A DNA stretch of 64,000 nt from Daejeonella sp. (GTDB taxonomy: Bacteria > Bacteroidota > Bacteroidia > Sphingobacteriales > Sphingobacteriaceae): assembly GCA_035631395.1 (NCBI GenBank), contig DASQIU010000045.1, forward strand, positions 12,521-76,520. Reading direction: 5' to 3'. The notes below the pieces were generated by a model. It was not told the DNA's origin, searched no databases, and saw only the letters and a program-made list of their open reading frames with translations. Made by a program: the position numbers and the translations under genes. Within the stretch, counting starts at the first letter, position 1, and each line of letters opens with the position of its first letter. Positions 1 through 64,000 of the stretch are shown here, one piece after another.

Positions 1-342
1 GTTTTTAACGATGTCTTCCAGAGTGCTTTCTACGGCTAAATAGGCATTGGTGGGCAGCACTAAGGCAATCAGGCTCATTAACTGGTCCTGGAAGTGGGAA
101 ATGGGGATATAGGGGATCAGAGTAAACAGAAAGATGATGGCTGGGAAAATAGCCAGCATAAAATTATAAGCCAGGGAAGAGGCTTTATTAACCAAAGATT
201 CTTTCTGAATTTCCTGAATAAAAAAAGTAGCTACAGTATATAGAGGCAAAGGGCTGAATCCGGGCAAAACCATCCTTTTGCTCCATGCAATTAATAAACG
301 ATACGGCTTGAAATTTAAGAGTATTTTTTGCAGCCTATTCAT
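1..342 (-). CDS. YihY/BrkB-family membrane protein, N-terminal 114 codons (gene continues past the left edge)
   Basis: Truncated by the window edge, so absent from the ORF track. My minus-strand translation from the ATG at ~340-342 reads MNRLQKILLNFKPYRLLIAWSKRMVLPGFSPLPLYTVATFFIQEIQKESLVNKASSLAYNFMLAIFPAIIFLFTLIPYIP... with no stop down to position 1. SLAYxxxLAxFP followed by a TM helix is the usual YihY/BrkB N-terminus. Confidence 0.55.
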   Translation of the reverse strand, partial: MNRLQKILLNFKPYRLLIAWSKRMVLPGFSPLPLYTVATFFIQEIQKESLVNKASSLAYNFMLAIFPAIIFLFTLIPYIPISHFQDQLMSLIALVLPTNAYLAVESTLEDIVKN

Positions 343-355
343 TCATTAAATTTAG

Positions 356-760
356 TTAAAAAAAGCTTTGCAAGCGGTCTAAAAATTCCTGGGAAGGCAA
401 ACTGGGTTTATTGCGCTTAATATCTACAAATACTAGTGTAGTTTCGCCCAGGTTAATCAGTTCCTGTTTTTCATTATAAAGCTCATAGCTAAAATGAATG
501 CGCACATTGGGCATTTTGCTCATGATTACTTTAATGGTGATTTCCTCATCGTATAAAGCGGGTTTGATGTATTTGCTTTTCAGTTCCAGTACAGGCATCA
601 TAATACCCGATTCTTCCATCGATTTATAAGTCATACCCAGGCTGCGCAGCATTTCTACGCGGCCAACTTCATAAAACTGGGCATAATTGCCATAATACAT
701 ATAACCCATTTGGTCCGTTTCGGCATATCTAACCCGCAATTTTGTGCTATGTGTAAACAT
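356..760 (-). CDS. acyl-CoA thioesterase, YbgC/4HBT hotdog family
   Basis: 134 aa. The N-terminal pattern RVRYAETDQMGYMYYGNYAQFYEVGR is typical of YbgC-type thioesterases. Confidence 0.8.
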   Translation of the reverse strand: MFTHSTKLRVRYAETDQMGYMYYGNYAQFYEVGRVEMLRSLGMTYKSMEESGIMMPVLELKSKYIKPALYDEEITIKVIMSKMPNVRIHFSYELYNEKQELINLGETTLVFVDIKRNKPSLPSQEFLDRLQSFF

Positions 761-763
761 GAT

Positions 764-1819
764 TTATTTCTTAATATTTCGTTGATCCAATGCCTGCTGA
801 AATTTGCGGGCATTGATTAAATGCTGCTGCATGGTAGCGGCAAAATTATGGTAACCCGAAAAATCTTCCTTGGCACACATATAAATGTAATCGTGTTTGG
901 TATAATTTAAAACTGCCTCTATAGCCACCACACTGGGCATATTAATTGGTCCGGGAGGTAAACCTTTGTTCCTGTAAGTATTGTATGGCGATTCGGTTCG
1001 TAAATGCTTATTTAAAACCCTGCGAATAGTAAAATCATTATTGGCAAAAATAACGGTTGGATCTGCTTCCAGGCGCATTCCTTTATGATACCGGTTCATA
1101 TACAAGCCGGCAATCATGGGCATTTCTTTATTGTGCAGGGCTTCGCCACCAACAATGGAAGCTAAAATACTTACCTGAATAGGGGTGAGGCCAATTTTTT
1201 CGGCTTTTGCCTTGCGTTCAGGCGTCCAAAATTTTTGGTATTCTTCATACATCCTGTCAAAAAACTTTTCGGCTGAGGTGTTCCAGTAAAGTTCATAAGA
1301 ATTGGGAATAAACATGGTATAAACGTTATCGGTATTAAAACCATATTCTTTCACAAAATCAGCCGAATCCAGTAAATGGATGATGGAAAGCGAATCGGCC
1401 TCCAGTTTTTTGGCAATCATGCCGGCAAAAGTCTCTTTTAGGCGTACATTTTGGTAAGATAATTTTACGGGTTCCTGACTGCCTGATTTTAACATGTTGA
1501 TGAAGCGACGATTCCCCATGCCTTTTGTCAGCCGGTATTTTCCGGGTTTTACCTTGGGTGGATAGTCCATCTTTTGGGCGGCCCAGATAAAAGAAGCGGT
1601 ATCCTCAAGCATACTTTGTTCTTTGACAGTTTTTACGACATCGCTAAAATTAGCACCAGTATGGATGTACAGGTATTTTTGCTTATCAGTAACGTTGGCC
1701 CCGAAAAATTTGAGGTAATAATTAAAGCCGATTCCGGCCAGTATCAATATTAGAAAAGCAGCAATAGCAATACTTAGCTTTTTGCCAAAACTTAGTTTTT
1801 TCGATTTCTTATCTACCAT
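764..1819 (-). CDS. mltG: endolytic murein transglycosylase MltG (YceG-like)
   Basis: 351 aa. N-terminal TM anchor followed by a YceG-like domain (ASIVGGEA, DPTVIFA, SPYNTYRNKGLPPGPINMP). Confidence 0.85.
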   Translation of the reverse strand: MVDKKSKKLSFGKKLSIAIAAFLILILAGIGFNYYLKFFGANVTDKQKYLYIHTGANFSDVVKTVKEQSMLEDTASFIWAAQKMDYPPKVKPGKYRLTKGMGNRRFINMLKSGSQEPVKLSYQNVRLKETFAGMIAKKLEADSLSIIHLLDSADFVKEYGFNTDNVYTMFIPNSYELYWNTSAEKFFDRMYEEYQKFWTPERKAKAEKIGLTPIQVSILASIVGGEALHNKEMPMIAGLYMNRYHKGMRLEADPTVIFANNDFTIRRVLNKHLRTESPYNTYRNKGLPPGPINMPSVVAIEAVLNYTKHDYIYMCAKEDFSGYHNFAATMQQHLINARKFQQALDQRNIKK

Positions 1820-1838
1820 AGAGGTTTTTGTATATTAT

Positions 1839-2138
1839 TTAAAGATTGGCTTTTCGCCAGGCCAGTAATCCGCCGGTTAGGTTTTTGACATTAGAAAAGC
1901 CATATGCCTGAAGCAATTGCATGGCAGTTTTACTACGCAAGCCATGCTGGCAAATCACAATGAGCTCGTCATCCTGATCAAAATCCAGGTCATCCAAACA
2001 GCGGGATAATTTACCTAAGGGGATATTGGCTCCTCCGATATTGAAGCTGTGAAACTCCAGTTCCTCTCTAACATCAATCACATTTACCGTACGGGCATCC
2101 TGATAACGTTTTTTTAATTCGCTGGCAGAAATATCCAT
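1839..2138 (-). CDS. single-domain rhodanese-like protein
   Basis: 99 aa. Active-site loop CQHGLRS; the C-terminal GGLLAWR is typical of rhodanese domains. Confidence 0.8.
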   Translation of the reverse strand: MDISASELKKRYQDARTVNVIDVREELEFHSFNIGGANIPLGKLSRCLDDLDFDQDDELIVICQHGLRSKTAMQLLQAYGFSNVKNLTGGLLAWRKANL

Positions 2139-2139
2139 T

Positions 2140-2907
2140 TTAATGTCCGTTAGAAAGTACTATATCAATTCGTGTACCAATGCTTACTTTATTTAAAGTA
2201 TCGCTTAAAGTAGGATATTGACGAACAATGCGGGCGTTTAGCGAATCGCTGATAGTGCCTTCATAGCTAATATTTCCTAAACCTAAAGAAGCGCCTAATA
2301 AGGATAAGCGGGCTTCATTTAAGTTTAAACCGACCAGGTTAGGCAGATCCACCTCGCTGGCGCCCATACCATCGCCTAAAACTAAATCAATGCGTGAACC
2401 TTTAGGGATTTGCTGGTTGGAGGCAATAGGATTTCCGCCAAATAAGGTTTTTAACACTACATCGCGGGCCACATCAGAAGTGTAGGTGGTATCACCCAGC
2501 TTCAGACCATAGTTATTAAGAATGGCCCGGGCTTCCAGAAAAGTTTTTCCGGCAATTTCCGGAAACTTCACATCCGGCGCCTGGGTGGTGATAATAGTCA
2601 GGTAAATGGTCCGGTTGTGTTTTACATGAGTGTTAGGATCCGGATCCTGCTCCACTACTTCGCCCGGTTTGCGGTCGTTCAGGTACACTGAATCAATCTG
2701 ATATCTGAATCCTTGCGATTCTAATATCTGAATGGCTTCGTCCACCAACAGGCCTTTTAATTTAGGAACCGGCAGTCCTTCGCCATGGCGGGTGTATAAG
2801 CTCAGGCTATAAAATACCACCACTAAAAAAGCCAGAATAGAGAATAAAGCGATCAGGAGATTTTTGCGAAAAGTTTTGGTACGCAGGTACGTGAAAAATT
2901 TACTCAT
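2140..2907 (-). CDS. PASTA domain-containing membrane protein
   Basis: TM anchor followed by three repeats of ~65 aa with PASTA-like spacing. I prefer the internal ATG giving MSKFFTYLR. The track ORF runs to 2985 and would cover the ddl upstream region. Confidence 0.7.
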   Translation of the reverse strand: MSKFFTYLRTKTFRKNLLIALFSILAFLVVVFYSLSLYTRHGEGLPVPKLKGLLVDEAIQILESQGFRYQIDSVYLNDRKPGEVVEQDPDPNTHVKHNRTIYLTIITTQAPDVKFPEIAGKTFLEARAILNNYGLKLGDTTYTSDVARDVVLKTLFGGNPIASNQQIPKGSRIDLVLGDGMGASEVDLPNLVGLNLNEARLSLLGASLGLGNISYEGTISDSLNARIVRQYPTLSDTLNKVSIGTRIDIVLSNGH

Positions 2908-3078
2908 GTTGTTTTTGTCAAATTTTTGATGCCGGCCTGTCAATTTTTCAAGGCTCAAAAAAGCAGATTCGGAAGGGCTCTGCACACATCAGGCCAAACT
3001 TATGAAAAATTAGGATTTTGGAAGATAATAATTCGGGAGTTTAAGCAGGGAAATGTTTTTAAAATTATATTTGGTGCC

Positions 3079-4062
3079 ATGAAGAAAACAATAGCTTTAA
3101 TTACAGGAGGTTTTACCGGAGAGTCTGTTATTTCTTTAAAAAGCGCCGAATTTGTTGGCAGCAAGCTGGATAAAGAAAAATACGAAGTATATAAAATTAT
3201 TATCGAGCCGCAGAACTGGTATTTCCAGGATGCTGAGGGCCGGAAATTTGAAGTGAACCGGAATGATTTCTCTATCAGTTTGGAAGGACAGACGATCCGC
3301 TTTGATGCCGCTTTTATCATTTTGCATGGATCTCCGGGCGAAGATGGCAAACTGCAGGGTTATTTGGATATGCTGAATATTCCTTATACCAGTTGCGATG
3401 CGCTTACCTCGGCCTTAACCATGAATAAAGGCTATACCAAAGCTATTGTAGAAGGAATTGAGAATTTATTTGTGGCCCGGTCTATGCAATTGTTCTCTAA
3501 TACGCCTGGAAATACAGCTAAAATTACTGCTGAACTGAAGTTGCCTTATTTTATCAAGCCCAACAACGGCGGCAGCAGCATTGGGATGAGCAAGGTGAAA
3601 ACTGCCGAAGAATTGCCCGAAGCCCTGGAAAAAGCATTTCACGAGGATACTCAGGTTTTGGTAGAAGAATTTATTAACGGTCGGGAATTTTCGGTAGGGG
3701 TTTATACCGGAAAAAATGGTTTGGAGGTATTGCCGGCCACCGAAGTAATTAGCCCGAAAGAATTTTTTGATTTTGAAGCCAAATATACTCCCGGTATGAC
3801 CGAGGAAATTACTCCTGCCCGCATGACTGCCGAAGAGCGCCAGCGGGTAGAGCAGGTGGTGAAATTGGTTTACCAAAAGCTGAATTGCCGCGGAATGGTG
3901 CGTATTGATTATTTCCTGGAGCACGAAACCGGTAATTTTTATTTCGTGGAAATCAATACCATTCCCGGCCAAACCGCTACCAGCTTTATTCCCCAGCAGG
4001 TTAAAGCCGCCGGCAAAGATATTACCGAGTTTTATTCGGAATTGATAGAAGCGGTGGTTTGA
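3079..4062 (+). CDS. ddl: D-alanine--D-alanine ligase
   Basis: ATP-grasp Ddl signature: MKKTIALITGGFTGESVISLKSA, LHGSPGEDGKLQG, EINTIPG. The track ORF starts at 2926; I trimmed it to the ATG at 3079. Confidence 0.9.
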   Translation: MKKTIALITGGFTGESVISLKSAEFVGSKLDKEKYEVYKIIIEPQNWYFQDAEGRKFEVNRNDFSISLEGQTIRFDAAFIILHGSPGEDGKLQGYLDMLNIPYTSCDALTSALTMNKGYTKAIVEGIENLFVARSMQLFSNTPGNTAKITAELKLPYFIKPNNGGSSIGMSKVKTAEELPEALEKAFHEDTQVLVEEFINGREFSVGVYTGKNGLEVLPATEVISPKEFFDFEAKYTPGMTEEITPARMTAEERQRVEQVVKLVYQKLNCRGMVRIDYFLEHETGNFYFVEINTIPGQTATSFIPQQVKAAGKDITEFYSELIEAVV

Positions 4063-4126
4063 TGTTAATTTGTTAATGCCGAGGATCGAAACATTCCCTC
4101 GGGATAGTGTTTTCCTTGTCATGCTG

Positions 4127-4170
4127 AGGAACGAAGCATCTGTTGGTTAAGCTTGAGGTTCTTCGTTCCT
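4127..4170. repeat. REP-like hairpin between the convergent ddl and thioesterase genes
   Basis: aggaacgaag (4127-4136) and cttcgttcct (4161-4170) form a perfect 10-bp inverted repeat with a 24-nt loop. Confidence 0.5.
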
Positions 4171-4179
4171 TGGCGAATA

Positions 4180-4602
4180 TTAAATCGAATACTTTTCAAT
4201 CATCTCTTCAGTCACCCGCATTCCGCGTCCGGTTTGGGTATTGATCAAAACGTAATTAAACCAGCCATCGCAGCAAACCTTGTTGGTCTTTTTATTCTTG
4301 ATCTCAAATGTTACCCGGCATCCTTTGGTATTAAGGGTTTCTATGCCTGTTTCTACGGTAAAAACATCGCCTAAACCTAAAGGGCGTTTATAATCTACAA
4401 AAGCTGATCGGACCACCCAGCCATATCCCTGGGCTAAAAAATCTTCCATGGGCATTTTGTAGTAATTTTCCATTTGCTCATAGCGGGCGGCCAGCACATA
4501 GTCAAAATAAATACTGTTATGCACATGGTTAAACATGTCTATATCATCTGGCCTTACCTTAAATTCGCTGGTAAAACGGCTGTATTTTTGTTCGGTTTCC
4601 AT
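4180..4602 (-). CDS. hotdog-fold thioesterase family protein
   Basis: 140 aa. FKVRPDDIDMFNHVHNSIYFDYVLAARYE matches the 4HBT-type thioesterase pattern. Confidence 0.7.
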   Translation of the reverse strand: METEQKYSRFTSEFKVRPDDIDMFNHVHNSIYFDYVLAARYEQMENYYKMPMEDFLAQGYGWVVRSAFVDYKRPLGLGDVFTVETGIETLNTKGCRVTFEIKNKKTNKVCCDGWFNYVLINTQTGRGMRVTEEMIEKYSI

Positions 4603-4666
4603 GCTGATAAAATGTTTTTTTAATACGTTGAACTATGATTTCTCTATTTATTTGCTGGACCCATGA

Positions 4667-4709
4667 TTTTTAAAAATCTTTAAATCCTAAAAATCCTAAT
4701 TCAGACAAC
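4667..4709 (+). repeat. partial copy (middle module) of the dispersed intergenic repeat
   Basis: Contains aatcctaattcagacaa, which is shared with the copies at 7523-7566 and 16336-16368. Confidence 0.6.
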
Positions 4710-4752
4710 AAAAGTATCATTTTATCATATTTACAATTAAATATAAAGAGGC

Positions 4753-4784
4753 ATTGAATATTGGCTGGCAAAAACCTATATTTG
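4753..4784 (+). promoter_or_regulatory. candidate Bacteroidota sigma-A promoter for rpsO
   Basis: ATTG, a spacer of ~20 nt, then TAtaTTTG (4777-4784), 45 nt upstream of the rpsO ATG. This fits the TTTG/TAnnTTTG consensus known for Bacteroides promoters. Confidence 0.4.
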
Positions 4785-4828
4785 CGCCTAATTGTTTATT
4801 TTTTAACCGCTTTAATATTATTCAGGTA

Positions 4829-5107
4829 ATGTATTTAAGTAATGAATTCAAGGCAGAAATTTTTGCCAAGCATGGTAAAAGTGCAACCGATACCGGTTCC
4901 GCAGAAGGCCAGGTAGCATTGTTTACCGCTCGTATTGCTCATTTAACCGGGCATTTGAAGAGAAATAAGAAAGATTTTTCTACTCAGTTAGCTCTTCAAA
5001 AATTAGTGGGTAAGCGTCGTGCATTGTTAGCATATCTATACAAAAAAGATATCAACAGATACCGGGCTATCATCAAAGCTTTAGAGTTGAGAGATATTAT
5101 CAAATAA
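4829..5107 (+). CDS. rpsO: 30S ribosomal protein S15
   Basis: MYLSNEFKAEIFAKHGKSATDTGSAEGQVALFTARIAHLTGHLK... is canonical S15. The track ORF was trimmed to the ATG at 4829. Confidence 0.95.
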   Translation: MYLSNEFKAEIFAKHGKSATDTGSAEGQVALFTARIAHLTGHLKRNKKDFSTQLALQKLVGKRRALLAYLYKKDINRYRAIIKALELRDIIK

Positions 5108-5124
5108 ACTCAGCAAAATTTTGC

Positions 5125-5157
5125 AAAGCCATCTCAACAGGGGATGGCTTTTTATTT
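5125..5157 (+). terminator. rho-independent terminator/attenuator after rpsO
   Basis: The agccatc/gatggct stem is followed by a T-run. Confidence 0.6.
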
Positions 5158-5229
5158 TCGTAAAAACCCTCGTCAATATAAAAAACGGATGTGTTCTAAA
5201 GAGGAAAAACACATCGCAACAACAAATCA

Positions 5230-7386
5230 ATGAGTTATAACGCAATTAAGAAAACATTCGATCTGGGCGATGGCCGTATGATCGAAATTGAAACCGGTAA
5301 ATTGGCTAAGCAGGCCGATGGATCGGTAGTGGTAAAAATGGGCGATACTATGTTGCTGGCCACCGTAGTTTCTACTGTAGGAGCTAAGCCTGGCGTTGAT
5401 TTTTTACCCTTATCGGTAGATTATCAAGAAAAATATGCATCTACCGGTCGTATTCCCGGTGGTTTTTTACGCCGCGAAGCCCGTCTGTCTGACTATGAGG
5501 TGTTAATTTCCCGTCTGGTTGACCGTGCTTTGCGTCCGATGTTTCCCGAAGATTACCATGCCGATACTCAGGTGATGATTTCCCTGATCTCTGCTGATAA
5601 AAATATTATGCCCGACTGTCTGGCCGGATTAGCTGCTTCGGCTGCTATCGCCGTTTCAGATATTCCTTTTAACGGACCGATCTCTGAGGTTCGCGTAGCC
5701 AAAATTGATGGCAAACTGGTTATCAACCCTTATTTAAATGATCTGGAACGTGCTTCTTTAGAGTTTTTAGTAGCCGGTACCGAGCATGATATTGTGATGG
5801 TGGAAGGAGAGGCTAATGAGATTTCTGAAGCTGAAATGGTTGAAGCTATTGAATTTGCCCATAAAGCCATTATTACTCAGGTTCAGGCTCAGAAAGAACT
5901 TGCCGAAATGGTTGGAAAAACTACCAAACGCGAGTACAATCATGAAAGCAGCAATCCTGAATTAAGAGAAAAAGCTTTTGCTGATACTTATGATCAGGTT
6001 TATGCTATTGCTAAATCTGGTTCAACTAAACAGGAGCGTTCTGAGAAATTTGCTCAAATTGAAGAACTATTTATTGCTTCTTTAGGTGAGGAAATATCTG
6101 ATGAAACCAAGTTTTTGGCCAAAAAATACTTCCACGATGTACAATATGATGCTGTTCGGAATCTGATCCTGGATGAAGGAATCCGTTTGGATGGTCGTAA
6201 CTCACGTACCGTACGTCCTATCTGGAGTGAAGTTGGTTATTTACCGGCTGCACACGGATCGTCTGTGTTTACCCGCGGAGAAACCCAATCATTAACTACG
6301 GTTACTTTGGGCGCCAAATCAGATGAGCAGTTAATTGACGGAGCCTTCTTCAACGGTTACCAGAAATTCTTATTGCATTATAACTTCCCTGGATTTTCTA
6401 CCGGAGAGGTTCGCCCTAACCGTGGCGCTGGCCGTCGCGAAATTGGCCATGGTAACTTAGCCATGCGCTCCCTGAAAAAAGTATTGCCTGGGGATGATGA
6501 GAATCCATATACTATTCGTGTAGTATCTGATATTTTAGAGTCTAACGGTTCTTCTTCTATGGCTACCGTTTGTGCCGGAACTTTGGCTCTGATGGATGCA
6601 GGTATTAAAATTAAAGCACCGGTTTCTGGTATTGCCATGGGTTTAATTACCGATGAGAAGACCGGAAAATATGCTATTCTTTCTGATATTTTGGGTGATG
6701 AAGATCATCTGGGCGATATGGACTTTAAAGTTACCGGTACTGAAAAAGGAATTGTAGCTTGCCAAATGGACCTGAAGATCAATGGTTTAAAGTGGGAAGT
6801 GTTAACTGCCGCTTTAGATCAAGCTAAAGAAGCTCGTTTACACATTCTAAACGAGATGAAGAAAACCATCGATATGCCGCGTGAAGATTACAAGCCACAT
6901 GCGCCACGTATTGTTACCCTGAAAATTGATAAAGAATTTATCGGTGCGGTAATTGGACCGGGTGGTAAGATCATCCAGGAAATGCAACGGGAAACCGGCG
7001 CTACCATTGCCATTGAAGAAAAAGATAATCAAGGTATCGTTCAGGTATTTGCCGATAATAAAGAATCCATTGATCAGGCGGTTGCCCGTATCAGAGCCAT
7101 TGCCGCTAAACCGGAAGTAGGCGAGGTGTATGAAGGAAAAGTGAAAACCATTATGCCTTTTGGGGCATTTGTGGAAATCATGCCTGGTAAAGATGGTTTA
7201 TTGCATATCTCTGAAATCGATTGGAAACGCTACGAAAGCATGGAAGGTGTTCTGAACGTAGGCGATATCGTGAAAGTAAAATTACTGGATGTTGATAAAC
7301 AAGGTAAACTGAAATTATCACGTAAAGCTTTAATTCCACGACCTCCAAAAGAAGATCAAAAAAAGGAAGAATCTCCTAAGGAATAA
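5230..7386 (+). CDS. pnp: polyribonucleotide nucleotidyltransferase (PNPase)
   Basis: 718 aa. Two RNase PH domains plus KH and S1 ([20 protein letters not shown]). The rpsO-pnp synteny is conserved. Confidence 0.97.
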
Positions 7387-7403
7387 TTGAGTTTACTCAT
7401 TAA

Positions 7404-7440
7404 AAACCCGCTCGCAGCAATGTTAGAGCGGGTTTTTTAT
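7404..7440 (+). terminator. rho-independent terminator after pnp
   Basis: An 8-bp stem (acccgctc ... gagcgggt) is followed by tttttt. Confidence 0.75.
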
Positions 7441-7462
7441 TTTATAAGATTCCATTGATTAT

Positions 7463-7620
7463 GTTGATTGTCGTCTTTCGTTTGCCGTCTTTCGTCCTTC
7501 GTTCAAACACGCTGAGAAACACAATCCTAAAATCTTTAAATCTTAAAAATCCTAATTCAGACAATTTAAGATAAAATCATTTCGTTCGAATTCGTTTAAT
7601 TCGTGCAAGTAATGTTTTTA
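7463..7620 (+). repeat. composite dispersed intergenic repeat, full copy A
   Basis: Three modules: gttgattgtcgtctttcgtttgccgtctttcgtcc; aatcctaattcagacaattta; attcgtttaattcgtgcaagtaatgttttta. Collinear with the copy at 16255-16424. Confidence 0.7.
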
Positions 7621-7695
7621 TCAATGTGCCATTTTCAATTCAATCGTGTCTTTATTTCCTAAATTTTTTCCTGCTTTTCTTCTTACCTTTGCCGC

Positions 7696-8367
7696 ATGAA
7701 CCACTTAATAGCTCCTTCCGTTTTATCTGCCGATTTTGCTAATCTGCAGCGAGATATAGAAATGATCAACCGTAGTGAAGCCGATTGGTTTCATGTGGAT
7801 ATTATGGACGGGGTGTTTGTGCCCAATATTTCTTTTGGCTTTCCGGTGTTGCGTGCCATTAATCAACATGCTCAAAAACCATTGGACGTGCATTTAATGA
7901 TTGCAGATGCCGATCGCTATTTAGAGGAATTTCAGAAAGCCGGAGCAGCCAATATTACCGTGCATTACGAGGCCTGCACCCACTTACACCGAACCTTGCA
8001 TGCCATTAAGAATTTAGGATGTAAAGCGGGTGTAGCGCTTAATCCACATACTCCGGTGCAGGTATTGGATGATATTATTGAAGATCTGGATTTGGTTTGT
8101 CTGATGTCGGTAAATCCTGGTTTTGGTGGACAGAAATTCATTGAAAATACCTATAAAAAGATCCGGCAACTCAGAGCGATGGCTGCCTCCAGAAACGAAA
8201 GTTTGCTGATCGAAGTAGATGGAGGAGTAGGTAACCAGAATGCTTTAGCCCTGATTGAGGCCGGAGCGAATGTTTTGGTGGCGGGCAACTCGGTTTTCGC
8301 TGCTAAAGATCCAGAACAAGCTATTTCTGCGCTTAAAAATATTCAGCCAGGTATTTTGCAGGCCTAG
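7696..8367 (+). CDS. rpe: ribulose-phosphate 3-epimerase
   Basis: 223 aa. IAPSVLSADFANL, HVDIMDG, MSVNPGFGGQKF and EVDGG are canonical Rpe motifs. Confidence 0.95.
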   Translation: MNHLIAPSVLSADFANLQRDIEMINRSEADWFHVDIMDGVFVPNISFGFPVLRAINQHAQKPLDVHLMIADADRYLEEFQKAGAANITVHYEACTHLHRTLHAIKNLGCKAGVALNPHTPVQVLDDIIEDLDLVCLMSVNPGFGGQKFIENTYKKIRQLRAMAASRNESLLIEVDGGVGNQNALALIEAGANVLVAGNSVFAAKDPEQAISALKNIQPGILQA

Positions 8368-8579
8368 GATGGTGGAATTTAGTATTGGTTGTAGCAAACA
8401 CTAAAAAGCTCAAAAATACCACGTAAAATTCTTTGGCTGCTATGCAGCGTGGCAGAATGAGAATTTGGCATGAAAAGCGAATCTTACTATTACCGAATCA
8501 AAGCAAAATCAAAACATTAAAAATAACCAATTAAATTAGAGGCTATTGCAGCTTACGCAGCATTAAAGTGTGGCTAAAA

Positions 8580-8610
8580 TTTGCGATTTGCCGATGTTTT
8601 TATACTTTTG
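8580..8610 (+). promoter_or_regulatory. candidate promoter for tRNA-Arg
   Basis: TTTG (8580-8583), a 19-nt spacer, then TActTTTG (8603-8610), ending 7 nt before the tRNA 5' end. This matches the Bacteroides -33/-7 consensus spacing. Confidence 0.5.
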
Positions 8611-8617
8611 TGCCGCT

Positions 8618-8691
8618 GCACCCATAGCTCAGCTGGATAGAGCAACGGTTTTCTAAACCGTCGGTCTCAGGTTCGAATCCTGATGGGTGTA
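8618..8691 (+). tRNA. tRNA-Arg (anticodon TCT)
   Basis: Hand-folded cloverleaf: acceptor gcaccca/tgggtgt, D-arm tagctcagctggatagagc, anticodon stem acggt/accgt with loop ttTCTaa, T-arm tcagg-ttcgaat-cctga. CCA is not encoded. Confidence 0.85.
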
Positions 8692-8696
8692 CAAAC

Positions 8697-8735
8697 AAAA
8701 AGCCGCTTCATGAAAATGAAGCGGCTTTTTGTTTA
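8697..8735. terminator. bidirectional terminator hairpin (tRNA-Arg and the convergent dioxygenase gene)
   Basis: agccgcttca / tgaagcggct is a 10-bp stem flanked by an A-run and a T-run. Confidence 0.7.
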
Positions 8736-8798
8736 TTTGGTAGCCATGATTAATATGATGGCCGAAAATTATTACGCATCATAAATCTAGTTCAACAT

Positions 8799-9680
8799 TT
8801 AACCCAACTTTACTGAAGTCATTGTTAAAGAACCGCCTACCGCTTTATCATTAAAGAACGAAACTTCGTCTTTAGTTCCTTTTAAGCCCAAAGTATAAAG
8901 CAATGGCAAATAATGCTCCAATGTTGGAATGGCCAGTCGGGCTTCTGGTCCCAGAGTTTGGTAATTAATAAGCGCCTGATGATTACCGTTGGCAATCAGA
9001 TCTTTAAAACGCTCATTTAATTGTAGCGCCCAATCATAACCAAATTCCGGAGCGCTAATTTTATCCCAGGCCACCATACGCAGATTGTGCACCATATTAC
9101 CGCTGCCAATAATCAATACGCCTTTTTTTCTTAAACTATACAGTTCTTTAGCCAGATCATAATGATATTGCGGGTCTTTGCCATAGTCAATACTTAATTG
9201 TAGCACCGGAATATCTGCCTTAGGATACATATGTCGTACCACAGTCCAGGTACCATGATCTAAACCCCAATCATGATCTAATTCTACAGATGTAGATTTA
9301 AACAATGCTGCAGTTTCCCGAGCCAGTTCCGGGCTTCCGGGAGCTGGATAAACAACGTCGAACAAAGCTTTAGGGAATCCACCAAAATCATGGATCGTTT
9401 CCGGAAACTGCATGGCGGTTATCCGCGTGCCACTGCTTAACCAGTGGGCCGAAACCACCAAAACCGCTTTGGGAACCGGTATTTCCTGCGCCATTTTAGT
9501 CCAACCCTGCGAAAAAGCATTGTCCTCAATCCCATTCATGGGAGAACCATGCCCAATAAACAGAACCGGCATTAAATACCCATTCTCTGTTAAGCTATCT
9601 GTAAACTTATTAAATGCTGATATACTTGTCATTCCTATTCCTCCTAATATGAGCGTTTTGATGAAATTTTTTCTTTTCAA
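8799..9680 (-). CDS. class III extradiol dioxygenase, 4,5-DOPA dioxygenase (YgiD)-like
   Basis: 293 aa. N-terminal signal-like segment, then PVLFIGHGSPMN, VVSAHW, ETIHDFGGFP and YPAPGSPELA, as in YgiD-family proteins. Confidence 0.8.
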   Translation of the reverse strand: MKRKNFIKTLILGGIGMTSISAFNKFTDSLTENGYLMPVLFIGHGSPMNGIEDNAFSQGWTKMAQEIPVPKAVLVVSAHWLSSGTRITAMQFPETIHDFGGFPKALFDVVYPAPGSPELARETAALFKSTSVELDHDWGLDHGTWTVVRHMYPKADIPVLQLSIDYGKDPQYHYDLAKELYSLRKKGVLIIGSGNMVHNLRMVAWDKISAPEFGYDWALQLNERFKDLIANGNHQALINYQTLGPEARLAIPTLEHYLPLLYTLGLKGTKDEVSFFNDKAVGGSLTMTSVKLG

Positions 9681-9902
9681 ATCGGTATCAATTGTTTTAC
9701 CAATAGACTATTAATATATGTAGTCTTAATTTCTTTACAAAGATAGGGAGCCAATTACCCGAATCCATTGATTTAGATTAAGAAAAGACACTGAATCCGG
9801 CGAAGCGTGACTGTTAAGAGGAAGTAGTCTTTGGAAGGTCCAGAATAAAGCTTGACATTCCCTAAAACAGAGAATACCCAACGAAGCATAAATGCCTGTG
9901 GT

Positions 9903-10484
9903 CTATTTTTTAAAGGTGATTTTTTTGCGGATCCGGCTCAAAGTTTCTGGAGCAATGCCCAGATAAGAGGCTATTAAATGTTGCGGAAAACGATGGATAA
10001 TATCCGGATAGGTACTTAATAGTTTCAGATATTTTTCTTCCGTAGAATAACTTAAAGAACTCAAAATGCGGCTTTGCAAGGCAATTAAGCTATTTTGCAT
10101 TAAAATACGCAGATAGCGCTCCATTTTGGGCACTTTTAGCACCATGCTTTCATAATCCGGCAGGCTTAATAACAAGATTTCGCTATCCTCCAGCGCATCA
10201 ATCATATAGCTGGAAGGTTCGGAAGTGAAAAAGCTGTAATTATCAGAAATCCACCAGCCTTCTAAAGCAAACTGAACAATATGTTCATGCCCTTTATCGT
10301 CGATGGTATAGGAACGTAAAGCCCCTTTTTCAATAAATACTACATATTTACAAACTTCGCCGGCCTGCAGAAAATATTGTTTTTTACGAAGCTTTTTAGG
10401 AGTAAAAAAGGGTTTAATACTTTCCTGTTCTTCAGGAGAGAGACTTATTTTTTCATCGATTTTTTGAAACAATATCTCAAACAT
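9903..10484 (-). CDS. Crp/Fnr-family transcriptional regulator
   Basis: 193 aa. cNMP-binding-like N-terminal domain and a C-terminal HTH (LIASYLGIAPETLSRIRKK). Confidence 0.8.
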   Translation of the reverse strand: MFEILFQKIDEKISLSPEEQESIKPFFTPKKLRKKQYFLQAGEVCKYVVFIEKGALRSYTIDDKGHEHIVQFALEGWWISDNYSFFTSEPSSYMIDALEDSEILLLSLPDYESMVLKVPKMERYLRILMQNSLIALQSRILSSLSYSTEEKYLKLLSTYPDIIHRFPQHLIASYLGIAPETLSRIRKKITFKK

Positions 10485-10510
10485 AGATTAAAAAGCTTGC
10501 ATCTAATTTA

Positions 10511-10541
10511 AGAAAAAGTACAGGGCCAAGAGCTCTGTACT
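10511..10541 (-). terminator. terminator hairpin after the nucleoside-recognition gene
   Basis: On the minus strand, the agtacag/ctgtact stem is followed by a T-run. Confidence 0.45.
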
Positions 10542-10584
10542 GAAAGGATCCTTCATTCTATGAACACATTTTTTCCGCCATATG

Positions 10585-10622
10585 AATTAATGCAAATTCG
10601 TTTACTTCGTGCAATTGGTTTT
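10585..10622 (+). repeat. partial copy (3' module) of the dispersed intergenic repeat
   Basis: gcaaattcgtttacttcgtgcaattggttttt resembles attcgtttaattcgtgcaagtaatgttttt at 7590-7620. Confidence 0.5.
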
Positions 10623-11866
10623 TATTTGATCGTTGCCCCAAAAAACAAATAAGAAATAATAATGGCGGCAATAACTCCGGCTAATTCGGCCAATAAGGCG
10701 CAAGGCAGGGCATGCCTTAATCTTTTAATAGAAACTGATCCGAAATAGACAGCCAGCACATAAAAAGTGGTTTCGGTTGATCCCTGGATTACACAGGCTA
10801 CCCGTGAAGCAAAATCATCGGCTCCTTTGGAATTCATTAAATCAACCATCAGACCGCGGGCGCCGCTGCCGCTTAGCGGTTTCATCATGGCAACCGGTAA
10901 AGCCTGCACAAAACTGGTATCTACACCAAACAGTCCGAAGAAAGAACCAACTCCCTGCACCACATAATCCATGGTGCCCGAAGCACGAAAAACACCTACG
11001 GCAACTAAAATCCCAACTAAATAAGGAATAATTTTTACGGCCACTTCAAAACCTTCCTTAGCGCCTTCTATAAAGGTTTCATAGACATTGATCTTTCGAA
11101 CCAGGGCCAGTACAATAAAGGAGACAATGATACCATACAACATCACATTGCCCGCTACTTTAGAAATGATAGCGATCTGGTCTTGCTGTAGGGTGGAAAA
11201 ATAATAGAGGATGCCACCAATAATGGCAACTAAACCGCCCAAATAAGTAATAATAGTTTTTTGCAGCAGGTTAATTTTTTGATAAACCGCTACCGCGATT
11301 AAGCCGGTAATAGTTGAAAAGAACGTGGCCAGCAAAATGGGAATGAATACATCTGAAGGATCTATGGCACCCGCTTCTTTGCGGTAGGCCATGATACTAA
11401 TGGGGATCAGGGTTAGGCTGGAGGCATTGAGTACCAGAAACATGATCTGGGCATTGGTAGCCGTGTCTTTATTAGGATTCAGCTCCTGCAATTCCTTCAT
11501 GGCTTTTAGCCCCACCGGCGTAGCGGCATTATCCAGCCCCAGCATATTAGCCGAAAAGTTCATTAAAATAGAGCCGTAGGCCGGATGATCTTTGGGAACT
11601 CCAGGGAATAGTTTTTGAAAAAAGGGACCCACAGCCCGGGAAAAAACCTGGATCATACCACCTTTCTCGCCAATTTTCATAATTCCCAGCCAAAAAGCCA
11701 TTAAACCGGCCAGTCCCAACGAAATTTCGGCCCCGGTTTTGGCGCTGTCAAACGTCCCGCTGACTATTTTTTGGAATATATCGTAATCCTGAAAAACAAT
11801 TAATTTAAAAAGGGCAACCGCAAAGGTGGTGAGGAAAAATGCAATCCAGACGTAATTCAGAGCCAT
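10622..11866 (-). CDS. nucleoside recognition domain membrane protein (fused SpmA/SpmB-like)
   Basis: 414 aa and polytopic. The N-terminus MALNYVWIAFFL...GAEISLGLAGLMAFWLGIMKIGEKGG resembles SpmA/SpmB-type proteins. Confidence 0.7.
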   Translation of the reverse strand: MALNYVWIAFFLTTFAVALFKLIVFQDYDIFQKIVSGTFDSAKTGAEISLGLAGLMAFWLGIMKIGEKGGMIQVFSRAVGPFFQKLFPGVPKDHPAYGSILMNFSANMLGLDNAATPVGLKAMKELQELNPNKDTATNAQIMFLVLNASSLTLIPISIMAYRKEAGAIDPSDVFIPILLATFFSTITGLIAVAVYQKINLLQKTIITYLGGLVAIIGGILYYFSTLQQDQIAIISKVAGNVMLYGIIVSFIVLALVRKINVYETFIEGAKEGFEVAVKIIPYLVGILVAVGVFRASGTMDYVVQGVGSFFGLFGVDTSFVQALPVAMMKPLSGSGARGLMVDLMNSKGADDFASRVACVIQGSTETTFYVLAVYFGSVSIKRLRHALPCALLAELAGVIAAIIISYLFFGATIK

Positions 11867-11919
11867 ATATTAGAAATGGAGGTTTTTTTTGTTGTTCGTA
11901 AAAAGTTCAGCCGCGTAAA

Positions 11920-13107
11920 TTAGAAGTTTTTGTTTGTTATTCGGCCATTTTCTATCGATAAAATTGTAGAAAAACCATCTTGAAGTATAAAATCGGCCGG
12001 CTGCTGATGCTCTAAAGGCCGGGTCAGGATGAATTTATAAGAGCTGGCATCTAAAGTTTCATAACCAAAATAGTTTTCCAGGTCCCCCAGATCTTCTACC
12101 AGGTAGGTATAAGAAACAGAACGACGATCATTATTTAACTCCTGCAGCGCAATCAAACCAATATCACTTTGGTAGCTGATGGTTCCTAAATTGATCTGGG
12201 CATTTTTGATCAGGATGTGAAAATGGCGCTTATCATTTTGGGGGATTATTGAGTAATCCGCTTCGGTTTCCTGTTGATAGGTATTATTGGCAATACATTC
12301 TAATCCCGATAGGATGGCCCGGAAGATAAATTTACGAATATGCTGTTTTTCCGGATCATGGGCATAACTGCCTGCTTCGATCAAAATGGTGCTGGTGCCA
12401 GCTGCCTGAAAATTATCGCCAAAGGCCCGGGATTCATACTCATCACTAAATCGGGCGGTATGATTGGGTAAAACCTGTTGCAGCTTTTTATAAGTATAGC
12501 TGATGACTTGCATGGCTTTCTGCCGAACCGGATTTACGGAAACGGCCTCATCAAAAGGAGGGGCCAGTAGAGAAATTGTTGCGGGCAAGCCACTTTTTCC
12601 CGCCGACCAAACCGGACCCTGATCGTGCAGATTAAAGCCAAATTCCGGCTGTATTTCATCCCGGAGTTTACGCAATAAGCGACCTTCAGGACTTTGCTGA
12701 TGCTTAAAATCTCGGTTAATATCTATTCCCTGTGCATTGCGGCGTGTAAAAATCTCAGCTCCATCCGGGTTTACCATGGGTAAGATGTATAAGGTGCAAT
12801 TTTCTAAAATAGCCTGACGCAAGGGATTAAACTCATCATCGGCTACTAAAAAATTGAAAAAATCAAATAAAGCCATGGTTGCTGTTGGCTCATCGCCATG
12901 CATCTGGCTCCATAAAAAAATGCGTTTTTTACCGGTTCCAACTTTCACCAGAGAGATGGAACGTCCTTCTACCGATTGGCCAACCTCCCTTAAATGAAAT
13001 ATTTCCGGATTTAATTTTTTTAATAGATTTTGCAGATCGGCATGCTTGAAAAAACGGTTATTCAGAGCGCTTTCGCGATATTGTTCAAAACGGGTGATTA
13101 TTTCCAT
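11920..13107 (-). CDS. M14-family zinc carboxypeptidase
   Basis: WSQMHGDEPTAT (HxxE zinc site) and MVNPDGAEIFTRRNAQGIDINRDF. Start trimmed to MEIITRF because the track N-terminal extension runs into a dispersed repeat copy. Confidence 0.75.
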   Translation of the reverse strand: MEIITRFEQYRESALNNRFFKHADLQNLLKKLNPEIFHLREVGQSVEGRSISLVKVGTGKKRIFLWSQMHGDEPTATMALFDFFNFLVADDEFNPLRQAILENCTLYILPMVNPDGAEIFTRRNAQGIDINRDFKHQQSPEGRLLRKLRDEIQPEFGFNLHDQGPVWSAGKSGLPATISLLAPPFDEAVSVNPVRQKAMQVISYTYKKLQQVLPNHTARFSDEYESRAFGDNFQAAGTSTILIEAGSYAHDPEKQHIRKFIFRAILSGLECIANNTYQQETEADYSIIPQNDKRHFHILIKNAQINLGTISYQSDIGLIALQELNNDRRSVSYTYLVEDLGDLENYFGYETLDASSYKFILTRPLEHQQPADFILQDGFSTILSIENGRITNKNF

Positions 13108-13126
13108 AACGCCGCTAATGTAGAAA

Positions 13127-13262
13127 TTTGTGAGGACGTTTGTCGTTTTTCGTCCATCCTCTATCACTTTCTCTTATGAATTCGGATACTTCTTGAAATT
13201 CGTTCTTTTTGTCTTATCGACTAAGAATTTGTGTGAATTCGTCTAATTCGGTGTTTATCTCA
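13127..13262 (+). repeat. dispersed intergenic repeat, copy C (5' and 3' modules)
   Basis: Shares the exact 17-mer gtcgtttttcgtccatc with the copy at 16255-16424. Shares gaattcgtctaattcg with the reverse complement of 26775-26792. Confidence 0.65.
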
Positions 13263-13290
13263 TAAAAAAAGGCTGCCTTTTGGGCAGCCC
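13263..13290 (-). terminator. rho-independent terminator after the S9 peptidase gene
   Basis: The minus strand reads gggctgcccaaaaggcagcc followed by ttttttt. Confidence 0.7.
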
Positions 13291-13311
13291 GTGCTATTAA
13301 TATTTGATTTT

Positions 13312-16161
13312 TTATTTATCGGCAGCTTGAGGGGTGGCAATTTCAAAACCCCAGTTACGGCCTTTTTCTGTGGCTGGAACGCCTTTTTCCATCCATACCG
13401 GAGCTGGTTTTCCTTTCAGGTAATGATCAAAAAACTGTTGTTCGCGGATCTGGATATCTTTTCTGTTCTGACGTAAAACCAGGTTATGAGCTTCATTATT
13501 ATAGTTCAGCATCCAAACCGGTTTACTCAGACGGCGCAAGGCAGTGAACATTTCAATACCCTGATACCATGGTACGGCTCCATCGGCATCATTGGCCATA
13601 ATTACTACCGGAGTATTTACATTCGGTAAATGGAATAAAGGTGAGTTTTCGATATATAACTCGGGTTTTTCCCATAAAGTAGCACCAATGCGGCTTTGTG
13701 TTTTCTCATATTGAAACTGACGGTTCATACCAGTTTCCCAACGAATACCACCATACGCCGAAGTCATGTTTACTACCGGAGCGCCGGCCCAGGCTGCAGC
13801 ATACATATTGGTTCGGGTAATGAGGTGCGCTACCTGATAACCGCCCCAGCTTTGACCCTGGATACCGATTTTGCTGCCATCTACCCAAGGATTCTTTTTT
13901 AAGGCTTCTACTCCTGAATTGATAAATTCTTCAGCAGAACGACCCGGATAACCGGTTTCATAGCTGATATCGGGTGTGAAAACCAGGTAACCATTACTCA
14001 CAAAATAAGTGATATTTAAGCGAGATGGAGTAGGCGCCGGAGCCGTATAATTATATAAACCGTCTGATACCTTCTCATAGAAGTAAACGATCATCGGGTA
14101 TTTTTTTGCCGGATCAAAATCCTCAGGTTTATATAAAACACCTTCGGATGTATAGCCTTTTGGCGTAGTCCATTTAACCAGTTCGGCGGTACCCCAGTTG
14201 TAATTGCTTTGCTGTGGGTTGGTGGCGCTTAATTTGGTTTCTTTTTTGAAATCAGCAGAAATGTAAACATCAGGTGAAGCCTGGAAGTTGGATTTTTCAT
14301 AGATCATTACCACTGCATTGCCGGCTTGCTCGGCACGTGTGTAATTGTATTTATCCATGATCACCAGCTCCGGATTTTTCTGATCACTGATGTTCTTTTT
14401 GTACCAGCCATTTTCTTTGGATACGTTATTAAAGGCTTCCAGCCATAAAGGCTTCTGCGAATTAATAAAGCGCTCTTTAGAATTGAGGCTGTTGTATCTG
14501 AAAGTAATTTTCTGAGCTCTGCCTATTCCGTTGGTCAGGTTTTTATGCTGGCCATTTTCCGGGTTGAAGCTCCAGATATCATAACGATCGTAAATCAAAA
14601 CGTTTTGGTCATTTTGAGTCCAACCGGCCTGGCCGTAAGGGCTAGGATCATCGGGTACATCATTATCTTCCTGATAAAACTTGATATCCATGCCGGCATT
14701 TAAATGAACCTGTTTGCCACCTTTTACTGAATAGGCATACCAGTTGCTATTGGCCCGGTCATACCAGGTAACATAGCTTGCATTAGGCGACATGCTGGCA
14801 AAACCACGAACTTTTGAAGCAATTTGTTTGCGACTTCCATCAATGGTAGAAACCAGGTAAATATTCCGTTGGGTAGAACCCGTCCATTGCATTTCTACGC
14901 GGTTGCCAAAATCGGTGCTTGCTAAAGCAAACTCAGCATTTCCTTCATTGCCCAATTGTACATCGGTTACTTGCTCATCGGCCAATTGAATTATTTTGGA
15001 AGAAGCTGCTTTAGGGTAAATTACCGCCATATAGTTGCGCTTCAGATCACGATCCAGGTTTTTCAACTGCATAGGTTGCAGATAATCATCCTTATAGTTC
15101 CAGATATCTACTTTGGCTACTTCAAAATCAACAATGGTGGTGTCTTTAGGCGCCTGAATAGGGGCGGTGCCGAAAAACAGTTTTTCGCCATTTTTGCTGA
15201 AGGAGATTTTTCCATCGCCGCTAATGCTCCATTTGGTTGGCATACCTGAGGTACTGCGGTCGGCAATAACGCGGGCGCTATCTTGTCCGGAGCTGAAATA
15301 ATATAGTTTGTAGAATTTCTGTAAGGCTTTAGCCGGATCCTTTTCTGAAGCAAAGGCTAATTGGCTGCCGGTTTCGTCAAAGGCCAGGTTTTTATACTGA
15401 CCTTTTCCAGAACTGATTTTAGTTAAATGAGCTTTTTCAATATCATAGAGATATAAACCAGGAAGATTTTCAGTGTCTTTTTTGGCTCCGGTGCTTACAA
15501 AGGCAAGCAGTTTGCCATTTTTGCTCAGAATATAATCGGTTACATATTTAAAGGTTTTTTCCTGACCGCTTTTCAGATTGCGAAGTGTCAGATCAGTACC
15601 TTCGGCAGCAGCCGTAGCAGAACCTCCTTCATCATCAGCAAAATAGAAATCAGCATCTACTTTACCTTCCGCTTTCTTCTTAGCGGTATCGGCCGCAGGA
15701 GCTTTATCCAATAAATAAGCCACATAGCCGGAAGCTTTTTCAGGTAGTTTGTATGATTTTACCCGACCAACTTTCCAAACGGCGCTGGTTTCCAGACTTA
15801 CAATGCCCAGACTGTCTTTGGGCATATTGTCGGCTTTGGCTTTTTTAATTTTCGCCTGACGGGTTTCCTTATAAAAAGGCTTAATCAGGAAAACAGAGAA
15901 TTTAGAATCTTCTGTAAACTGAGCAGCAGGAACCCGGGGAACTGTTAAGGACTTTTTGTTTTTCAGGTTCGAAATAACCAGTCGGGCATCGCCTTCCTGC
16001 TGAGCTACGGAATACATAGCCCAAAGTCCGTCATTGCTGATTCGTTTGCTGGCAATGCTTTCCCAGCTATCGTAAACTGAATGATCTAAAGGCTTCTTCG
16101 ACTGGGCTAATACCCAAGCCGGTAAAGAAGCGATTGTGAAAAAAAGTATGAGTTTTCTCAT
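13312..16161 (-). CDS. S9-family serine peptidase with N-terminal beta-propeller region
   Basis: 949 aa. Signal peptide; nucleophile elbow GIQGQSWGGYQ; C-terminal alpha/beta hydrolase region with DADGAVPW and EAHNL. Confidence 0.85.
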   Translation of the reverse strand: MRKLILFFTIASLPAWVLAQSKKPLDHSVYDSWESIASKRISNDGLWAMYSVAQQEGDARLVISNLKNKKSLTVPRVPAAQFTEDSKFSVFLIKPFYKETRQAKIKKAKADNMPKDSLGIVSLETSAVWKVGRVKSYKLPEKASGYVAYLLDKAPAADTAKKKAEGKVDADFYFADDEGGSATAAAEGTDLTLRNLKSGQEKTFKYVTDYILSKNGKLLAFVSTGAKKDTENLPGLYLYDIEKAHLTKISSGKGQYKNLAFDETGSQLAFASEKDPAKALQKFYKLYYFSSGQDSARVIADRSTSGMPTKWSISGDGKISFSKNGEKLFFGTAPIQAPKDTTIVDFEVAKVDIWNYKDDYLQPMQLKNLDRDLKRNYMAVIYPKAASSKIIQLADEQVTDVQLGNEGNAEFALASTDFGNRVEMQWTGSTQRNIYLVSTIDGSRKQIASKVRGFASMSPNASYVTWYDRANSNWYAYSVKGGKQVHLNAGMDIKFYQEDNDVPDDPSPYGQAGWTQNDQNVLIYDRYDIWSFNPENGQHKNLTNGIGRAQKITFRYNSLNSKERFINSQKPLWLEAFNNVSKENGWYKKNISDQKNPELVIMDKYNYTRAEQAGNAVVMIYEKSNFQASPDVYISADFKKETKLSATNPQQSNYNWGTAELVKWTTPKGYTSEGVLYKPEDFDPAKKYPMIVYFYEKVSDGLYNYTAPAPTPSRLNITYFVSNGYLVFTPDISYETGYPGRSAEEFINSGVEALKKNPWVDGSKIGIQGQSWGGYQVAHLITRTNMYAAAWAGAPVVNMTSAYGGIRWETGMNRQFQYEKTQSRIGATLWEKPELYIENSPLFHLPNVNTPVVIMANDADGAVPWYQGIEMFTALRRLSKPVWMLNYNNEAHNLVLRQNRKDIQIREQQFFDHYLKGKPAPVWMEKGVPATEKGRNWGFEIATPQAADK

Positions 16162-16254
16162 ATTATCTAGGTGATTTTTTAATAAAGCTAAATATGCTGA
16201 ATTTCTGATAGAAGATGCGGATAGCTATTAAAAATATTACAATGGGTGGATGGT

Positions 16255-16424
16255 GTTGATTGTGAATCGTCCGTCGTTTTTCGTCCATCGTCTCTTTTGC
16301 TTATCGGTTGATGGTTTTGACGTTTAATTGATCCCGAAAAATCACTAATCCTAATTCAGACAATTTAACCTTAGGCAAAATCAATTCGTGTTCATTCGTC
16401 AATTCGTAAAATCAGTGTTTATAA
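16255..16424 (+). repeat. composite dispersed intergenic repeat, full copy B
   Basis: Same three modules and order as 7463-7620. The exact 21-mer aatcctaattcagacaattta is shared. Confidence 0.7.
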
Positions 16425-16452
16425 AAAAAGCTGCCTTTGTGGGGGCAGCTTC
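16423..16452 (-). terminator. rho-independent terminator after yidC
   Basis: The minus strand reads agctgcccccacaaaggcagct followed by ttttttt. Confidence 0.7.
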
Positions 16453-16471
16453 TCATCTTTAATTTTAATTT

Positions 16472-18304
16472 TTATTTTTTCTTGGTGGCAGCTTGTTGTT
16501 GCTGTTGGCGCATATAGTCTTCCATGCGTTTTTGGAAACCACCTTTCTTTTTCTCTGAAGTAGGTTTCTTTTTATTTTCCTGGATTTGGGCGTGGATTTT
16601 GGTATCGTCCACAAACATGCGAATGATATATTGCTGAGCAAAAGTTAACATGTTGGCCAGGAAATAGTAATAGTTTAAGCCGGCTGGATAGCTGTTAAGC
16701 ACTCCGAAGAAAATAATCGGGGTAATATAACCGATATATTTCATTTGGCCGGTTGCCCCTGAAACCTGGTTATTGAAATAGGTATAAATCAGCGTAGAAA
16801 TGGTCATCAGCACGCACATTAAACTGATATGATCTCCTAAAAATGGTAATGAAAAACCTAATTTGATAAATCCATCATAGGTTGATAAATCATTCATCCA
16901 CAGGAAACTCTCCTGGCGTAATTCAAACAAGTTAGGGAAGAAGAAGAAGAAGGCCATGATGATTGGCAATTGCAATAACATCGGCAAACAACCTCCCAGC
17001 GGATTTACTCCGGCCTGTTTGTACAGTTTCAGGTATTCCTGTTGTAAAAGGGTAGGGTTATCATCGCCAACTTTGGTCTTGATCTCTTCCATTTCAGGTT
17101 TTAAAACCCGCATTTTGGCCATAGAGAGATAAGATTTATAAGTAAGCGGGAATAAAACCACTTTTAACAGGATGGTTAAGGCCAGAATAATCCAACCATA
17201 ATTCCAGTTAAAACCTTGCAGGAAATCAAAAATAGGCAGTACCGCAAAACGATTGATATATTTTAAAGGCCAGTAACCCAAATCAATTTGTTTCTCAATT
17301 TCATAGCCCTGTGCTTTTAAAGTGTTGAATTTATTAGGGCCGAAATAAAACTCCATCGGATAAGTGCTCATATCCTGACGGCTAAATGGCAATTGCATAT
17401 TGGCCTTAAATCCTTTTACCACATCTTTTTGAGGCAAAGTATTTACAGCAATGGTGCTACCTTTATCAAATCCGTTTTTGGCAACCAGTACATTAGAGAA
17501 AAAGTGCTGTTTGAAGGATATCCATTGGATATTGTCATCGCTCAGATCTTTTTTATCATCTTTAGATACGCTTAAATGGTCAACGGAACCACTTACTGAT
17601 TTGAAATAAGCTGTAGAATAGCGGTGCTCACTAGTAATATCTTTTTCTTTTTGTTTTAAGATGGCTTCCCAATTCAGAATCAAGTGTTGTTGGGTAGGAA
17701 CAATCACATCCTGCATTCCTTTGGTTACAATGGTAAAGCCTACTTTATAGCTATCGCCTTTTAAAGTATAGATATAATCGATGTATTTCCCTTCGGCATA
17801 GCTCAAACGCATGGTCAATGAGCTGGAATCCTGGTTACTAACGCTCAGTGAAGGAACTGAAGACTGGAAATACAGATCGTTGGTATTAATATTCTTACCG
17901 GCAGCGCCAAAAACTAAACCGAATTTGCTGTCAGCCTCATCAAACATTACCACAGGTTTCTGGTCGAATGTTTTGTATTTTTTTAAGAGTACCGAAGCAA
18001 CGCGTCCGCCTTTAGGGCTGATACTTATTTTTACTAAATCATTTTCTAAGATAACAGGCGTATTGCTGCCGCCATGTGCCGCTCCAAAAGGGCCAGTTAA
18101 AACAGCAGAATCAATAGCTACCTTGGCCATACGGGTGGTATCCAGCGTGGCTGCTTTTGCCGGTTGTTTGTCGGCAACCCGGGCAATGGAGTCTTGAACT
18201 TCTCTTTCTCTTTTAATCTCCTGCTCTGAGGGTTTCAGGAAAAATGTAGAGCCTACTAAAATGATCAGGATCAAAAAGAGGCCTGTAAACGTATTTCTAT
18301 CCAT
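16472..18304 (-). CDS. yidC: membrane protein insertase YidC
   Basis: 610 aa. Long periplasmic domain and a conserved C-terminal core (GGCLPMLLQLPIIMAFFFFFP). Lies next to pyrG, as in many Bacteroidota. Confidence 0.92.
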   Translation of the reverse strand: MDRNTFTGLFLILIILVGSTFFLKPSEQEIKREREVQDSIARVADKQPAKAATLDTTRMAKVAIDSAVLTGPFGAAHGGSNTPVILENDLVKISISPKGGRVASVLLKKYKTFDQKPVVMFDEADSKFGLVFGAAGKNINTNDLYFQSSVPSLSVSNQDSSSLTMRLSYAEGKYIDYIYTLKGDSYKVGFTIVTKGMQDVIVPTQQHLILNWEAILKQKEKDITSEHRYSTAYFKSVSGSVDHLSVSKDDKKDLSDDNIQWISFKQHFFSNVLVAKNGFDKGSTIAVNTLPQKDVVKGFKANMQLPFSRQDMSTYPMEFYFGPNKFNTLKAQGYEIEKQIDLGYWPLKYINRFAVLPIFDFLQGFNWNYGWIILALTILLKVVLFPLTYKSYLSMAKMRVLKPEMEEIKTKVGDDNPTLLQQEYLKLYKQAGVNPLGGCLPMLLQLPIIMAFFFFFPNLFELRQESFLWMNDLSTYDGFIKLGFSLPFLGDHISLMCVLMTISTLIYTYFNNQVSGATGQMKYIGYITPIIFFGVLNSYPAGLNYYYFLANMLTFAQQYIIRMFVDDTKIHAQIQENKKKPTSEKKKGGFQKRMEDYMRQQQQQAATKKK

Positions 18305-18335
18305 TTCTAATTATTCGATATTGCTAAATCTGCAA

Positions 18336-19946
18336 TTACTTCTTTTTAACATGATTTAAAGAAGCGGCGACAAAGTTAACAAAAAGTGGATGCGGATTAT
18401 CAACTGTTGATTTTAATTCGGGATGGAATTGTGCGGCAATAAAAAATGGATGATCTTTGAGCTCCATAATTTCCACCAGGTTGTTTTCCGGATTTATTCC
18501 CGAGGCAATCATGCCCGCCTGTTCATATTGTTTTAAATAGCTGTTATTAAACTCATAACGATGGCGGTGGCGTTCTGAGATCTGGCTTTTGCCATAAATA
18601 GCTTCGGCTTTGCTGCCCTGCTTTAAATGGCAGGAATAAGCTCCGAGACGCATGGTACCACCTTTATTTTTAATTTTTTTCTGTTCTTCCATCATGGAAA
18701 TAACCGGATGTGGGGTATTTTCGTCCATTTCGGTACTCTGTGCACCTTCTAATCCCAGTTTATTCCGGCCAAATTCAACTACAGCACATTGCATGCCCAG
18801 GCAAATCCCGAAAAACGGAATATTGTGTTCCCGAACATATTTTATCGCTTCAATTTTGCCTTCCACACCACGGCTTCCAAAACCAGGGGCTACTAATACA
18901 CCATCCAAGCCTTTTAATTTTTCGGCGACATTTTCCTCATTTATGCCTTCTGAGTGGATAGATTTTACCTGAACTTTACATTCATTTTTAGCTCCGGCAT
19001 GAATAAATGCCTCAGATATGGACTTATAAGCATCGGGTAGTTCTACATATTTTCCAATCAAGCCAATTTTTACTTCGGCAGAAGAATTTTTCAAGCGGCT
19101 TAAATAGTCTTTCCAGCTTTGCATGTCCGGCTCATTTTTGTGCGGCATTTTCAGCTTGGTTAACACGGTTTTATCCAGTTGTTCTTTCAGCATTAGCATG
19201 GGCACATCATAAATGGTTGGCGCATCTATAGATTCAATAACCGCATTGATGTTTACATTACAGAAAAGGGCGATTTTTTTGCGCAGCTCCTGCGATAAAT
19301 GATGCTCAGTACGACAAACCAATATATCAGGCTGAATGCCATATTCCAGTAACATTTTTACCGAGTGCTGCGTAGGTTTGGTTTTCAGTTCGCCGGCGGC
19401 CGCCAAAAACGGAACCAGGGTTAAATGGATAACCAGTGAGCTGCTAGATCCCAGTTCCCAGCGCATTTGCCTTACTGCTTCAATAAAGGGTAAAGATTCA
19501 ATATCGCCAACAGTACCGCCTAACTCGGTAATTACGATATCATAATTTCCGGTTTCTCCCAGTATACGCATGTTGCGCTTAATTTCATCGGTAATATGAG
19601 GTACCACCTGAACGGTTTTACCCAAATAAGCACCTTCGCGTTCCTTTTTGATCACATTTTGGTAAATGCGGCCGGTAGTAATGTTGTTGGCCTGGGAGGT
19701 AGCCGTATTCAGAAAACGCTCATAATGTCCTAAATCCAGATCTGTTTCGGCTCCATCTTCAGTAACATAACATTCTCCATGCTCATAGGGATTTAAGGTT
19801 CCCGGATCAATATTGATATAGGGATCAAACTTTTGAATGGTTACGCGGTAGCCACGGGCCTGAAGTAATTTGGCTAATGAAGCGGAAATAATACCTTTTC
19901 CTAACGACGAAGTAACGCCGCCCGTAACAAAAATGTATTTGGTCAT
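18336..19946 (-). CDS. pyrG: CTP synthase
   Basis: 536 aa. [19 protein letters not shown]; GATase Cys in GICLGMQ; FHPE near the C-terminus. Confidence 0.97.
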
Positions 19947-20104
19947 AATATTTAAAGGGTTTTCTCTGGGAATTTTATGCTCTTTTTCAGCAAAAAATCG
20001 TCATTTTGTACGGGATTCAAAAGTAAGAATTTTTTCCGGAATGCACCCTCTTGTGAGAAAATAAGGTTTTGTGGAAAAAGAAAAAACGGGAGTTTTTTAT
20101 ATTT

Positions 20105-20131
20105 AAAAAGCCCCATTTATAGGGGCTTTTT
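20105..20131. terminator. bidirectional-looking terminator hairpin
   Basis: The agcccc/ggggct stem is flanked by an A-run and a T-run. It lies downstream of the minus-strand small ORFs. Confidence 0.5.
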
Positions 20132-20217
20132 AAACTACACAATTAAATAACACCCGCAACCTTACTGCTATTAGCCAAAACGGATGTTATATCTTTAAAC
20201 TGTCAAATTCCAAAATA

Positions 20218-20346
20218 TCATTCAAACAGTTGTTTTAATAGAACCAAGAGAAAAATAATGCCCAAGATGATATCCAAGTATTTGAATCTGTTTTTTTGAA
20301 CCGATGGTATAAAAAATTTGGTAAACACGGCCTGAATTGTTTTCAT
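20218..20346 (-). CDS. possible 42-aa membrane peptide
   Basis: My translation gives MKTIQAVFTKFFIPSVQKNRFKYLDIILGIIFLLVLLKQLFE, with a C-terminal TM helix. It is below the ORF-track size cutoff. Its only support is an open frame plus the downstream terminator. Confidence 0.2.
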   Translation of the reverse strand: MKTIQAVFTKFFIPSVQKNRFKYLDIILGIIFLLVLLKQLFE

Positions 20347-20415
20347 ATTAGTCTGTAATTACATATAAAGCCAAGTTGGGTTGCTTTGGGTTTCAATAAA
20401 TCGAATCACAGCAGT

Positions 20416-20697
20416 TTAAGTTCTTTTTACAAACTTGTGAAAGGTGCTTATATCGCCATCTTTCGTTTTCTCTTGATAAATCAAATCCAGATTATTTTCT
20501 TCAAATTTTTGAAAGAAATCATCCCACTCTATTTCCTCCAAATCATCATTATGAGTGCTGTGCTGAGGAAAATGGATACGCAGAATACCTTCATCTGTAT
20601 TACTGCCCGTTCCTTTTACTTTAGCCGGCACTGCCTTGCGGGAATTTGCCCACTCTTTAATTTGTTGATGATCGTGGGTTTGATAGGTCTGGTTCAT
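20416..20697 (-). CDS. hypothetical acidic 93-aa protein
   Basis: Hydrophilic, non-repetitive sequence (…ILRIHFPQHSTHNDDLEEIEWDDFFQKFEENNLDLIYQEKTKDGDISTFHKFV). The overlapping plus-strand ORF 20386-20856 looks like low-complexity shadow sequence. Confidence 0.5.
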   Translation of the reverse strand: MNQTYQTHDHQQIKEWANSRKAVPAKVKGTGSNTDEGILRIHFPQHSTHNDDLEEIEWDDFFQKFEENNLDLIYQEKTKDGDISTFHKFVKRT

Positions 20698-20852
20698 AAA
20701 TCAAGCTTTTTAAATACAATAACTACCCGAATGGTAATTTGTTTAGAGGATTACAAAGGCATTGAAAATGAAGTATCTGAATGGGGTTTTGAAAAAATAC
20801 CAGCAATTTGTTTAGTTTTGTCTGATAGGTTATCAAATTTTATTCTTTTACA

Positions 20853-22067
20853 TTGACATTTAGCGATTTCAACTTTGACCCTCAACTTTTTGAAGGTGTA
20901 CAAAGTATGGGTTATAAACAGCCCACACCAATACAGCAACAAGCTATTCCTCTTATCCTTAAAAACAAAGACCTTGTTGCCTGTGCTCAAACCGGTACCG
21001 GGAAAACAGCTTCTTACTTGTTGCCTCTGCTTCAGCACATTTGTGTTACTGAAAAGAGACATACACAAGCCCTTATTTTGGCGCCTACCCGAGAGCTGGC
21101 TCAGCAAATTGACCAGCAGGTGGAAGGCCTGGCTTATTTTGCCGGAATAAGCTCTATTGCAGTATATGGGGGTGGCGATGGAATCATATATGAACAGCAA
21201 CGCCGGGCCATGATAGATGGGGTGGATATTATTATTGCCACTCCGGGCCGTTTAATAGCCCATTTGGCTTCCAAGGCAATTAAATTAGAGCATTTGCGCT
21301 ACCTGGTTTTGGATGAAGCCGACAGGATGCTGGACATGGGTTTTTATGAAGATATATTGAAAATCATCAGTCACCTTCCGGAAAAGCGGCAAACCATGCT
21401 TTTTTCGGCAACCATGCCGCCTAAAATCAGAACGCTGGCTAATACCATTTTAAAAGATCCGGAGCAGATCAATATTGCCATTTCACAACCCGCTGCTGGC
21501 ATTTTACAGCAGGTGTATATGACTTATGATCATCAGAAACTAAAACTTATTTCCGGTTTGCTTAAAAATGGGGATTTTCCCAGCGCCATTGTTTTTGCCT
21601 CCCGCAAGGAAACGGTAAAAGATTTGAATAAAACGCTGAAGAAAGAAGGGATCCGGGTAGAGGCGTTCCATTCTGATTTAGAGCAGGAGCAAAGAGAGGA
21701 TATTCTTAGATCATTTAAAGCCAGACAGTTACCTGTAATTATTGGAACTGATGTTTTAAGTAGAGGGATTGATGTAGAGGGAATCAGTCTGGTTATCAAT
21801 TTTGATGTGCCGCCAGATCCGGAAGATTATATTCACCGCATTGGCCGTACCGCCAGAGCCGACACCACAGGTACGGCTATTACTTTTGTAAATGAGCGAG
21901 ACCAGCGTAAGTTTTCATTCATCGAAAACTTGATAGGCCGGGAAATTGACCGTGTTTCTTTACCGGAAGAACTGGGCGAAGGCCCCGTTTATCAGCCTGA
22001 GCAAAAACGCAGCAGTGGCTTTAAGCGAAATAAAAAGAAGAATTGGGGTAAGAAAAAAGCGGTTTAG
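20853..22067 (+). CDS. DEAD-box ATP-dependent RNA helicase (RhlE-like)
   Basis: Q-motif, AQTGTGKT, DEAD (VLDEADRMLDMGF), SAT, HRIGRTAR and a basic C-terminal tail. Uses a TTG start as in the track. Confidence 0.9.
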   Translation: MTFSDFNFDPQLFEGVQSMGYKQPTPIQQQAIPLILKNKDLVACAQTGTGKTASYLLPLLQHICVTEKRHTQALILAPTRELAQQIDQQVEGLAYFAGISSIAVYGGGDGIIYEQQRRAMIDGVDIIIATPGRLIAHLASKAIKLEHLRYLVLDEADRMLDMGFYEDILKIISHLPEKRQTMLFSATMPPKIRTLANTILKDPEQINIAISQPAAGILQQVYMTYDHQKLKLISGLLKNGDFPSAIVFASRKETVKDLNKTLKKEGIRVEAFHSDLEQEQREDILRSFKARQLPVIIGTDVLSRGIDVEGISLVINFDVPPDPEDYIHRIGRTARADTTGTAITFVNERDQRKFSFIENLIGREIDRVSLPEELGEGPVYQPEQKRSSGFKRNKKKNWGKKKAV

Positions 22068-22080
22068 GTAGAAGTTTAGG

Positions 22081-22160
22081 GTTTAGAGGTTAGAGTTTAG
22101 TTGGGATCTTAGTTTAGAGTTTAGGCTCATGACCTAAACCCTAAACTCTAACCTCTAAAC
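22081..22160. repeat. TTTAGGG-like inverted repeat (long hairpin)
   Basis: gtttagaggttagagtttag (22081-22100) is the perfect reverse complement of ctaaactctaacctctaaac (22141-22160). A nested gtttagg/cctaaac pair lies inside. Confidence 0.75.
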
Positions 22161-22186
22161 TTTTAATCAAGATTTGAATTATAAGC

Positions 22187-23062
22187 ATGGTAACTCTTGA
22201 AAATGATTATTTAAGAATCGGGATAAATTATAAAGGTGCTGAATTAAATTCCCTATATCATAAAATTACCGGCGTGGAACATCTCTGGCAAGCCGATCCG
22301 ACTGTTTGGGCTTGGCATGCACCTAATCTTTTTCCGGTAGTTGGCGGATGCATCAAAAATGAAATATGGGTTGATGGAAAAGTCTATCCGATGGAGCGCC
22401 ACGGATTTGCCCGACACTCTGTATTTAGTTTGATTGAAGCGAGTGATACGAAGGCTAAATTCTCTCTGAGCCATTCCGAAAAAACCTTAGCGGTTTACCC
22501 TTTCAGGTTCTCTTTTCAGGTAATTTATGAGCTTTTGGGCCCGGAGTTGAAAATCACTTATAAGGTAATTAATTACGATGACAAGCCTGTTTGGTTTTCG
22601 GTAGGAGCACATCCGGCATTTAATATTCCTTTTTCTAATTCTAAGGAAGATGTTTTAGAGGATTATTATCTGGAATTTGATTCTCAGGAACCTTTAGAAA
22701 AGCATCTGCTGTCTGATAATGGTTTTTTTACCGGAGAAACGGAGTCGGTTTTAAGCAACTCCAATATTTTGCCGTTACGAAAAGAGCTTTTTGCGCAGGA
22801 TGCTTTGGTGTTTAAAAATATAAACTCCCGTGAGGTAAGTATTAAAAGCCGGAAACATCCAAATAGTGTATCTGTTCAGTTTCAGCAATTTAATTATCTG
22901 GGTATCTGGGCTAAAAAGAAGGTTACTTTTCTGTGTATTGAGCCCTGGTTAGGCTGCGCCGATTCTGAAAACAAACCCGTGGATTTAAAGGATAAGGAAG
23001 CCATTCAAAAAGTGGAACCAGGGCATGTTTTTGAAGCGGATTATAGAATCTTGATTTCTTAA
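22187..23062 (+). CDS. aldose 1-epimerase family protein
   Basis: 291 aa. LWQADPTVWAWHAPNLFPVVG, HGFAR, VGAHPAF and EPW are typical of galactose-mutarotase-like proteins. Confidence 0.8.
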   Translation: MVTLENDYLRIGINYKGAELNSLYHKITGVEHLWQADPTVWAWHAPNLFPVVGGCIKNEIWVDGKVYPMERHGFARHSVFSLIEASDTKAKFSLSHSEKTLAVYPFRFSFQVIYELLGPELKITYKVINYDDKPVWFSVGAHPAFNIPFSNSKEDVLEDYYLEFDSQEPLEKHLLSDNGFFTGETESVLSNSNILPLRKELFAQDALVFKNINSREVSIKSRKHPNSVSVQFQQFNYLGIWAKKKVTFLCIEPWLGCADSENKPVDLKDKEAIQKVEPGHVFEADYRILIS

Positions 23063-23070
23063 AGAGCTGG

Positions 23071-23155
23071 GATTAGAGGTTAGGGTGTAGGTGTTTATTT
23101 GTTTATCGGGAAGAGAATCTATGCAGCCTCTTGTCCTAAACTCTAACCCCTAAAC
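23071..23155. repeat. second TTTAGGG-like imperfect inverted repeat
   Basis: gattagaggttagggtgtagg (23071-23091) pairs with cctaaactctaacccctaaac (23135-23155), about 17 of 21 complementary. It uses the same word family as 22081-22160. Confidence 0.55.
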
Positions 23156-23163
23156 TGTTTCCT

Positions 23164-23850
23164 TTATTTTAGAGTCATGCTTACCAGAAATTGGTCCATA
23201 TCGTCTTCATAAATCAGTTCCAGTTCCCAGCCTTCTTCGGCAGCTACCTGTTTAAGCAATTGATTGTCGACATAAAGCCAGTTAAACCAATCTCCTTTTT
23301 CGCCGGCATATTCGTATTGATAAGCAATTTGCCCATAATATTTGTCGGTTGGGAGGGTTTCGCCAAAATAGAGATAAGAGATATCTGAAGAGTCGAATAT
23401 CAACTTACCTTCGGGATTGAGCAGGGTTTTAACATGTTGTAGAAAATACCGCAAGCCGCTAATGCTTTCGCTCAAGCCAATGCCATTCATGAGCAGGAGC
23501 AGGGTGTCGAATTTTTCATCCCGGAAGGTGAAAATATCCTGATTAATGATCTTTTTAACTCCCCGGAGTTTCATGATCTGGCAGGCCGTGGTGGAAATTT
23601 CCAGGGCCGTAACATCCAATCCTTTTTCCTGGAGAATGAGGGCATGGCTTCCAACTCCTGCACCAATATCCAGTATTTTTCCGCTGCACTGACTTAGGGC
23701 AATCAGTTCCAGATCGGGCATTTCATGGATGCCTCTGAAGAAAACATCTACCGGCATTTCTTCTACCTGGCCATAGCTATTATGGAGCCACAAGGTACTC
23801 TCTGATTGATGCTGATAATAGTTTATTAAAGCTTTTCCAAATACGTCCAC
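23164..23850 (-). CDS. class I SAM-dependent methyltransferase
   Basis: 228 aa. Motif I ILDIGAGVGSHAL; post-I acidic residue; LLLLMNG. Confidence 0.8.
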   Translation of the reverse strand: MDVFGKALINYYQHQSESTLWLHNSYGQVEEMPVDVFFRGIHEMPDLELIALSQCSGKILDIGAGVGSHALILQEKGLDVTALEISTTACQIMKLRGVKKIINQDIFTFRDEKFDTLLLLMNGIGLSESISGLRYFLQHVKTLLNPEGKLIFDSSDISYLYFGETLPTDKYYGQIAYQYEYAGEKGDWFNWLYVDNQLLKQVAAEEGWELELIYEDDMDQFLVSMTLK

Positions 23851-23875
23851 ACTTTATCTTTTATCGGGGTATAAA

Positions 23876-26170
23876 TTAATTATGCCTGGAACTCATGTAA
23901 AAAACCAACTTTCCACCATTCATAATATCAGAATGAGTTAAATAGTTTCGTTTAAATGGTTGTCCATTTAATTCCATTTTGGCAATATAAACATTTTTAT
24001 CGCTCTGGTTTTTGGCTTCAATGCTAAAGGTTTTTCCGTTTTCCAGGTTGATGGTGGCGGCTTTTACCGAAGGACTTCCCAGTATATATTGGTCAGAGCC
24101 GGGGGCTACCGGATAAAATCCCAGGGCGCTGAAAATATACCAGGCGCTCATTTGGCCGCAATCGTCATTGCCGCCCAAACCATCAGGGGTGGGCTGATAC
24201 ATCTTTTTCAGGATCATGCGTACCCGTTCCTGCGTTTTCCAGGGTTTTCCACTAAAGTTATACAGATAGGCCGCATGGTGTGAGGGTTCATTGCCATGTA
24301 CATAATTGCCAATAATCCCCTCCCGGGTAATATCTTCTGTTTCGGCAAAGAATTCATCGGGTAAGTGCATGGTAAAAAGCGAATCCAAATGCGAGTTAAA
24401 GCGCTTGGGGCCACCCATTAAGCGAATCATTTCTTCGGGCTCATGTGGTACATATAAGCTATAATTCCAGGCATTCCCTTCAATAAAGCCCTGATCGTGA
24501 GTTTGTAGTACGTCGAAATTTTTACGGAACTGACCATCACTCAGCTTAGGGCGCATATATCCGATACTGGAATCGTAAACGTTTCTCCAGTTTTTAGATC
24601 GATTTAAAAATTCCTGATAAATATCTGTTCGGTTTAACTTTTTGGCTATTTGGGCAATACACCAGTCGTCGTAAGCATATTCCAGAGTTTTAGAAACCGA
24701 AGAGCTGTTTTTGTCCTCGGGTACATAACCCAAGTTCATGTAATATTCCAGTCCGTCGTATTTTTTATAGCGGGCCGTAGCTACGCAGGCATCCAAAGCT
24801 CTATTGGCATCGCCGGTATAAGTACCTTTAATAATGGCATCAGCTATGACCGATACGCTGTGATAGCCAATCATACACCAGTTTTCATTAGCATAATGCG
24901 ACCAAACCGGCAACATTTTATGCACACTCTGGTCATAATGGGCCAGCATGGATTCTACCATGTCGGCATTGCGTTTGGGTTGCAAAATATTAAACAGCGG
25001 GTGCAGGGCCCGGTAGGTATCCCATAGGGAAAAAGTGGTATAATTGGTAAAATTAGATGCTTTATGGTTTTCCTGATCCAAACCGCGGTAAGAACCGTCT
25101 ATATCCATGTAAGTGCTGGGGCTTAAAAAGCTGTGATACATAGAGGTATAGAAATTCACTTTCTCATCATTATTGAGAGTTTGCACCTGCACTTTATTCA
25201 GCTCATTGTTCCAAAGTTGTTGGCCTTCGGTTTTCACCCGGTCAAAATCCCAATGGGGGATCTCGGCTTGCATATTGGCCAGAGCATTCTGCTGGCTCAC
25301 CGGCGAGAGAGCAAATTTGATCTTGACCTTTTCTCCGGCCTCCGTCTTAAAATCGAAATACATTCTTAACTGCTTGCCGGCTACATCAGGGAAGTTTTTG
25401 CTCTGGTCAAATTTGCGCCTAAAACCTTTGGATACCTGGGTGGTTGCATAATCTTTGGTGCCATATTGATAAAACGGCTTAGAGAATGTCATGGCGAAAT
25501 AAACGGTTCGGGTACGTGCCCAGCCATTGGTTTGACGGTATCCGGTTATCAGGGTATCATTCACCACCCGAACAAAAGTCCACACGTTTTTATCCTCATA
25601 ATTATAAATGCCGGCCATCAAATCCAGGATAATATGGGCATCTTCCGCTTTTGGAAAAGTATATTGATGAAAACCAACCCGGTTGCTGGTGGTCATTTCG
25701 GCCAGAATGTTATGATCGTCCAGTTTCACTTTATAATAATTGGCCTCAGCCGTTTCATTCTGGTGCGAATAAGCCGAACGATAACCGTTTTCCGGCTTAT
25801 CGGCCGTACCCGGATTTAATTGCAGTTTTCCGGTGGTGGGCATGATCAGAAAATCGCCCAGGTCTGAATGGCCCGTACCACTAAAATGAGTATGACTAAA
25901 GCCGACAATAGTTTTATCATCGTACTGATAACCGGCGCAATATTTATAAACGTCCTTGTTGTATTTGCCATTGGTGGCGTATGGGATGGTATCTGTTTCC
26001 GGGCTCAATTGTACTGAACCAAAAGGAACCGTAGAACCCGGAAAGGTGTGTCCCATTTTTTGTGTACCGATGATTGGCTTTACATAGGGCAGAAGGTTTT
26101 CTTTGGTTTGGGCTAGTAGAGTAGAGCAGCTTAGTAATAATAGGAGAGCAGCAGGTATGATTCTTTTCAT
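23876..26170 (-). CDS. GH92-family alpha-mannosidase
   Basis: 764 aa with signal peptide. GFSHTHFSGTG, GNEPSHHAAYLYNF and GGNDDCGQMSAWYIFSALGFYPV are GH92 hallmarks. Confidence 0.9.
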   Translation of the reverse strand: MKRIIPAALLLLLSCSTLLAQTKENLLPYVKPIIGTQKMGHTFPGSTVPFGSVQLSPETDTIPYATNGKYNKDVYKYCAGYQYDDKTIVGFSHTHFSGTGHSDLGDFLIMPTTGKLQLNPGTADKPENGYRSAYSHQNETAEANYYKVKLDDHNILAEMTTSNRVGFHQYTFPKAEDAHIILDLMAGIYNYEDKNVWTFVRVVNDTLITGYRQTNGWARTRTVYFAMTFSKPFYQYGTKDYATTQVSKGFRRKFDQSKNFPDVAGKQLRMYFDFKTEAGEKVKIKFALSPVSQQNALANMQAEIPHWDFDRVKTEGQQLWNNELNKVQVQTLNNDEKVNFYTSMYHSFLSPSTYMDIDGSYRGLDQENHKASNFTNYTTFSLWDTYRALHPLFNILQPKRNADMVESMLAHYDQSVHKMLPVWSHYANENWCMIGYHSVSVIADAIIKGTYTGDANRALDACVATARYKKYDGLEYYMNLGYVPEDKNSSSVSKTLEYAYDDWCIAQIAKKLNRTDIYQEFLNRSKNWRNVYDSSIGYMRPKLSDGQFRKNFDVLQTHDQGFIEGNAWNYSLYVPHEPEEMIRLMGGPKRFNSHLDSLFTMHLPDEFFAETEDITREGIIGNYVHGNEPSHHAAYLYNFSGKPWKTQERVRMILKKMYQPTPDGLGGNDDCGQMSAWYIFSALGFYPVAPGSDQYILGSPSVKAATINLENGKTFSIEAKNQSDKNVYIAKMELNGQPFKRNYLTHSDIMNGGKLVFYMSSRHN

Positions 26171-26376
26171 ATACAGGGCTTGATGTCTAAATATAGCAGT
26201 TTATTGTCAGCGAGCTTAAAGGTGGCTTATTAAGGCGAGAATTTTTTAACATGTTGATAAACTGTTTTTTGTTGACAATTTTTTTGGACTTTTTTGTAAC
26301 CTTCTTGCTATTATTACGAAAGCATTAATGTATGTCCTCCATCTGCCGATAAAGGCATACAATTTATTTGAGAAAT

Positions 26377-26724
26377 ATGCATTTTGGAAAAATAGTAAAG
26401 AACGTAGCTTATTCTGCCGGTTTATCGGCTCAGGAATTCTCAACAATGATGGGAATGAGTGAGCTAGCGCTTTTAAATTTATACGAACAAAAAGATTGGA
26501 CTTCCAGCAATATCAAATCTGCTTCCATTGCTCTTGAACACGATTTTGGAAAATATTTTAATAATGGCTTCCAATTTGATTTTATGCCCGGTTCAGAGCT
26601 TTCTGAGCACCGCGAGTTTAATTTAACTATTCGATATCCCCGGGGTAAGGAGTTTTTGCTAAAAACCTGGCTGGAAAAAATGGCGCTTATTGCCAAAGCC
26701 ATTGGCTTGGAAATGCGAAAATAA
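26377..26724 (+). CDS. hypothetical protein with a possible N-terminal HTH
   Basis: MHFGKIVKNVAYSAGLSAQEFSTMMGMSELALLNLYEQK resembles an XRE-like helix-turn-helix. I recognise nothing else. Confidence 0.4.
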   Translation: MHFGKIVKNVAYSAGLSAQEFSTMMGMSELALLNLYEQKDWTSSNIKSASIALEHDFGKYFNNGFQFDFMPGSELSEHREFNLTIRYPRGKEFLLKTWLEKMALIAKAIGLEMRK

Positions 26725-26760
26725 GTACATACTATTTTTTTGAATTTGCACGCAAAGGCT

Positions 26761-26850
26761 TATAAACACTAATTTCGCGAATTAGACGAATTCCTACGTA
26801 AGCTTAGTTGCCCGTCACTAACGATAGGCGGCGGACCAACATCGAAAACG
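26761..26850 (-). repeat. dispersed intergenic repeat, inverted partial copy D
   Basis: The reverse complement reads ggaattcgtctaattcgcgaaattagtgtttataa, matching the 3' module of the copies at 13127-13262 and 16255-16424. Confidence 0.55.
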
Positions 26851-26899
26851 GTTAAGCCTCGCCCCAATTAACAAATCACCAAATAAACATATCAACATC

Positions 26900-27328
26900 A
26901 TGTTTGCCAATAAGAAATACCTGCTCATTGCTATTATAATAGCAGCTCTGGTTTGGATGTTGGTTGATGCTTTGCGTCAGCCCGGAACGGAAGCTCTGAA
27001 AGGTAATTTCGAGCAGAAAGCTTATATCAGAAATGAGCAAAACACTGGTCCGGTGGTCCGGATATATGCTGTAAGCGTGCAAGATACGCTCTGGAAGGAA
27101 ATGGAACTGTACGGAAGTTATATGCCACATACCAAATATGGCACTACCCGCGTTTACTTTTTCCAATCAGGTAAACCGGTTCCGGATAAACTATCTCTGG
27201 AAGCGGAAAACATCCCGGAGGAGTTTCAATCTAATTGCATAGGCTTGTACGAAAAAGACGAAATGAGCCAGTATTATCTAACCAAATTCCCTTTCGATAG
27301 ATTAAATTCTTCCAATTTTGCGGATTAG
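26900..27328 (+). CDS. hypothetical membrane-anchored protein
   Basis: 142 aa. Single N-terminal TM helix (YLLIAIIIAALVWMLV) followed by a soluble domain. No motif recognised. Confidence 0.5.
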   Translation: MFANKKYLLIAIIIAALVWMLVDALRQPGTEALKGNFEQKAYIRNEQNTGPVVRIYAVSVQDTLWKEMELYGSYMPHTKYGTTRVYFFQSGKPVPDKLSLEAENIPEEFQSNCIGLYEKDEMSQYYLTKFPFDRLNSSNFAD

Positions 27329-27351
27329 TGCAAATCTAAAGCGATAGATGA

Positions 27352-27406
27352 GCAACGAAATCGGACACGAATTTTAAACGATGGACGAAAGACGGAAAAC
27401 GAAATA
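27352..27406 (-). repeat. dispersed intergenic repeat, inverted partial copy E (5' module)
   Basis: The reverse complement reads tttcgttttccgtctttcgtccatcg. It shares ccgtctttcgtcc with 7485-7497. Confidence 0.55.
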
Positions 27407-27448
27407 GATCATTAAAAGTGATAGATTTGACGCTTTAAATCTCAAAAA

Positions 27449-27856
27449 ATGAAGTCTAAATTTCTGCTATTTTTCATGCTTTCAGTCTTTCTTTTTGGAT
27501 GCCAGGGTTCCATTAAACCGGAGAAATTATATGGCGATTGGAAATATGTGAAAGTAGAGAATTTGGATAAAAATCAGGAGGAGGATAATATTTCTGATGC
27601 TGAGTTAGCCGAACAAAATCCTTCCATTCATTTTTCGCCGGATAAAAAATTGCAGATTATTTGGGGTGGAAAAGTGCTTTCCGAAGGAACTTTCAGGCTG
27701 GAAGGAAACATGATTCGTTATAAAGAAAATTTACCCGGTGGCACCACCAGGGAATTTCCCTTTCTGGTAAAAAAATTGGATGATAAGGAATTGGTATTTG
27801 AAACCATGTCCCGGCAGGGAACCAGGGTAACGGCGAAAAGAGCTGTTAGCCTTTAG
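27449..27856 (+). CDS. small lipoprotein (lipocalin-like)
   Basis: 135 aa. Lipobox LFGC at the end of the signal peptide. YGDWKYV and LVFE are typical of lipocalin-like DUF proteins. Confidence 0.6.
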   Translation: MKSKFLLFFMLSVFLFGCQGSIKPEKLYGDWKYVKVENLDKNQEEDNISDAELAEQNPSIHFSPDKKLQIIWGGKVLSEGTFRLEGNMIRYKENLPGGTTREFPFLVKKLDDKELVFETMSRQGTRVTAKRAVSL

Positions 27857-27914
27857 CTAATGAACTGCGATGCTAAGCCGGAGTGTATTTTGTAAATACT
27901 ATAAAGACATTAAA

Positions 27915-27948
27915 AAATAAAACCCGCTTTTGGCGGGTTTTATTTTTT
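27915..27948. terminator. bidirectional terminator between the lipoprotein gene and htpG
   Basis: The aacccgc/gcgggtt stem is flanked by an A-run and a T-run. Confidence 0.7.
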
Positions 27949-27972
27949 AGCAGCTAAAGGCTATTTGCTATT

Positions 27973-29856
27973 TTAAATCAGCTTCACGCTTCGGTTTACA
28001 AACTCGGTTAATTCAGAACCGGTAAGCATTCCTTGCGATAATAAAGCCAGATCAAAGGTCTGACGAGCTAACTGGGTTTGTTCTTCTTCATTCTCCGTTT
28101 GTAGAATACGGCTAATGATTTTATGATTACCATTAACAGCAACTTTGTAGCTGTCTGGCATAGAGCCATAAAAACTCATTCCGCCTCCCATTTGCGACAT
28201 GTCTTTCATCCTCCGCATAAATTCATCCATAGTCACAATTACCGGTAATTCTTCCGGATTAAGGCTTTCTACCTCTACCTGCATATTGGGCTTGGTAATG
28301 GCTTTTTCAAAAATGCTTTTTACTTTAGTTGTTTGCTCTTCGGTTAGTACATGCGCCGGAGTATCGTCTTTTTTGATCAGCTTATCAATTACATCGGCAT
28401 CAACCCTTTTTAAAGCGGTTTTCTCTAATTTTTGCTCTAATTGGCTGATAAAATGCGTGTCAATTGGCGAATTCATCACCAATACATCGTAATCCTTTTT
28501 ATTGGCCGACTGGATGAATGCATCTTGTTTTTGAGGATCAGTAGTGTAAAGATAAACTGTGGTGCCATCTTTATCGGTTTGCAGGACTTTGGTTTTCTCT
28601 TTGTATTCTTCCAGCGTAAAATTCTCTGATTTTGTATTACTCAATAGGGCAAAATCCTTGGCTTTTTCATAGAATTTCTCTTCGCTGATCATACCATATT
28701 TCACAAACAGGCCAATATCAGACCATTTCTCTTCATAGGCTTTACGATCGGATTTAAATAATTCGGCCAGTTTGTCTGCTACTTTTTTGGTGATGTAATT
28801 GTTGATCTTTTTCACATGGCTGTCGGCCTGTAAGAAGCTTCTGGAAACGTTCAGCGGAATATCCGGAGAATCGATCACCCCATGTAAGAGCATTAAAAAT
28901 TCCGGAACTACGTCTTTTACTTCGTCGGTAATAAATACCTGGCGTGAGAAAAGTTTGATCTTATTGCGTTGTACCTCAAAATCATTCTTCAGCTTAGGGA
29001 AATACAATACCCCGGTCAGATTGAATGGGTAATCCACATTTAAATGGATCCAAAATAAAGGCGCCTCAGAGAATGGATATAATTCCTGGTAGAAGGCCAG
29101 ATAATCCTCATCCTTTAATTCAGATGGAGATTTGGTCCAGATAGGAGCAGTGTTGTTGACAATATTATCAACTTCTACCGATTTATATTGAGGTTTCCCT
29201 TCTTTATCTTCTCCATCGGGCTGCTGTTCCGTGCGGGTACCAAATTTTATCGGTACGGGTAAGAATTTGCAGTATTTATCCAGAATACCCTGAAGTTTTT
29301 GCTGATTTAAAAATTCTTCAGATTCCTGATTGATATGCAGGATAATATCGGTACCTCTTTCGGTACGGTTACCAGCGGTTATTTCAAATTCCGTGCTGCC
29401 ATCGCATATCCAGCGAGCAGGTTCAGCGCCATCCTGGTAAGAAAGGGTTTGAATTTCTACCTGATCGGCCACCATGAAGGCGGAATAAAAGCCCATTCCG
29501 AATTTTCCGATGATCTCATTGGCATCTTTAGATTCTTTGAACTTCTCTACAAATTCTTCAGCCCCTGAGAAAGCGATCTGGTTGATGTATTTTTTGATCT
29601 CTTCAGCGGTCATTCCCAATCCCCGGTCGGAAATGGTTAGGGTTTTGGCCTTTTCATCAAAAGAAACCTCTACTTTTAAATCGCCCAATTCGCCTTTAAA
29701 CTGGCCAATAGAAGCCAGGCGTTTGATTTTCTGGCTGGCATCAACGGCATTAGAAACCAGTTCCCGCAAAAAGATCTCGTGGTCTGAATAAAGAAATTTT
29801 TTAATGATGGGGAATATGTTCTCGGTGTGAATTGAAATAGTTCCTTTTTCTTGCAT
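27973..29856 (-). CDS. htpG: molecular chaperone HtpG (Hsp90)
   Basis: 627 aa. The N-terminal GHKL ATPase motif EIFLRELVSNAVDA, then GKFGMGFYSAFMVA. Confidence 0.95.
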   Translation of the reverse strand: MQEKGTISIHTENIFPIIKKFLYSDHEIFLRELVSNAVDASQKIKRLASIGQFKGELGDLKVEVSFDEKAKTLTISDRGLGMTAEEIKKYINQIAFSGAEEFVEKFKESKDANEIIGKFGMGFYSAFMVADQVEIQTLSYQDGAEPARWICDGSTEFEITAGNRTERGTDIILHINQESEEFLNQQKLQGILDKYCKFLPVPIKFGTRTEQQPDGEDKEGKPQYKSVEVDNIVNNTAPIWTKSPSELKDEDYLAFYQELYPFSEAPLFWIHLNVDYPFNLTGVLYFPKLKNDFEVQRNKIKLFSRQVFITDEVKDVVPEFLMLLHGVIDSPDIPLNVSRSFLQADSHVKKINNYITKKVADKLAELFKSDRKAYEEKWSDIGLFVKYGMISEEKFYEKAKDFALLSNTKSENFTLEEYKEKTKVLQTDKDGTTVYLYTTDPQKQDAFIQSANKKDYDVLVMNSPIDTHFISQLEQKLEKTALKRVDADVIDKLIKKDDTPAHVLTEEQTTKVKSIFEKAITKPNMQVEVESLNPEELPVIVTMDEFMRRMKDMSQMGGGMSFYGSMPDSYKVAVNGNHKIISRILQTENEEEQTQLARQTFDLALLSQGMLTGSELTEFVNRSVKLI

Positions 29857-29968
29857 AATGTTTCAGAGTTTAGAATATTTTTCTTGCAGGGAAGCAAGAG
29901 CTATTCCAAACTCTGGAAAATGTCAACTTGACAGTCTGTTTAGATGTAATTCAGGTAGAGTAGGGCTT

Positions 29969-30544
29969 TTAGCTAGTAACAGGTTCTATTTTCATGGACG
30001 TGGTTTTGTGCTCATTCATCCGGATATACATTTTAGTTTTAAGAAGATTATTGAAAAAGAAATCCTCTTCATTCACGCATCGCTGCATCATTGCAGTTGT
30101 TTCAGGAAAATTGGTTTCATTCATGGCCTGTAATAATGCATTATAAATATAGCTTCTATAGATGCTTACTTCCAGCAATATGGATATCAATTCATAGTTA
30201 GCCTGGGGATTGTAGATGTTAAAATGATGAATGATTTTACCCATTTTGCTGATGATATTCTTGAAGGTTGGGTTTTGAGTCCGGCCAATGGTTAGTTTTA
30301 ATTCCTTTGCTATGTGGTCTAATCTGTTTAGGCGATCCATGATAACAGAAGTATGATCGCTCAGCATACTTTCTAAATCGCTTTGGCTAATCATATTCAC
30401 CAGGCGTGGTAGACGCTTTAAGCAATAACTTTCTGCTGAATAGATGGCTTTTAGATTTTGCACGTATTGATCAATATCCTGATTTATAAACCCTTCTGAT
30501 GATTTAAGAAATCCGGTTGGAAGTATGGAATTATTTTTTTTCAT
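29969..30544 (-). CDS. hypothetical helical protein, possibly DUF892/YciF-type ferritin-like
   Basis: 191 aa. IYSAESYCLKRLPRLVNMISQSDLESMLSDHTSVIMDRLNRLDHIAKEL resembles the first helix pair of DUF892 proteins. This is by eye only. Confidence 0.4.
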   Translation of the reverse strand: MKKNNSILPTGFLKSSEGFINQDIDQYVQNLKAIYSAESYCLKRLPRLVNMISQSDLESMLSDHTSVIMDRLNRLDHIAKELKLTIGRTQNPTFKNIISKMGKIIHHFNIYNPQANYELISILLEVSIYRSYIYNALLQAMNETNFPETTAMMQRCVNEEDFFFNNLLKTKMYIRMNEHKTTSMKIEPVTS

Positions 30545-30799
30545 ACCTAAAAAATTTTTGACAGGATAACCAATATAAAAAATTATTCTAATAGTTTAAA
30601 ATAAAAATTATTGATAAAATTTTAACGTTTACAAGTCGCCATTCAGTTTTGGGCTATAGGCACTCTAAACTGATAGCGATTAACAACTAACGAATACGAA
30701 TAATTTGTCGATATTTGAGACCATCGTATACGCTCTTTGTTTTAAAAACGAGAGAATACATACTCTGAATATCCTTTACCATTAATTTTTGAAAAAATC

Positions 30800-31333
30800 A
30801 TGAATTCTTTAAAAGCTATTTTAGCAGTAGTTACTTTCCCTTTAATGTTGGCCGCTTGCAGTCAGAATAAAGTTTCTGAGCATGAGGCAAATGAAAAAAC
30901 GGCTAATGCTGTCACACAGACCGTAACTTTACAAAATGATACCACGAATCAGGTTTTTAGTAGCTATAATGCTTTGAAAGATGCATTAGTTGCTTCCAAT
31001 GCCGACGAAGCGCAAAAAGAAGCATCTGAGCTGGCTACTGCTTTATCTAAAGTTTCAGGCAGTGAAAATCCCACAAAAATAGCGCATCGCATCGCTTCCT
31101 CTATTGATCTGGCTCAGCAAAGAGCTGATTTTACCAATCTGAGTGATGAGGTGATTGCTTTAATGAAAAAGGCACAAGTATCCCAAGGCACAATTTTTAT
31201 TCAATACTGCCCAATGGCCAATGCCGGAAAAGGTGGTTATTGGATGGCTGCAGATAGCGAAGTAAGAAATCCTTACTATGGTGATGAAATGCTAAACTGC
31301 GGTGAAGTGAAAGAGGAGATTAAAAGCAAGTAA
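30800..31333 (+). CDS. DUF3347-like lipoprotein
   Basis: 177 aa. Lipobox LAAC. The helical segment YNALKDALVASNADEAQKEASELATAL and the C-terminal YCPMA...YWM..........NPYYG..ML.CG are typical of DUF3347. Confidence 0.6.
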   Translation: MNSLKAILAVVTFPLMLAACSQNKVSEHEANEKTANAVTQTVTLQNDTTNQVFSSYNALKDALVASNADEAQKEASELATALSKVSGSENPTKIAHRIASSIDLAQQRADFTNLSDEVIALMKKAQVSQGTIFIQYCPMANAGKGGYWMAADSEVRNPYYGDEMLNCGEVKEEIKSK

Positions 31334-31525
31334 TTTAAATTTTTCTAATAAAGTAAATCAGCACTTTTTTTTTAGGAAAAGCGATAAAAGTTTTGGAAGT
31401 TTTTCTTTGGCTAAACAGAACTTAACTTAAGGTTGTTTTTTAACAGAAATATTGCAAAAGCTTTATTGAATCTTAGCTCAAAATAAACAGATTTAATTAT
31501 TTTTGGCTTTCAACATAATCTAAAA

Positions 31526-32812
31526 ATGTCAGAAACAGCATCTTTAAAAATAGGCGAAAATACATACGACCTTCCTGTAATTACAGGTACCGAAAATGAA
31601 AAAGCTTTAGATATTGCCAAGCTTCGCGATTTGAGTGGTTATATCACTCTTGATTCAGGATATAAAAATACCGGTGCTACCAAAAGCGCAATCACTTTTT
31701 TGGATGGCGAAAAAGGGATTTTGAAATACCGGGGTTATCCTATTGAGCAATTGGCTGAAAAATCAACATTTATAGAAGTAGCTTATTTGTTGATCTATGG
31801 CGAGTTGCCTACTCAGGCTCAGTTAGATCAGTTTCAGTCTACTATTTCCAGACATACCCTGGTGCATGAGGATATGAAAAAGTTTTTTGATGGTTTTCCT
31901 TCAAAATCTCATCCAATGGGCCAGCTTTCTTCTTTAGTTTGCTCACTTTCAGCATTTTATCCAGAATCATTAAATGCCCAGCAAACTCCTGAGGAGCAGA
32001 ATTTAACCATAATTAAATTGTTGGCTAAAATGTCAACCATCGTTTCCTGGATCTATAAAAAATCATTAGGACATCCGATTATATACCCAAGAAACAACCT
32101 CGATTATGTATCTAATTTCTTGAACATGACCTTTGGTCAGCGTACTGAGGATGTAGAAATTGATCCGGTTGTGGTTTCGGCCATGAACGTTTTGTTGATT
32201 TTGCATGCAGACCACGAGCAGAACTGTTCTACTTCTACCGTACGTATGGTAGGATCTTCAGACTGCAACCTGTATGCTTCTATTTCTGCCGGTATTTCCG
32301 CCTTATGGGGACCACTGCATGGCGGAGCCAACCAGGCGGTAATTGAAATGTTGGAGAAAATCAAAGCCGATGGAGGAGACACTGAAAAATGGATCAAAAA
32401 AGCCAAAGATAAAAACGATGGTTTCCGTTTAATGGGCTTTGGCCACCGGGTATATAAAAACTTTGACCCACGGGCAAAGATCATTAAAAAAGCCTGCGAT
32501 GATGTGTTGGCTAAATTAGGTATTAATGATCCGGTTCTGGATATTGCCAAAAAACTAGAAGAAGCCGCTTTAAATGATCCATACTTTGTAGAGCGTAAAT
32601 TATATCCAAATGTGGATTTCTATTCCGGAATTATTTACCGTGCTTTAGGTTTCCCAACTGATATGTTTACCGTTCTGTTTGCATTAGGTCGTTTACCAGG
32701 ATGGGTTGCCCAATGGAAAGAAATGCGTGACAACAAAGAGCCAATTGGCCGGCCACGTCAAATTTATACTGGCGAAGTAAATCGTAATATTGTAGAAATT
32801 AGTAAACGCTAA
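31526..32812 (+). CDS. gltA: citrate synthase
   Basis: 428 aa. LILHADHEQNCSTST and GFGHRVYKNFDPRA contain the catalytic His/Asp motifs. Confidence 0.95.
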   Translation: MSETASLKIGENTYDLPVITGTENEKALDIAKLRDLSGYITLDSGYKNTGATKSAITFLDGEKGILKYRGYPIEQLAEKSTFIEVAYLLIYGELPTQAQLDQFQSTISRHTLVHEDMKKFFDGFPSKSHPMGQLSSLVCSLSAFYPESLNAQQTPEEQNLTIIKLLAKMSTIVSWIYKKSLGHPIIYPRNNLDYVSNFLNMTFGQRTEDVEIDPVVVSAMNVLLILHADHEQNCSTSTVRMVGSSDCNLYASISAGISALWGPLHGGANQAVIEMLEKIKADGGDTEKWIKKAKDKNDGFRLMGFGHRVYKNFDPRAKIIKKACDDVLAKLGINDPVLDIAKKLEEAALNDPYFVERKLYPNVDFYSGIIYRALGFPTDMFTVLFALGRLPGWVAQWKEMRDNKEPIGRPRQIYTGEVNRNIVEISKR

Positions 32813-32833
32813 TTTTTAAGAAAATAAGAGTGA

Positions 32834-32866
32834 AAAGACTGTTCGATAAGAGCAGTCTTTTTTTAT
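32834..32866 (+). terminator. terminator after gltA
   Basis: The aagactg/cagtctt stem is followed by ttttttt. Confidence 0.55.
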
Positions 32867-33005
32867 GGTCAATTTTTCGGTGATAAAATAGACGCTGAAA
32901 TTTCTATCCCTGCAGAAAAAAAATCAATGAGGGAGGTTGAATTTTAGGCATCTCGAAGCCCTACAACGATTACAGCAGGGCATCAATTCCATAAAAATAA
33001 CATTG

Positions 33006-33037
33006 CAAAAAAAAGCCGCTCCTTTTTGGAACGGCTT
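33006..33037 (-). terminator. terminator after dnaB
   Basis: The minus strand reads agccgttccaaaaaggagcggct followed by tttttttt. The stem has one mismatch. Confidence 0.6.
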
Positions 33038-33048
33038 CTATAAAAATC

Positions 33049-34614
33049 TTAAAACGGAGGTTCTTCATCCAAATCATCCATACGGGAAGGGCGGATAATG
33101 AAGTTTCCGGGTTTCTCAAAATCCGGGGACGGGGCCATAGCGGCGAATGGATCTGCCTGGCTAAAAGAACTTGGCGCTGAAAAATCTTCTTCCAGATCGG
33201 TAAATTTCACAAACTTGCCCACAAAGCGTAATGGAACGGTAGCGGTTTCACCGTTACGGTGCTTAGCAATAATTACCTCGCCAATACCCACGGTAGAACG
33301 TCCTTCTTCATCTTCGGTTAAACCATAATATTCCGGACGGTACAGGAATAATACCATGTCGGCATCCTGCTCAATAGATCCAGATTCACGTAAATCTGAA
33401 AGCATAGGCTTCTTTTGGGCTCCTGGACGGGTTTCAACGGCACGGCTTAACTGCGAAAGAGCAATTACCGGTACGTTTAACTCTTTAGCCACCGATTTTA
33501 ATGCCCTGGAAATACTACCAATTTCCTGTTCACGATTTCCACCTTTTCCCTCGCCTTTGCCATGCATCAACTGCAAATAATCGATAATGATCATTTGAAT
33601 ATCATACTGCGCTTTTAAGCGTCGGCATTTGGCCCGGAATTCGAAAATATTCAGTGCCGGAGTATCGTCAATAAATAGGGGAGCTTCGGTAAGTTTACCG
33701 ATTTTAGAATGCAGCTGTTGCCATTCCCACTCCGCTAAATTTCCTTTACGCAGTTTTTCCTGTTCAATTTCAGCTTCCCCGGCAATTAAACGGTTAACCA
33801 ACTGCACCGATGACATCTCTAAGGAGAAAACCACCACCGGTTTATTAAACTGAACCGCGGCATTACGGGCGCAACTTAATACAAAGGCTGTTTTACCCAT
33901 GGCCGGGCGGGCAGCAATAATAACTAAATCGGAGGGTTGCCAGCCAGAAGTGATTCGGTCTAAAGCAGTAAAACCAGAAGCAACACCTGTTAAACCATCT
34001 ACACGATCTTTGATTTTTTCCAGATTGTCCAGAGATTCGCGAATAATGTCGTCCATTTTACGTGAATCACGACGCAGGTTATTCTGGGCAATATCAAACA
34101 GGTTTTTCTCGGCATTGTCTAATAAATCGAAAATATCCGTCGTGTCTTCATAGGCATTATTGATAATTTCGGTCGATATCCGGATTAGCTCCCGCTGAAT
34201 AAATTTTTGAGAAATGATCCGGGCATGAAATTCAATATTGGCCGCCGAAGCAACACGATTGGTTAATTCGGTAATATAATAAGCGCCACCAATCATTTCC
34301 AGATCTCCCTGTTGGCGCAATTGGGCTGTTACCGTTAGAATATCTACCGGCGAAGATTTTTGGAATAAGGCATGGATAGCCTCAAATATTTTTTGATGAC
34401 TGTCTTTATAAAAAACATCAGGTTTTAAAATATCAATTACGGCAGAAAGTGCGTCTTTTTCAAGCATGAGGGCACCTAAAACAGCCTCTTCTAAGTCAAC
34501 GGCCTGTGGCGGTAATTTTCCCAGGCCACTGGTCAAATTACTTAAACGGGCACGACGATCTGCTGCCAAAGGGTTTTTGTTTCGGCTAAAATCCTGATCC
34601 TTTTCTAAACTCAT
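33049..34614 (-). CDS. dnaB: replicative DNA helicase DnaB
   Basis: PPQAVDLEEAVLGALML; Walker A AARPAMGKTAF; IIDYLQLM. Start trimmed to the ATG (MSLEKDQ); the track uses an upstream TTG. Confidence 0.95.
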   Translation of the reverse strand: MSLEKDQDFSRNKNPLAADRRARLSNLTSGLGKLPPQAVDLEEAVLGALMLEKDALSAVIDILKPDVFYKDSHQKIFEAIHALFQKSSPVDILTVTAQLRQQGDLEMIGGAYYITELTNRVASAANIEFHARIISQKFIQRELIRISTEIINNAYEDTTDIFDLLDNAEKNLFDIAQNNLRRDSRKMDDIIRESLDNLEKIKDRVDGLTGVASGFTALDRITSGWQPSDLVIIAARPAMGKTAFVLSCARNAAVQFNKPVVVFSLEMSSVQLVNRLIAGEAEIEQEKLRKGNLAEWEWQQLHSKIGKLTEAPLFIDDTPALNIFEFRAKCRRLKAQYDIQMIIIDYLQLMHGKGEGKGGNREQEIGSISRALKSVAKELNVPVIALSQLSRAVETRPGAQKKPMLSDLRESGSIEQDADMVLFLYRPEYYGLTEDEEGRSTVGIGEVIIAKHRNGETATVPLRFVGKFVKFTDLEEDFSAPSSFSQADPFAAMAPSPDFEKPGNFIIRPSRMDDLDEEPPF

Positions 34615-34717
34615 AACAACAAAAATATACAAAAAAGCCTGTGTAAGTTTTTTAATTCTTCACAGGAAATTTCTCAGTAAAATTACACGGCTGATATTCA
34701 TGCTTCTATCGATCAGG

Positions 34718-34726
34718 TTTTCCACA
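34718..34726 (+). promoter_or_regulatory. DnaA-box-like 9-mer ttttccaca
   Basis: Fits the relaxed TTWTNCACA consensus. One mismatch to TTATCCACA. Confidence 0.3.
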
Positions 34727-34788
34727 GCAAATGTTAACATCTTACTAAAATCAACCCCAATTATTTAATTTATAACTAGTTATAATTT

Positions 34789-34797
34789 TGTGGATAA
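34789..34797 (-). promoter_or_regulatory. perfect DnaA box (TTATCCACA on the minus strand)
   Basis: The plus strand reads tgtggataa. It overlaps a TAatTTTG -7-like box at 34783-34790, upstream of rlmB. Confidence 0.4.
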
Positions 34798-34899
34798 GTT
34801 TTTTAGATGTGCATAATCCAGACCATTCTTAGGTTAAGGAGAATGAGCTCCCGCAAAAAGTTAAATTATAGCTATCTTGGCGCCCTAATTTTAATATCA

Positions 34900-35685
34900 A
34901 TGAATACCCACTCATTCCGGAGTAAACGTGAGCATGCACCACGGGAATCTAATCAGATGGTTTTTGGCATACGAGCCGTTATAGAAGCCCTTAAAAGCGG
35001 CAAAGAAATTGAAAGCTTGTACCTGCAAAGAGGACTTACCGGAAATATTTTCCAGGAACTGCGAGTTATTTTAAAAGAGCACGAGATCAGCGTTCAACTG
35101 GTGCCGGTAGAAAAGTTGAACCGCCTGACACAGAAAAACCACCAGGGAGTAGTGGCTTTTATTTCCCCCATTACTTATCAGAAAATTGAGGATATTATTC
35201 CGGAAATCTATGAAAAAGGTGAGACCCCACTGATTTTAATGTTGGATGGAATTACCGACGTTAGGAATATGGGCGCTATTGCCCGCACCGCCGAATGTGC
35301 CGGCGTACATGCCATAGTGGTGCCTTCTAAAGGTTCGGCGCAGATTAATCCGGATGCTATTAAAACTTCTGCTGGTGCTTTGTACAAAATACCGGTTTGC
35401 CGCCATGAGAGTATGCAGAAAACGGCCCGCTTTTTACAGGAATCAGGATTACAATTGGTGGCCTGCACAGAAAAAACCAATGAATTTCTGTACAAGCCAG
35501 ATTATAGTGTGCCAACAGCCATAATTATGGGATCTGAAGAAGATGGAATATCTACAGAACTAATCCGTATATCTGACCATTTGGCTAAAATCCCAATGTT
35601 TGGAGAAATTGAATCCCTGAATGTATCCGTATCAGCCGGAATTTTATTGTATGAAGCTGTACGTCAACGGACGATTACTAAATAA
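34900..35685 (+). CDS. rlmB: 23S rRNA (guanosine-2'-O)-methyltransferase RlmB (SpoU/TrmH family)
   Basis: MLDGITDVRNMGAIARTAECAG, GSEEDGIS and ESLNVSVSAGILLYE. Start trimmed to MNTHSF; the track extends to 34807. Confidence 0.85.
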   Translation: MNTHSFRSKREHAPRESNQMVFGIRAVIEALKSGKEIESLYLQRGLTGNIFQELRVILKEHEISVQLVPVEKLNRLTQKNHQGVVAFISPITYQKIEDIIPEIYEKGETPLILMLDGITDVRNMGAIARTAECAGVHAIVVPSKGSAQINPDAIKTSAGALYKIPVCRHESMQKTARFLQESGLQLVACTEKTNEFLYKPDYSVPTAIIMGSEEDGISTELIRISDHLAKIPMFGEIESLNVSVSAGILLYEAVRQRTITK

Positions 35686-36760
35686 AATCAGTTCCAAAGC
35701 GCTGTTTTACATCGGTAACTATCCGTCGCACATCCTGCTCCTGATCGCGGGGGCAGATTAAAAGGGTGTTATTATCTTCCACCACAATATAATCATGTAA
35801 ACCCTGCAACACAACCAGCTTGTTTTCAGGCACATTGACTATACAGTTTGAAGAATCGTACATAATTACTCTATCGGAAGGCGTTACCGCGTTTCCTACA
35901 TAATCTTTTTCAGAAAGTTCATATACTGAGGCCCAGGTTCCTAAATCAGACCAGCCAAAATCTGCAGGAAGTACATACACATTATCAGCTTTTTCCATGA
36001 TGCCATAGTCAATAGAAATATTGGTACACTGGTAATAAGCCGCTTGAATAAATTCCTGCTCACGCGAGGTATTATAAACCAGGTTTCCTTCTTTAAAAAC
36101 ATCGTTTATTTCGGGCAAGTAGTTGGCAAAAGCCTGTAAAATATTTTTAGCCGACCATACAAAAATGCCTGCGTTCCATAAAAATTCGCCACTTTGAACA
36201 AATGCACGGGCCAATTCCAGGTTAGGCTTTTCTGTAAAGGTTTTTACTTTATAAAAACTTTCATCAATGGTTGCAGAGTTGAATTGAATATAGCCATAGC
36301 CGGTATCGGGCCTTGAAGGTTTGATACCTAATGTAAGCAGGCAATCATGTGTAGAGGCCGTTTGTAAAGATTGTTTAATGCTTTCAACAAAGCTCTCATT
36401 ATCAACAATCAAATGATCTGAAGGAGCAACTACAATGCAGGCATCAGGATTTAATTTATAAATTTTATGACAGCCATAAGCAATACATGGAGCAGTATTG
36501 CGCATAATTGGCTCGGCCAATATTTGATTTTCGTCTAATTGAGGCAATTGCTCTTTTACCAAATCCACATAGGCTTCATTGGTTACAATAAAGATATTTT
36601 CTGCCGGTAAAATTTTAAGAAAACGCTCATAAGTGTGTTGGATCAGGGTTTTTCCTGTGCCTAGAATATCAATAAATTGCTTGGGGAAAGCGGTCCGGCT
36701 GATGGGCCAAAAACGGCTGCCAATTCCCCCCGCCATAATTAAAGCGTAGTTATCTTTCAT
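35678..36760 (-). CDS. mannose-1-phosphate guanylyltransferase
   Basis: 360 aa. The N-terminal nucleotidyltransferase motif is MAGGIGSRFWPISRTAFPKQF. Confidence 0.85.
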   Translation of the reverse strand: MKDNYALIMAGGIGSRFWPISRTAFPKQFIDILGTGKTLIQHTYERFLKILPAENIFIVTNEAYVDLVKEQLPQLDENQILAEPIMRNTAPCIAYGCHKIYKLNPDACIVVAPSDHLIVDNESFVESIKQSLQTASTHDCLLTLGIKPSRPDTGYGYIQFNSATIDESFYKVKTFTEKPNLELARAFVQSGEFLWNAGIFVWSAKNILQAFANYLPEINDVFKEGNLVYNTSREQEFIQAAYYQCTNISIDYGIMEKADNVYVLPADFGWSDLGTWASVYELSEKDYVGNAVTPSDRVIMYDSSNCIVNVPENKLVVLQGLHDYIVVEDNNTLLICPRDQEQDVRRIVTDVKQRFGTDFI

Positions 36761-36837
36761 TAGCGAATATTTTTAATGGGAGCCAGGCTTCCATGTGCTT
36801 TTTGATAAAGTGTAAGTAGATTCTGCCGGATAGGTCA

Positions 36838-37803
36838 TTAAATAATGCCTTCTTTTAAAAGGTCGTGTAAATGAACAAATCCTGCATATTTATTTTCCGA
36901 GCTGACTAATATCTGGGTAATATTATTAGTTCGCAAAATTTCCAGGGCATGAACTGCTAATTCATCCTTATCTACGCATTTTGGAGATTTCCCCATAATA
37001 TCGGCTGCTGTTAGTCCGTCTATGCTGTTATGAACCTCCATCATCCGGCGTATGTCGCCATCAGTAATAATGCCTTTAATTTCTTCATTTTCAACAACCG
37101 CTACGGCGCCCAGGCGATTCCGGGTAATTTCTATAAGCACTTCTTTAACCGATGCGCTTGGTTTTACCTTGGGTTTCTCATTATGAACAGACAAATCTCC
37201 AACCTTTAAATACAAACGTTTACCCAAAGAGCCTCCAGGATGATAGCGGGCAAAATCAGCACTGGTAAATTCCCGGCTTTCCAATAAACAAACCGCCAGG
37301 GCATCGCCCATGGCTAATTGGGCCGTGGTGCTGGTAGTAGGAGCCAGATTAAGCGGGCAGGCTTCCACATCAATGGTAGTATCCAGAATTAAATCGGCTT
37401 GCTTGGCCAAAAAAGAATTGATATCGCCAACCATACCTACCAGGGTGTTACCGGCAAGCTTTAATAAGGGCGTGAGTACTTTAATTTCGGGAGTGTTGCC
37501 GCTTTTGGAGATACAGATCACCAAATCGTCTTTTTGAATCATGCCTAAATCGCCATGAATGGCATCGGCGGCATGCATAAAAATTGCCGGAGTGCCCGTA
37601 GAATTTAGGGTGGCTACAATTTTCTGAGCAATGATGGCACTCTTGCCAATACCTGTAACAATTACGCGACCATTTAAGTATAATATGCGTTGTACTACCT
37701 TTGGAAAATCATCGTTTATCTGTGTTGAAAGCCTTGTGATTCCTTCAGCTTCAATACGGAGTGTTTTTTGTGCTATTTCTAGAATTTCAGAATTGGTTTT
37801 CAA
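36838..37803 (-). CDS. kdsD: arabinose-5-phosphate isomerase (KpsF/GutQ family)
   Basis: 321 aa. SIS domain (VTGIGKSAIIAQK, ISKSGNTPE) followed by tandem CBS domains. Confidence 0.88.
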   Translation of the reverse strand: MKTNSEILEIAQKTLRIEAEGITRLSTQINDDFPKVVQRILYLNGRVIVTGIGKSAIIAQKIVATLNSTGTPAIFMHAADAIHGDLGMIQKDDLVICISKSGNTPEIKVLTPLLKLAGNTLVGMVGDINSFLAKQADLILDTTIDVEACPLNLAPTTSTTAQLAMGDALAVCLLESREFTSADFARYHPGGSLGKRLYLKVGDLSVHNEKPKVKPSASVKEVLIEITRNRLGAVAVVENEEIKGIITDGDIRRMMEVHNSIDGLTAADIMGKSPKCVDKDELAVHALEILRTNNITQILVSSENKYAGFVHLHDLLKEGII

Positions 37804-37908
37804 GACACACTGTTTTATTTATTGCAAATTAGGGCAAAAGTATGCTATTTTATATATAATTTTAACCTTTTGAATTTTTAGTACCTCTTTCCCAATTTTT
37901 CCAGCAAA

Positions 37909-40095
37909 ATGGAGATTAACAAATCATTATTTGACAATTTACAGAACTTCTTTGGTTTCGATAACTTTAAAGGCGATCAGGAAGCGATTATAACCAGTAT
38001 TCTTCAGAAAAAAGACACTTTTGTGATTATGCCTACCGGTGGCGGCAAATCCATTTGCTATCAATTGCCGGCTTTAATGAGCGATGGAATAGCGATTGTG
38101 ATTTCCCCGCTCATTGCATTAATGAAAAATCAGGTCGACCAGTTACGGGCTTTTGGCGGTTCAGACAGCATTGCCCATTTCTTAAACTCATCTTTAAATA
38201 AATCTGAAATTATCCGGGTTAAAGAGGATGTAACCAGTGGCGCTACCAAGCTTTTGTACGTAGCTCCAGAATCCTTAACTAAAATTGAGAACGTAGAGTT
38301 TTTAAGAGGTATAACGGTTTCGTTTGTGGCAGTGGATGAGGCGCACTGTATTTCTGAGTGGGGGCATGATTTCCGGCCTGAATACCGTAAAATACGTCAG
38401 GTTATTAATAATATAGGCGAAAACATCCCCATTATTGCCCTAACGGCTACTGCAACTCCTAAGGTGCAGCAGGATATCCAGAAAAACCTGCAAATGAATA
38501 ATGCCGCCGTTTTTAAATCGTCTTTCAACCGGGCCAATTTATTTTATGAGGTACGGGCCAAGCGTGATGTGCTGAAAGAAATTATCCGGTATGTAAAGTC
38601 TCAGGAAGGAAAATCAGGTATAATTTATTGTTTAAGCCGTAAAAAGGTTGAAGAAGTTGCCGAGGCTTTGCGCTTAAATGGCATTAAAGCTTTACCTTAT
38701 CATGCCGGATTGGATCCAAAAACCCGGGCCGAAACCCAGGATAATTTCCTGATGGAAGAGGTGGATGTAATTGTAGCTACTATTGCTTTCGGGATGGGAA
38801 TTGATAAACCGGATGTTCGCTATGTAATTCACCATGATATTCCTAAAAGCATGGAAGGATATTATCAGGAAACCGGCCGTGCTGGTAGAGATGGTGGTGA
38901 AGGTGTTTGTGTGGCTTTTTATTCCCAGAAAGATATTGATAAGCTCACCAAGTTTATGAAAGATAAACCGGTATCAGAGCGTGAAATTGGTACTCAGATA
39001 TTGAAAGAGGTAATTGATTACGCGGAATCGTCTGTTTGCCGCCGTAAACAAATACTACATTACTTTGGCGAGAATTTTAACGAAACCGGTTGTAACAGTA
39101 TGTGCGATAATTGCCGCCATACCAAAACCTATTTTGCCGCCGAAGAATCCTTACAACAAGTGCTGAAACTGATTGAAAATTTGGGTGAAAAATTTGACGA
39201 TCAGTATATTCTAAATTTGATGATGGGAGTGGAGAATGCACAAATTGTATCCTACAAGCATGAAAAGCTTCCAATTTTTGGTTCGGGAAAAGAAAAAGGA
39301 GAGATTCTGTGGCGATCCTTACTTCGCCAGGCGGTTTTGAATAATTATCTGCAAAAAGACGTAGATAATTATGGATTGCTGAAATTAACCAAATCTGGTA
39401 AAGCCTTTATTCAGTCTCCACATGCCATTAAATTTCTCCTGAACACTCCAATTGAAAGTGGGGATGATGAGCAGGAGGAAAACCGCCAACAAACCGGAGC
39501 TTTAGACAGCCATTTGCTGATGATGCTGAGCGATCTTCGTAAAAAAATTGCCAAGCAGCATAATTTGCCACCATTTGTAATTTTCCAAGATCCTTCTTTG
39601 GAAGAAATGTGTACGCATTATCCTATTTCTACAGATGAATTAAAGCAAATACAGGGAGTAGGTGCGGGAAAGGCCTTAAAATTTGGAAAACCATTTATTG
39701 AATTGATCAAATTTTACGTAGAAGAGAATAATATCGACCGCCCGATTGACTTAGTGATTAAAACCACCGCCAATAAATCGGCCTTAAAAGTTTCCATTAT
39801 TCAAAACATTGACCGTCAAATTGCATTAGAAGATATAGCTTCCTCAAAAGGAATGTCGTATGAAGAAATTCTGAAAGAGGTTGAAACCATTGTGAACTCC
39901 GGCACCAAACTGAATCTGAATTATTATATCGATGAGATGATTGATGAAGATCGTCAGGAGGAGGTTTATGATTATTTCCGTACTTCTGAAATTGATTCTA
40001 TTGATGCCGCTTTGCGGGAATTAGGCGATGATGATTATTCACGGGAAGAAATTCAGTTAATGCGTATCAAGTTTTTATCAGAAATGGGTAACTAA
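37909..40095 (+). CDS. recQ: ATP-dependent DNA helicase RecQ
   Basis: 728 aa. MPTGGGKS, DEAH (VDEAHCISEWGHDFRPEY), the zinc-finger CRR...CDNC, and RQC and HRDC regions. Confidence 0.95.
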   Translation: MEINKSLFDNLQNFFGFDNFKGDQEAIITSILQKKDTFVIMPTGGGKSICYQLPALMSDGIAIVISPLIALMKNQVDQLRAFGGSDSIAHFLNSSLNKSEIIRVKEDVTSGATKLLYVAPESLTKIENVEFLRGITVSFVAVDEAHCISEWGHDFRPEYRKIRQVINNIGENIPIIALTATATPKVQQDIQKNLQMNNAAVFKSSFNRANLFYEVRAKRDVLKEIIRYVKSQEGKSGIIYCLSRKKVEEVAEALRLNGIKALPYHAGLDPKTRAETQDNFLMEEVDVIVATIAFGMGIDKPDVRYVIHHDIPKSMEGYYQETGRAGRDGGEGVCVAFYSQKDIDKLTKFMKDKPVSEREIGTQILKEVIDYAESSVCRRKQILHYFGENFNETGCNSMCDNCRHTKTYFAAEESLQQVLKLIENLGEKFDDQYILNLMMGVENAQIVSYKHEKLPIFGSGKEKGEILWRSLLRQAVLNNYLQKDVDNYGLLKLTKSGKAFIQSPHAIKFLLNTPIESGDDEQEENRQQTGALDSHLLMMLSDLRKKIAKQHNLPPFVIFQDPSLEEMCTHYPISTDELKQIQGVGAGKALKFGKPFIELIKFYVEENNIDRPIDLVIKTTANKSALKVSIIQNIDRQIALEDIASSKGMSYEEILKEVETIVNSGTKLNLNYYIDEMIDEDRQEEVYDYFRTSEIDSIDAALRELGDDDYSREEIQLMRIKFLSEMGN

Positions 40096-40099
40096 ACCA

Positions 40100-40327
40100 A
40101 TGTTAACTAAATTTAGAATACGGCTCTACTTAGCAATTATTGGCATGCTGGTGTTGTCTATTCTAATGTCCCGTTTTTATTCATTAGGAGATTTAAGCAT
40201 TCAAATTTTTGATTCCAGAGTGGTGGTGCCATATAGCGCTATAATCTTCCTAGTTTTATTTTTTTTGTACTTAATTATTGAAACCCTTTATAAATCCAGG
40301 CTTGAAAAAAATGACTCAAATAATTAG
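40100..40327 (+). CDS. possible small two-TM membrane protein
   Basis: 75 aa with two hydrophobic helices. It overlaps the kdsA start by 17 nt. No other support. Confidence 0.3.
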   Translation: MLTKFRIRLYLAIIGMLVLSILMSRFYSLGDLSIQIFDSRVVVPYSAIIFLVLFFLYLIIETLYKSRLEKNDSNN

Positions 40328-41132
40328 CTCCATTCCTCAAATAAAATATACAGATACTAACAACTTTTTTTTAATGGCCGGCCCTTGTGTAATAGAGGGC
40401 GAAGATATTGCCTTGCGTATTGCCGAGCGTATCGTTTCTATTACCGATAAATTGAGAATTCCTTTGATTTTCAAAGGTTCTTATCGTAAAGCCAACCGTT
40501 CACGCTTAGATTCATTCACAGGTATTGGCGATGAAAAAGCGCTGAAAATTTTAGCGAAGGTAAGTGCCGAATTTGCCGTGCCCACCATTACCGATATTCA
40601 TGAGAGCCAGGAAGCCGCTATGGCCGCCCAATACGTGGATGTTTTGCAGATACCGGCGTTTTTATGCCGCCAAACAGATTTGCTAGTTGCTGCCGCTCAG
40701 ACCGGAAAAGCTATTAATATTAAAAAAGGGCAGTTCTTATCTGCCTCTTCCATGAAATTTGCCATAGATAAAGTATTCGAATCGGGCAATCCAAATGTTA
40801 TTTTAACTGATCGGGGTAATACCTTTGGTTACCAGGATATTATTGTGGATTACCGCGGTATCCCTGAAATGCGCAGCTTAGGCGTTCCGGTAGTGATGGA
40901 TTGTACCCATTCTTTGCAACAACCTAACCAGGCAAGCGGTGTTACCGGCGGCAAACCAGAGTTAATTGAAACTATTGCCAAAGCGGCCATAGCTGTAGGC
41001 GCTGATGGATTGTTTTTGGAAACTCATCCGGATCCGGCTAATGCCAAATCAGATGGAGCCAACATGCTGCATTTGGATAATTTGGAAAAAATGCTGGTTA
41101 AATTGCTTCGCATTCGGGAAGCAGTGGTTTAA
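40311..41132 (+). CDS. kdsA: 3-deoxy-8-phosphooctulonate (KDO-8-P) synthase
   Basis: FFLMAGPCVIEGED, IFKGSYRKANRS, DIHE and CTHSLQQP. Start trimmed to MTQIISS. Confidence 0.93.
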   Translation: MTQIISSIPQIKYTDTNNFFLMAGPCVIEGEDIALRIAERIVSITDKLRIPLIFKGSYRKANRSRLDSFTGIGDEKALKILAKVSAEFAVPTITDIHESQEAAMAAQYVDVLQIPAFLCRQTDLLVAAAQTGKAINIKKGQFLSASSMKFAIDKVFESGNPNVILTDRGNTFGYQDIIVDYRGIPEMRSLGVPVVMDCTHSLQQPNQASGVTGGKPELIETIAKAAIAVGADGLFLETHPDPANAKSDGANMLHLDNLEKMLVKLLRIREAVV

Positions 41133-41145
41133 GAGAAAATCACAA

Positions 41146-41190
41146 AAAGATGGCGAGAAAATTATTGATTTTAACTCGCCATCTTTTTGC
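41146..41190 (+). terminator. terminator after kdsA
   Basis: aaagatggcgag / ctcgccatcttt is a 12-bp stem with a 17-nt loop, followed by T residues. Confidence 0.6.
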
Positions 41191-41249
41191 AATTTTGGGA
41201 CTTTTAAATTCTCTAATTTAGCCTGCTATTTATTTCTAAGTAACTATTT

Positions 41250-41675
41250 CTAAGCAGTTTCAAGTGCTTTTATGTCGAACTTCTTCATTTTCATAAACGC
41301 CTGAATAACTCGTTGTCCTTTTTCCGGATCGCTCATCAGCTTGCCTAAAATTACCGGAACCACTTGCCAGGAAACACCAAATTTATCCTTGCACCAGCCA
41401 CACATACTTTCTTGTCCACCATCGGAAGTAAACTTATTCCAGTAGTAATCAATTTCTTCCTGGTTTTCACACTCAATCACAAAGGATACTGATTCATTGA
41501 ACTTGAACTCAGGGCCGCCATTTAAACCCATAAATTTTTTACCATTGAGTTCAAATATCACTACCATTGGGTTGTCGGTGATGATTTTTGAGTTTTGAAA
41601 AACGGAGCAATAAAACTTTGCAGCTTCCTGAGCTTTTCCATCAAACCATAAACAAGGATAGATTGGGTTTGCCAT
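41250..41675 (-). CDS. VOC-superfamily protein, PhnB / 3-demethylubiquinone-9 3-methyltransferase-domain type
   Basis: 141 aa. IYPCLWFDGKAQEAAKFYCSVF and DKFGVSWQVVP are typical of this family. Confidence 0.75.
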   Translation of the reverse strand: MANPIYPCLWFDGKAQEAAKFYCSVFQNSKIITDNPMVVIFELNGKKFMGLNGGPEFKFNESVSFVIECENQEEIDYYWNKFTSDGGQESMCGWCKDKFGVSWQVVPVILGKLMSDPEKGQRVIQAFMKMKKFDIKALETA

Positions 41676-41678
41676 ATT

Positions 41679-42110
41679 TTAAGCTTTTGAAAAGTTTAAC
41701 ATCCAACGGATACCATATTTGTCTAAGCAACATCCCCAATAACCCCAAAACTGTTCTGTCATTGGTGCAGATTCACTTCCACCATCAGATAATAATTGGT
41801 AAAGCCGGTCGGTTTCCTCTTTACTATCCGGTTCCAGATTGATGGTTACATTATTTCCAATTTTTACAAAGTGGCCCATACTTTCCAGCATATCCGTTCC
41901 CATAATTTGCATGCCGCCCAGGATAGGTAAACAAACATGCATCACCTTATTCTTGTCCTCCTCAGAAAATGCAGGCATTCCTTCTTGCGCCGGAATATCT
42001 TTATTATACATAATTGGAGCTACAAACTCAGTTTTGAAAACAGATTTGTAAAAATTGAAGGCTTCTTCTGTCTTGCCTTGAAAATTGAGGTAAATTGAAA
42101 CTTTTGCCAT
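41679..42110 (-). CDS. VOC-superfamily / PhnB-like protein (tandem paralogue-like neighbour)
   Basis: 143 aa. YLNFQGKTEEAFNFYKSVF and DKYGIRWML. Confidence 0.75.
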   Translation of the reverse strand: MAKVSIYLNFQGKTEEAFNFYKSVFKTEFVAPIMYNKDIPAQEGMPAFSEEDKNKVMHVCLPILGGMQIMGTDMLESMGHFVKIGNNVTINLEPDSKEETDRLYQLLSDGGSESAPMTEQFWGYWGCCLDKYGIRWMLNFSKA

Positions 42111-42163
42111 AGCTTTTATTTTTAAAATTTTAATAAAATTCTCTTAAGGGCGAAAGTTAAATT

Positions 42164-42592
42164 TTACGCCCGGTCATAATCAGCTTTCCAATTCTTGATT
42201 GCTTGCTTAATGGCTTTGCTGCTTAAATTTTCTTTTAAGGCTCTTTCTGCCAAGGTCGAAAACTCTTCGTCCGGGGCAAAACGCAGGGCTACAATTTGTC
42301 CCATCCGCAAGGCAGTTGGTAAAGTTTTTCCCGTTAGAATATAATACCGAAAATTTTCTTCCGCCCGGATAGCCCGATCCTGAGCTTTCAAAGCAAAGGA
42401 CCGCGAGTACCAGAATAAAAACATACCGCAGATAAAGAGCAGCACAATTAAGCTGGCTGAATAAAGCTCATCACTGCCCATAGATTTGCTAAGATTAACA
42501 ATTGAGCCAATGAGTCCCAATACTAATAAAGCGGCTAAAATGCGATGGTAACCGGTTATAATCCGGATGTGATTCTGGTAATTTTGTTCCAT
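42164..42592 (-). CDS. two-TM membrane protein (possibly DUF6526-type)
   Basis: 142 aa with two TM helices, then an amphipathic C-terminal region. The family name is from memory only. Confidence 0.45.
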   Translation of the reverse strand: MEQNYQNHIRIITGYHRILAALLVLGLIGSIVNLSKSMGSDELYSASLIVLLFICGMFLFWYSRSFALKAQDRAIRAEENFRYYILTGKTLPTALRMGQIVALRFAPDEEFSTLAERALKENLSSKAIKQAIKNWKADYDRA

Positions 42593-42594
42593 AT

Positions 42595-44493
42595 TTAGTT
42601 TTTGATGATTTTAAACTCTGTTCTTCTGTTAGTTCTCCGGCCTTCTTCGCTGGTATTATCTGCCACCGGCCGACTTTCTCCGTATCCTTTGTAGCTTAAT
42701 CTGGATGGATTTATTTTATTGTTGATTAAAAAGTTATAAACTGTTTTAGCCCGGTTTTCAGAAAGTAACAGGTTTGATTTATCATCGCCCACATTATCGG
42801 TGTGCCCGCCTATTTCAATAACCGTTTTGGGGTTTTGGTTTAGAAAAACGATCAACTGCTGCAATTCTACTTTTGATTCGGATAAAAGATTGTATTTATT
42901 GGTATCGAAGAAAATATTATTGAGCACCACTAAACCGCCCACTTCAATTTTTTGCAGTGGAACTTTAATATGAAAAGGTTTATTATCTCGCTGATTTTCT
43001 AAAGTAAAATTGGCTGAATAAAACAGGTAATTATCTTTAGAAACGGTCAAGCCGAAGGAATTACCCACCAGCATGGTGGCCATGAACTCACCGCTTTCCT
43101 CATCCGAGTTTTCCTCAAATACGGTTTTGTTTGTGGCCAGATTAATGATTTGCACTTTAGCATCCAGTACTTCCTGGGAGTTTTTATCAAATACGATTCC
43201 TTTGACATAATTTACCGGCTTAGGGCGCAAATGGACAGGCAATTCAAAGGAATAGATATCCAAGCCTCCAAAACCTCCGGGGCGGTCAGCGGCAAAGAAG
43301 GCCGTTTTTCCGTCACTGCTAATAGTTAAGCCGCTTTCTTCACCAAAAGTATTGATGGGATAACCCAAATTTTGAGGCTTCTGCCAATTTCCTGCCGGAT
43401 CTTTTCGGCTGACGAAAAGATCTTTATTACCCAAACCCGGCCAGCCATTCGATGAAAAATATAAGGAATGATCGTCCGGGTGAATAAAAGGCGATTGTTC
43501 ATCGTAAGGGGTATTAATTTCGGGACCCAGATTAACCGGATTAGACCAGGAACCATCTGCTTTTAAGTCTGATTTCCAGATATCGTATCCACCATATCCA
43601 CCCGGCCGGGTACTTACAAAGTAAAGAGTTTTACCATCAGCGCTTAACGAAGGTTGAGATTCCCAGCCTGGAGTATTAACCGGCGGGCCAATATTAAAAG
43701 GTTTACTCCAGTTTTTCCCTTCCCGCTTAGATACATAAATATCACAACGGCCCAAACCGTCCGGGCGGTTACATCCGGTAAAAAACATATAAAGACCATC
43801 GGGCGAAATACACTGCGCACCCTCATTATACATGGTCGTATTAATATTATCGCTTAAATATTCCGACTTGATCCAAACACCGTCTTTTTTAATGCTTTTA
43901 TAAAAATCTTCATTTTGGCGGGCCTGCCGGGTAAAAATCAAGGTTTCCTCATCGGCTGTTACCACGGGTAAATATTCCTGATCTTTGGTATTTACTCCGG
44001 AACCCAAATTTACCGGATTAAAATTTACCGGATGCTTTATGGCTTCTATGCTAAACTCGCAGTCGGCGATGAATTTGTCAACCAGTTTTTTGCTCTGGTC
44101 AGAAAGCCCGGGAAAACCGGCATATTTTTGAAAATGTTGCAGGGCTTCGGCATACTCACCTGTATTTAATTCGCTTTCGGCCAGGCCAAAATAGGTGAGT
44201 GGAGTTAGTTCGGCATCAATTTCAAGCACTTTGCGGTAGCTTTCTTTGGCGTTGTTATAATCAGAAAGTCTGCGATAAATATCTCCTAATTGTTGTTGAG
44301 CGGCGGCAAAATTGGGGTCGGCCTCCAGAGCCAGTTTGAGCTGCTCTATGGCTTTGCCAAAAATCTTGTCGGCAATAAACTGACCGGCCAATGCATAAGC
44401 TTTTTGTGCCTGTTTATTAGCAGACGTATTGGCTTTTTGCCCAAAAGCAGTAATGGCAAAACATAATAATAACAGGAGTAAAATTTTTCTCAT
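42595..44493 (-). CDS. OmpA-family protein with TPR and PD40 (TolB-like) repeats
   Basis: 632 aa. Signal peptide, TPR region, repeated PD40-type motifs (E..P.lS.DG..lyF.S.R.GG.GG.DI..) and a C-terminal OmpA domain (GHTDNVGDDKSNLLLSENRAKTV...NRRTEF). Confidence 0.85.
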   Translation of the reverse strand: MRKILLLLLLCFAITAFGQKANTSANKQAQKAYALAGQFIADKIFGKAIEQLKLALEADPNFAAAQQQLGDIYRRLSDYNNAKESYRKVLEIDAELTPLTYFGLAESELNTGEYAEALQHFQKYAGFPGLSDQSKKLVDKFIADCEFSIEAIKHPVNFNPVNLGSGVNTKDQEYLPVVTADEETLIFTRQARQNEDFYKSIKKDGVWIKSEYLSDNINTTMYNEGAQCISPDGLYMFFTGCNRPDGLGRCDIYVSKREGKNWSKPFNIGPPVNTPGWESQPSLSADGKTLYFVSTRPGGYGGYDIWKSDLKADGSWSNPVNLGPEINTPYDEQSPFIHPDDHSLYFSSNGWPGLGNKDLFVSRKDPAGNWQKPQNLGYPINTFGEESGLTISSDGKTAFFAADRPGGFGGLDIYSFELPVHLRPKPVNYVKGIVFDKNSQEVLDAKVQIINLATNKTVFEENSDEESGEFMATMLVGNSFGLTVSKDNYLFYSANFTLENQRDNKPFHIKVPLQKIEVGGLVVLNNIFFDTNKYNLLSESKVELQQLIVFLNQNPKTVIEIGGHTDNVGDDKSNLLLSENRAKTVYNFLINNKINPSRLSYKGYGESRPVADNTSEEGRRTNRRTEFKIIKN

Positions 44494-44578
44494 ACGCGGT
44501 GGAGAGCGTTTCCGAAGATAAAAAATATCTGGTATTTACGGATTGAATACGAAACGGAATTTATTTCAGCTTAAAAAA

Positions 44579-45346
44579 TCATGAGAATATTTCTTTCAAA
44601 AATAATTTCATATGCTCCCAGGAACGTCTGTCAGCTTCTGCATTATAAGCCGCTCCTTTAGAATTATCATTTCCGGCGTTGGGGTCGGTAAAGGCATGAA
44701 CGGCATTAGAATAGTAAATCATCTGCCAGTCGGCTTTGCCATCCCGCATTTCCTGTTGAAATTTTTTGATTTCTTCGGCAGATTCATATGGATCATCGGC
44801 TCCATGCAACACCAGTACTTTGGTTTTGATCAGTTCATTTGCCCGTTTGGGATCTTTGGCCAAACTGCCGTGAAAAGAAATGACTCCTTTTACCGGAAAA
44901 TCAGCCCGGGCAGCTTCTATGGCACCGGTTCCGCCAAAACAATAGCCCATAACGGCAATACGGTTAGGATCAGCGCCCTGTTTGATCAATTCATTGATAG
45001 CGGCCTTAATACGCGATTGGTAATCCTGGTAATTAGTTTTATAATAACCCGATTTTTCGCTCGCTTCTTTCGGATCTTTGGGACGCTCATTTTCTCCATA
45101 AATATCCGCGGCCAGCGCATTGTAGCCTAAAGCAGCTAATTTATCGGCCGAGTTTTTCTCATGTTGACTCAATCCCATCCACTGATGGATAATAACCACG
45201 CCGGGCGCTTTAGCTTGTTTGGCCTTTGCAAAATAGCCTTGCAGTTTTGCATTGCCGTCGCTGTAATTTACATTTACGCCCTGCGCATAGGCCGAAGCGG
45301 ATAAAGTGCCCACTAAAGCAAGCATTATAAATTGTCTGATTTTCAT
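44579..45346 (-). CDS. dienelactone hydrolase family protein
   Basis: 255 aa with signal peptide. GYCFGG nucleophile motif; HGADDP. Confidence 0.85.
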   Translation of the reverse strand: MKIRQFIMLALVGTLSASAYAQGVNVNYSDGNAKLQGYFAKAKQAKAPGVVIIHQWMGLSQHEKNSADKLAALGYNALAADIYGENERPKDPKEASEKSGYYKTNYQDYQSRIKAAINELIKQGADPNRIAVMGYCFGGTGAIEAARADFPVKGVISFHGSLAKDPKRANELIKTKVLVLHGADDPYESAEEIKKFQQEMRDGKADWQMIYYSNAVHAFTDPNAGNDNSKGAAYNAEADRRSWEHMKLFLKEIFS

Positions 45347-45380
45347 TTCCCTATAATTTTTTAGTTTTCAACAAACTAAT

Positions 45381-46004
45381 TTAAGGAATGTTCAGGTATT
45401 TATGGGTTTGTAAGGAGATTTCCCAGCGGGGATTATCTTTGACATAGTCGATAATAAGAGGAGTCATTTGAGCAGCTTTAGACCATTCGGGCTGTAAATA
45501 CAACTTACAATTATCTGAAACCAGGTTGGAATTTTCTTCTGCCCAGGCAAAATCGCTTTTATTGAAAACAATCACTTTCAGTTCGCCGGCCATGCGGGCA
45601 ACTTCGGGTTTAGGCCCTTTAAATTTTTTGGGCGATAAGCAGATCCAGTCCCAATGCCCTGAAAGTGGATAAGCGCCAGAAGTTTCAATAAAGGTTTTGA
45701 TGCCGCGTTGTTGCAACCCGGCAGTTAAATAATCCAGGTTGTAGATCAATGGTTCGCCGCCGGTAATGACTACGGCCTTGCCGGGATATTTAGAAGCATT
45801 TTCAATGATCTGGTCTGCAGAAGTAAGCGGATGAAGTTCCGCATCCCAGCTTTCTTTCACATCGCACCAATGGCAACCCACATCACATCCGCCTAAACGA
45901 ATAAAATAAGCCGCTTTGCCTGAATGGTAGCCTTCACCCTGAATAGTGTAGAATTCTTCCATTAAAGGTAATAAGGTGCCGTCGGGTGGAATTTGATGTG
46001 CCAT
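45381..46004 (-). CDS. queE: 7-carboxy-7-deazaguanine synthase QueE (radical SAM)
   Basis: 207 aa. EEFYTIQGEGYHSGKAAYFIRLGGCDVGCHWCD carries the CxxxCxxC cluster. Confidence 0.88.
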   Translation of the reverse strand: MAHQIPPDGTLLPLMEEFYTIQGEGYHSGKAAYFIRLGGCDVGCHWCDVKESWDAELHPLTSADQIIENASKYPGKAVVITGGEPLIYNLDYLTAGLQQRGIKTFIETSGAYPLSGHWDWICLSPKKFKGPKPEVARMAGELKVIVFNKSDFAWAEENSNLVSDNCKLYLQPEWSKAAQMTPLIIDYVKDNPRWEISLQTHKYLNIP

Positions 46005-46239
46005 TGTGAAATTTAGGCTGCAAATATAAGCAGTTTTAGCAGGATTGAGTATGGGAATGAGGATTGGGACACGGGGCTGACAGAAAATTGGATGGGGAGA
46101 TTTCTTTTTGGATTAAAATGGTAGAAATAAGATTCACGAACTGGAAATATTTAACAATACATTTCCATAAATTAATTTGGAATTTAAAATATTGCGTCTA
46201 TTTTAGAGTTACAAGCAACCGTAAGACACCGAAATAGTA

Positions 46240-46812
46240 ATGACAGACGACATAATAAATTCAATAAGTAAGACTGCAAAACTTGTAAAGGACTTAAATA
46301 GCTTACCCGACGAGCAAGGAATATACGCTTTGTACATTGACAAGTCAACTGATTTAGGGAAATTTGGAAATCCCGGACAATTAATATATGTCGGTATATC
46401 CGAGAAAAGTTTAGTAAGTAGAGGCATCGAAACACATTTCAAAACTGGACAAACTGGGTGGTCAACATTAAGACGTTCAATTGGAGCTATTTTGAAATCG
46501 AAGTTGAAATTATCAGCGCATAAAAGAGACTTAAATCCTAAAAAACTTCGTGCTGACAAATACAAATTTGATGAAAAGGGTGAAGTAAGACTTACTGAAT
46601 GGATGATTGAAAACTTGAAAATGGGTTTTTGGTCAACATCAAATCCGTTAACGAAAGCAAAACTAAGAGACGAGGAGGAAAAAGTAATTATCAACCTCAA
46701 ACCAAGTTTAGACCTTGATAAAAGGACAAAACGTTTAAATCCTTTAGCACAGGAACTTGACAACCTTAGAGAAATTTGCAGACAGGAGGTTAAAAATAAT
46801 AACCAGATATGA
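46240..46812 (+). CDS. GIY-YIG nuclease family protein
   Basis: 190 aa. GIYALY then IYVGIS (the GIY / YxG pair), conserved Arg in STLRRSIG, acidic residue in LTEWMIENL, and EEKVIINLKPSLDLD (the E...N region), in the canonical order. Confidence 0.65.
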   Translation: MTDDIINSISKTAKLVKDLNSLPDEQGIYALYIDKSTDLGKFGNPGQLIYVGISEKSLVSRGIETHFKTGQTGWSTLRRSIGAILKSKLKLSAHKRDLNPKKLRADKYKFDEKGEVRLTEWMIENLKMGFWSTSNPLTKAKLRDEEEKVIINLKPSLDLDKRTKRLNPLAQELDNLREICRQEVKNNNQI

Positions 46813-46972
46813 AACGGGGTTTGAGCTGCTAGTAACATTGCATTGGCAATAGGCGGGCTGACGTGCTACTATGAAACTTTTAACTAAATTTAAAACCTCA
46901 GTCAATAAATCCCACCTATCACTAATACGGTCGTTAGTGGTCATGTTTTAACGACAATTTTGCATCCACAGA

Positions 46973-47719
46973 ATGAACAAAATGAAATTGACACCTGAAC
47001 AATTTGTATTACTTGAAAATTCTTATTTAAGACATTTTCCAACCTACATTCCAGACGAAATATTTCAGGACTACAGAACTATAATTGAGTACAAAGACCT
47101 TATTAGGTATGCAAAACCTGACAAGCGAATTTTAAATCATCTTCTTGATATTGTTATTGATAAAATAAAAAGCAAGCAACGTTTTCAAAAAAACACTTTT
47201 ATAAAACTAATTCGCTGGCAATGTGACAATACGTTTATTGACAGCACAACTTCTGATAAATTATTTTTCGTTTTCAAATCGTTAATCAATGAAGTAAACG
47301 AGACAATTGCTTGGAGTTTAAGCGTGACAATTAAGGACATTGAACTTTCACAGGAAAACATTGACTGGCTTATAGATAATTATGAAATTTCAGAACACTT
47401 ACAAAACAGATTACTCCGATATCCTAAACCAAACGAGGCAATTACAACTTGGTGCGACCAACGACTGAAGAAAAAAGACCTAGACAATCGTTTGTCTGAA
47501 CTAATTGGACTAAGGTTAAACTTTGACACCGATCTTACTTTCAAAGATAAAACCAGTTTGATTTGGGGTATCCATTATTCCAAGCTCACAGTCAAAAAGA
47601 AAAAAGAATTGCTCCTTAAACATTTGACGGGTGACAATTTTGAAGAGCTTATAAAGATTTGCGAAAAGAATAATTTTACAGATGTCATTTCGCAACTTTA
47701 TAATGACATTGACAAATAA
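46973..47719 (+). CDS. hypothetical all-helical (repeat-like) protein
   Basis: 248 aa, very AT-rich codons. Successive helix-pair-like segments of ~40 aa. I recognise no catalytic motif or family. Confidence 0.5.
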   Translation: MNKMKLTPEQFVLLENSYLRHFPTYIPDEIFQDYRTIIEYKDLIRYAKPDKRILNHLLDIVIDKIKSKQRFQKNTFIKLIRWQCDNTFIDSTTSDKLFFVFKSLINEVNETIAWSLSVTIKDIELSQENIDWLIDNYEISEHLQNRLLRYPKPNEAITTWCDQRLKKKDLDNRLSELIGLRLNFDTDLTFKDKTSLIWGIHYSKLTVKKKKELLLKHLTGDNFEELIKICEKNNFTDVISQLYNDIDK

Positions 47720-47930
47720 AAAATATAGAGATTGGCACAACGGAAAGTGAAGAACAATAACAGGTATTTCGCAAAAAGCTGGTTCATTGCTTAAATGAAG
47801 CAATGTGCTTCGTATCAAGTTTCGTACTTCGAAATTCGCTTCTTCGCCAAGCGCCAAAACATTAGTGGTAAGCTATAACACACAAATCTCCTAAATCGAA
47901 AAAAACGAAAATCAAACTAACAACTAGAAT

Positions 47931-48386
47931 ATGCTGACACTTTTCCCTGACGAAAACATTATTACAGAATCTGATGGACAACGGGTTGTTTTAACAACAC
48001 ACAGAATCTGCTATGAACACAAAGAATGGGGTCGTTCTTACAACCAAAGTATAATGTTGGAACACATAACATCTTGTGAAAACCACAGTGTAAGTAGATA
48101 TTGGCTTTTAGTCATAGCAGGACTTTTAGTAGTTTTTGGATTTTTTAGTGCTACAAATGGAAATTCAGAACTATTGGGTGTTTGTGGATTATTTGCTGTA
48201 GGACTTGGACTTTTATTTTGGTTTACCCGAAAAAGTTTGGTTGTAGTAGGCTCACCAAGTACCAAAATGGTAATTAACGTAACAGGTATGACTAGGGACA
48301 AAGTTTTATCATTTATTAATAGAATCGAGCAAACAAAACACAAACGGCTGCTGACATTAAATAACAAACAAGTCGGACAAAATTAG
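47931..48386 (+). CDS. hypothetical small membrane protein: beta-rich module interrupted by a TM hairpin
   Basis: 151 aa. The N-terminus VVLTTHRICYE...IMLEHITSCE is followed by two TM helices (YWLLVIAGLLVVFGFF, LLGVCGLFAVGLGLLFWF). It ends with SLVVVGSPSTKMVINVTGMTRDKVLSFINRIEQ. The overall shape is like a bacterial PH-like fold with an inserted hairpin. Confidence 0.5.
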   Translation: MLTLFPDENIITESDGQRVVLTTHRICYEHKEWGRSYNQSIMLEHITSCENHSVSRYWLLVIAGLLVVFGFFSATNGNSELLGVCGLFAVGLGLLFWFTRKSLVVVGSPSTKMVINVTGMTRDKVLSFINRIEQTKHKRLLTLNNKQVGQN

Positions 48387-48445
48387 ACTACCATGGGCTT
48401 CAAAAACTAAATAAACTCAGGAATTAAAAAAAGCACCTTGAATTT

Positions 48446-48862
48446 TCACCCCACCAAATACCTCTCAAAAAAATCTTTACAATTCAGTACCTCAATCTCT
48501 GAAAAATAGAAATCCTGTATATCTTCAGTCAGAATGCAGGAGCAGTTTTGTTCCAGGGCAGCATAATATTCCAGGCCATCTTCAAAATTGTGTATTTGTT
48601 TGTTGGCCAAAGTGTTTTGTACGCTTTGGGCAGAACCCGGAGCAATTTGTATATGCCGGCAAAGAATATCTATTTTATTTTTAGCACTTGATTTTTGCTT
48701 TTTTTGGGCAAAATAAAAGGCATTGGCCAAACAAAGAGGAGAGGTGTATAATTCGAATTTGGGATGCTGGGCTAAGCTTAAAATACGAGATGAATAAGTA
48801 AACAAAGGATATTCTTTGTTTAGTACGGATACCAGGATATTGGCATCTAAAAATAACTTCAT
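48446..48862 (-). CDS. PIN-domain toxin (VapC-like)
   Basis: MKLFLDANIL (first acidic residue), then EDGLEYYAAL and ILTEDIQDF. Start trimmed to the ATG, 6 nt inside the track ORF. Confidence 0.8.
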   Translation of the reverse strand: MKLFLDANILVSVLNKEYPLFTYSSRILSLAQHPKFELYTSPLCLANAFYFAQKKQKSSAKNKIDILCRHIQIAPGSAQSVQNTLANKQIHNFEDGLEYYAALEQNCSCILTEDIQDFYFSEIEVLNCKDFFERYLVG

Positions 48863-48868
48863 CGGCAA

Positions 48869-49129
48869 TTATTTTTTAGCATTAAAAAACTCATCTTTTA
48901 GAGTTTTCCTGGAGGTTTTTCTGGCTCTTTTATATTCTACTTCGCCCTCGGCAACTTGAGAAACCCAATCAGAAATGGGGAAATCTTCCAAACTTTTGTA
49001 CGAATGGTTGGTAACCTGTTTCAGTAGATGCTCAATTAAACGCGATAAGCTGATGTGATTATCCGCGGCGTATTTTTTGGCTCTCTGAATAATATCCCGG
49101 TTAAAACTTAGAGTGATTTTACTATCCAT
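48869..49129 (-). CDS. antitoxin-like RHH protein (DUF6364-type)
   Basis: MDSKITLSFNRDIIQRAKKYAADNHISLSRLIEHLLKQV is the usual pattern of the small partner found upstream of Bacteroidota PIN genes. Its stop lies 6 nt before the PIN ATG. Confidence 0.65.
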   Translation of the reverse strand: MDSKITLSFNRDIIQRAKKYAADNHISLSRLIEHLLKQVTNHSYKSLEDFPISDWVSQVAEGEVEYKRARKTSRKTLKDEFFNAKK

Positions 49130-49262
49130 GACTAATTCCTCCTTATTCAAAAATTATTACACTAATATACGTAAAGCTAAAATAAACTACACGTATAAAA
49201 CAAAATATTTTTTTAGTGATTTTCTTGCTATATGGCTTCTTAATAAATCTAAAAAAATCGAA

Positions 49263-49700
49263 ATGAGTGTACAGGAAATTGACCACTTAACCGAGCGTTT
49301 TTACCAGTGTGTTAGCTTTAATGCCGAGCATTATCCTGACTTTGATCTATTGGAAGAACTCTTTTACGGTTCTGGCAAGCTGATCAATAATAATTTTGAG
49401 CAGCCCAGCGATTTTGACGTACAGAGCTTTGTTCACGCCCTGATGATCCAAATCGAGGCGGGGAATGCTACCCATTTTGCTCAACAGGAAATCTCAGATC
49501 GGACTGAAGTTTTTGGCACCATGGCCCAACGTATCAGCGTGTATGAATACAATACCGTTGCCCATCCGGGCAAGAATTGGAAAAAGGGTGTTAATTTTAT
49601 CCAATATGTTTACAGCGATGGAAAATGGCTGATTGCTTCCATGATTTGGAAAGATGAAGGCCCCGATTTACCTATTCCTAAAGAATATCTGGATTTATAA
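49263..49700 (+). CDS. hypothetical protein, NTF2/SnoaL-like fold suspected
   Basis: 145 aa from MSVQEIDHLTERFYQCVSF. The C-terminal YVYSDGKWLIASMIWKDE is typical of DUF4440/NTF2-like proteins. The track ORF extends upstream to 49113 into the antitoxin gene. Confidence 0.45.
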   Translation: MSVQEIDHLTERFYQCVSFNAEHYPDFDLLEELFYGSGKLINNNFEQPSDFDVQSFVHALMIQIEAGNATHFAQQEISDRTEVFGTMAQRISVYEYNTVAHPGKNWKKGVNFIQYVYSDGKWLIASMIWKDEGPDLPIPKEYLDL

Positions 49701-49746
49701 ATCCAGATTAAAAATCGATTAAGCAATTATTTTTCTCTTTAGAGAA

Positions 49747-50012
49747 CTGGTTGATTGTTTGCAAATTTTATCTTTCTGCGTCCTTATCTGCGCCTATCAG
49801 CGTAATCGGCGGGAAATGGAGAGCCAATTAATTAGCCCGCAGATCTAGCGAATTAACGCTGATTGTTCCGCAGATTTTACTTTCTGCGTTCTTATCTGCG
49901 CATATCAGCGCAATCTGCGGGAGAAGGAAAGCCGATTATTTAGCCCGCAGATCTCGCGAATTAACGCTGATTGTTCAGCAGATTTTCCTTCTTCGCAGCG
50001 TAATCTGTGATA
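49747..50012. repeat. 108-bp tandem repeat, about 2.5 copies
   Basis: The unit beginning tttctgcg at 49773 recurs at 49881. Each unit contains imperfect internal inverted repeats (atcagcg.aatc.gcggg ... cccgcagatct.gcgaattaacgctgat). Confidence 0.8.
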
Positions 50013-50014
50013 AA

Positions 50015-50992
50015 TCAGTCGAAAGGTAAAAATTTACTCTTCTGATCCTGCAAGCGTGCAGGTGCTTTTTGATTCAGATTTTCTCCATTTAAAACCTGCT
50101 GATATAGCTTGAAATATTCCTCGGCCATTTTTGAGGAACTGAAATTCTGAACCGCATATTGATGGCAGGTTTCGGCATCAAAAGCAGCATGTTTAATCTG
50201 CTCAATCAATTCTTCTTTATTAGCGGATAAAAAACCAACAGCAGGAGGGACTAATTCGGGCAAAGATCCGTAAGGAGTTCCAAATACGGGACAACCAAAA
50301 TACAGGCTCTCGATAATGGCAATCCCGAAAGGTTCATGCCATAGCACCGGAAAGATCAGTCCTTTAGATTTTCTTAAAACCTGGTTCTTTTTCTCTCCAC
50401 CCAGCATCCCCATAAATTTCACATTCAAATTGGGAGTAAAACGGAAGCCCATTTTTATATTCAGGCGATAACCGCCAATAACCCGTAGTTTTTCTGAACA
50501 GGCATTTGCCAGCGCAATGGCACCGCGAACATTTTTTAAACGCCAGGCCGCTTTTCCCAGAAAGTGGTAATAAAGCCGTTTTTCATTCAAGGCCGGCTCT
50601 CCATAATCAGAAAAATCTAAGCCATTATACACAAATACCTGGCTGCCGTGCCTTTCTGCATGATTTTTAGAAACAAAAACGCTGTTTAAAGGAAGCGAAA
50701 GTCCTATAGGCTCATTGCCGTGAATAGTAGTTACCTGCGGAATATTTACTTGTTCATGCGTTACAAAATGGGTATGAACCAAATCGGCATCAGCGGGCAA
50801 CTGGCTTTGGAGAGATTGGGCAGGATTATAGGAAATAACCCTGGCAAAATCGCAAGAAGATCCTGGTTTTACCAAAAAACTTACCTGATGGCCCTTACGC
50901 ACCAGCTCTTTGCCTAGCCACCACATAATACGCTCTGTACCGCCATATTCCAGGGCGGGCAGTTGCACATTACTGGCAATAACGATATGCAT
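50015..50992 (-). CDS. GT4-family glycosyltransferase
   Basis: MHIVIASNVQLPALEYGGTERIMWWLGKELVRKGH and, late in the protein, WHEPFGIAIIESLYFGCPVFGT (the E-x7-E region). Start trimmed to the ATG 1 nt downstream of the folD stop. Confidence 0.8.
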   Translation of the reverse strand: MHIVIASNVQLPALEYGGTERIMWWLGKELVRKGHQVSFLVKPGSSCDFARVISYNPAQSLQSQLPADADLVHTHFVTHEQVNIPQVTTIHGNEPIGLSLPLNSVFVSKNHAERHGSQVFVYNGLDFSDYGEPALNEKRLYYHFLGKAAWRLKNVRGAIALANACSEKLRVIGGYRLNIKMGFRFTPNLNVKFMGMLGGEKKNQVLRKSKGLIFPVLWHEPFGIAIIESLYFGCPVFGTPYGSLPELVPPAVGFLSANKEELIEQIKHAAFDAETCHQYAVQNFSSSKMAEEYFKLYQQVLNGENLNQKAPARLQDQKSKFLPFD

Positions 50993-50993
50993 T

Positions 50994-51875
50994 TTACCGG
51001 TAAATTTCTTTTTTTGCCGAAGCCAGGGTGTTTTTGAGCAAGCCAATAATGGTCATCAAACCTACTCCGCCCGGAACGGGAGTGATCCAGGAGCATTTGG
51101 GTGCTACATGCTCAAAATCCACATCGCCATACAATTTATAACCTGATTTGGTAAGGGCAGAAGTTTCGCGGTTCATGCCCACATCCACTACTACAGCGCC
51201 TTCTTTAACCATATCGGCGGTAATGAAATTCTTTTTACCAATAGCCACAATCAGGATATCGGCATCGAGCGTAAATTTTTTAATATCCGGTGTTTTGCTG
51301 TGGCAAAGGGTTACCGTACAATTGCCCGGATTGGTATTGCGAGCCATCAATATACTCATGGGCGAACCCACAATATTACTGCGGCCAACTACTACACAAT
51401 GTTTTCCGGCGGTTTCTATTCCGTATTCGGCCAGCATTAGAGTTATCCCGTAAGGAGTGGCAGGTAAAAACGAAGGCAAATTCCGTTGCATCCGACCTAA
51501 ATTAACCGGGTGGAAACCATCTACATCTTTTTCCGGAGAAATTTTTTCGGTAACCTTATCGGCAGAAATATGCTTAGGAAGTGGGAGTTGCACTAAAATT
51601 CCATCTACATCAACATCCAGGTTTACTTCTTCAATTTTTTGCAGAAGCTCAGCCTCGGTAATGCTGCTGTCAAACCGGTGGAGGGTAGATTTAAAACCTA
51701 CTTTTTCGCAGTTTTTAATTTTGCTGGCCACATACGTTTCGCTGCCACCGTCATTTCCCACTAAAATGGCTACTAAATGTGGTTTGCGGCCGGTTTGAGC
51801 CAATAAATTGGCGGCTTCGGCAGCAATTTCCTGCTTCAGTTTTTCTGATACAAATTTTCCGTCGAGTAATTGCAT
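50994..51875 (-). CDS. folD: bifunctional methylenetetrahydrofolate dehydrogenase/cyclohydrolase FolD
   Basis: 293 aa. [33 protein letters not shown] and TPVPGGVG. Confidence 0.95.
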
Positions 51876-51900
51876 GGTATAATTAGAGGTATGCCTGTGC

Positions 51901-53688
51901 TTAATCCAGTTTTAAAACCGCCATAAATGCCGATTGTGGGATCTCTACGTTACCCACCTGACGCATCCGTTTTTTACCTTTTTTCTGCTTTTCTAATAAT
52001 TTACGCTTCCGCGAGATATCCCCGCCGTAACATTTGGCCGTTACATCTTTACGTAAAGCGCTGATGGTTTCTCTGGAGATAACTTTAGCCCCAATAGAAG
52101 CCTGAATCTTAATTTCGAATTGTTGACGAGGTAAAAGTTCTTTCAATTTTTCGCAAATTTTCTTACCAAAATCGTAAGCATTGCTTCTATGAATTAATGA
52201 GGATAAGGCATCCACAGGTTCGTCGTTTAAACGAATATCTAATCTAACCAAATCCGATTTGCGGTAGCCAATTTGATGGTAATCAAAGGAAGCATAGCCT
52301 TTAGAAATGGTTTTCAGTTTATCGTAAAAATCAAATACAATCTCGCCCATTGGCATTTCAAATACCAATTCAACCCGGTCAGATGTTAAATAGGATTGGT
52401 TGATAATGATACCCCGTTTTTGGATACAAAGCGACATGACCGATCCCACAAACTCAGACTTGGTAATAATATTGGCTTTAATGTACGGTTCTTCTACATA
52501 CTCCATTTTGCTTGGATCGGGCAGGTCGGAGGGGTTGTGTACCTGTAAAATATCGCCTTTGGTGGTATAAGCAATGTACGACACGTTGGGAACGGTAGTA
52601 ATTACCGTCATGCCAAATTCTCGCTCCAGGCGTTCCTGGATAATTTCCATGTGCAGCATGCCCAGGAAACCGCAACGGAAACCAAAACCTAAAGCGGCCG
52701 ATGATTCCGGTTCAAAAACAATGGAAGCATCATTTAGCTGCAGTTTGTGCATGCTTTCCCGAAGTTCTTCATAATCTTCAGTATCAACCGGATAAATACC
52801 GGCAAATACCATTGGTTTTACCTCTTCAAAACCCTGAATAGCCTCTTTGGCGCCATTTTCAACGGTGGTAATGGTATCTCCAACTTTTACTTCGCGGGCT
52901 TCTTTAATCCCTGAAATAATATACCCTACGTCGCCGGTTTTAATCACATCCCGCGGCGACATATCCAGTTTCAAAATACCCACCTCATCGGCAGCGTATT
53001 GTTTTCCGGTGTTGATGAATTTTACTTTATCGCCTTTACGGATCTCGCCGTTTACTACTTTAAAGTAAGCGATGATTCCCCGAAAGGAATTAAATACTGA
53101 ATCGAAGATCAGGGCCTGCAATTCGCCTTTAGGGTTGCCCACCGGCGCCGGAACGCGGCTAACAATAGCTTGTAAAATTTCCGGAATACCCATGCCGGTT
53201 TTACCCGATGCCGGGATAATATCTTCGCGTTTGCAACCAATTAAATCAATAATCTGGTCTTTTACCTCTTCGGGCATGGCGCCCGGGAGATCCATTTTAT
53301 TGAGGATAGGGATGATCTCCAGATCGTGTTCCAGGGCCAAATATAAATTGGATATGGTTTGCGCCTGGATACCTTGCGAAGCATCTACAATAAGCAGAGC
53401 TCCCTCGCAGGCCGCTATAGAACGGGAAACTTCATAAGAAAAATCCACATGTCCGGGCGTGTCAATCAGGTTGAAAACGTATTTCTGGCCATCCTGCACA
53501 TAATCCATCTGGATAGCATGGCTTTTTATAGTGATTCCCCGCTCGCGTTCCAGGTCCATATTATCCAGCAGCTGAGCCTGAGCTTCCCGCTTGCTAATAG
53601 TATTGGTATATTCTAATAATCGGTCAGCTAAGGTACTTTTCCCGTGATCGATATGTGCTATGATACAAAAATTACGAATGTGCTCCAT
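51901..53688 (-). CDS. lepA: elongation factor 4 (LepA)
   Basis: 595 aa. [24 protein letters not shown] and the LepA-specific C-terminal domain. Confidence 0.97.
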
Positions 53689-53807
53689 TGAGGAGCAAAG
53701 ATATGTTTTTGACAGGAGATTTTCCGGGGGGCTTTTCTGAAAAATGAGGTCTCCAAACTTTAGTTTACTTTAGAAGTTCATTAATAGAGATTTTATTTTT
53801 AAAAAGC

Positions 53808-53910
53808 AAAGTCTTTGCCCGTCGCTACCGATAGTCCCGCTATCCGCTGCAAGTTTTGCCCTTGCGGGGCAAAAGCTTTACGCTGCTATCGGGTTTAGAG
53901 GGCAAAGACT
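53808..53910. repeat. ~100-bp quasi-palindromic element, copy 1
   Basis: The ends agtctttgccc / gggcaaagact are reverse complements, with a central ttttgccc..ggggcaaaa. About 88% identical to the reverse complement of 55036-55134. Confidence 0.75.
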
Positions 53911-53933
53911 ATCGCTCTTAGCCATCAGCGGCC

Positions 53934-54557
53934 TTACCAGTTAGAATTTTCGATTGACTTGTAGGTATTACCTTCTTTTATGGCCATTTCAACGGCATCT
54001 AAGGTATTGTTGGCCTGCTGAATGGAGTTATAGAAAGCTTTTGCCATTACAGATTTATTGTTCCCGTCAAGATTCACGGGATATTCTTCTGCTATTTTTA
54101 CAGTTTTGTATGGAAAAATACCCGGATAATTTTGCGCTTCTAGTCGAGTATAGCCAGAATCTTTCTTTTCATATCCTGTTAAAGTAATCAGAATTCTTGC
54201 TTTGCCGTCTTTGGCATCTACTCTTAAAATATGCCAGGCATCTATGTAACTGGAGGTGTAAGCACTTCCACTAATATTTTCATAAAGCCCTCTGCATACA
54301 AATATGCCATTTTCTTTATCCTGGGTTGTTATTTCAGACCTTCTACTAAAAGAATTGTAGCTGAAATAATTGACGGATCTATTAAATATCTCTTCTTTTT
54401 TGAGCCCGGGTGCTTCAACTATTCTAACAAAAGTAATATTGCCCTTGTCATCAAGTTTCCATTTGCCCTCGATTTCATTTAACATTTTTGGGGCGGTTTG
54501 CCCATAAGCAAAAGCTCCGATAAGGATGTAAAGGAATACTAATACGATCTTCTTCAT
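53934..54557 (-). CDS. secreted DUF4468-like protein
   Basis: 207 aa with signal peptide. KGNITFVRIVEAPGLKKEEIFNRSVNYFSYN resembles the DUF4468 (TBP-like fold) N-terminal region. Confidence 0.5.
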   Translation of the reverse strand: MKKIVLVFLYILIGAFAYGQTAPKMLNEIEGKWKLDDKGNITFVRIVEAPGLKKEEIFNRSVNYFSYNSFSRRSEITTQDKENGIFVCRGLYENISGSAYTSSYIDAWHILRVDAKDGKARILITLTGYEKKDSGYTRLEAQNYPGIFPYKTVKIAEEYPVNLDGNNKSVMAKAFYNSIQQANNTLDAVEMAIKEGNTYKSIENSNW

Positions 54558-54631
54558 AAGGTTTTAATTAAGGGGTTTACTTTTTAGAACCTAATATCCT
54601 CTAAAATAGAAGTAATTACCTTAAAAGAAAA

Positions 54632-54880
54632 TTAATGTTTTTTTTTCAATAGCGGTGGATTCGGGGATATTTCCGGACAAATTTTGATCGCTTCATTTAA
54701 GCGCATCCCGGTTTTGACGCCCCGTTTTTTGGCCAAGGGGAAATAACGCAGCCAAATTGTCCGGTATATACACAAACGCCTACCGGCCGGTTCCTGAGCC
54801 AGTAGTTTACCTGCTGCTCGCAACGGGTCTATGAACAATACCCGGGCTTCGGTTTTCGGTTTCAGGCTATTCTGGTTCAT
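54632..54880 (-). pseudogene. possible relic of an ImuB/Y-family polymerase N-terminus
   Basis: The 82-aa ORF contains IWLRYFPL and KKRGVKTGMRLNEAIKICPEI. These resemble the IWFxxL and GVxxGMxxxxAxxxxPxL motifs of ImuB-like or Y-family proteins. The motifs are abnormally close together and the ORF stops right after them. Confidence 0.25.
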
Positions 54881-54920
54881 GCTGTAAAATTACTAAATAT
54901 TTTAGCAATTTTTGTGCTGG

Positions 54921-54960
54921 TCTGAATTAGGATTTGTTTAGATTTTAGGATGGAGGGATT
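54921..54960 (-). repeat. inverted partial copy (middle module) of the dispersed intergenic repeat
   Basis: tctgaattaggatttgtttagattttagga is the reverse complement of the aatcctaa...aatcctaattcaga word pattern. Confidence 0.5.
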
Positions 54961-55035
54961 TGAAAGCAGGAATGACACTAATTCACACGAGCTCTTGCAG
55001 GACGCACATCCAACAAATCAACTATAAGAACTACT

Positions 55036-55134
55036 GTCTTTGCCTTCTAAACCCGATAGGAGCGGAAAGCTTTTGTCCCGCAGGGCAAAACTTGCAGCGG
55101 ATAGCGGGACTAGCGGTAGCAACAGGCAAAGCCC
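55036..55134. repeat. ~100-bp quasi-palindromic element, copy 2 (inverted relative to copy 1)
   Basis: tgtctttgccttctaaacccgataggagcggaaagcttttgtcccgcagggcaaaacttgcagcggatagcgggactagcggtagc aligns base-for-base with the reverse complement of 53808-53910, with about a dozen mismatches. Confidence 0.75.
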
Positions 55135-55181
55135 CTGCTTTTCAAAAAATTAAATTCGGGATACCCATGCGAATTTAGTTA

Positions 55182-56372
55182 CTAGTCCATGCTGCGTGTG
55201 CGCAGATTGGTCAGCAGGGCGCTCAGAATAAACCCGGCTCCAAGCAAGCATACTCCGACCCATTGATATTGACTCCATACCAGTGCCGCCAATAAAGACC
55301 CCATAGAACCGCCGGCAAAAGCACTGGTCATATAAACGGTATTAATTCTGCTCCGGGCTTCGGGCAGTAAGGCGAAAATTTTAGATTGGTTGGAAATATG
55401 CGCCACCTGCATTCCTACATCCAATAAGATTACCCCTAAAATTAAACCGGCAATAGAAGTTGCGGAAAATCCCATCACGGCAAATGATATCAGAGCGATG
55501 ACAATGCCCAGTTTAATGGTGAATTTCGGCCCTTTTTTATCTACCGATTTTCCGGCCAGAGGTGCAGCCAGTGCCCCGCAGGCGCCAATCAGGCCAAATA
55601 ATCCAACCATATCACTCTTATAAAAGAATGGGGCACCTTCTAATAGAAATACAAAGGTAGTCCAAAAAGTACTGAAGGCTCCAAACATAAAGAATCCGGT
55701 AAGTGCCGATTGGCGCAAAGAGGGAAATTGTTTGATCAGCGTACCTAAAGAACGCATCAGATTATTGTAGCTACCTTCAAAAGAAGGTGGGTGTAATGGT
55801 AACTTGATAGCTAACAAGAACAAGAGTAAAACCATTACCGCTGCACCAACAAAGAATACAGCCCGCCAGCCGGCATGAGCGCCAATAAATCCACTCAGTG
55901 TTCTGGAGAGAAGGATACCAATTAAAAGTCCACTCATTACTTTGCCTACAATTTTCCCTCTTTGGGCATCAGGGGCCATGGTGGCAGCCATGGGCAGCAG
56001 CAACTGAGGAACGGCGGAAAAGAAGCCACTAAACAAACTGGCAGCAACCATGGTGTAATAATTGGGTGATAAAGCTGCCAAAAGCATACAGATTGAGGCA
56101 CAAGCCAGTTTGATCAAAATAAGTTTTCGGCGTTCGGCTTTATCGCCCAGCGGCACAATAAACAAAAGTCCAAGCGTGTAACCTACCTGGGTGATGGTGG
56201 CCACTACGCTGATCTGCTTTTCGCTAACTCCAAAGGTTTCTGCCATTTGCAGCAGCAGCGGCTGGTTATAATAAATATTAGCTACTACTAATCCGCAGGT
56301 AGCGGCCATTAATAGAACCAGTGTGCTACTTAAGGTATTGTTTTTTAATTCTGCTTTTGCTGCACTATCCAT
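55182..56372 (-). CDS. MFS transporter
   Basis: About 396 aa with 12 predicted TM segments. Loop 2-3 motif GDKAERRK. Start trimmed to the ATG (MDSAAK). Confidence 0.8.
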   Translation of the reverse strand: MDSAAKAELKNNTLSSTLVLLMAATCGLVVANIYYNQPLLLQMAETFGVSEKQISVVATITQVGYTLGLLFIVPLGDKAERRKLILIKLACASICMLLAALSPNYYTMVAASLFSGFFSAVPQLLLPMAATMAPDAQRGKIVGKVMSGLLIGILLSRTLSGFIGAHAGWRAVFFVGAAVMVLLLFLLAIKLPLHPPSFEGSYNNLMRSLGTLIKQFPSLRQSALTGFFMFGAFSTFWTTFVFLLEGAPFFYKSDMVGLFGLIGACGALAAPLAGKSVDKKGPKFTIKLGIVIALISFAVMGFSATSIAGLILGVILLDVGMQVAHISNQSKIFALLPEARSRINTVYMTSAFAGGSMGSLLAALVWSQYQWVGVCLLGAGFILSALLTNLRTRSMD

Positions 56373-56494
56373 CCCCAATTTTTTAATGGCGGCAAAAATA
56401 GGATTTCAGAATCTTATAAATGAAGCCAATTGGGTACTTTTTACACCTCTCTGAAAATTTAAAATACCTTTTTTGATTTGATTGCTAATAGGAG

Positions 56495-56595
56495 GTGGAC
56501 TAAAAGGGCGACATAGAGTCGCCTATTTTAGTGGCATTGATAGTTAAAAGGGCGACCATATTGTTAAGGGGCGATCACATAGGATCGCCCCAACA
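56495..56595. promoter_or_regulatory. three GGGCGA(C/T) units, two forming hairpins
   Basis: taaaagggcgac (56501), ttaaaagggcgac (56544) and ttaaggggcgatc (56564). Hairpins are ggcgac-ataga-gtcgcc and ggggcgatc-acatag-gatcgcccc. Located in the divergent MFS / nuclease intergenic region. Confidence 0.3.
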
Positions 56596-56637
56596 TTTTA
56601 TCTAAATTGCCGCCGTTTTTCATCCCTGATATTTTTT

Positions 56638-57447
56638 ATGCGGTTTATTGTTACTCTTTTGTTGAGCGTTTTTACGTTCATTGCCCAAGCTCAAAACACC
56701 TTATCTCTTGTTTCCTGGAATCTTAAAAATTTTGGCAAATCAAAAACCAATGCCGAGCTGGTCTTTATAGCCAAAACCATCAGTTCTTTTGATGTGGTGG
56801 CTATCCAGGAAGTGGTGGCGGGCAATGGCGGGGTGCAGGCCGTAAGTAATTTAGTGGAAGAGTTGAACAGAAAAGGGGCAGATTGGTCTTATTCCATCAG
56901 CGCTCCCACCAGCGGTACACCGGGTTCCTCAGAGCGTTATGCCTTTTTATGGAAAAGCGATAAAATTAAAGCTTTAGATCAGCCCTGGCTGGATAAAAGA
57001 TATGCCGTTCAGCTTGACCGGGAACCTTATCTGATGCGCTTTAAAGCAAAAAATACCGTTATTTTACTGGCCAATTTTCATGCGATCCCTAAATCCAAGC
57101 AGCCTGAAACGGAGATCAAATACCTGAAATTTTTCCCCGGACTTTATGCCAAAGATCATCTGATCTTTTGTGGCGATTTTAATTTGCCGCAATCGCATTC
57201 GGTATTTAATCCTTTAAAAAAGATGGGTTATACATCGGCCCTGGTCAATCAAAAAACCTCTTTACGGCAAAAGTGCCTGAACGATGACTGCCTGGCTTCT
57301 GAATACGATAATTTTTATTTCCACGCTTCCAAAATCAAGCTGAAGGAATCCGGCATCATACATTTTTATAAGCTGTTTGACGATATCAAGACGGCCCGAA
57401 AATTAAGTGATCATGTACCCGTTTATAGTATTTTCAGCATTAATTAG
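56638..57447 (+). CDS. secreted endonuclease/exonuclease/phosphatase (DNase I-like) family protein
   Basis: 269 aa with signal peptide. LVSWNLKNFG, DVVAIQEV and the C-terminal SDHVPVY. Confidence 0.8.
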   Translation: MRFIVTLLLSVFTFIAQAQNTLSLVSWNLKNFGKSKTNAELVFIAKTISSFDVVAIQEVVAGNGGVQAVSNLVEELNRKGADWSYSISAPTSGTPGSSERYAFLWKSDKIKALDQPWLDKRYAVQLDREPYLMRFKAKNTVILLANFHAIPKSKQPETEIKYLKFFPGLYAKDHLIFCGDFNLPQSHSVFNPLKKMGYTSALVNQKTSLRQKCLNDDCLASEYDNFYFHASKIKLKESGIIHFYKLFDDIKTARKLSDHVPVYSIFSIN

Positions 57448-58600
57448 AGTTGTTTCGCCGGGTTAGAAACAGGAAATTCAAGGCCAGCAGGGCTCCGCTA
57501 AAGGCCATGCCCATGCCCACCAATAAAGGCGCATTATAGGCAAAGCCATAAACAATAGGCAAACCGCCAAAATAAGCGCCAAAGGTATTTCCTAAGTTAA
57601 AGCTAGCCTGCCCGGCAGCCGCCGCCAAAGTTTCGGAGCCACGGGCATTGTTAATCAGCATCATTTGCAGGGGCGAGCCAATGCTGAAAGAAACCATGCC
57701 CGTTACAAAGGCCATCGTGTAAGCTAAAAACGGAATATGTACGGTATAATAAACCACAAACAGGCTGACTACCATGGCCAGAAAAGAGGCAATGGCCGCC
57801 TTGGTGGGCGAGATAGAATCAGATACCTTACCACCCAATAAATTTCCTATCAGCATACCCAGACCTACTAAAGTCATGATAAAGGGAACTTTGCCCGCTT
57901 CCAGTTTACCCACTTCGGTAATTAAAGGCGCAATGTAACTTAACCAGGAAAATAAACCACCGGTACCAATAGAAATGATGGCAATTAAAAGCCAGGCTTT
58001 CTTGGTTTTAAAGAACTTTAACTGATTAAATACTTGACCTTTTTCCTTTGATTCAATTTTAGGGAGCCAAAAGTAGATAGCGGCTATGGTGGCCAGTCCA
58101 CTCATGCTGATGATGGCGTAGGTAAAACGCCAGGAATAATGCTGGCCAATATAAGTGCCCAGTGGCACACCCAATAAATTGGCAACGGTCATGCCGGTAA
58201 ATACAAAGGAAATGGCTTGTGCTTCTTTCCCTTTTTTAGCCAGCTGGGCCGCTACTACCGAGGCCACCCCGAAAAAGGCACCATGGGGCAATCCGGCCAT
58301 AAAGCGGAATATCATGAGCCAATTCATATTGGCCGCCAGGGTAAATAATCCGTTAAAAGCCACAAACAAAAGCATCATAAAAATCAATACTTTTTTAGGC
58401 GGATATTTGGAAGATAGTAATACCAGGATAGGTGCACCAATTACTACGCCCAGAGCATATAAGGCAATTAAATAGCCGGCTGTAGGAATATCAATCGATA
58501 AACTGTGGGCAATATTGGGCAAAATGCCCATCATGGTAAATTCTGTCATGCCAATGGCAAAAGCACCAAAAGCTAAAGAAATAAGGCTTTTATTCGACAT
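57440..58600 (-). CDS. MFS transporter (AraJ/sugar-efflux-like)
   Basis: 386 aa with 12 TM segments. MTEFTMMGILP near the N-terminus is typical of this MFS subgroup. Confidence 0.85.
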   Translation of the reverse strand: MSNKSLISLAFGAFAIGMTEFTMMGILPNIAHSLSIDIPTAGYLIALYALGVVIGAPILVLLSSKYPPKKVLIFMMLLFVAFNGLFTLAANMNWLMIFRFMAGLPHGAFFGVASVVAAQLAKKGKEAQAISFVFTGMTVANLLGVPLGTYIGQHYSWRFTYAIISMSGLATIAAIYFWLPKIESKEKGQVFNQLKFFKTKKAWLLIAIISIGTGGLFSWLSYIAPLITEVGKLEAGKVPFIMTLVGLGMLIGNLLGGKVSDSISPTKAAIASFLAMVVSLFVVYYTVHIPFLAYTMAFVTGMVSFSIGSPLQMMLINNARGSETLAAAAGQASFNLGNTFGAYFGGLPIVYGFAYNAPLLVGMGMAFSGALLALNFLFLTRRNNSN

Positions 58601-58716
58601 ATTTTGGAAAAATCCTTCGAGGGAAAGATTTGGACTTGTATTTTAAGTCGGCAAAGGTAGGATTTCGAGTGGCATGAATTGTGGATTGGATTTCATTTTT
58701 GGGATCAGGATTCGGG

Positions 58717-59050
58717 GATTTTAGGAGTAAAGGACTTATTAGCAGATAAACATCAGCGCAATCCTTTATGCAGTTTAATCAGTGGTCGGGATTAGGATTT
58801 ATTGGATTTTAGGATTAAAGGATCTATTAGCAGATAAACATCAGCGCAATGCAGTTTAATCAGTAGTCGGGATTAGGATTTATTAGCAGATAAACAATCA
58901 ATGTAATCCTTTAATCTGCTTAATCAGCGGCTCAGACTATTTGCTCATTTGATTAAAGGATTTATTAGCACATAAATAATCAGTGTAATCCTTTAATCTG
59001 CTCAATCAGTGGTTCAGACTATTTAATCAGTGGTCAAAATCAGTTTAATC
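58717..59050. repeat. degenerate tandem array, about 4 units of ~80-85 bp
   Basis: The core attagcagataaaca.ca.g.aatcctttaat..g.ttaatcag.gg recurs at ~58738, ~58826, ~58882 and ~58964. It also contains a 12-bp inverted pair, aatcctttaatc / gattaaaggatt. Confidence 0.75.
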
Positions 59051-59109
59051 TCTCTTATAAAAATCACAGTTCAGGACAGTTTTAGTACTTTTGCAATATT
59101 TAAGCCGAT

Positions 59110-60483
59110 ATGTCATTACATCCTTCTCATTCTACCGATACCATTGTTGCCCTGGCTACTCCTTCCGGAAGCGGAGCCATCGCAGTCATCAGGCTTTCCG
59201 GTCCGCAGGCCATTGATATCATCAATCAGGTTTTTAAGGGGAAAGACCTAAGCAAACAGTCCTCGCATACCATTCATTTTGGTACCATCCGCGATGGGGA
59301 AACGATTTTGGATGAGGTGCTGGTTTCTTTGTTTGTGGCCCCGCATTCATACACCAAAGAGAATGTGGTAGAAATATCTACCCACGGCTCAAAATATATT
59401 ATCGAAAGCATCATCCGGCTGCTGATAAAACAGGGGGCTCGGGCGGCCAAACCCGGCGAATTCACCTTAAGGGCTTTTTTAAATGGAGCCATGGATCTTT
59501 CTCAGGCCGAAGCGGTTGCCGATCTGATTGCTTCCAACTCTCAGGCTTCGCATCAGATGGCCATGCAGCAAATGCGGGGCGGATTCTCTCATGAACTGAG
59601 CGCCTTGCGGGAGCAGTTGATCCACTTTGCTTCCATGATAGAACTGGAGCTGGATTTTGGTGAAGAAGATGTGGAATTTGCTAACCGCGATGACCTGAAA
59701 GGCCTGATATTCCAGATCAACAAGATCTTGCACCGGCTGATTCAGTCTTTTGAGCAAGGAAATGTGTTGAAAAACGGTGTTCCGGTGGTGATTGCCGGAA
59801 AACCCAATGTGGGCAAATCTACCTTGTTAAATGCCTTGTTGAACGAGGAACGGGCCATTGTATCGGATATTCCGGGCACTACCCGCGATACCATTGAAGA
59901 TGAGATGAATATCCGGGGTATCCATTTCCGTTTTATTGACACGGCCGGAATCCGTCATACCGAAGATATTATTGAAGCCAAAGGAGTAGAGCGCACCCAC
60001 GAAAAGATTCGTTTGGCCAAACTGATTATTTACCTGATTGATCCTGAACAAAGTACCCAGGAAATCCATCAGCAAATAGATTATTTAAACGAACTGCAAA
60101 TTCCATTTGTGGGCGTGGTGAATAAAATGGATCTGTTAAACGGCAGCTTCCGCAATGAATTCAGTGAGGCCGGATTCAGTTTTATTTCTGCCCGGAATAA
60201 GGATGGAATTGAGGAATTAAAAGATACCATATTACATAAAGTAAATCTTCATAAAATCAATTCTGATGATGTGCTAGTGAGTAACATACGCCATCTGGAA
60301 GCGCTTCAAAAAACGGAAGAATCCCTGAACCGGGTTCTGGAAAATATCGACAACCCAGTTAGTTCCGATTTCCTGGCCATGGACATCAAACAGGCCCTGC
60401 ATTATCTGGGTGAAATCACCGGAACGGTTACTACGGATGACTTGCTGGAGAATATTTTTAGCAAGTTTTGTATTGGGAAATAG
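59110..60483 (+). CDS. mnmE: tRNA modification GTPase MnmE (TrmE)
   Basis: 457 aa. DTIVALATPSGSGAIAVIRLSG, G1 motif GKPNVGKSTLLNAL, and the C-terminal FCIGK. Confidence 0.96.
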   Translation: MSLHPSHSTDTIVALATPSGSGAIAVIRLSGPQAIDIINQVFKGKDLSKQSSHTIHFGTIRDGETILDEVLVSLFVAPHSYTKENVVEISTHGSKYIIESIIRLLIKQGARAAKPGEFTLRAFLNGAMDLSQAEAVADLIASNSQASHQMAMQQMRGGFSHELSALREQLIHFASMIELELDFGEEDVEFANRDDLKGLIFQINKILHRLIQSFEQGNVLKNGVPVVIAGKPNVGKSTLLNALLNEERAIVSDIPGTTRDTIEDEMNIRGIHFRFIDTAGIRHTEDIIEAKGVERTHEKIRLAKLIIYLIDPEQSTQEIHQQIDYLNELQIPFVGVVNKMDLLNGSFRNEFSEAGFSFISARNKDGIEELKDTILHKVNLHKINSDDVLVSNIRHLEALQKTEESLNRVLENIDNPVSSDFLAMDIKQALHYLGEITGTVTTDDLLENIFSKFCIGK

Positions 60484-60542
60484 TTGCATACAAATAGATA
60501 TAGCTAGATATTAATAGATCAACATAGGGTGTTGGCAAAGGT

Positions 60543-60579
60543 GAGCCGATTATTTTGATTAATCGGCTCATTTTTTTTA
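60543..60579 (+). terminator. rho-independent terminator after mnmE
   Basis: gagccgatta / taatcggctc is a 10-bp stem followed by tttttttt. Confidence 0.75.
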
Positions 60580-60587
60580 TATATTTG
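60580..60587 (+). promoter_or_regulatory. candidate -7 box (TAtaTTTG) for the Fic gene
   Basis: Matches TAnnTTTG, 30 nt upstream of the Fic ATG and immediately after the mnmE terminator. No well-spaced -33 TTTG is present. Confidence 0.3.
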
Positions 60588-60616
60588 AGTTGATTGTTTT
60601 AATTAATCGGCTCAAG

Positions 60617-61714
60617 ATGTATAATTGGCAACATAAAGAATGGCCTAAGTTTACTTACTCGATAGAAAAATTGCAAGAAATAGCAGTTTTGTTTGCACAG
60701 GAATTTGGCTTAGTAAATGGTTTAGTGTTGGGTTTAAATGAAGAACTCAAGCAAGAGGCTGTACTGGAGATTCTAATAGCAGAAGCGATTAAGACTTCGG
60801 AAATTGAAGGAGAATACATGAGTAGGGAAGATGTAATGTCTTCTATTAAAAATAACTTAGGCATAAAACCTGCTGTTTTAGTAAAGGATAAAAGAGCTTC
60901 GGGTATTGCAAAGCTGATGCTGGAAGTTAATCAAGACATTGATCAATTATTGGACCTCGAAAAAATATGCAATTGGCATAAAATTTTAATGGAATATGAT
61001 CCAAAGGTGAATGCAGGCGAATGGCGTAAAGGGGCTGAACCAATGCAGGTAGTTTCAGGAGCTTACGGTAGAGAGATTGTTCATTATGAAGCGCCACCAT
61101 CGGAAAATGTTCCTGCCGAAATGGAAAATTTCATGGAATGGTACGCTTACTCAGAGTTACCTGTTAAAGATCCTATTTCTAAAGCTTTGTTAAAGTCGGC
61201 TATTGCACATTTGTATTTTGAAACCATTCATCCATTTGAAGACGGTAACGGTAGGATTGGGCGAGCTTTAGCCGAATTTACACTTTCTCAAAGTTTAAAA
61301 AGTTCGGTATTACTTTCGATTTCAAAAATTATCGAAAAGGAAAAAAACAAGTATTACGAAGAGCTGAAATATGCACAAAGGAGTTTAGATGTTACTGATT
61401 GGATTAATTACTTTGTTCAGCTGATATTAGATGCCCAAAAGGATTCTAAAGAATTGATACAGTTTACACTGAAAAAGGCGAAATTTTTTGATCAATATTC
61501 TGTTAAACTTAATGAACGCCAGCTGAAAGTGATTCAGCGGATGCTGGAAAATGGCGCAGCTGGTTTCCAAGGTGGTATGACTGCTAAGAAATATATAGCG
61601 ATTACCAAAACATCAAAGGCAACGGCAACAAGAGATATGCAAGAGCTTCAGGGAATGGGTGTTTTTGCTAAAGAAGGTGCCGGGAGATCGGTGCGCTATG
61701 AATTGGTTTTGTAG
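60617..61714 (+). CDS. Fic-family protein (N-terminal DUF4172-like region, Fic core, C-terminal wHTH)
   Basis: The active site HPFEDGNGRIGRAL is a perfect HxFx(D/E)GNGRxxR. TSEIEG upstream fits the [ST]xxxE[GN] inhibitory motif. Start trimmed to MYNWQHKEWPKF. Confidence 0.9.
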   Translation: MYNWQHKEWPKFTYSIEKLQEIAVLFAQEFGLVNGLVLGLNEELKQEAVLEILIAEAIKTSEIEGEYMSREDVMSSIKNNLGIKPAVLVKDKRASGIAKLMLEVNQDIDQLLDLEKICNWHKILMEYDPKVNAGEWRKGAEPMQVVSGAYGREIVHYEAPPSENVPAEMENFMEWYAYSELPVKDPISKALLKSAIAHLYFETIHPFEDGNGRIGRALAEFTLSQSLKSSVLLSISKIIEKEKNKYYEELKYAQRSLDVTDWINYFVQLILDAQKDSKELIQFTLKKAKFFDQYSVKLNERQLKVIQRMLENGAAGFQGGMTAKKYIAITKTSKATATRDMQELQGMGVFAKEGAGRSVRYELVL

Positions 61715-61800
61715 GTGAGTTGTTTGGTTAAACTATGGCACTATCAATATAGAATCGGAATTAGGAAGACACAGGCGGCACACGTGCGTTAGCAAAGGGG

Positions 61801-61964
61801 AATCCCTCACCCCGGTACTGGAAAATATCGACAATCCGGTTAGTTCCGATTTCCTGGCCATGGATATTAAACAGGCCCTGCATTACCTGGGAGAAATTAC
61901 CGGAATGGTTACTACGGATGATTTGCTGGAGAATATTTTTAGTAAGTTTTGTATTGGGAAGTAA
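61801..61964 (+). pseudogene. detached duplicate of the mnmE 3' end (54 codons plus stop)
   Basis: Translates in frame as [54 protein letters not shown]. The mnmE end reads [54 protein letters not shown]. No upstream coding continuation is present. Confidence 0.85.
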
Positions 61965-62090
61965 AGGCGGAAAGTCAAATAGAAAATTCAACTTTTCGAA
62001 TATTAGATGGTTGCCGAATTGAAGATAGTGGACATTAGCAACAGTGCACATACGACCGATAGAGGATAGTATTTAAGTGAAAAAAATAAA

Positions 62091-62828
62091 ATGACAAGAA
62101 TGAAAGCGTTTTATGATTGGTATGATGAAATTTTAGTGCATATTCGAGAAAATGGTTTAAGAAATTTATCAGAATATGAGTACAATGGAGCAAATCCATT
62201 CTCTACTTTTACTGATATAACTAAATCTAAACAAAGTTTAAAGGATTTTTCTTATTCCGATTTCAAACATGGCGATGAATTCCAGTTCTTGTCTATGGAT
62301 TTAATTTATGCCATATCGATTATAGAACTTTTGCACCCTAAAATAAATGATGCTGTCAACGAAGATGGCACTTACATGCAAACTGTAGAAGATCATATTT
62401 ATTTGAGGTATGCGGGTTATGCCCTTCAGACAATTTATTCTTTTTGGGATAGGATAGGAGATTTTTTAGACATCTTCTATGAGACGAAGCAGAAAAATGA
62501 TATATACATATCACGAGTATTTCAAAGATTTCCAGAAGAACACCGCTCTAACACCTTCGAAAAATTAAAAAAATTATATGAGGATAATGTATTACCCATT
62601 TTGGAAGAAAGGCATCAAGTCGTACATGGTTTCACTTTAAAGGGAAGATATTATTGGGAAGTTATAGAATATGGCAGAGAGAATCCAGATAAACTAAAAG
62701 CCTTACAAGAAGAAAAAAGTTCATACCCTAACACATTTAGAAAACAACTTGATTTTATGTTTGAAGGTTTTCGATTGGCATTAACACTCGTTTCTGAATT
62801 ACCAAATAAGGAGATTAATATATGTTAA
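62091..62828 (+). CDS. hypothetical protein with an Rx4H motif (HEPN-like, possibly Cthe_2314-type)
   Basis: 245 aa, AT-rich and all-helical in appearance. ILEERHQVVHGF contains R-x4-H, preceded by FWDRIGDFL. The family assignment is from memory of HEPN family descriptions, not from a search. Confidence 0.45.
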   Translation: MTRMKAFYDWYDEILVHIRENGLRNLSEYEYNGANPFSTFTDITKSKQSLKDFSYSDFKHGDEFQFLSMDLIYAISIIELLHPKINDAVNEDGTYMQTVEDHIYLRYAGYALQTIYSFWDRIGDFLDIFYETKQKNDIYISRVFQRFPEEHRSNTFEKLKKLYEDNVLPILEERHQVVHGFTLKGRYYWEVIEYGRENPDKLKALQEEKSSYPNTFRKQLDFMFEGFRLALTLVSELPNKEINIC

Positions 62829-62903
62829 CTGAGCTGTTCTTCGATATGTTTTGCAAGGTATATCTAAGAACAGATAAAAGGGATTCAATCTTTAGAATAA
62901 CCG

Positions 62904-62936
62904 AGAAATGGTTCAAGCGTCCAGCTTGAGCCATTT
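62904..62936. terminator. hairpin between the convergent HEPN-like and DUF885 genes
   Basis: gaaatggttcaagc / gcttgagccatttc is a 14-bp stem with one G-U-type mismatch. The T-run is weak. Confidence 0.4.
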
Positions 62937-62991
62937 CTTCATGAAAAGTGCCAGTTTATTGCTTTTAGCTTATCAAGTAGAAGCCCTACAA

Positions 62992-64000
62992 TCAGGATTT
63001 ACCCTGACGAGCTGCCCAGGCATCCATTTTCTTTTCCAGTATTTCCAGGGGCATACATCCATCCTTTAATAATTCATCGTGGAAATCCGCTAATTTGAAT
63101 TTGCTGCCCAATTCTTTTTCATATTTATTTCTGAGCTCCCTTATTTTCATGGCGCCGATTTTATAAGACAGCGCCTGTCCGGGTATGGCCATATAGCGTT
63201 CTATCTCCGCGGTGGCGCCCTCTTCCGATATTTGCTCATTATCCATCATGTATTTGATGGCTTCTTCGCGGCTCATATTTTTAGTATGAATGGCCACGTC
63301 TACCACCAGGCGAATTGCCCGGTGCATTTCATCACCTAAGGCCCCTATATATTGATACGGATCAGTATAAAGCCCTAATTCTTTCCCTAACGACTCACAA
63401 TATAGTGCATATCCTTCGCCATAGGCGCCGTACCAGCTAAAGCGCCGGAACTTGGGAAGCTGTGTATTTTCCTGCTGCAAAGAGATTTGATAGTGATGGC
63501 CGGGAATCGCTTCGTGCAGGAACAAGGATTCCATGCCCGAGGTGATATTAAATTTGGTGGCGTCGAGTATCGGAATATAGAATATGCCCGGACGGCTTCC
63601 ATCCGGCGAGCCCTGGTTATATTCCGCACTGGCTGAAGCAGCCCGGAAAGCTTCTGTCTGTCTTATTTCAAAAGGTGTTTTTGGGACATGGCTATACATT
63701 TTTTTTAGGTTAGGCTCCATTTTTTTATGGATGGCCTCAAAAGCTGCCAGCACTTCTGCGGGCGTTTTATAAGGCATAAACTTTTTGTCGGTTTTCAGAT
63801 AGGTGAAAAAAGCCTTCAGATCACCTTTAAATCCCACCGCATTTTTTACACTATCCATTTGGCCTCTGATCCTTGCCACCTCGGCAAGTCCTGCCTGGTA
63901 AATTTCTTCCGGCGTTTTATTGGTGGTAGTCCAACGTTTTACCAAGTACAAATATTCCTTAGTGCCGTCCGGCAAAGAGGATAGGCCGGATGTGGAACGG
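62992..64000 (-). CDS. DUF885-family protein, C-terminal part (gene continues past the right edge)
   Basis: HEAIPGHHYQ and the surrounding pattern are typical of DUF885. The frame stays open to the window end. Confidence 0.8.
   Translation of the reverse strand, partial: RSTSGLSSLPDGTKEYLYLVKRWTTTNKTPEEIYQAGLAEVARIRGQMDSVKNAVGFKGDLKAFFTYLKTDKKFMPYKTPAEVLAAFEAIHKKMEPNLKKMYSHVPKTPFEIRQTEAFRAASASAEYNQGSPDGSRPGIFYIPILDATKFNITSGMESLFLHEAIPGHHYQISLQQENTQLPKFRRFSWYGAYGEGYALYCESLGKELGLYTDPYQYIGALGDEMHRAIRLVVDVAIHTKNMSREEAIKYMMDNEQISEEGATAEIERYMAIPGQALSYKIGAMKIRELRNKYEKELGSKFKLADFHDELLKDGCMPLEILEKKMDAWAARQGKS

Follow-up and report, generated by a model that had tools for sequence, protein, structure and literature searches.

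Three consecutive genes in a Daejeonella genome probably form a short integron-type cassette array

Gene content of the islet

We analysed a stretch of 64,000 nucleotides, the window in what follows, from contig DASQIU010000045.1 of Daejeonella sp. (assembly GCA_035631395.1). Flanked by queE and a glycosyltransferase gene (GC 0.43-0.44) it holds an islet of low GC content with three consecutive plus-strand genes: ORF1 (46240-46812, 190 amino acids), ORF2 (46973-47719, 248 amino acids) and ORF3 (47931-48386, 151 amino acids). A preliminary description of this DNA had proposed that the three form a single defence or conflict module. Our ORF check returned the coordinates, the common strand and the spacers of 160 and 211 nt as they had been given. 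The GC content of ORF1, ORF2 and ORF3 is 0.346, 0.316 and 0.353, compared with 0.404 for the window. The region is indeed poor in GC (0.329 in the bin from 47 to 48 kb), but it is not uniquely the most AT-rich part of the window as had been stated; the bin from 62 to 63 kb has 0.326.

Next to the three genes and within the same islet lies a type II toxin-antitoxin pair on the minus strand (48446-49150), which had also been described and is borne out by the Pfam matches. The PIN_3 toxin gene (48446-48868, 49.8 bits, GC 0.366) and the DUF6364/RHH-like antitoxin gene (48869-49150, 67.3 bits, GC 0.365) abut with zero gap. The pair thus shows two adjacent small genes, a PIN toxin and an upstream antitoxin, and the antitoxin has weak matches to RelB/ParD and Arc-like proteins as well. 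The islet ends with a plus-strand ORF of 195 amino acids (49113-49700, GC 0.372) which has no match to any family. A scan for sigma-70 promoters and terminators, ill-suited to Bacteroidota, gave about what is expected from shuffled sequence (terminators about 1.8 sd above). The Bacteroidota -7 motif TAnnTTTG is absent from the plus strand between 45434 and 49391 and is not enriched, a scan which is weak evidence in itself.

ORF1 matches the Pfam domain GIY_YIG_2 (PF20815) with 69.6 bits (cutoff 22.4, E = 3.8e-19). Across 23 homologues the residues G27, Y29, Y50, G52, R61, H66, R78, R79, E146 and N167 vary hardly or not at all, and the catalytic positions among them (Y29, Y50, R61, E146, N167) are invariant throughout. 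Both the domain match and the conserved residues agree with the motif order that had been read from the translation. Judged by its sequence, ORF1 is a GIY-YIG nuclease with intact predicted catalytic residues. It shares with the superfamily the domain above threshold and the invariant GIY, YIG, Arg, Glu and Asn positions; unlike other members it is a stand-alone protein of about 190 amino acids in which we recognise no DNA-binding domain. Sequence searches link ORF1 to no solved structure.

For ORF2 the homologues suggest that translation probably starts at M4 (position 46982), which gives 245 amino acids. The AlphaFold2 model (pLDDT 94.8) is an alpha-solenoid of 16 helices and thus all-helical as had been predicted. 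The protein is not the orphan it had been taken for, as its family comprises 60 clusters at 90% identity and 294 at 50%. We found no match to ORF2 in Pfam, PADLOC, NCBIfam or PHROG and none by sequence in the PDB. Structural comparison with the PDB and with viral folds gave nothing significant, only generic ARM/HEAT/TPR-like matches with TM scores of at most 0.42. We regard ORF2 as a member of an undescribed family of predicted helical proteins.

The model of ORF3 (pLDDT 82) has five strands, a transmembrane hairpin (residues 58-75 and 79-99), two further strands and a C-terminal helix, in agreement with the earlier view of a beta module interrupted by a hairpin. The best Foldseek match is the bacterial PH domain 3dcx (probability 1.00, target-normalised TM 0.61, E = 7.8e-3), and the PH-like domain of Lam6 and the GLUE domain of Vps36 are also among the top matches. 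In Pfam only Vps36 and DUF6232 appear, both below threshold, and sequence searches against bPH families and PDB chains gave no match. The seven strands and the C-terminal helix are as in bacterial PH domains (DUF1696/bPH, 3dcx) and in the eukaryotic GRAM and GLUE domains, whereas the two-helix hairpin inserted between strands 5 and 6 sets ORF3 apart. From the model we suggest that ORF3 may be a membrane-anchored PH-like protein.

The three gene families do not travel together

We fetched 79 loci: 37 for homologues of ORF1, 19 for those of ORF2, which represent about 11 independent contexts, and 23 for those of ORF3. A flank of at least 1.5 kb on at least one side was present in 36 of the 37, in all 19 and in 17 of the 23, respectively. 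Two or more of the three families were found together in none of the 79 loci, and the closest relatives of ORF1, ORF2 and ORF3 have different neighbours in each case. Cross-locus BLAST further shows that DNA homology to other genomes ends no more than about 40 nt beyond each ORF. The homology thus falls into three blocks of one gene each (46208-46814, 46933-47755 and 47910/47928-48391). The toxin-antitoxin pair as well is never found beside a homologue of ORF1, ORF2 or ORF3 in the 79 loci. PADLOC-DB 2.0 (E ≤ 1) has no model that matches any of the three proteins, and homologues are absent from 50,697 phage records.

These results bear on the proposal that a GIY-YIG nuclease, a helical scaffold or sensor and a two-TM effector constitute one co-functioning system. 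The proposal had in its favour that the genes are consecutive on one strand, low in GC and accompanied by a toxin-antitoxin pair, and that the ORF1 and ORF2 families are frequent in defence islands. The preliminary description had itself named co-localisation in other genomes as the decisive test, and on this test the single module fails. The missing co-occurrence, the other partners of the nearest relatives, the separate homology blocks each stopping at its own ORF, the lack of PADLOC matches and the attC-like site between each pair of genes (see below) make a joint system extremely unlikely. The caveat that had been attached to it, that these may be three independent cargo genes, was correct.

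What remains of the defence-island look concerns the ORF1 and ORF2 families individually, as their relatives do lie beside known systems. In the 37 loci ORF1 relatives adjoin Tiamat TmtA, GmrSD-type genes, type III restriction-modification and AlbA_2 genes. Relatives of ORF2 adjoin PD-T7-1, a PD-T4-6-like kinase, BREX, SIR2, type I restriction-modification, Lamassu and CBASS. Enzymes encoded directly beside ORF2 relatives include HEPN_Toprim_N at a distance of 28 nt, HNH_5, PIN_8, an AAA_15/21 ATPase at 10 nt and a Ser/Thr kinase at 60 nt; the gene for a metallophosphoesterase in Paraburkholderia is separated by 0 nt. The ORF2 family appears to live almost exclusively in defence islands. Both families resemble defence-island residents in standing beside many known systems (guilt by association) and differ from them in having no experimental or model-based assignment. 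A role in defence may be suspected for proteins of these two families.

In sister arrays the ORF1-type cassette also holds an AlbA_2 gene which overlaps the GIY-YIG gene. The nuclease would there be translationally coupled to its Schlafen/AlbA_2 partner, a partner that is absent here. The window has no AlbA_2 remnant, and the usual partners of the ORF1 family (AlbA_2, TmtA, GmrSD-type) are missing from it. A tblastn search of the window with AlbA_2, TmtA, GmrSD, PIN_8, HNH, HEPN/Toprim, PD-T7-1, kinase and ATPase queries gave nothing credible.

The varied enzymes (nuclease, kinase, phosphoesterase) that directly adjoin ORF2 relatives could also mean that ORF2 is the constant part of a two-gene system in which the effector is exchangeable, the effector here being the GIY-YIG nuclease encoded upstream. 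We consider this very unlikely. Some of these neighbours, PD-T7-1 and the PD-T4-6-like kinase, are known to act alone, and the side and the orientation of the neighbour vary. Among the best 150 of the 294 ORF2 clusters there is no Rosetta-stone fusion, only a long form of about 360 amino acids with no Pfam domain. Moreover, none of the 37 ORF1-family loci contains a homologue of ORF2, and in the window an attC-like site separates the two genes.

attC-like repeats between the genes

The same-strand order and the two wide gaps are explained by attC-like repeats, which lie in both spacers. An exact-seed search for repeats common to both spacers gave nothing useful; the repeat family surfaced through cross-locus BLAST and iterative nhmmer. 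In the spacers the repeat is about 120 nt long and consists of TAAC, a long stem and GTTA. Copies of the family measure about 126 nt, with a range from about 105 to 142 nt. For comparison, the VCR repeats of the Vibrio cholerae superintegron have about 120-130 bp. In 11 independent loci every copy has the same orientation as the genes. One locus (L078) has six of them within 7 kb, where they separate units of one or two genes; elsewhere copies bracket a unit of GIY-YIG and AlbA_2 genes (L014) and a unit of a GYF_2 and an ORF3-like gene (L077). Besides the present genome, the hosts are Chitinophagaceae MAGs, Ca. Pollutiaquabacter and soil metagenome contigs.

We searched the window with a covariance model of our own for this family, termed R2, from which the window copies were excluded; the detection of the sites is that of this family-specific model. 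Over the 64 kb and both strands R2 has only two matches, which are the two spacers, both on the plus strand, and the next match has E = 0.26. Site 1 (46825-46944) has R'' TAAC at 46833-46836 and R' GTTA at 46933-46936 and matches the full length of the model with 49.1 bits (E = 2.9e-10) and only 2 non-standard pairs. On its 5' side stands GCTGCTAGTAAC, which is similar to the GCAGCTTGTAAC of the attC copy that in L014 and L078 comes after the GIY-YIG cassette, and near-complementary to the 5' end of the cassette, GTTACAAGC. Site 2 (47750-47872) likewise matches over the full model length (56.7 bits, E = 4e-12) and has R'' TAAC at 47758-47761. It reads ATTA at the R' position (47861-47864), so the GTT triplet is lost, having become ATT. 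With five broken pairs and a loop deletion of 19 nt relative to L079 and L021 the site looks degenerate, and the long hairpin fold is lost. Both window sites fold poorly and have kept the stem only in part.

The structure of the family is therefore best seen in the 14 copies outside the window. Here base pairing holds in 84.8% of the cells, and compensatory changes occur in 19 of the 24 pairs. For a stem of 16 bp the values are 90.6% and 15 of 16, which none of 500 shuffles reach. The covariation score is 0.50, compared with 0.175 in shuffles (0.50 reached by none of 500) and at most 0.10 when the partners are slid. AAC/GTT triplets are retained in 13-14 of the 14 array copies, and the bottom strands of these copies fold into one long hairpin with z-scores from -2.3 to -4.0. 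The R and L helices are separated by an asymmetric internal loop (2 versus 6 nt), the stem has three 1x1 mismatches, and the loop region of about 74 alignment columns is poorly conserved with length differences of 16-35 nt. The R boxes have the consensus (c)ATAAC/GTTA(y), which fits RYYYAAC/GTTRRRY only loosely. Published attC sites have R and L boxes, a conserved AAC/GTT and a terminal structure that varies and is 20-100 nt long (PMC4889954). The array copies likewise are foldable imperfect palindromes with paired R''/R' and L''/L' boxes, AAC/GTT triplets and a variable terminal structure.

Cassette boundaries at G|TT

Homology between the ORF1 block and the loci L014, L078 and L079 sets in at a left junction G|TTAC (46208-46212, plus strand), with the crossover placed between G46208 and T46209. 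When the junctions are aligned, the window reads TATTTTAGAG|TTACAAGCAACCGTAAGACACCGA and the three arrays read attC...CG|TTAC(A/C)AGCAACCGTAGGACACCGA. The DNA left of 46208 is unrelated to any attC copy, and the junction fits the consensus 5'-GWT-3' of secondary sites (attG) of Loot et al. A particularly clear break is provided by L078 and L079, which have a common cassette of 1.7 kb with 99.94% identity. The common block starts from the G|TT of R' as G|TTACCAGC, the DNA upstream of it is unrelated, and this junction is common to the window, L014, L078 and L079. The sequence at the 5' end of the cassette, GTTACAAGC, read as its reverse complement, gives GCTTGTAAC, the R'' box of the attC that belongs to this cassette.

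The second block is delimited in a similar way. The ORF2 homology with L010-13 extends from 46933 to 47755 and starts with GTTAGTGG in both, and this closest homologue of ORF2 has an attC-like site 35 nt past its stop codon. In nine of the about 11 contexts of ORF2 homologues the repeat family is not adjoining. ORF3 has no attC site of its own and appears to be cassette-derived: its homologue in L077 is 88% identical and lies together with a GYF_2 gene between two attC copies, and the homology of L077 to the window stops 5 nt past the ORF3 stop codon. Taken together, crossover at G|TT and cassettes carrying their own R'' box are found as expected for attC sites, with one discordant case, L078 versus L014. 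There the downstream attC diverges directly after R'' and not at R', which is unlike the product of a single canonical exchange.

It could be argued that the locus is an ordinary genomic islet, a recombination hotspot where accessory genes with no relation to each other have gathered, and that the elements of about 120 nt are MITE- or REP-like, or terminators, insulators or structured RNAs. Covariation fits an RNA structure equally well, the window copies are degenerate and the R boxes deviate from the canonical consensus; nor was an integrase found in the window or the array loci (see below). However, the copies are restricted to the gene strand in all 11 loci and alternate periodically with genes, the nearly identical L078/L079 cassette breaks exactly at G|TT, and the 5' end of the cassette complements the R'' box of the same cassette. 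The terminal repeats of a MITE should keep their sequence, whereas these repeats covary, and an Rfam scan of 45-51 kb (E ≤ 1) gave no match. In our view the ordinary islet is therefore unlikely.

Integrase and known integron-type systems

We found no integron integrase in the window, neither as a tyrosine-recombinase motif nor as a tblastn match, and none in the array-bearing loci. The IntI1 query used with tblastn for the array loci was an approximate sequence, and this search serves as a lead only. A complete integron with IntI beside the array is thus not present within the 64 kb. The only IntI-like recombinases are one in L023 and a truncated copy in L079. We do not accept the L023 recombinase as IntI, as it scores 176.4 bits against the TIGR02249 cutoff of 265 bits, matches in two stretches without the IntI-specific insertion and is coupled to an IS91 transposase. 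To our knowledge attI sites are not conserved in sequence.

Clusters of at least two attC sites that have no integrase nearby are termed CALINs in IntegronFinder 2 (PMC9024848). The window has two full-length R2 matches 806 nt apart on one strand, identified by our own family model in place of the attC model of IntegronFinder. Two sites found with a window-blind model, a covarying stem, array architecture in other genomes and breaks at G|TT are at hand, and therefore we conclude that the region from 46.2 to 48.4 kb is probably a short, CALIN-like array of integron-type gene cassettes and not an operon-like system. As in CALINs and the V. cholerae superintegron, short ORFs on one strand stand between imperfect AAC...GTT palindromes with covarying stem and variable loop, cassette boundaries are at G|TT, and arrays at different loci contain identical cassettes. 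Further points of likeness are the toxin-antitoxin pair in the array region and the compact defence-type cargo. The differences are that we identified neither IntI nor attI nor a Pc promoter, that the host belongs to the Bacteroidota, that the R-box consensus is divergent and that the window has two sites, both partly decayed.

Small CALINs with two sites are common and may arise when cassettes insert at GWT sites of the genome (bioRxiv 10.1101/2022.09.11.507474). The locus is similar to the attG insertions, SALINs and small CALINs of that study in being a tiny cluster with no integrase within 64 kb. As with attG insertions, its left junction is a G|TT of ordinary chromosomal sequence, in line with GWT, and its attC sites are apparently eroding, which is consistent with domestication. 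The attG route was shown experimentally for IntI1-3 in E. coli and is a candidate route here.

A more far-reaching possibility is that the repeats of about 126 nt represent an integron-like cassette-array system across the Bacteroidota, served by a recombinase other than a canonical IntI, with cassettes that form a reservoir of undescribed defence functions of one or two genes. We hold this to be improbable at present. The candidate enzyme for such a system is the IntI/Xer-like protein without the IntI insertion, which is encoded beside the L023 repeat and has left a remnant in L079. Candidate defence cassettes are the ORF2 helical family and the coupled GIY-YIG_2 and AlbA_2 pair.

Proposed history of the locus

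For the CALIN-like array we suggest the following steps. Each unit would have been gained separately when a folded hairpin of about 120 nt recombined site-specifically at its G|TT, and an integron-type integrase would have carried out the recombination. The first junction could stem from insertion at a GTT outside any att site in the chromosome, between queE and the glycosyltransferase gene. Cassette 1 (46209-46933, 725 nt) would comprise the GIY-YIG_2 nuclease gene and site 1, and cassette 2 (46934-47861, 928 nt) would comprise the gene for the helical ORF2 and site 2. ORF3 would be a third unit whose own site was lost or never present. The array appears to be decaying, as site 2 has lost its GTT and much of its stem and no integrase is present within 64 kb, and the genes may be effectively frozen. 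The three proteins would act independently, if at all.

What the probable array means

We thus find no new three-gene defence system; the trio would be an accident of cassette order. Instead, a covarying family of sites of about 126 nt accompanies cassette arrays in several lineages of the Bacteroidota, a phylum with almost no integrons in surveys. Genome surveys have reported integrons to be rare there, with almost none found (PMC9024848), and integron cassettes are known elsewhere as stores of compact defence genes (bioRxiv 10.1101/2024.07.02.601686). If the array is confirmed, the model R2 and the alignment A6 would provide a handle for mining Bacteroidota cassettes. Confirmation would also yield candidates for compact defence genes with a cassette lifestyle, namely GIY-YIG_2 with or without AlbA_2 and the ORF2 family, and it would raise the question which recombinase mobilises the cassettes of the Bacteroidota.

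The three genes and their setting

The preliminary description had proposed that three consecutive genes form a candidate defence or conflict module. These are ORF1 (46240-46812), coding for a GIY_YIG_2 nuclease, ORF2 (46973-47719), coding for a predicted alpha-solenoid, and ORF3 (47931-48386), coding for a predicted PH-like fold split by a transmembrane hairpin. All lie on the plus strand with spacers of 160 and 211 nt, as had been described, and their low GC content is borne out as well (31.6-35.3%, where the whole window has 40.4% and the queE-like and glycosyltransferase genes on either side have 43-44%). The flanking QueE falls into a cluster, at 90% identity or more, which assigns the host to Mucilaginibacter or its vicinity. 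A toxin-antitoxin pair (PIN_3/DUF6364) indeed abuts the trio on the opposite strand. The neighboring 195-aa ORF (49113-49700) has no family match in any library searched. In its longest reading it runs over the beginning of the antitoxin gene, which is encoded on the opposite strand, and thus its real start is probably located more downstream. Where the low-GC islet ends on the right, between the stop codons of this ORF and of the glycosyltransferase gene, two 108-nt copies with 83% identity stand in tandem (49752-49967). They carry many inverted ATCTGCG/CGCAGAT motifs, and the motif GCGAATTAACGCTGATTGTTC is restricted to them.

Relatives of the three proteins

ORF1 matches the Pfam family GIY_YIG_2 (PF20815) with 69.6 bits at a gathering score of 22.4, and the tyrosines of its GIY and YVG motifs (Y29 and Y50) as well as R61, H66, R78/R79, E146 and N167 show little or no variation among 23 aligned homologues. 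We therefore agree that ORF1 is a GIY-YIG protein, and its sequence suggests a catalytically intact nuclease which stands here without an AlbA_2 partner. Relatives of ORF1 are often the first gene of a tight pair whose second gene differs by locus. Homologues with 75-78% identity share 4 nt with an overlapping Schlafen/AlbA_2 gene, of which no remnant was found in a search of the window. Six fetched loci of other genomes (L numbers), with 47-78% identity to ORF1, combine GIY_YIG_2 with a Schlafen/AlbA_2 protein of 374-386 aa at gaps of -4 to +3 nt (L014 4183-5915, L015 10001-11718, L023 9884-11684, L024 10001-11722, L078 and L079 6001-7733). Judging from this arrangement, the two genes are translationally coupled and form a candidate two-gene system; neither protein of these pairs is matched by PADLOC. 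Directly downstream of other GIY_YIG_2 homologues we found Tiamat TmtA (E 1e-212 to 1e-226; L022 10575-13745 and L025 10632-13841) or, in L028-L030 (about 10580-13850), a gene pair with GmrSD_N/DUF7834 and GmrSD_N/GmrSD_C domains; type III restriction-modification genes are close by in the latter islands. A Solirubrobacteraceae MAG carries two GIY_YIG_2 paralogues 6.4 kb apart (L032 10001-10477 and 16900-17349). Actinomycetota, Clostridium and Ancylobacter have distant relatives with 32-35% identity on a total of 19 plasmids. In the sole plasmid case inspected, Paenarthrobacter ureafaciens NZ_CP101181.1 (L080, 40888-41733), the relative has 281 aa and mobC, relaxase genes and a zeta toxin are nearby.

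AlphaFold2 predicts ORF2 with high confidence (pLDDT 94.8) as an alpha-solenoid with 16 helices. The protein has no match in Pfam, PADLOC, NCBIfam or PHROGs, and its fold finds nothing significant in the PDB and among viral models; the best E is 0.07, TM values do not exceed 0.42, and the proteins matched are generic ARM/HEAT/TPR ones. The protein is thus all-helical as described but not an orphan, as the family comprises 60 clusters at 90% and 294 clusters at 50% identity; among the best 150 of these 294, about half are a long form of about 340-380 aa. In the loci analyzed (L001-L013, L071-L076) the family almost always adjoins defence genes, the type of which changes from locus to locus. The closest homologue (89% identical) is followed by PIN_8 and then a BREX system. 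Other neighborhoods hold PD-T7-1, HipA and CBASS; Lamassu and CBASS within an ICE; MNT and HEPN_Toprim_N; a PD-T4-6/mad6-like kinase; an HNH_5 protein; type I RM and Abi_C; or SIR2 and also an AAA_15/21 ATPase. A 30%-identical homologue on a Paraburkholderia caribensis megaplasmid has a 575-aa metallophosphoesterase immediately after it (0-nt gap). We infer that ORF2 is a solenoid of the protein-binding type which tracks defence islands.

For ORF3 the described beta module interrupted by a transmembrane hairpin is recovered in the model (pLDDT 82), in which five strands precede the helical hairpin (58-75 and 79-99) and two strands and a C-terminal helix follow. The top structural match is the bacterial PH domain 3dcx (probability 1.00, TM 0.61 normalised to the target), the second is the PH-like domain of Lam6, and the GLUE domain of Vps36 appears at rank 20. 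ORF3 is probably a membrane-anchored PH-like protein. An 88%-identical homologue has a GYF_2 gene just before it, and the neighbors of other relatives are mixed (SLATT_5, Shedu SduA, PKD, PfkB). One metagenome contig carries two diverged paralogues of the family 2.3 kb apart (L056 1008-1445 and 3768-4208).

Linkage of the three families

We compared 19 loci for ORF2 (about 11 independent contexts), 37 for ORF1 and 23 for ORF3, most of them with a flank of at least 1.5 kb on at least one side. In a search with the window proteins, no two of the families turned up together in any of these loci, and the PIN toxin, the antitoxin and the 195-aa ORF of the window were absent from all of them. No homologue of the trio was found in 50,697 phage records. 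Co-localisation of the homologues, on which the preliminary description had itself made its proposal depend, was thus not seen, and as the closest relatives of ORF1, ORF2 and ORF3 also have other partners, the idea of one three-gene module has to be given up. The genes almost certainly do not form a functional module. The look of a defence island is correct in part: the neighborhoods are rich in defence genes, and hence two of the three families are residents of such islands, but each on its own.

A repeat family in the spacers

The DNA similarity of each trio gene to other genomes ends at most about 40 nt from its own ORF, and the homology blocks of both ORF1 and ORF2 start with a GTTA motif. 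Part of the ORF2-ORF3 spacer (47757-47864) matches non-coding DNA of unrelated loci. Iterative nhmmer searches revealed a repeat family of about 126 nt, always on the gene strand and arranged in arrays. L078 has six copies within 7 kb with units of one or two genes between them. Two copies bracket the GIY_YIG_2 and AlbA_2 pair as one cassette in L014 and L078, as well as the GYF_2 and ORF3-like unit in L077; in L079 a copy lies upstream of the pair and the locus ends within the AlbA_2 gene.

The structure was analyzed with 14 copies, those of the window left out. These have a TAAC/GTTA core and a long-range stem of 16 bp, with 84.8% of cells paired and compensatory changes at 19 of 24 pairs. 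Covariation scores 0.50, a value which none of 500 shuffled alignments reaches (0.175) and which falls to at most 0.10 with slid partners. The AAC and GTT triplets are retained in 13-14 of the 14 array copies, the bottom strands of which fold into one long hairpin. A covariance model built from the 14 copies (R2), run unfiltered over both strands of the 64 kb, gave exactly two significant matches, both full-length and on the plus strand, one in each spacer: site 1 at 46825-46944 (E 2.9e-10) and site 2 at 47750-47872 (E 4e-12). The third-ranked match has E 0.26, and the 108-nt tandem copies are not matched significantly. Site 1 folds only partially; in site 2 ATT replaces GTT, five pairs are broken and the loop has a deletion. 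ORF3 has no repeat site of its own in the window, and the L077 cassette is homologous to it only up to 5 nt past the stop codon. Most ORF2 homologues lie apart from the repeat family.

Are the repeats recombination sites?

L078 and L079 have in common a 1.7-kb block with the GIY-YIG and AlbA_2 genes (99.94% identical) which starts at G|TT of the preceding repeat, the DNA upstream being unrelated. The ORF1 block of the window starts at the same nucleotide, TATTTTAGAG|TTACAAGCAACCG. One observation does not fit: at the downstream site, L078 and L014 begin to diverge just after the R'' box. The 5′ end of the GIY-YIG cassette, GTTACAAGC, and the R'' box of its closing repeat, GCTTGTAAC, are reverse complements, as predicted for a circularised cassette. 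The ORF2 cassette starts at GTTAGTGG both in the window and in L010-L013, and in all of these a repeat copy follows about 35 nt past the stop codon. The cassettes of ORF1 and ORF2 are 725 and 928 nt long, which are typical lengths.

Published descriptions of integron attC sites name R and L boxes, AAC/GTT triplets that are conserved, and a terminal structure that is variable and spans 20-100 nt (PMC4889954). The repeats share the boxes, the triplets and the variable terminal structure, but their R boxes agree only roughly with the canonical consensus. No integron integrase was found in the 64-kb window or in any array-bearing locus. In L023 (11988-14278) a tyrosine recombinase lies 89 nt from an attC-like repeat in divergent orientation and scores higher with the integron-integrase model (176 bits) than with those of XerC and XerD. 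We do not regard it as IntI, since the curated cutoff is 265 bits, the IntI insertion is missing and its gene overlaps that of an IS91-family transposase, to which it is coupled. An array region of L079 contains a relative with 49-61% identity (2166-2673) that is truncated and frameshifted. In our view the spacer repeats, called here with the family's own model R2, are quite probably recombination sites of the integron type.

Repeat sites in both spacers explain the layout of the trio, and with the separate homology blocks they bear out the caveat of the preliminary description that the genes might be independent cargo. In our reading the trio is not a system: three cassettes, each probably acquired on its own, stand in a short and decaying attC-like cluster that lacks an integrase. 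Small clusters of two attC sites lacking an integrase (CALINs) are common and may come from cassette insertion at GWT sites of the genome, followed by attC erosion (bioRxiv 10.1101/2022.09.11.507474). Compact defence genes are known cargo of cassette arrays (bioRxiv 10.1101/2024.07.02.601686). It does not fit well that surveys of Bacteroidota rarely find integrons (PMC9024848), although the phylum is among those listed with integrons (PMC8618304).

As a new defence module, the trio gives an ordinary or negative outcome. The cassette arrays of Bacteroidota are a moderately interesting by-product of the analysis and an element of a known kind.

Follow-up and report, generated by a model that had tools for sequence, protein, structure and literature searches.

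Two diverged copies of the mnmE 3′ end bracket a Fic gene in Daejeonella, at an attachment site recurrently used in relatives, consistent with a decayed islet

We analysed a 64,000-nucleotide stretch of a Daejeonella sp. contig (DASQIU010000045.1), referred to here as the window; coordinates are those of the window, and features lie on the forward strand unless described as unstranded. An intact mnmE gene at 59110–60483 encodes a 457-amino-acid tRNA modification GTPase with the Pfam domains TrmE_N, MMR_HSR1 and MnmE_helical. The best homologue in a set of 5.8 billion proteins reaches 82% identity, and the databases contain no close relative. Using a repeat search, we identified a direct repeat of 164 nt (60319–60482 and 61800–61963; 91% identity, spacing 1,481), and base-by-base comparison of 60319–60483 with 61800–61964, which includes the stop codons, gave 16 mismatches and no gaps over 165 nt (90.3% identity). 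Copy 1 (60319–60483) comprises the last 54 codons and stop of the working mnmE. Copy 2 (61800–61964), which lacks an in-frame start and in which R>P and T>M alter conserved residues, is a non-coding remnant of the mnmE 3′ end of a related lineage. The similarity sets in suddenly at 60319/61800 and ends at the stop codon; no homology was found in the flanks beyond either repeat end, where local alignment scores did not exceed those of shuffled sequences. The repeat is far beyond chance, and no other long repeat was found in the 6 kb examined. The original prediction had placed the duplication at 60320–60483 and 61801–61964, as a gapless alignment with about 16 mismatches and an abrupt start at both copies, and had pointed to antisense shadow ORFs at 60274–60489 and 61761–62051; the repeat is real and has these properties, and both ORFs are present with similar protein strings.

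The differences between the copies are unevenly distributed over the codon. Thirteen of the 16 fall at position 3, including the stop codons (TAG versus TAA), and the remaining three at position 2, where they produce N>T, R>P and T>M, in line with the earlier description of mostly synonymous changes plus these three replacements. The third-position excess departs from the expected one third (P=1.2 × 10⁻⁴), and the copies differ with a dS of 0.44, a dN of 0.024 and a dN/dS of 0.055. This bias, together with the low ratio, argues that both copies evolved within working mnmE genes of separate but related lineages, so that copy 2 derives from the working mnmE of another lineage. Third-position identity is 76% between the copies, compared with approximately 50% to other species, and a lineage-specific S in PVSSDF is common to both. 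The P at the R>P site occurs only in copy 2 (R is found in 49 of 79 compared relatives), and the M of copy 2 at the third changed residue is matched by none of the 40 relatives listed. No second long mnmE copy was detected in relatives by tblastn with the C-terminal 74 amino acids against 80 loci with 8-kb flanks.

The sole gene between the copies is a Fic gene at 60617–61714, with its start assigned by homologue alignment. Its product contains DUF4172 and Fic domains (Pfam), matches the PADLOC SoFic model over nearly its full length (E=1e-49) and retains both the Fic motif HPFEDGNGRIGR (consensus HxFx(D/E)GNGRxxR) and the inhibitory N-terminal motif TSEIEG (consensus (S/T)xxxE(G/N)). It has the same domains and motifs as class II Fic AMPylases and the single-gene anti-phage defence SoFic (PADLOC), and by sequence is a SoFic-type protein with a predicted role in anti-phage defence. 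Upstream lie two palindromes. The first (60537–60575; arms 60542–60552 and 60560–60570, followed by T8) was recovered by a terminator scan, folds at −21 kcal/mol (z −6.5) into a terminator-like hairpin and is a probable operator. The second (60586–60614), also supported by folding, leaves 2 nt to the Fic ATG and is overlapped by a box, TATATTTG (60580–60587); together they span 60580–60614.

DNA homology to Fic loci elsewhere begins exactly at 60542, and the twin-palindrome region is also conserved ahead of Fic homologues that sit in unrelated contexts. The features read earlier as a terminator and a promoter-like box are therefore the conserved twin palindromes of the Fic family itself, an arrangement of which the literature searched gave no description. 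Fic homologues in 27 metagenome loci have no mnmE nearby, and mnmE–Fic adjacency recurs among 80 related loci only in that of Mucilaginibacter arboris (L053). In five further contexts, Fic is a lone gene between housekeeping genes without flanking repeats, which argues that the duplication does not belong to the Fic module itself and that Fic could be an independent insertion here.

The Fic stop is followed by an unstranded 85-nt spacer (61715–61799) with no homologue and no significant fold, then by copy 2 and a second low-GC accessory gene, HEPN_Cthe2314 (62091–62828; Pfam; GC about 0.30), whose product has the RxxxxH motif. HEPN is followed by the core gene DUF885, and a strong, unstranded hairpin (62903–62939; −28.3 kcal/mol, z −6.1) separates these two convergent genes. 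GC content is low over 60484–62950, and the hairpin coincides with the end of this region. No third mnmE remnant was found after HEPN, none of the 80 related loci shares the MFS, EEP, HEPN or DUF885 neighbours, and Rfam and TRF gave no matches over 58–64 kb.

The mnmE 3′ end was compared across 80 related Sphingobacteriales/Cytophagales species (mnmE loci totalling 1.3 Mb). In 21 of the 80, a tyrosine integrase lies 150–1,660 bp downstream of the mnmE stop, always co-oriented and with the architecture Arm-DNA-bind_5, Phage_int_SAM_5 and Phage_integrase; this integrase type was found nowhere else in the 1.3 Mb. In full Bacteroidota elements, an HTH_17 gene and the integrase adjoin mnmE. Six species (L005, L027, L038, L044, L068 and L069) carry islets of 1.1–7.4 kb closed by a repeat of the last ~17–20 nt of mnmE, and every core remnant in them ends in a stop codon. 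The degenerate core TTYTGYATHGGNAARTRR was found downstream on the same strand with no mismatch in five of these loci and with one in L069; upstream control regions, searched on both strands, gave a single zero-mismatch match. Sequences following the stop form similarity classes that span genera, nearly all of which include integrase-bearing loci. Thus, mobile elements of this bacterial group recurrently use the mnmE 3′ end for attachment, and the proposed integration into this end of the gene agrees with the use of the site in relatives. Elements of the group supply about three codons plus the stop, and the second part of the proposal, that the element carried its own copy of the gene end, fares less well: the att repeat covers only ~17–20 nt, and 164 nt are not needed to keep mnmE intact. 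The 164-nt repeat is accordingly not an ordinary att repeat.

Five of the six closed islets have no integrase, and most carry toxin- or defence-type cargo: AbiEii in L005, a truncated HTH gene and a hydrolase in L027, HipA in L038, two XRE HTH genes in L068, and DUF6602 with PIN in L069. The state that had been proposed for the interval, decayed or mobilised in trans, is therefore a recurrent one. Two viral contigs matched the mnmE end, neither with a long mnmE mimic: one carries a full mnmE, and the other starts in mnmE and continues into an integrase element. A full-text literature search returned no paper describing mnmE as an att site in Bacteroidota.

In the window, the interval begins at the mnmE stop and leaves the mnmE ORF complete. 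The core TTYTGYATHGGNAARTRR is present at both ends, each time ending in a stop codon: AAGTTTTGTATTGGGAAATAG in copy 1 (60463–60483, encoding ..KFCIGK*) and AAGTTTTGTATTGGGAAGTAA in copy 2 (61944–61964). The post-stop spacer (60484–60541) resembles, in its first 43 nt, the left arm of the integrase-bearing element in L015, where the integrase follows at +190. At fixed register, 31 of 40 positions match (the median over 79 loci is 12), although the stretch in L015 and L051 may be native; blastn gave 79% identity over 43 nt (E=4.6e-6), again with possibly native intergenic sequence. L015 and L051 have 176 nt in common after the stop before they diverge, so the left-arm match may reflect conserved native intergenic sequence. 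The left-arm likeness involves this single species pair.

The right end departs from the family pattern. Its repeat is roughly nine times longer than the family norm (164 nt compared with ~17–20 nt in the six comparison islets), and mnmE-like sequence occupies the position of the family right-end motif (about GTAACTGAYAATCAA), which is absent near 61700–61964. TTGTACC, an arm-like motif that one subfamily carries immediately before its closing core, is likewise absent near copy 2. Searches with tblastn and with an HMM built from 17 integrases found no integrase of the local family in the 64-kb window, extending the earlier observation that the interval has none. These features of the right end, and the missing integrase, count against reading the interval as an islet of this family.

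The same target, the 3′ end of trmE (also named mnmE or thdF), is used by SGI1/MGIVchHai6-type islands in Gammaproteobacteria, which likewise keep the gene intact. SGI1 is bounded by 18-bp imperfect repeats, with the final 18 bp of thdF constituting DRR (PMC3285670; PMC5704250), and the E. coli mnmE end TTCTGTATTGGTAAGTAA fits the Bacteroidota core. In contrast to SGI1, the hosts here belong to another phylum, the Bacteroidota integrases have the Arm-DNA-bind_5 plus SAM_5 architecture, and the window islet lacks an integrase, xis, resistance genes and the SGI1 backbone with its replication, mobilisation and activator-responsive genes. Both window copies terminate in the 18-bp core, yet the repeat here is 164 nt long rather than 18. 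The parallel originally drawn with SGI1 is only an analogy. The interval also resembles CIMEs (cis-mobilizable elements), which are remnants of decayed ICEs or IMEs, for example those akin to ICESt1; the five islets of relatives without an integrase match them too. The interval has a core at both ends and no integration or transfer genes, including the HTH_17 and Arm-DNA-bind_5/SAM_5/Phage_integrase genes that elsewhere lie downstream of mnmE. It differs from CIMEs in that its right end is without the family arm-like motifs, and cis-mobilization by accretion with an incoming element is putative here.

On balance, we slightly favour the interpretation that 60484–61799 is a decayed, integrase-less islet of 1.3 kb whose att site consists of the final ~18 bp of mnmE. 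The family of Bacteroidota tyrosine-integrase elements described above uses this site, and the attL of the islet would have been made by recombination in the terminal core; with the crossover there, copy 1 would be native up to its last few codons. Copy 2 would be 164 nt from a related lineage's mnmE that arrived with the incoming DNA, and would have been decaying as non-coding DNA since. It could have been gained by imprecise excision from an earlier host, followed by reinsertion through the core or the 164-nt homology, or could have been brought in by a one-sided homologous recombination event. The cargo is a SoFic-type Fic gene that is self-contained, its control region being formed by the twin palindromes. 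Since the integrase and the family right-end sequences are missing, the islet is probably immobile today, and at best homologous recombination or functions supplied in trans could move it.

The opposite assignment of the copies is also conceivable, though we consider it unlikely. A preprint describes how icd extends into the prophage e14, with the C-terminal pseudogene icdC on the other side (bioRxiv 10.64898/2026.06.14.732165, citing Hill et al. 1989). In E. coli e14 and phage 21 at icd, as in the window, a long diverged 3′-end duplicate with mostly synonymous differences brackets the element. By this precedent, copy 1 would be a working 164-nt end brought by the element, copy 2 the displaced native end and the DNA after copy 2 native, with the crossover at the 5′ edge of homology in the shared GAATCCCT (60319–60326). 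The low dN/dS fits a functional substitute end, all three amino-acid changes sit in the non-functional copy, and the homology opens at its 5′ edge with 8 identical nt and then a cluster of 4 mismatches within 10 nt, a pattern that a nearby core would produce. However, the att evidence from relatives lies entirely in the last ~18 nt and none at −164, a region that encodes a variable part of MnmE and would therefore be a poor conserved target; the sequence after copy 1 resembles a left arm that starts at the stop in L015; and the integrase is absent, whereas e14 retains its own and can excise. The copy fused to the gene in e14 is the one brought by the element, whereas the evidence from the family of the window islet favours a crossover at the extreme 3′ end.

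Somewhat less probable still is the import of DNA from a related species by homology-facilitated illegitimate recombination, with one homologous and one illegitimate crossover. The imported piece would be either an mnmE 3′ fragment with HEPN or a whole mnmE with Fic, and a stray donor or recipient mnmE end would have been left at the illegitimate joint, 61799/61800. This would account for the abrupt 5′ start of copy 2 without a family right-end motif, for a dS that implies a related-species donor, for the low GC shared by HEPN, for the lack of a third remnant after that gene and for the solitary Fic modules elsewhere, which have no att-like repeats. It leaves unexplained both the left-arm likeness to L015 and, unless islets pre-existed, the position of the event exactly at an established att hotspot, where the homology runs out at the stop codon. 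Homology-facilitated illegitimate recombination is documented in naturally transformable bacteria, which we count against this route. An assembly artefact, in which a metagenome assembler joined two related strains (mnmE–Fic and mnmE–HEPN), is highly improbable. The lineage has been seen only once, on an 80-kb contig, and two populations differing downstream of mnmE are plausible, but a chimaeric join in a shared segment would give one copy rather than two 1.3 kb apart, the joint at 61799/61800 offers an assembler no shared sequence as a pivot, and the window contains no N runs. Least probable is a local tandem-type duplication followed by drift of the spare copy: the shared S in PVSSDF would fit, but drift should affect codon positions equally, contrary to the third-position bias and dN/dS that disfavour this simple route, and the sequences after the two copies are unrelated.

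Under the favoured reading, the window contains an islet of a known kind, in a decayed and somewhat unusual form, given that integrase elements land regularly at this position in relatives. For annotation, the second mnmE end should be treated as a remnant and not a gene, Fic as horizontally acquired defence-type cargo, as judged from its sequence, and the hairpin and box upstream of Fic as its own control region. A broader and more speculative proposal, which we regard as doubtful, is that the last 18 bp of mnmE, encoding the universally conserved FCIGK* tail, form a cross-phylum attachment hotspot. If so, unrelated integrases (SGI1 Int in Gammaproteobacteria and the Arm-DNA-bind_5 family in Sphingobacteriales/Cytophagales) would have hit mnmE independently; the Bacteroidota site would be serviced by small int–AlpA-like–D5-primase elements of 7–12 kb; integrase-less mini-islets with single toxin or defence genes (SoFic, HipA, AbiE and PIN) would be moved in trans; and the 164-nt repeat of the window would be an adaptation for, or a fossil of, inter-species islet transfer by homologous recombination without an integrase. 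Integrase elements occupy the 18-bp mnmE terminus, the target of SGI1 in enterobacteria, in about one quarter of the Sphingobacteriales/Cytophagales species sampled. The SGI1 and Bacteroidota elements may represent convergent target choice, and the mnmE terminus is a simple and conserved marker by which to locate mobile and defence islets in these genomes.

A repeat search of 58–64 kb returned a single long direct repeat, 60319–60482 and 61800–61963 (91% identity, spacing 1481), as the original prediction described. The first copy closes the mnmE gene (59110–60483, MnmE by Pfam), and the second (61800–61964) has no in-frame start. Base-by-base comparison of the 165 nt including the stop gave 0 gaps and 16 mismatches, with 13 at codon position 3 (TAG versus TAA counted) and 3 at codon position 2, exchanging N for T, R for P and T for M. 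The likeness sets in sharply at 60319 and 61800 and ends with the stop codon, and outside the repeat gapped local alignment gives scores at shuffle level. The gapless repeat of about 16 mismatches, its mostly synonymous third-position changes and three replacements, its abrupt start and the antisense shadow ORFs, which an ORF scan found present, had thus been correctly described.

We compared the region with the mnmE loci of 80 Sphingobacteriales and Cytophagales species. None of the 80 loci carries a second long mnmE copy within 8 kb, and none shares the window's neighbour genes. In 20 loci an ORF of 365–405 aa lies just 3′ of mnmE, often with a small ORF ahead of it; Pfam assigns Arm-DNA-bind_5, Phage_int_SAM_5 and Phage_integrase to the larger and HTH_17 to the small one. 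Using tblastn, we found the integrase or its remnant in 21 of the 80 loci (L003, L015, L021, L022, L026, L028, L031, L032, L035, L039, L042, L044, L049, L050, L055, L060, L066, L074, L075, L078 and L080), every time 150–1660 bp past the mnmE stop and in the same orientation; the remainder of the 1.3 Mb of loci has none. An HTH_17 protein precedes the integrase in 16 loci.

A degenerate mnmE-terminus pattern, TTYTGYATHGGNAARTRR, recurs downstream on the same strand with 0 mismatches in L005, L027, L038, L044 and L068 and with 1 mismatch in L069; upstream control regions gave one such match without mismatch. Each terminus remnant ends in a stop codon, with similar right-end sequences before it. 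L044 holds a complete 7.4-kb element (HTH_17, integrase, second HTH_17, D5-type primase-helicase and DUF6371 protein), and an IMG/VR contig with the same layout begins within the final 45 codons of mnmE. The other five are integrase-less islets, carrying AbiEii with DUF6922 (L005, closing repeat at +5.5 kb), a hydrolase with a truncated HTH_17 (L027, +2.7 kb), a split HipA (L038, +2.25 kb), two XRE HTH proteins (L068, +1.17 kb) and DUF6602 with PIN (L069, +2.5 kb). Judged from these recurrent integrases and terminus-closed islets, the mnmE terminus is a regular attachment site in Sphingobacteriales and Cytophagales, where integrase-less islets are common.

Two further loci carry Fic homologues. 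In Mucilaginibacter arboris (L053, 9372–17055), a homologue with 57% identity and the same twin palindromes starts 21 nt past the mnmE stop. Behind it come an HsdS-like protein, a YhcG nuclease, HipA_2 with DUF3037 and an SF1 helicase, the whole forming a defence-type island at the mnmE site, with its far end beyond the 8 kb covered. In Sphingobacterium sp. UBA1575 (L051, 9138–9361), the match between the mnmE 3′ end and the query is broken into two overlapping pieces that lie in different frames, owing to a frameshift or to an error in MAG assembly. Downstream are a 504-aa DNA methylase-like and an 829-aa helicase-like ORF (by-eye reading of translations) and a distant Fic homologue (36% identity, tblastn).

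Both window copies end in the core, the last ~17–20 nt of mnmE. Past the working stop, 43 nt match L015 (31/40 in fixed register versus a median of 12; 79%, E=4.6e-6), where an integrase lies at +190, and in the data set of relatives genus-crossing classes of post-stop similarity almost always include integrase-bearing loci. These observations suggest a canonical left junction in the window. L015 and its close relative L051 have 176 nt past the stop in common before diverging, so the matched stretch could also be native sequence. On the right the junction is not canonical: its repeat spans 164 nt versus ~18 in the family, and neither the family right-end motif nor TTGTACC is found there. No integrase of the family lies within the 64-kb window. 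The original interpretation is partly supported: the integration footprint and the view of a decayed islet hold, but the 164-nt repeat differs from an ordinary att repeat.

Between the copies lie a 58-nt post-stop spacer (60484–60541), the Fic module (60542–61714) and an 85-nt spacer with no detectable relatives (61715–61799). The gene itself (60617–61714) encodes DUF4172 and Fic domains (Pfam), matches the PADLOC SoFic model (E=1e-49) and keeps the catalytic and inhibitory motifs. At the DNA level, five metagenomic Fic loci from unrelated contexts resemble the window from exactly 60542, where the palindrome TGAGCCGATTA..TAATCGGCTCA opens, through to the Fic stop codon. Fic homologues generally have a pair of such palindromes, near −78 and −33 relative to the ATG, that flank a TATATTTG box; in a stringent scan allowing at most one arm mismatch, 19 of 27 Fic loci showed both. 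The window's second palindrome is weaker and under that threshold, and was seen in the repeat search (fold −12.8 kcal/mol); the first also scores as an intrinsic terminator. The terminator and promoter-like box originally listed as islet features therefore make up the control region of the Fic family itself, conserved in Fic loci elsewhere. Twin palindromes, box and gene together look like a self-contained, autoregulated module.

The palindrome consensus of these SoFic-type genes is TGAGCCGAWTA-N3-9-TAWTCGGCTCA (window 60537–60614; L053 and the metagenome loci L081–L107); the second palindrome reaches as far as the start codon. In L098 and L099 both boxes are altered together, to TGAGTTATA/TATAACTCA. 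Two metagenome loci that are 94% identical (L082, 4945–5952; L106, 6093–6580) are unlike at the Fic gene: in L106 about 1 kb of the Fic body is replaced by 489 unrelated bp, with only the palindromes and the gene's first 92 nt left.

GC is 0.29–0.40 from 60484 to about 62950 versus about 0.45 around, rising locally to 0.43–0.46 over the second copy. Between that copy and the convergent core gene DUF885, preceding a strong hairpin, lies a HEPN_Cthe2314 gene (62091–62828, Pfam; GC about 0.30, RxxxxH motif). It lacks a PADLOC match, and none of the 80 relatives has a homologue of it near mnmE; it may derive from a second islet or from imported DNA. About four tandem-like units of 81–88 bp (58716–59030, pairwise 89–97%) occupy the divergent intergenic region between an MFS transporter gene and mnmE, with no TRF report and no Rfam match. 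The mnmE and Fic proteins of the window are both singletons on an 80,256-bp contig (next best matches 82% and 85% identical), and the source is a Sphingobacteriaceae-like lineage seen once only.

By the Nei–Gojobori method the copies differ with dS 0.44 and dN 0.024 (dN/dS 0.055), and the excess of third-position differences has P=1.2e-4 for a drifting spare copy. Most of the divergence thus accrued in two working mnmE genes. The S of PVSSDF is common to both copies, with T in the relatives listed for comparison, and third-position identity is 76% between the copies versus about 50% to other species, pointing to a related lineage as the probable source of the second copy. That copy alone has P where 49 of 79 compared relatives have R, and its M has no match among the 40 relatives listed; both are consistent with later decay. 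A local duplication of the mnmE end is unlikely given this third-position bias and dN/dS and the unrelated sequences that follow the two copies, and the two-lineage pattern disfavours simple duplication in place. An assembly artefact is also unlikely, since a chimeric join within a shared segment would leave one copy, the joint at 61799/61800 offers an assembler no common sequence and N runs are absent.

We lean towards reading the interval between the copies as a decayed islet of the element family, its right repeat being a fragment of mnmE from a relative, carried along with the incoming DNA. This could have come about by imprecise excision from an earlier host and reinsertion via the core or the 164-nt homology, or by a one-sided homologous recombination event. 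A less likely alternative is an e14-like element that brought a working 164-nt mnmE end, with crossover at its 5′ edge; e14 at icd/icdC offers a precedent for a long diverged 3′-end duplicate (bioRxiv 10.64898/2026.06.14.732165). Import by homologous and illegitimate recombination, without a site-specific step, is somewhat less likely again.

The E. coli K-12 mnmE end (L114, 4176–4193), TTCTGTATTGGTAAGTAA, is the attB position of SGI1 and fits the Bacteroidota islet core (window 60466–60483); the same 18 bp encoding the conserved FCIGK* thus appear to be targeted in two phyla. SGI1 itself is bounded by imperfect 18-bp repeats, of which DRR corresponds to the final 18 bp of thdF (PMC3285670; PMC5704250). 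With neither integrase nor backbone, the window islet does not count as an SGI1 member. It resembles the decayed elements retaining attL and attR known as CIMEs (PMC5704250), but its right repeat is unusually long. Within the library searched, no full text describes an attachment site at mnmE for Bacteroidota. The Fic islet behind mnmE belongs to a known kind of feature, and its interest lies chiefly in the recurrent integrase family at the mnmE terminus of the comparison loci.
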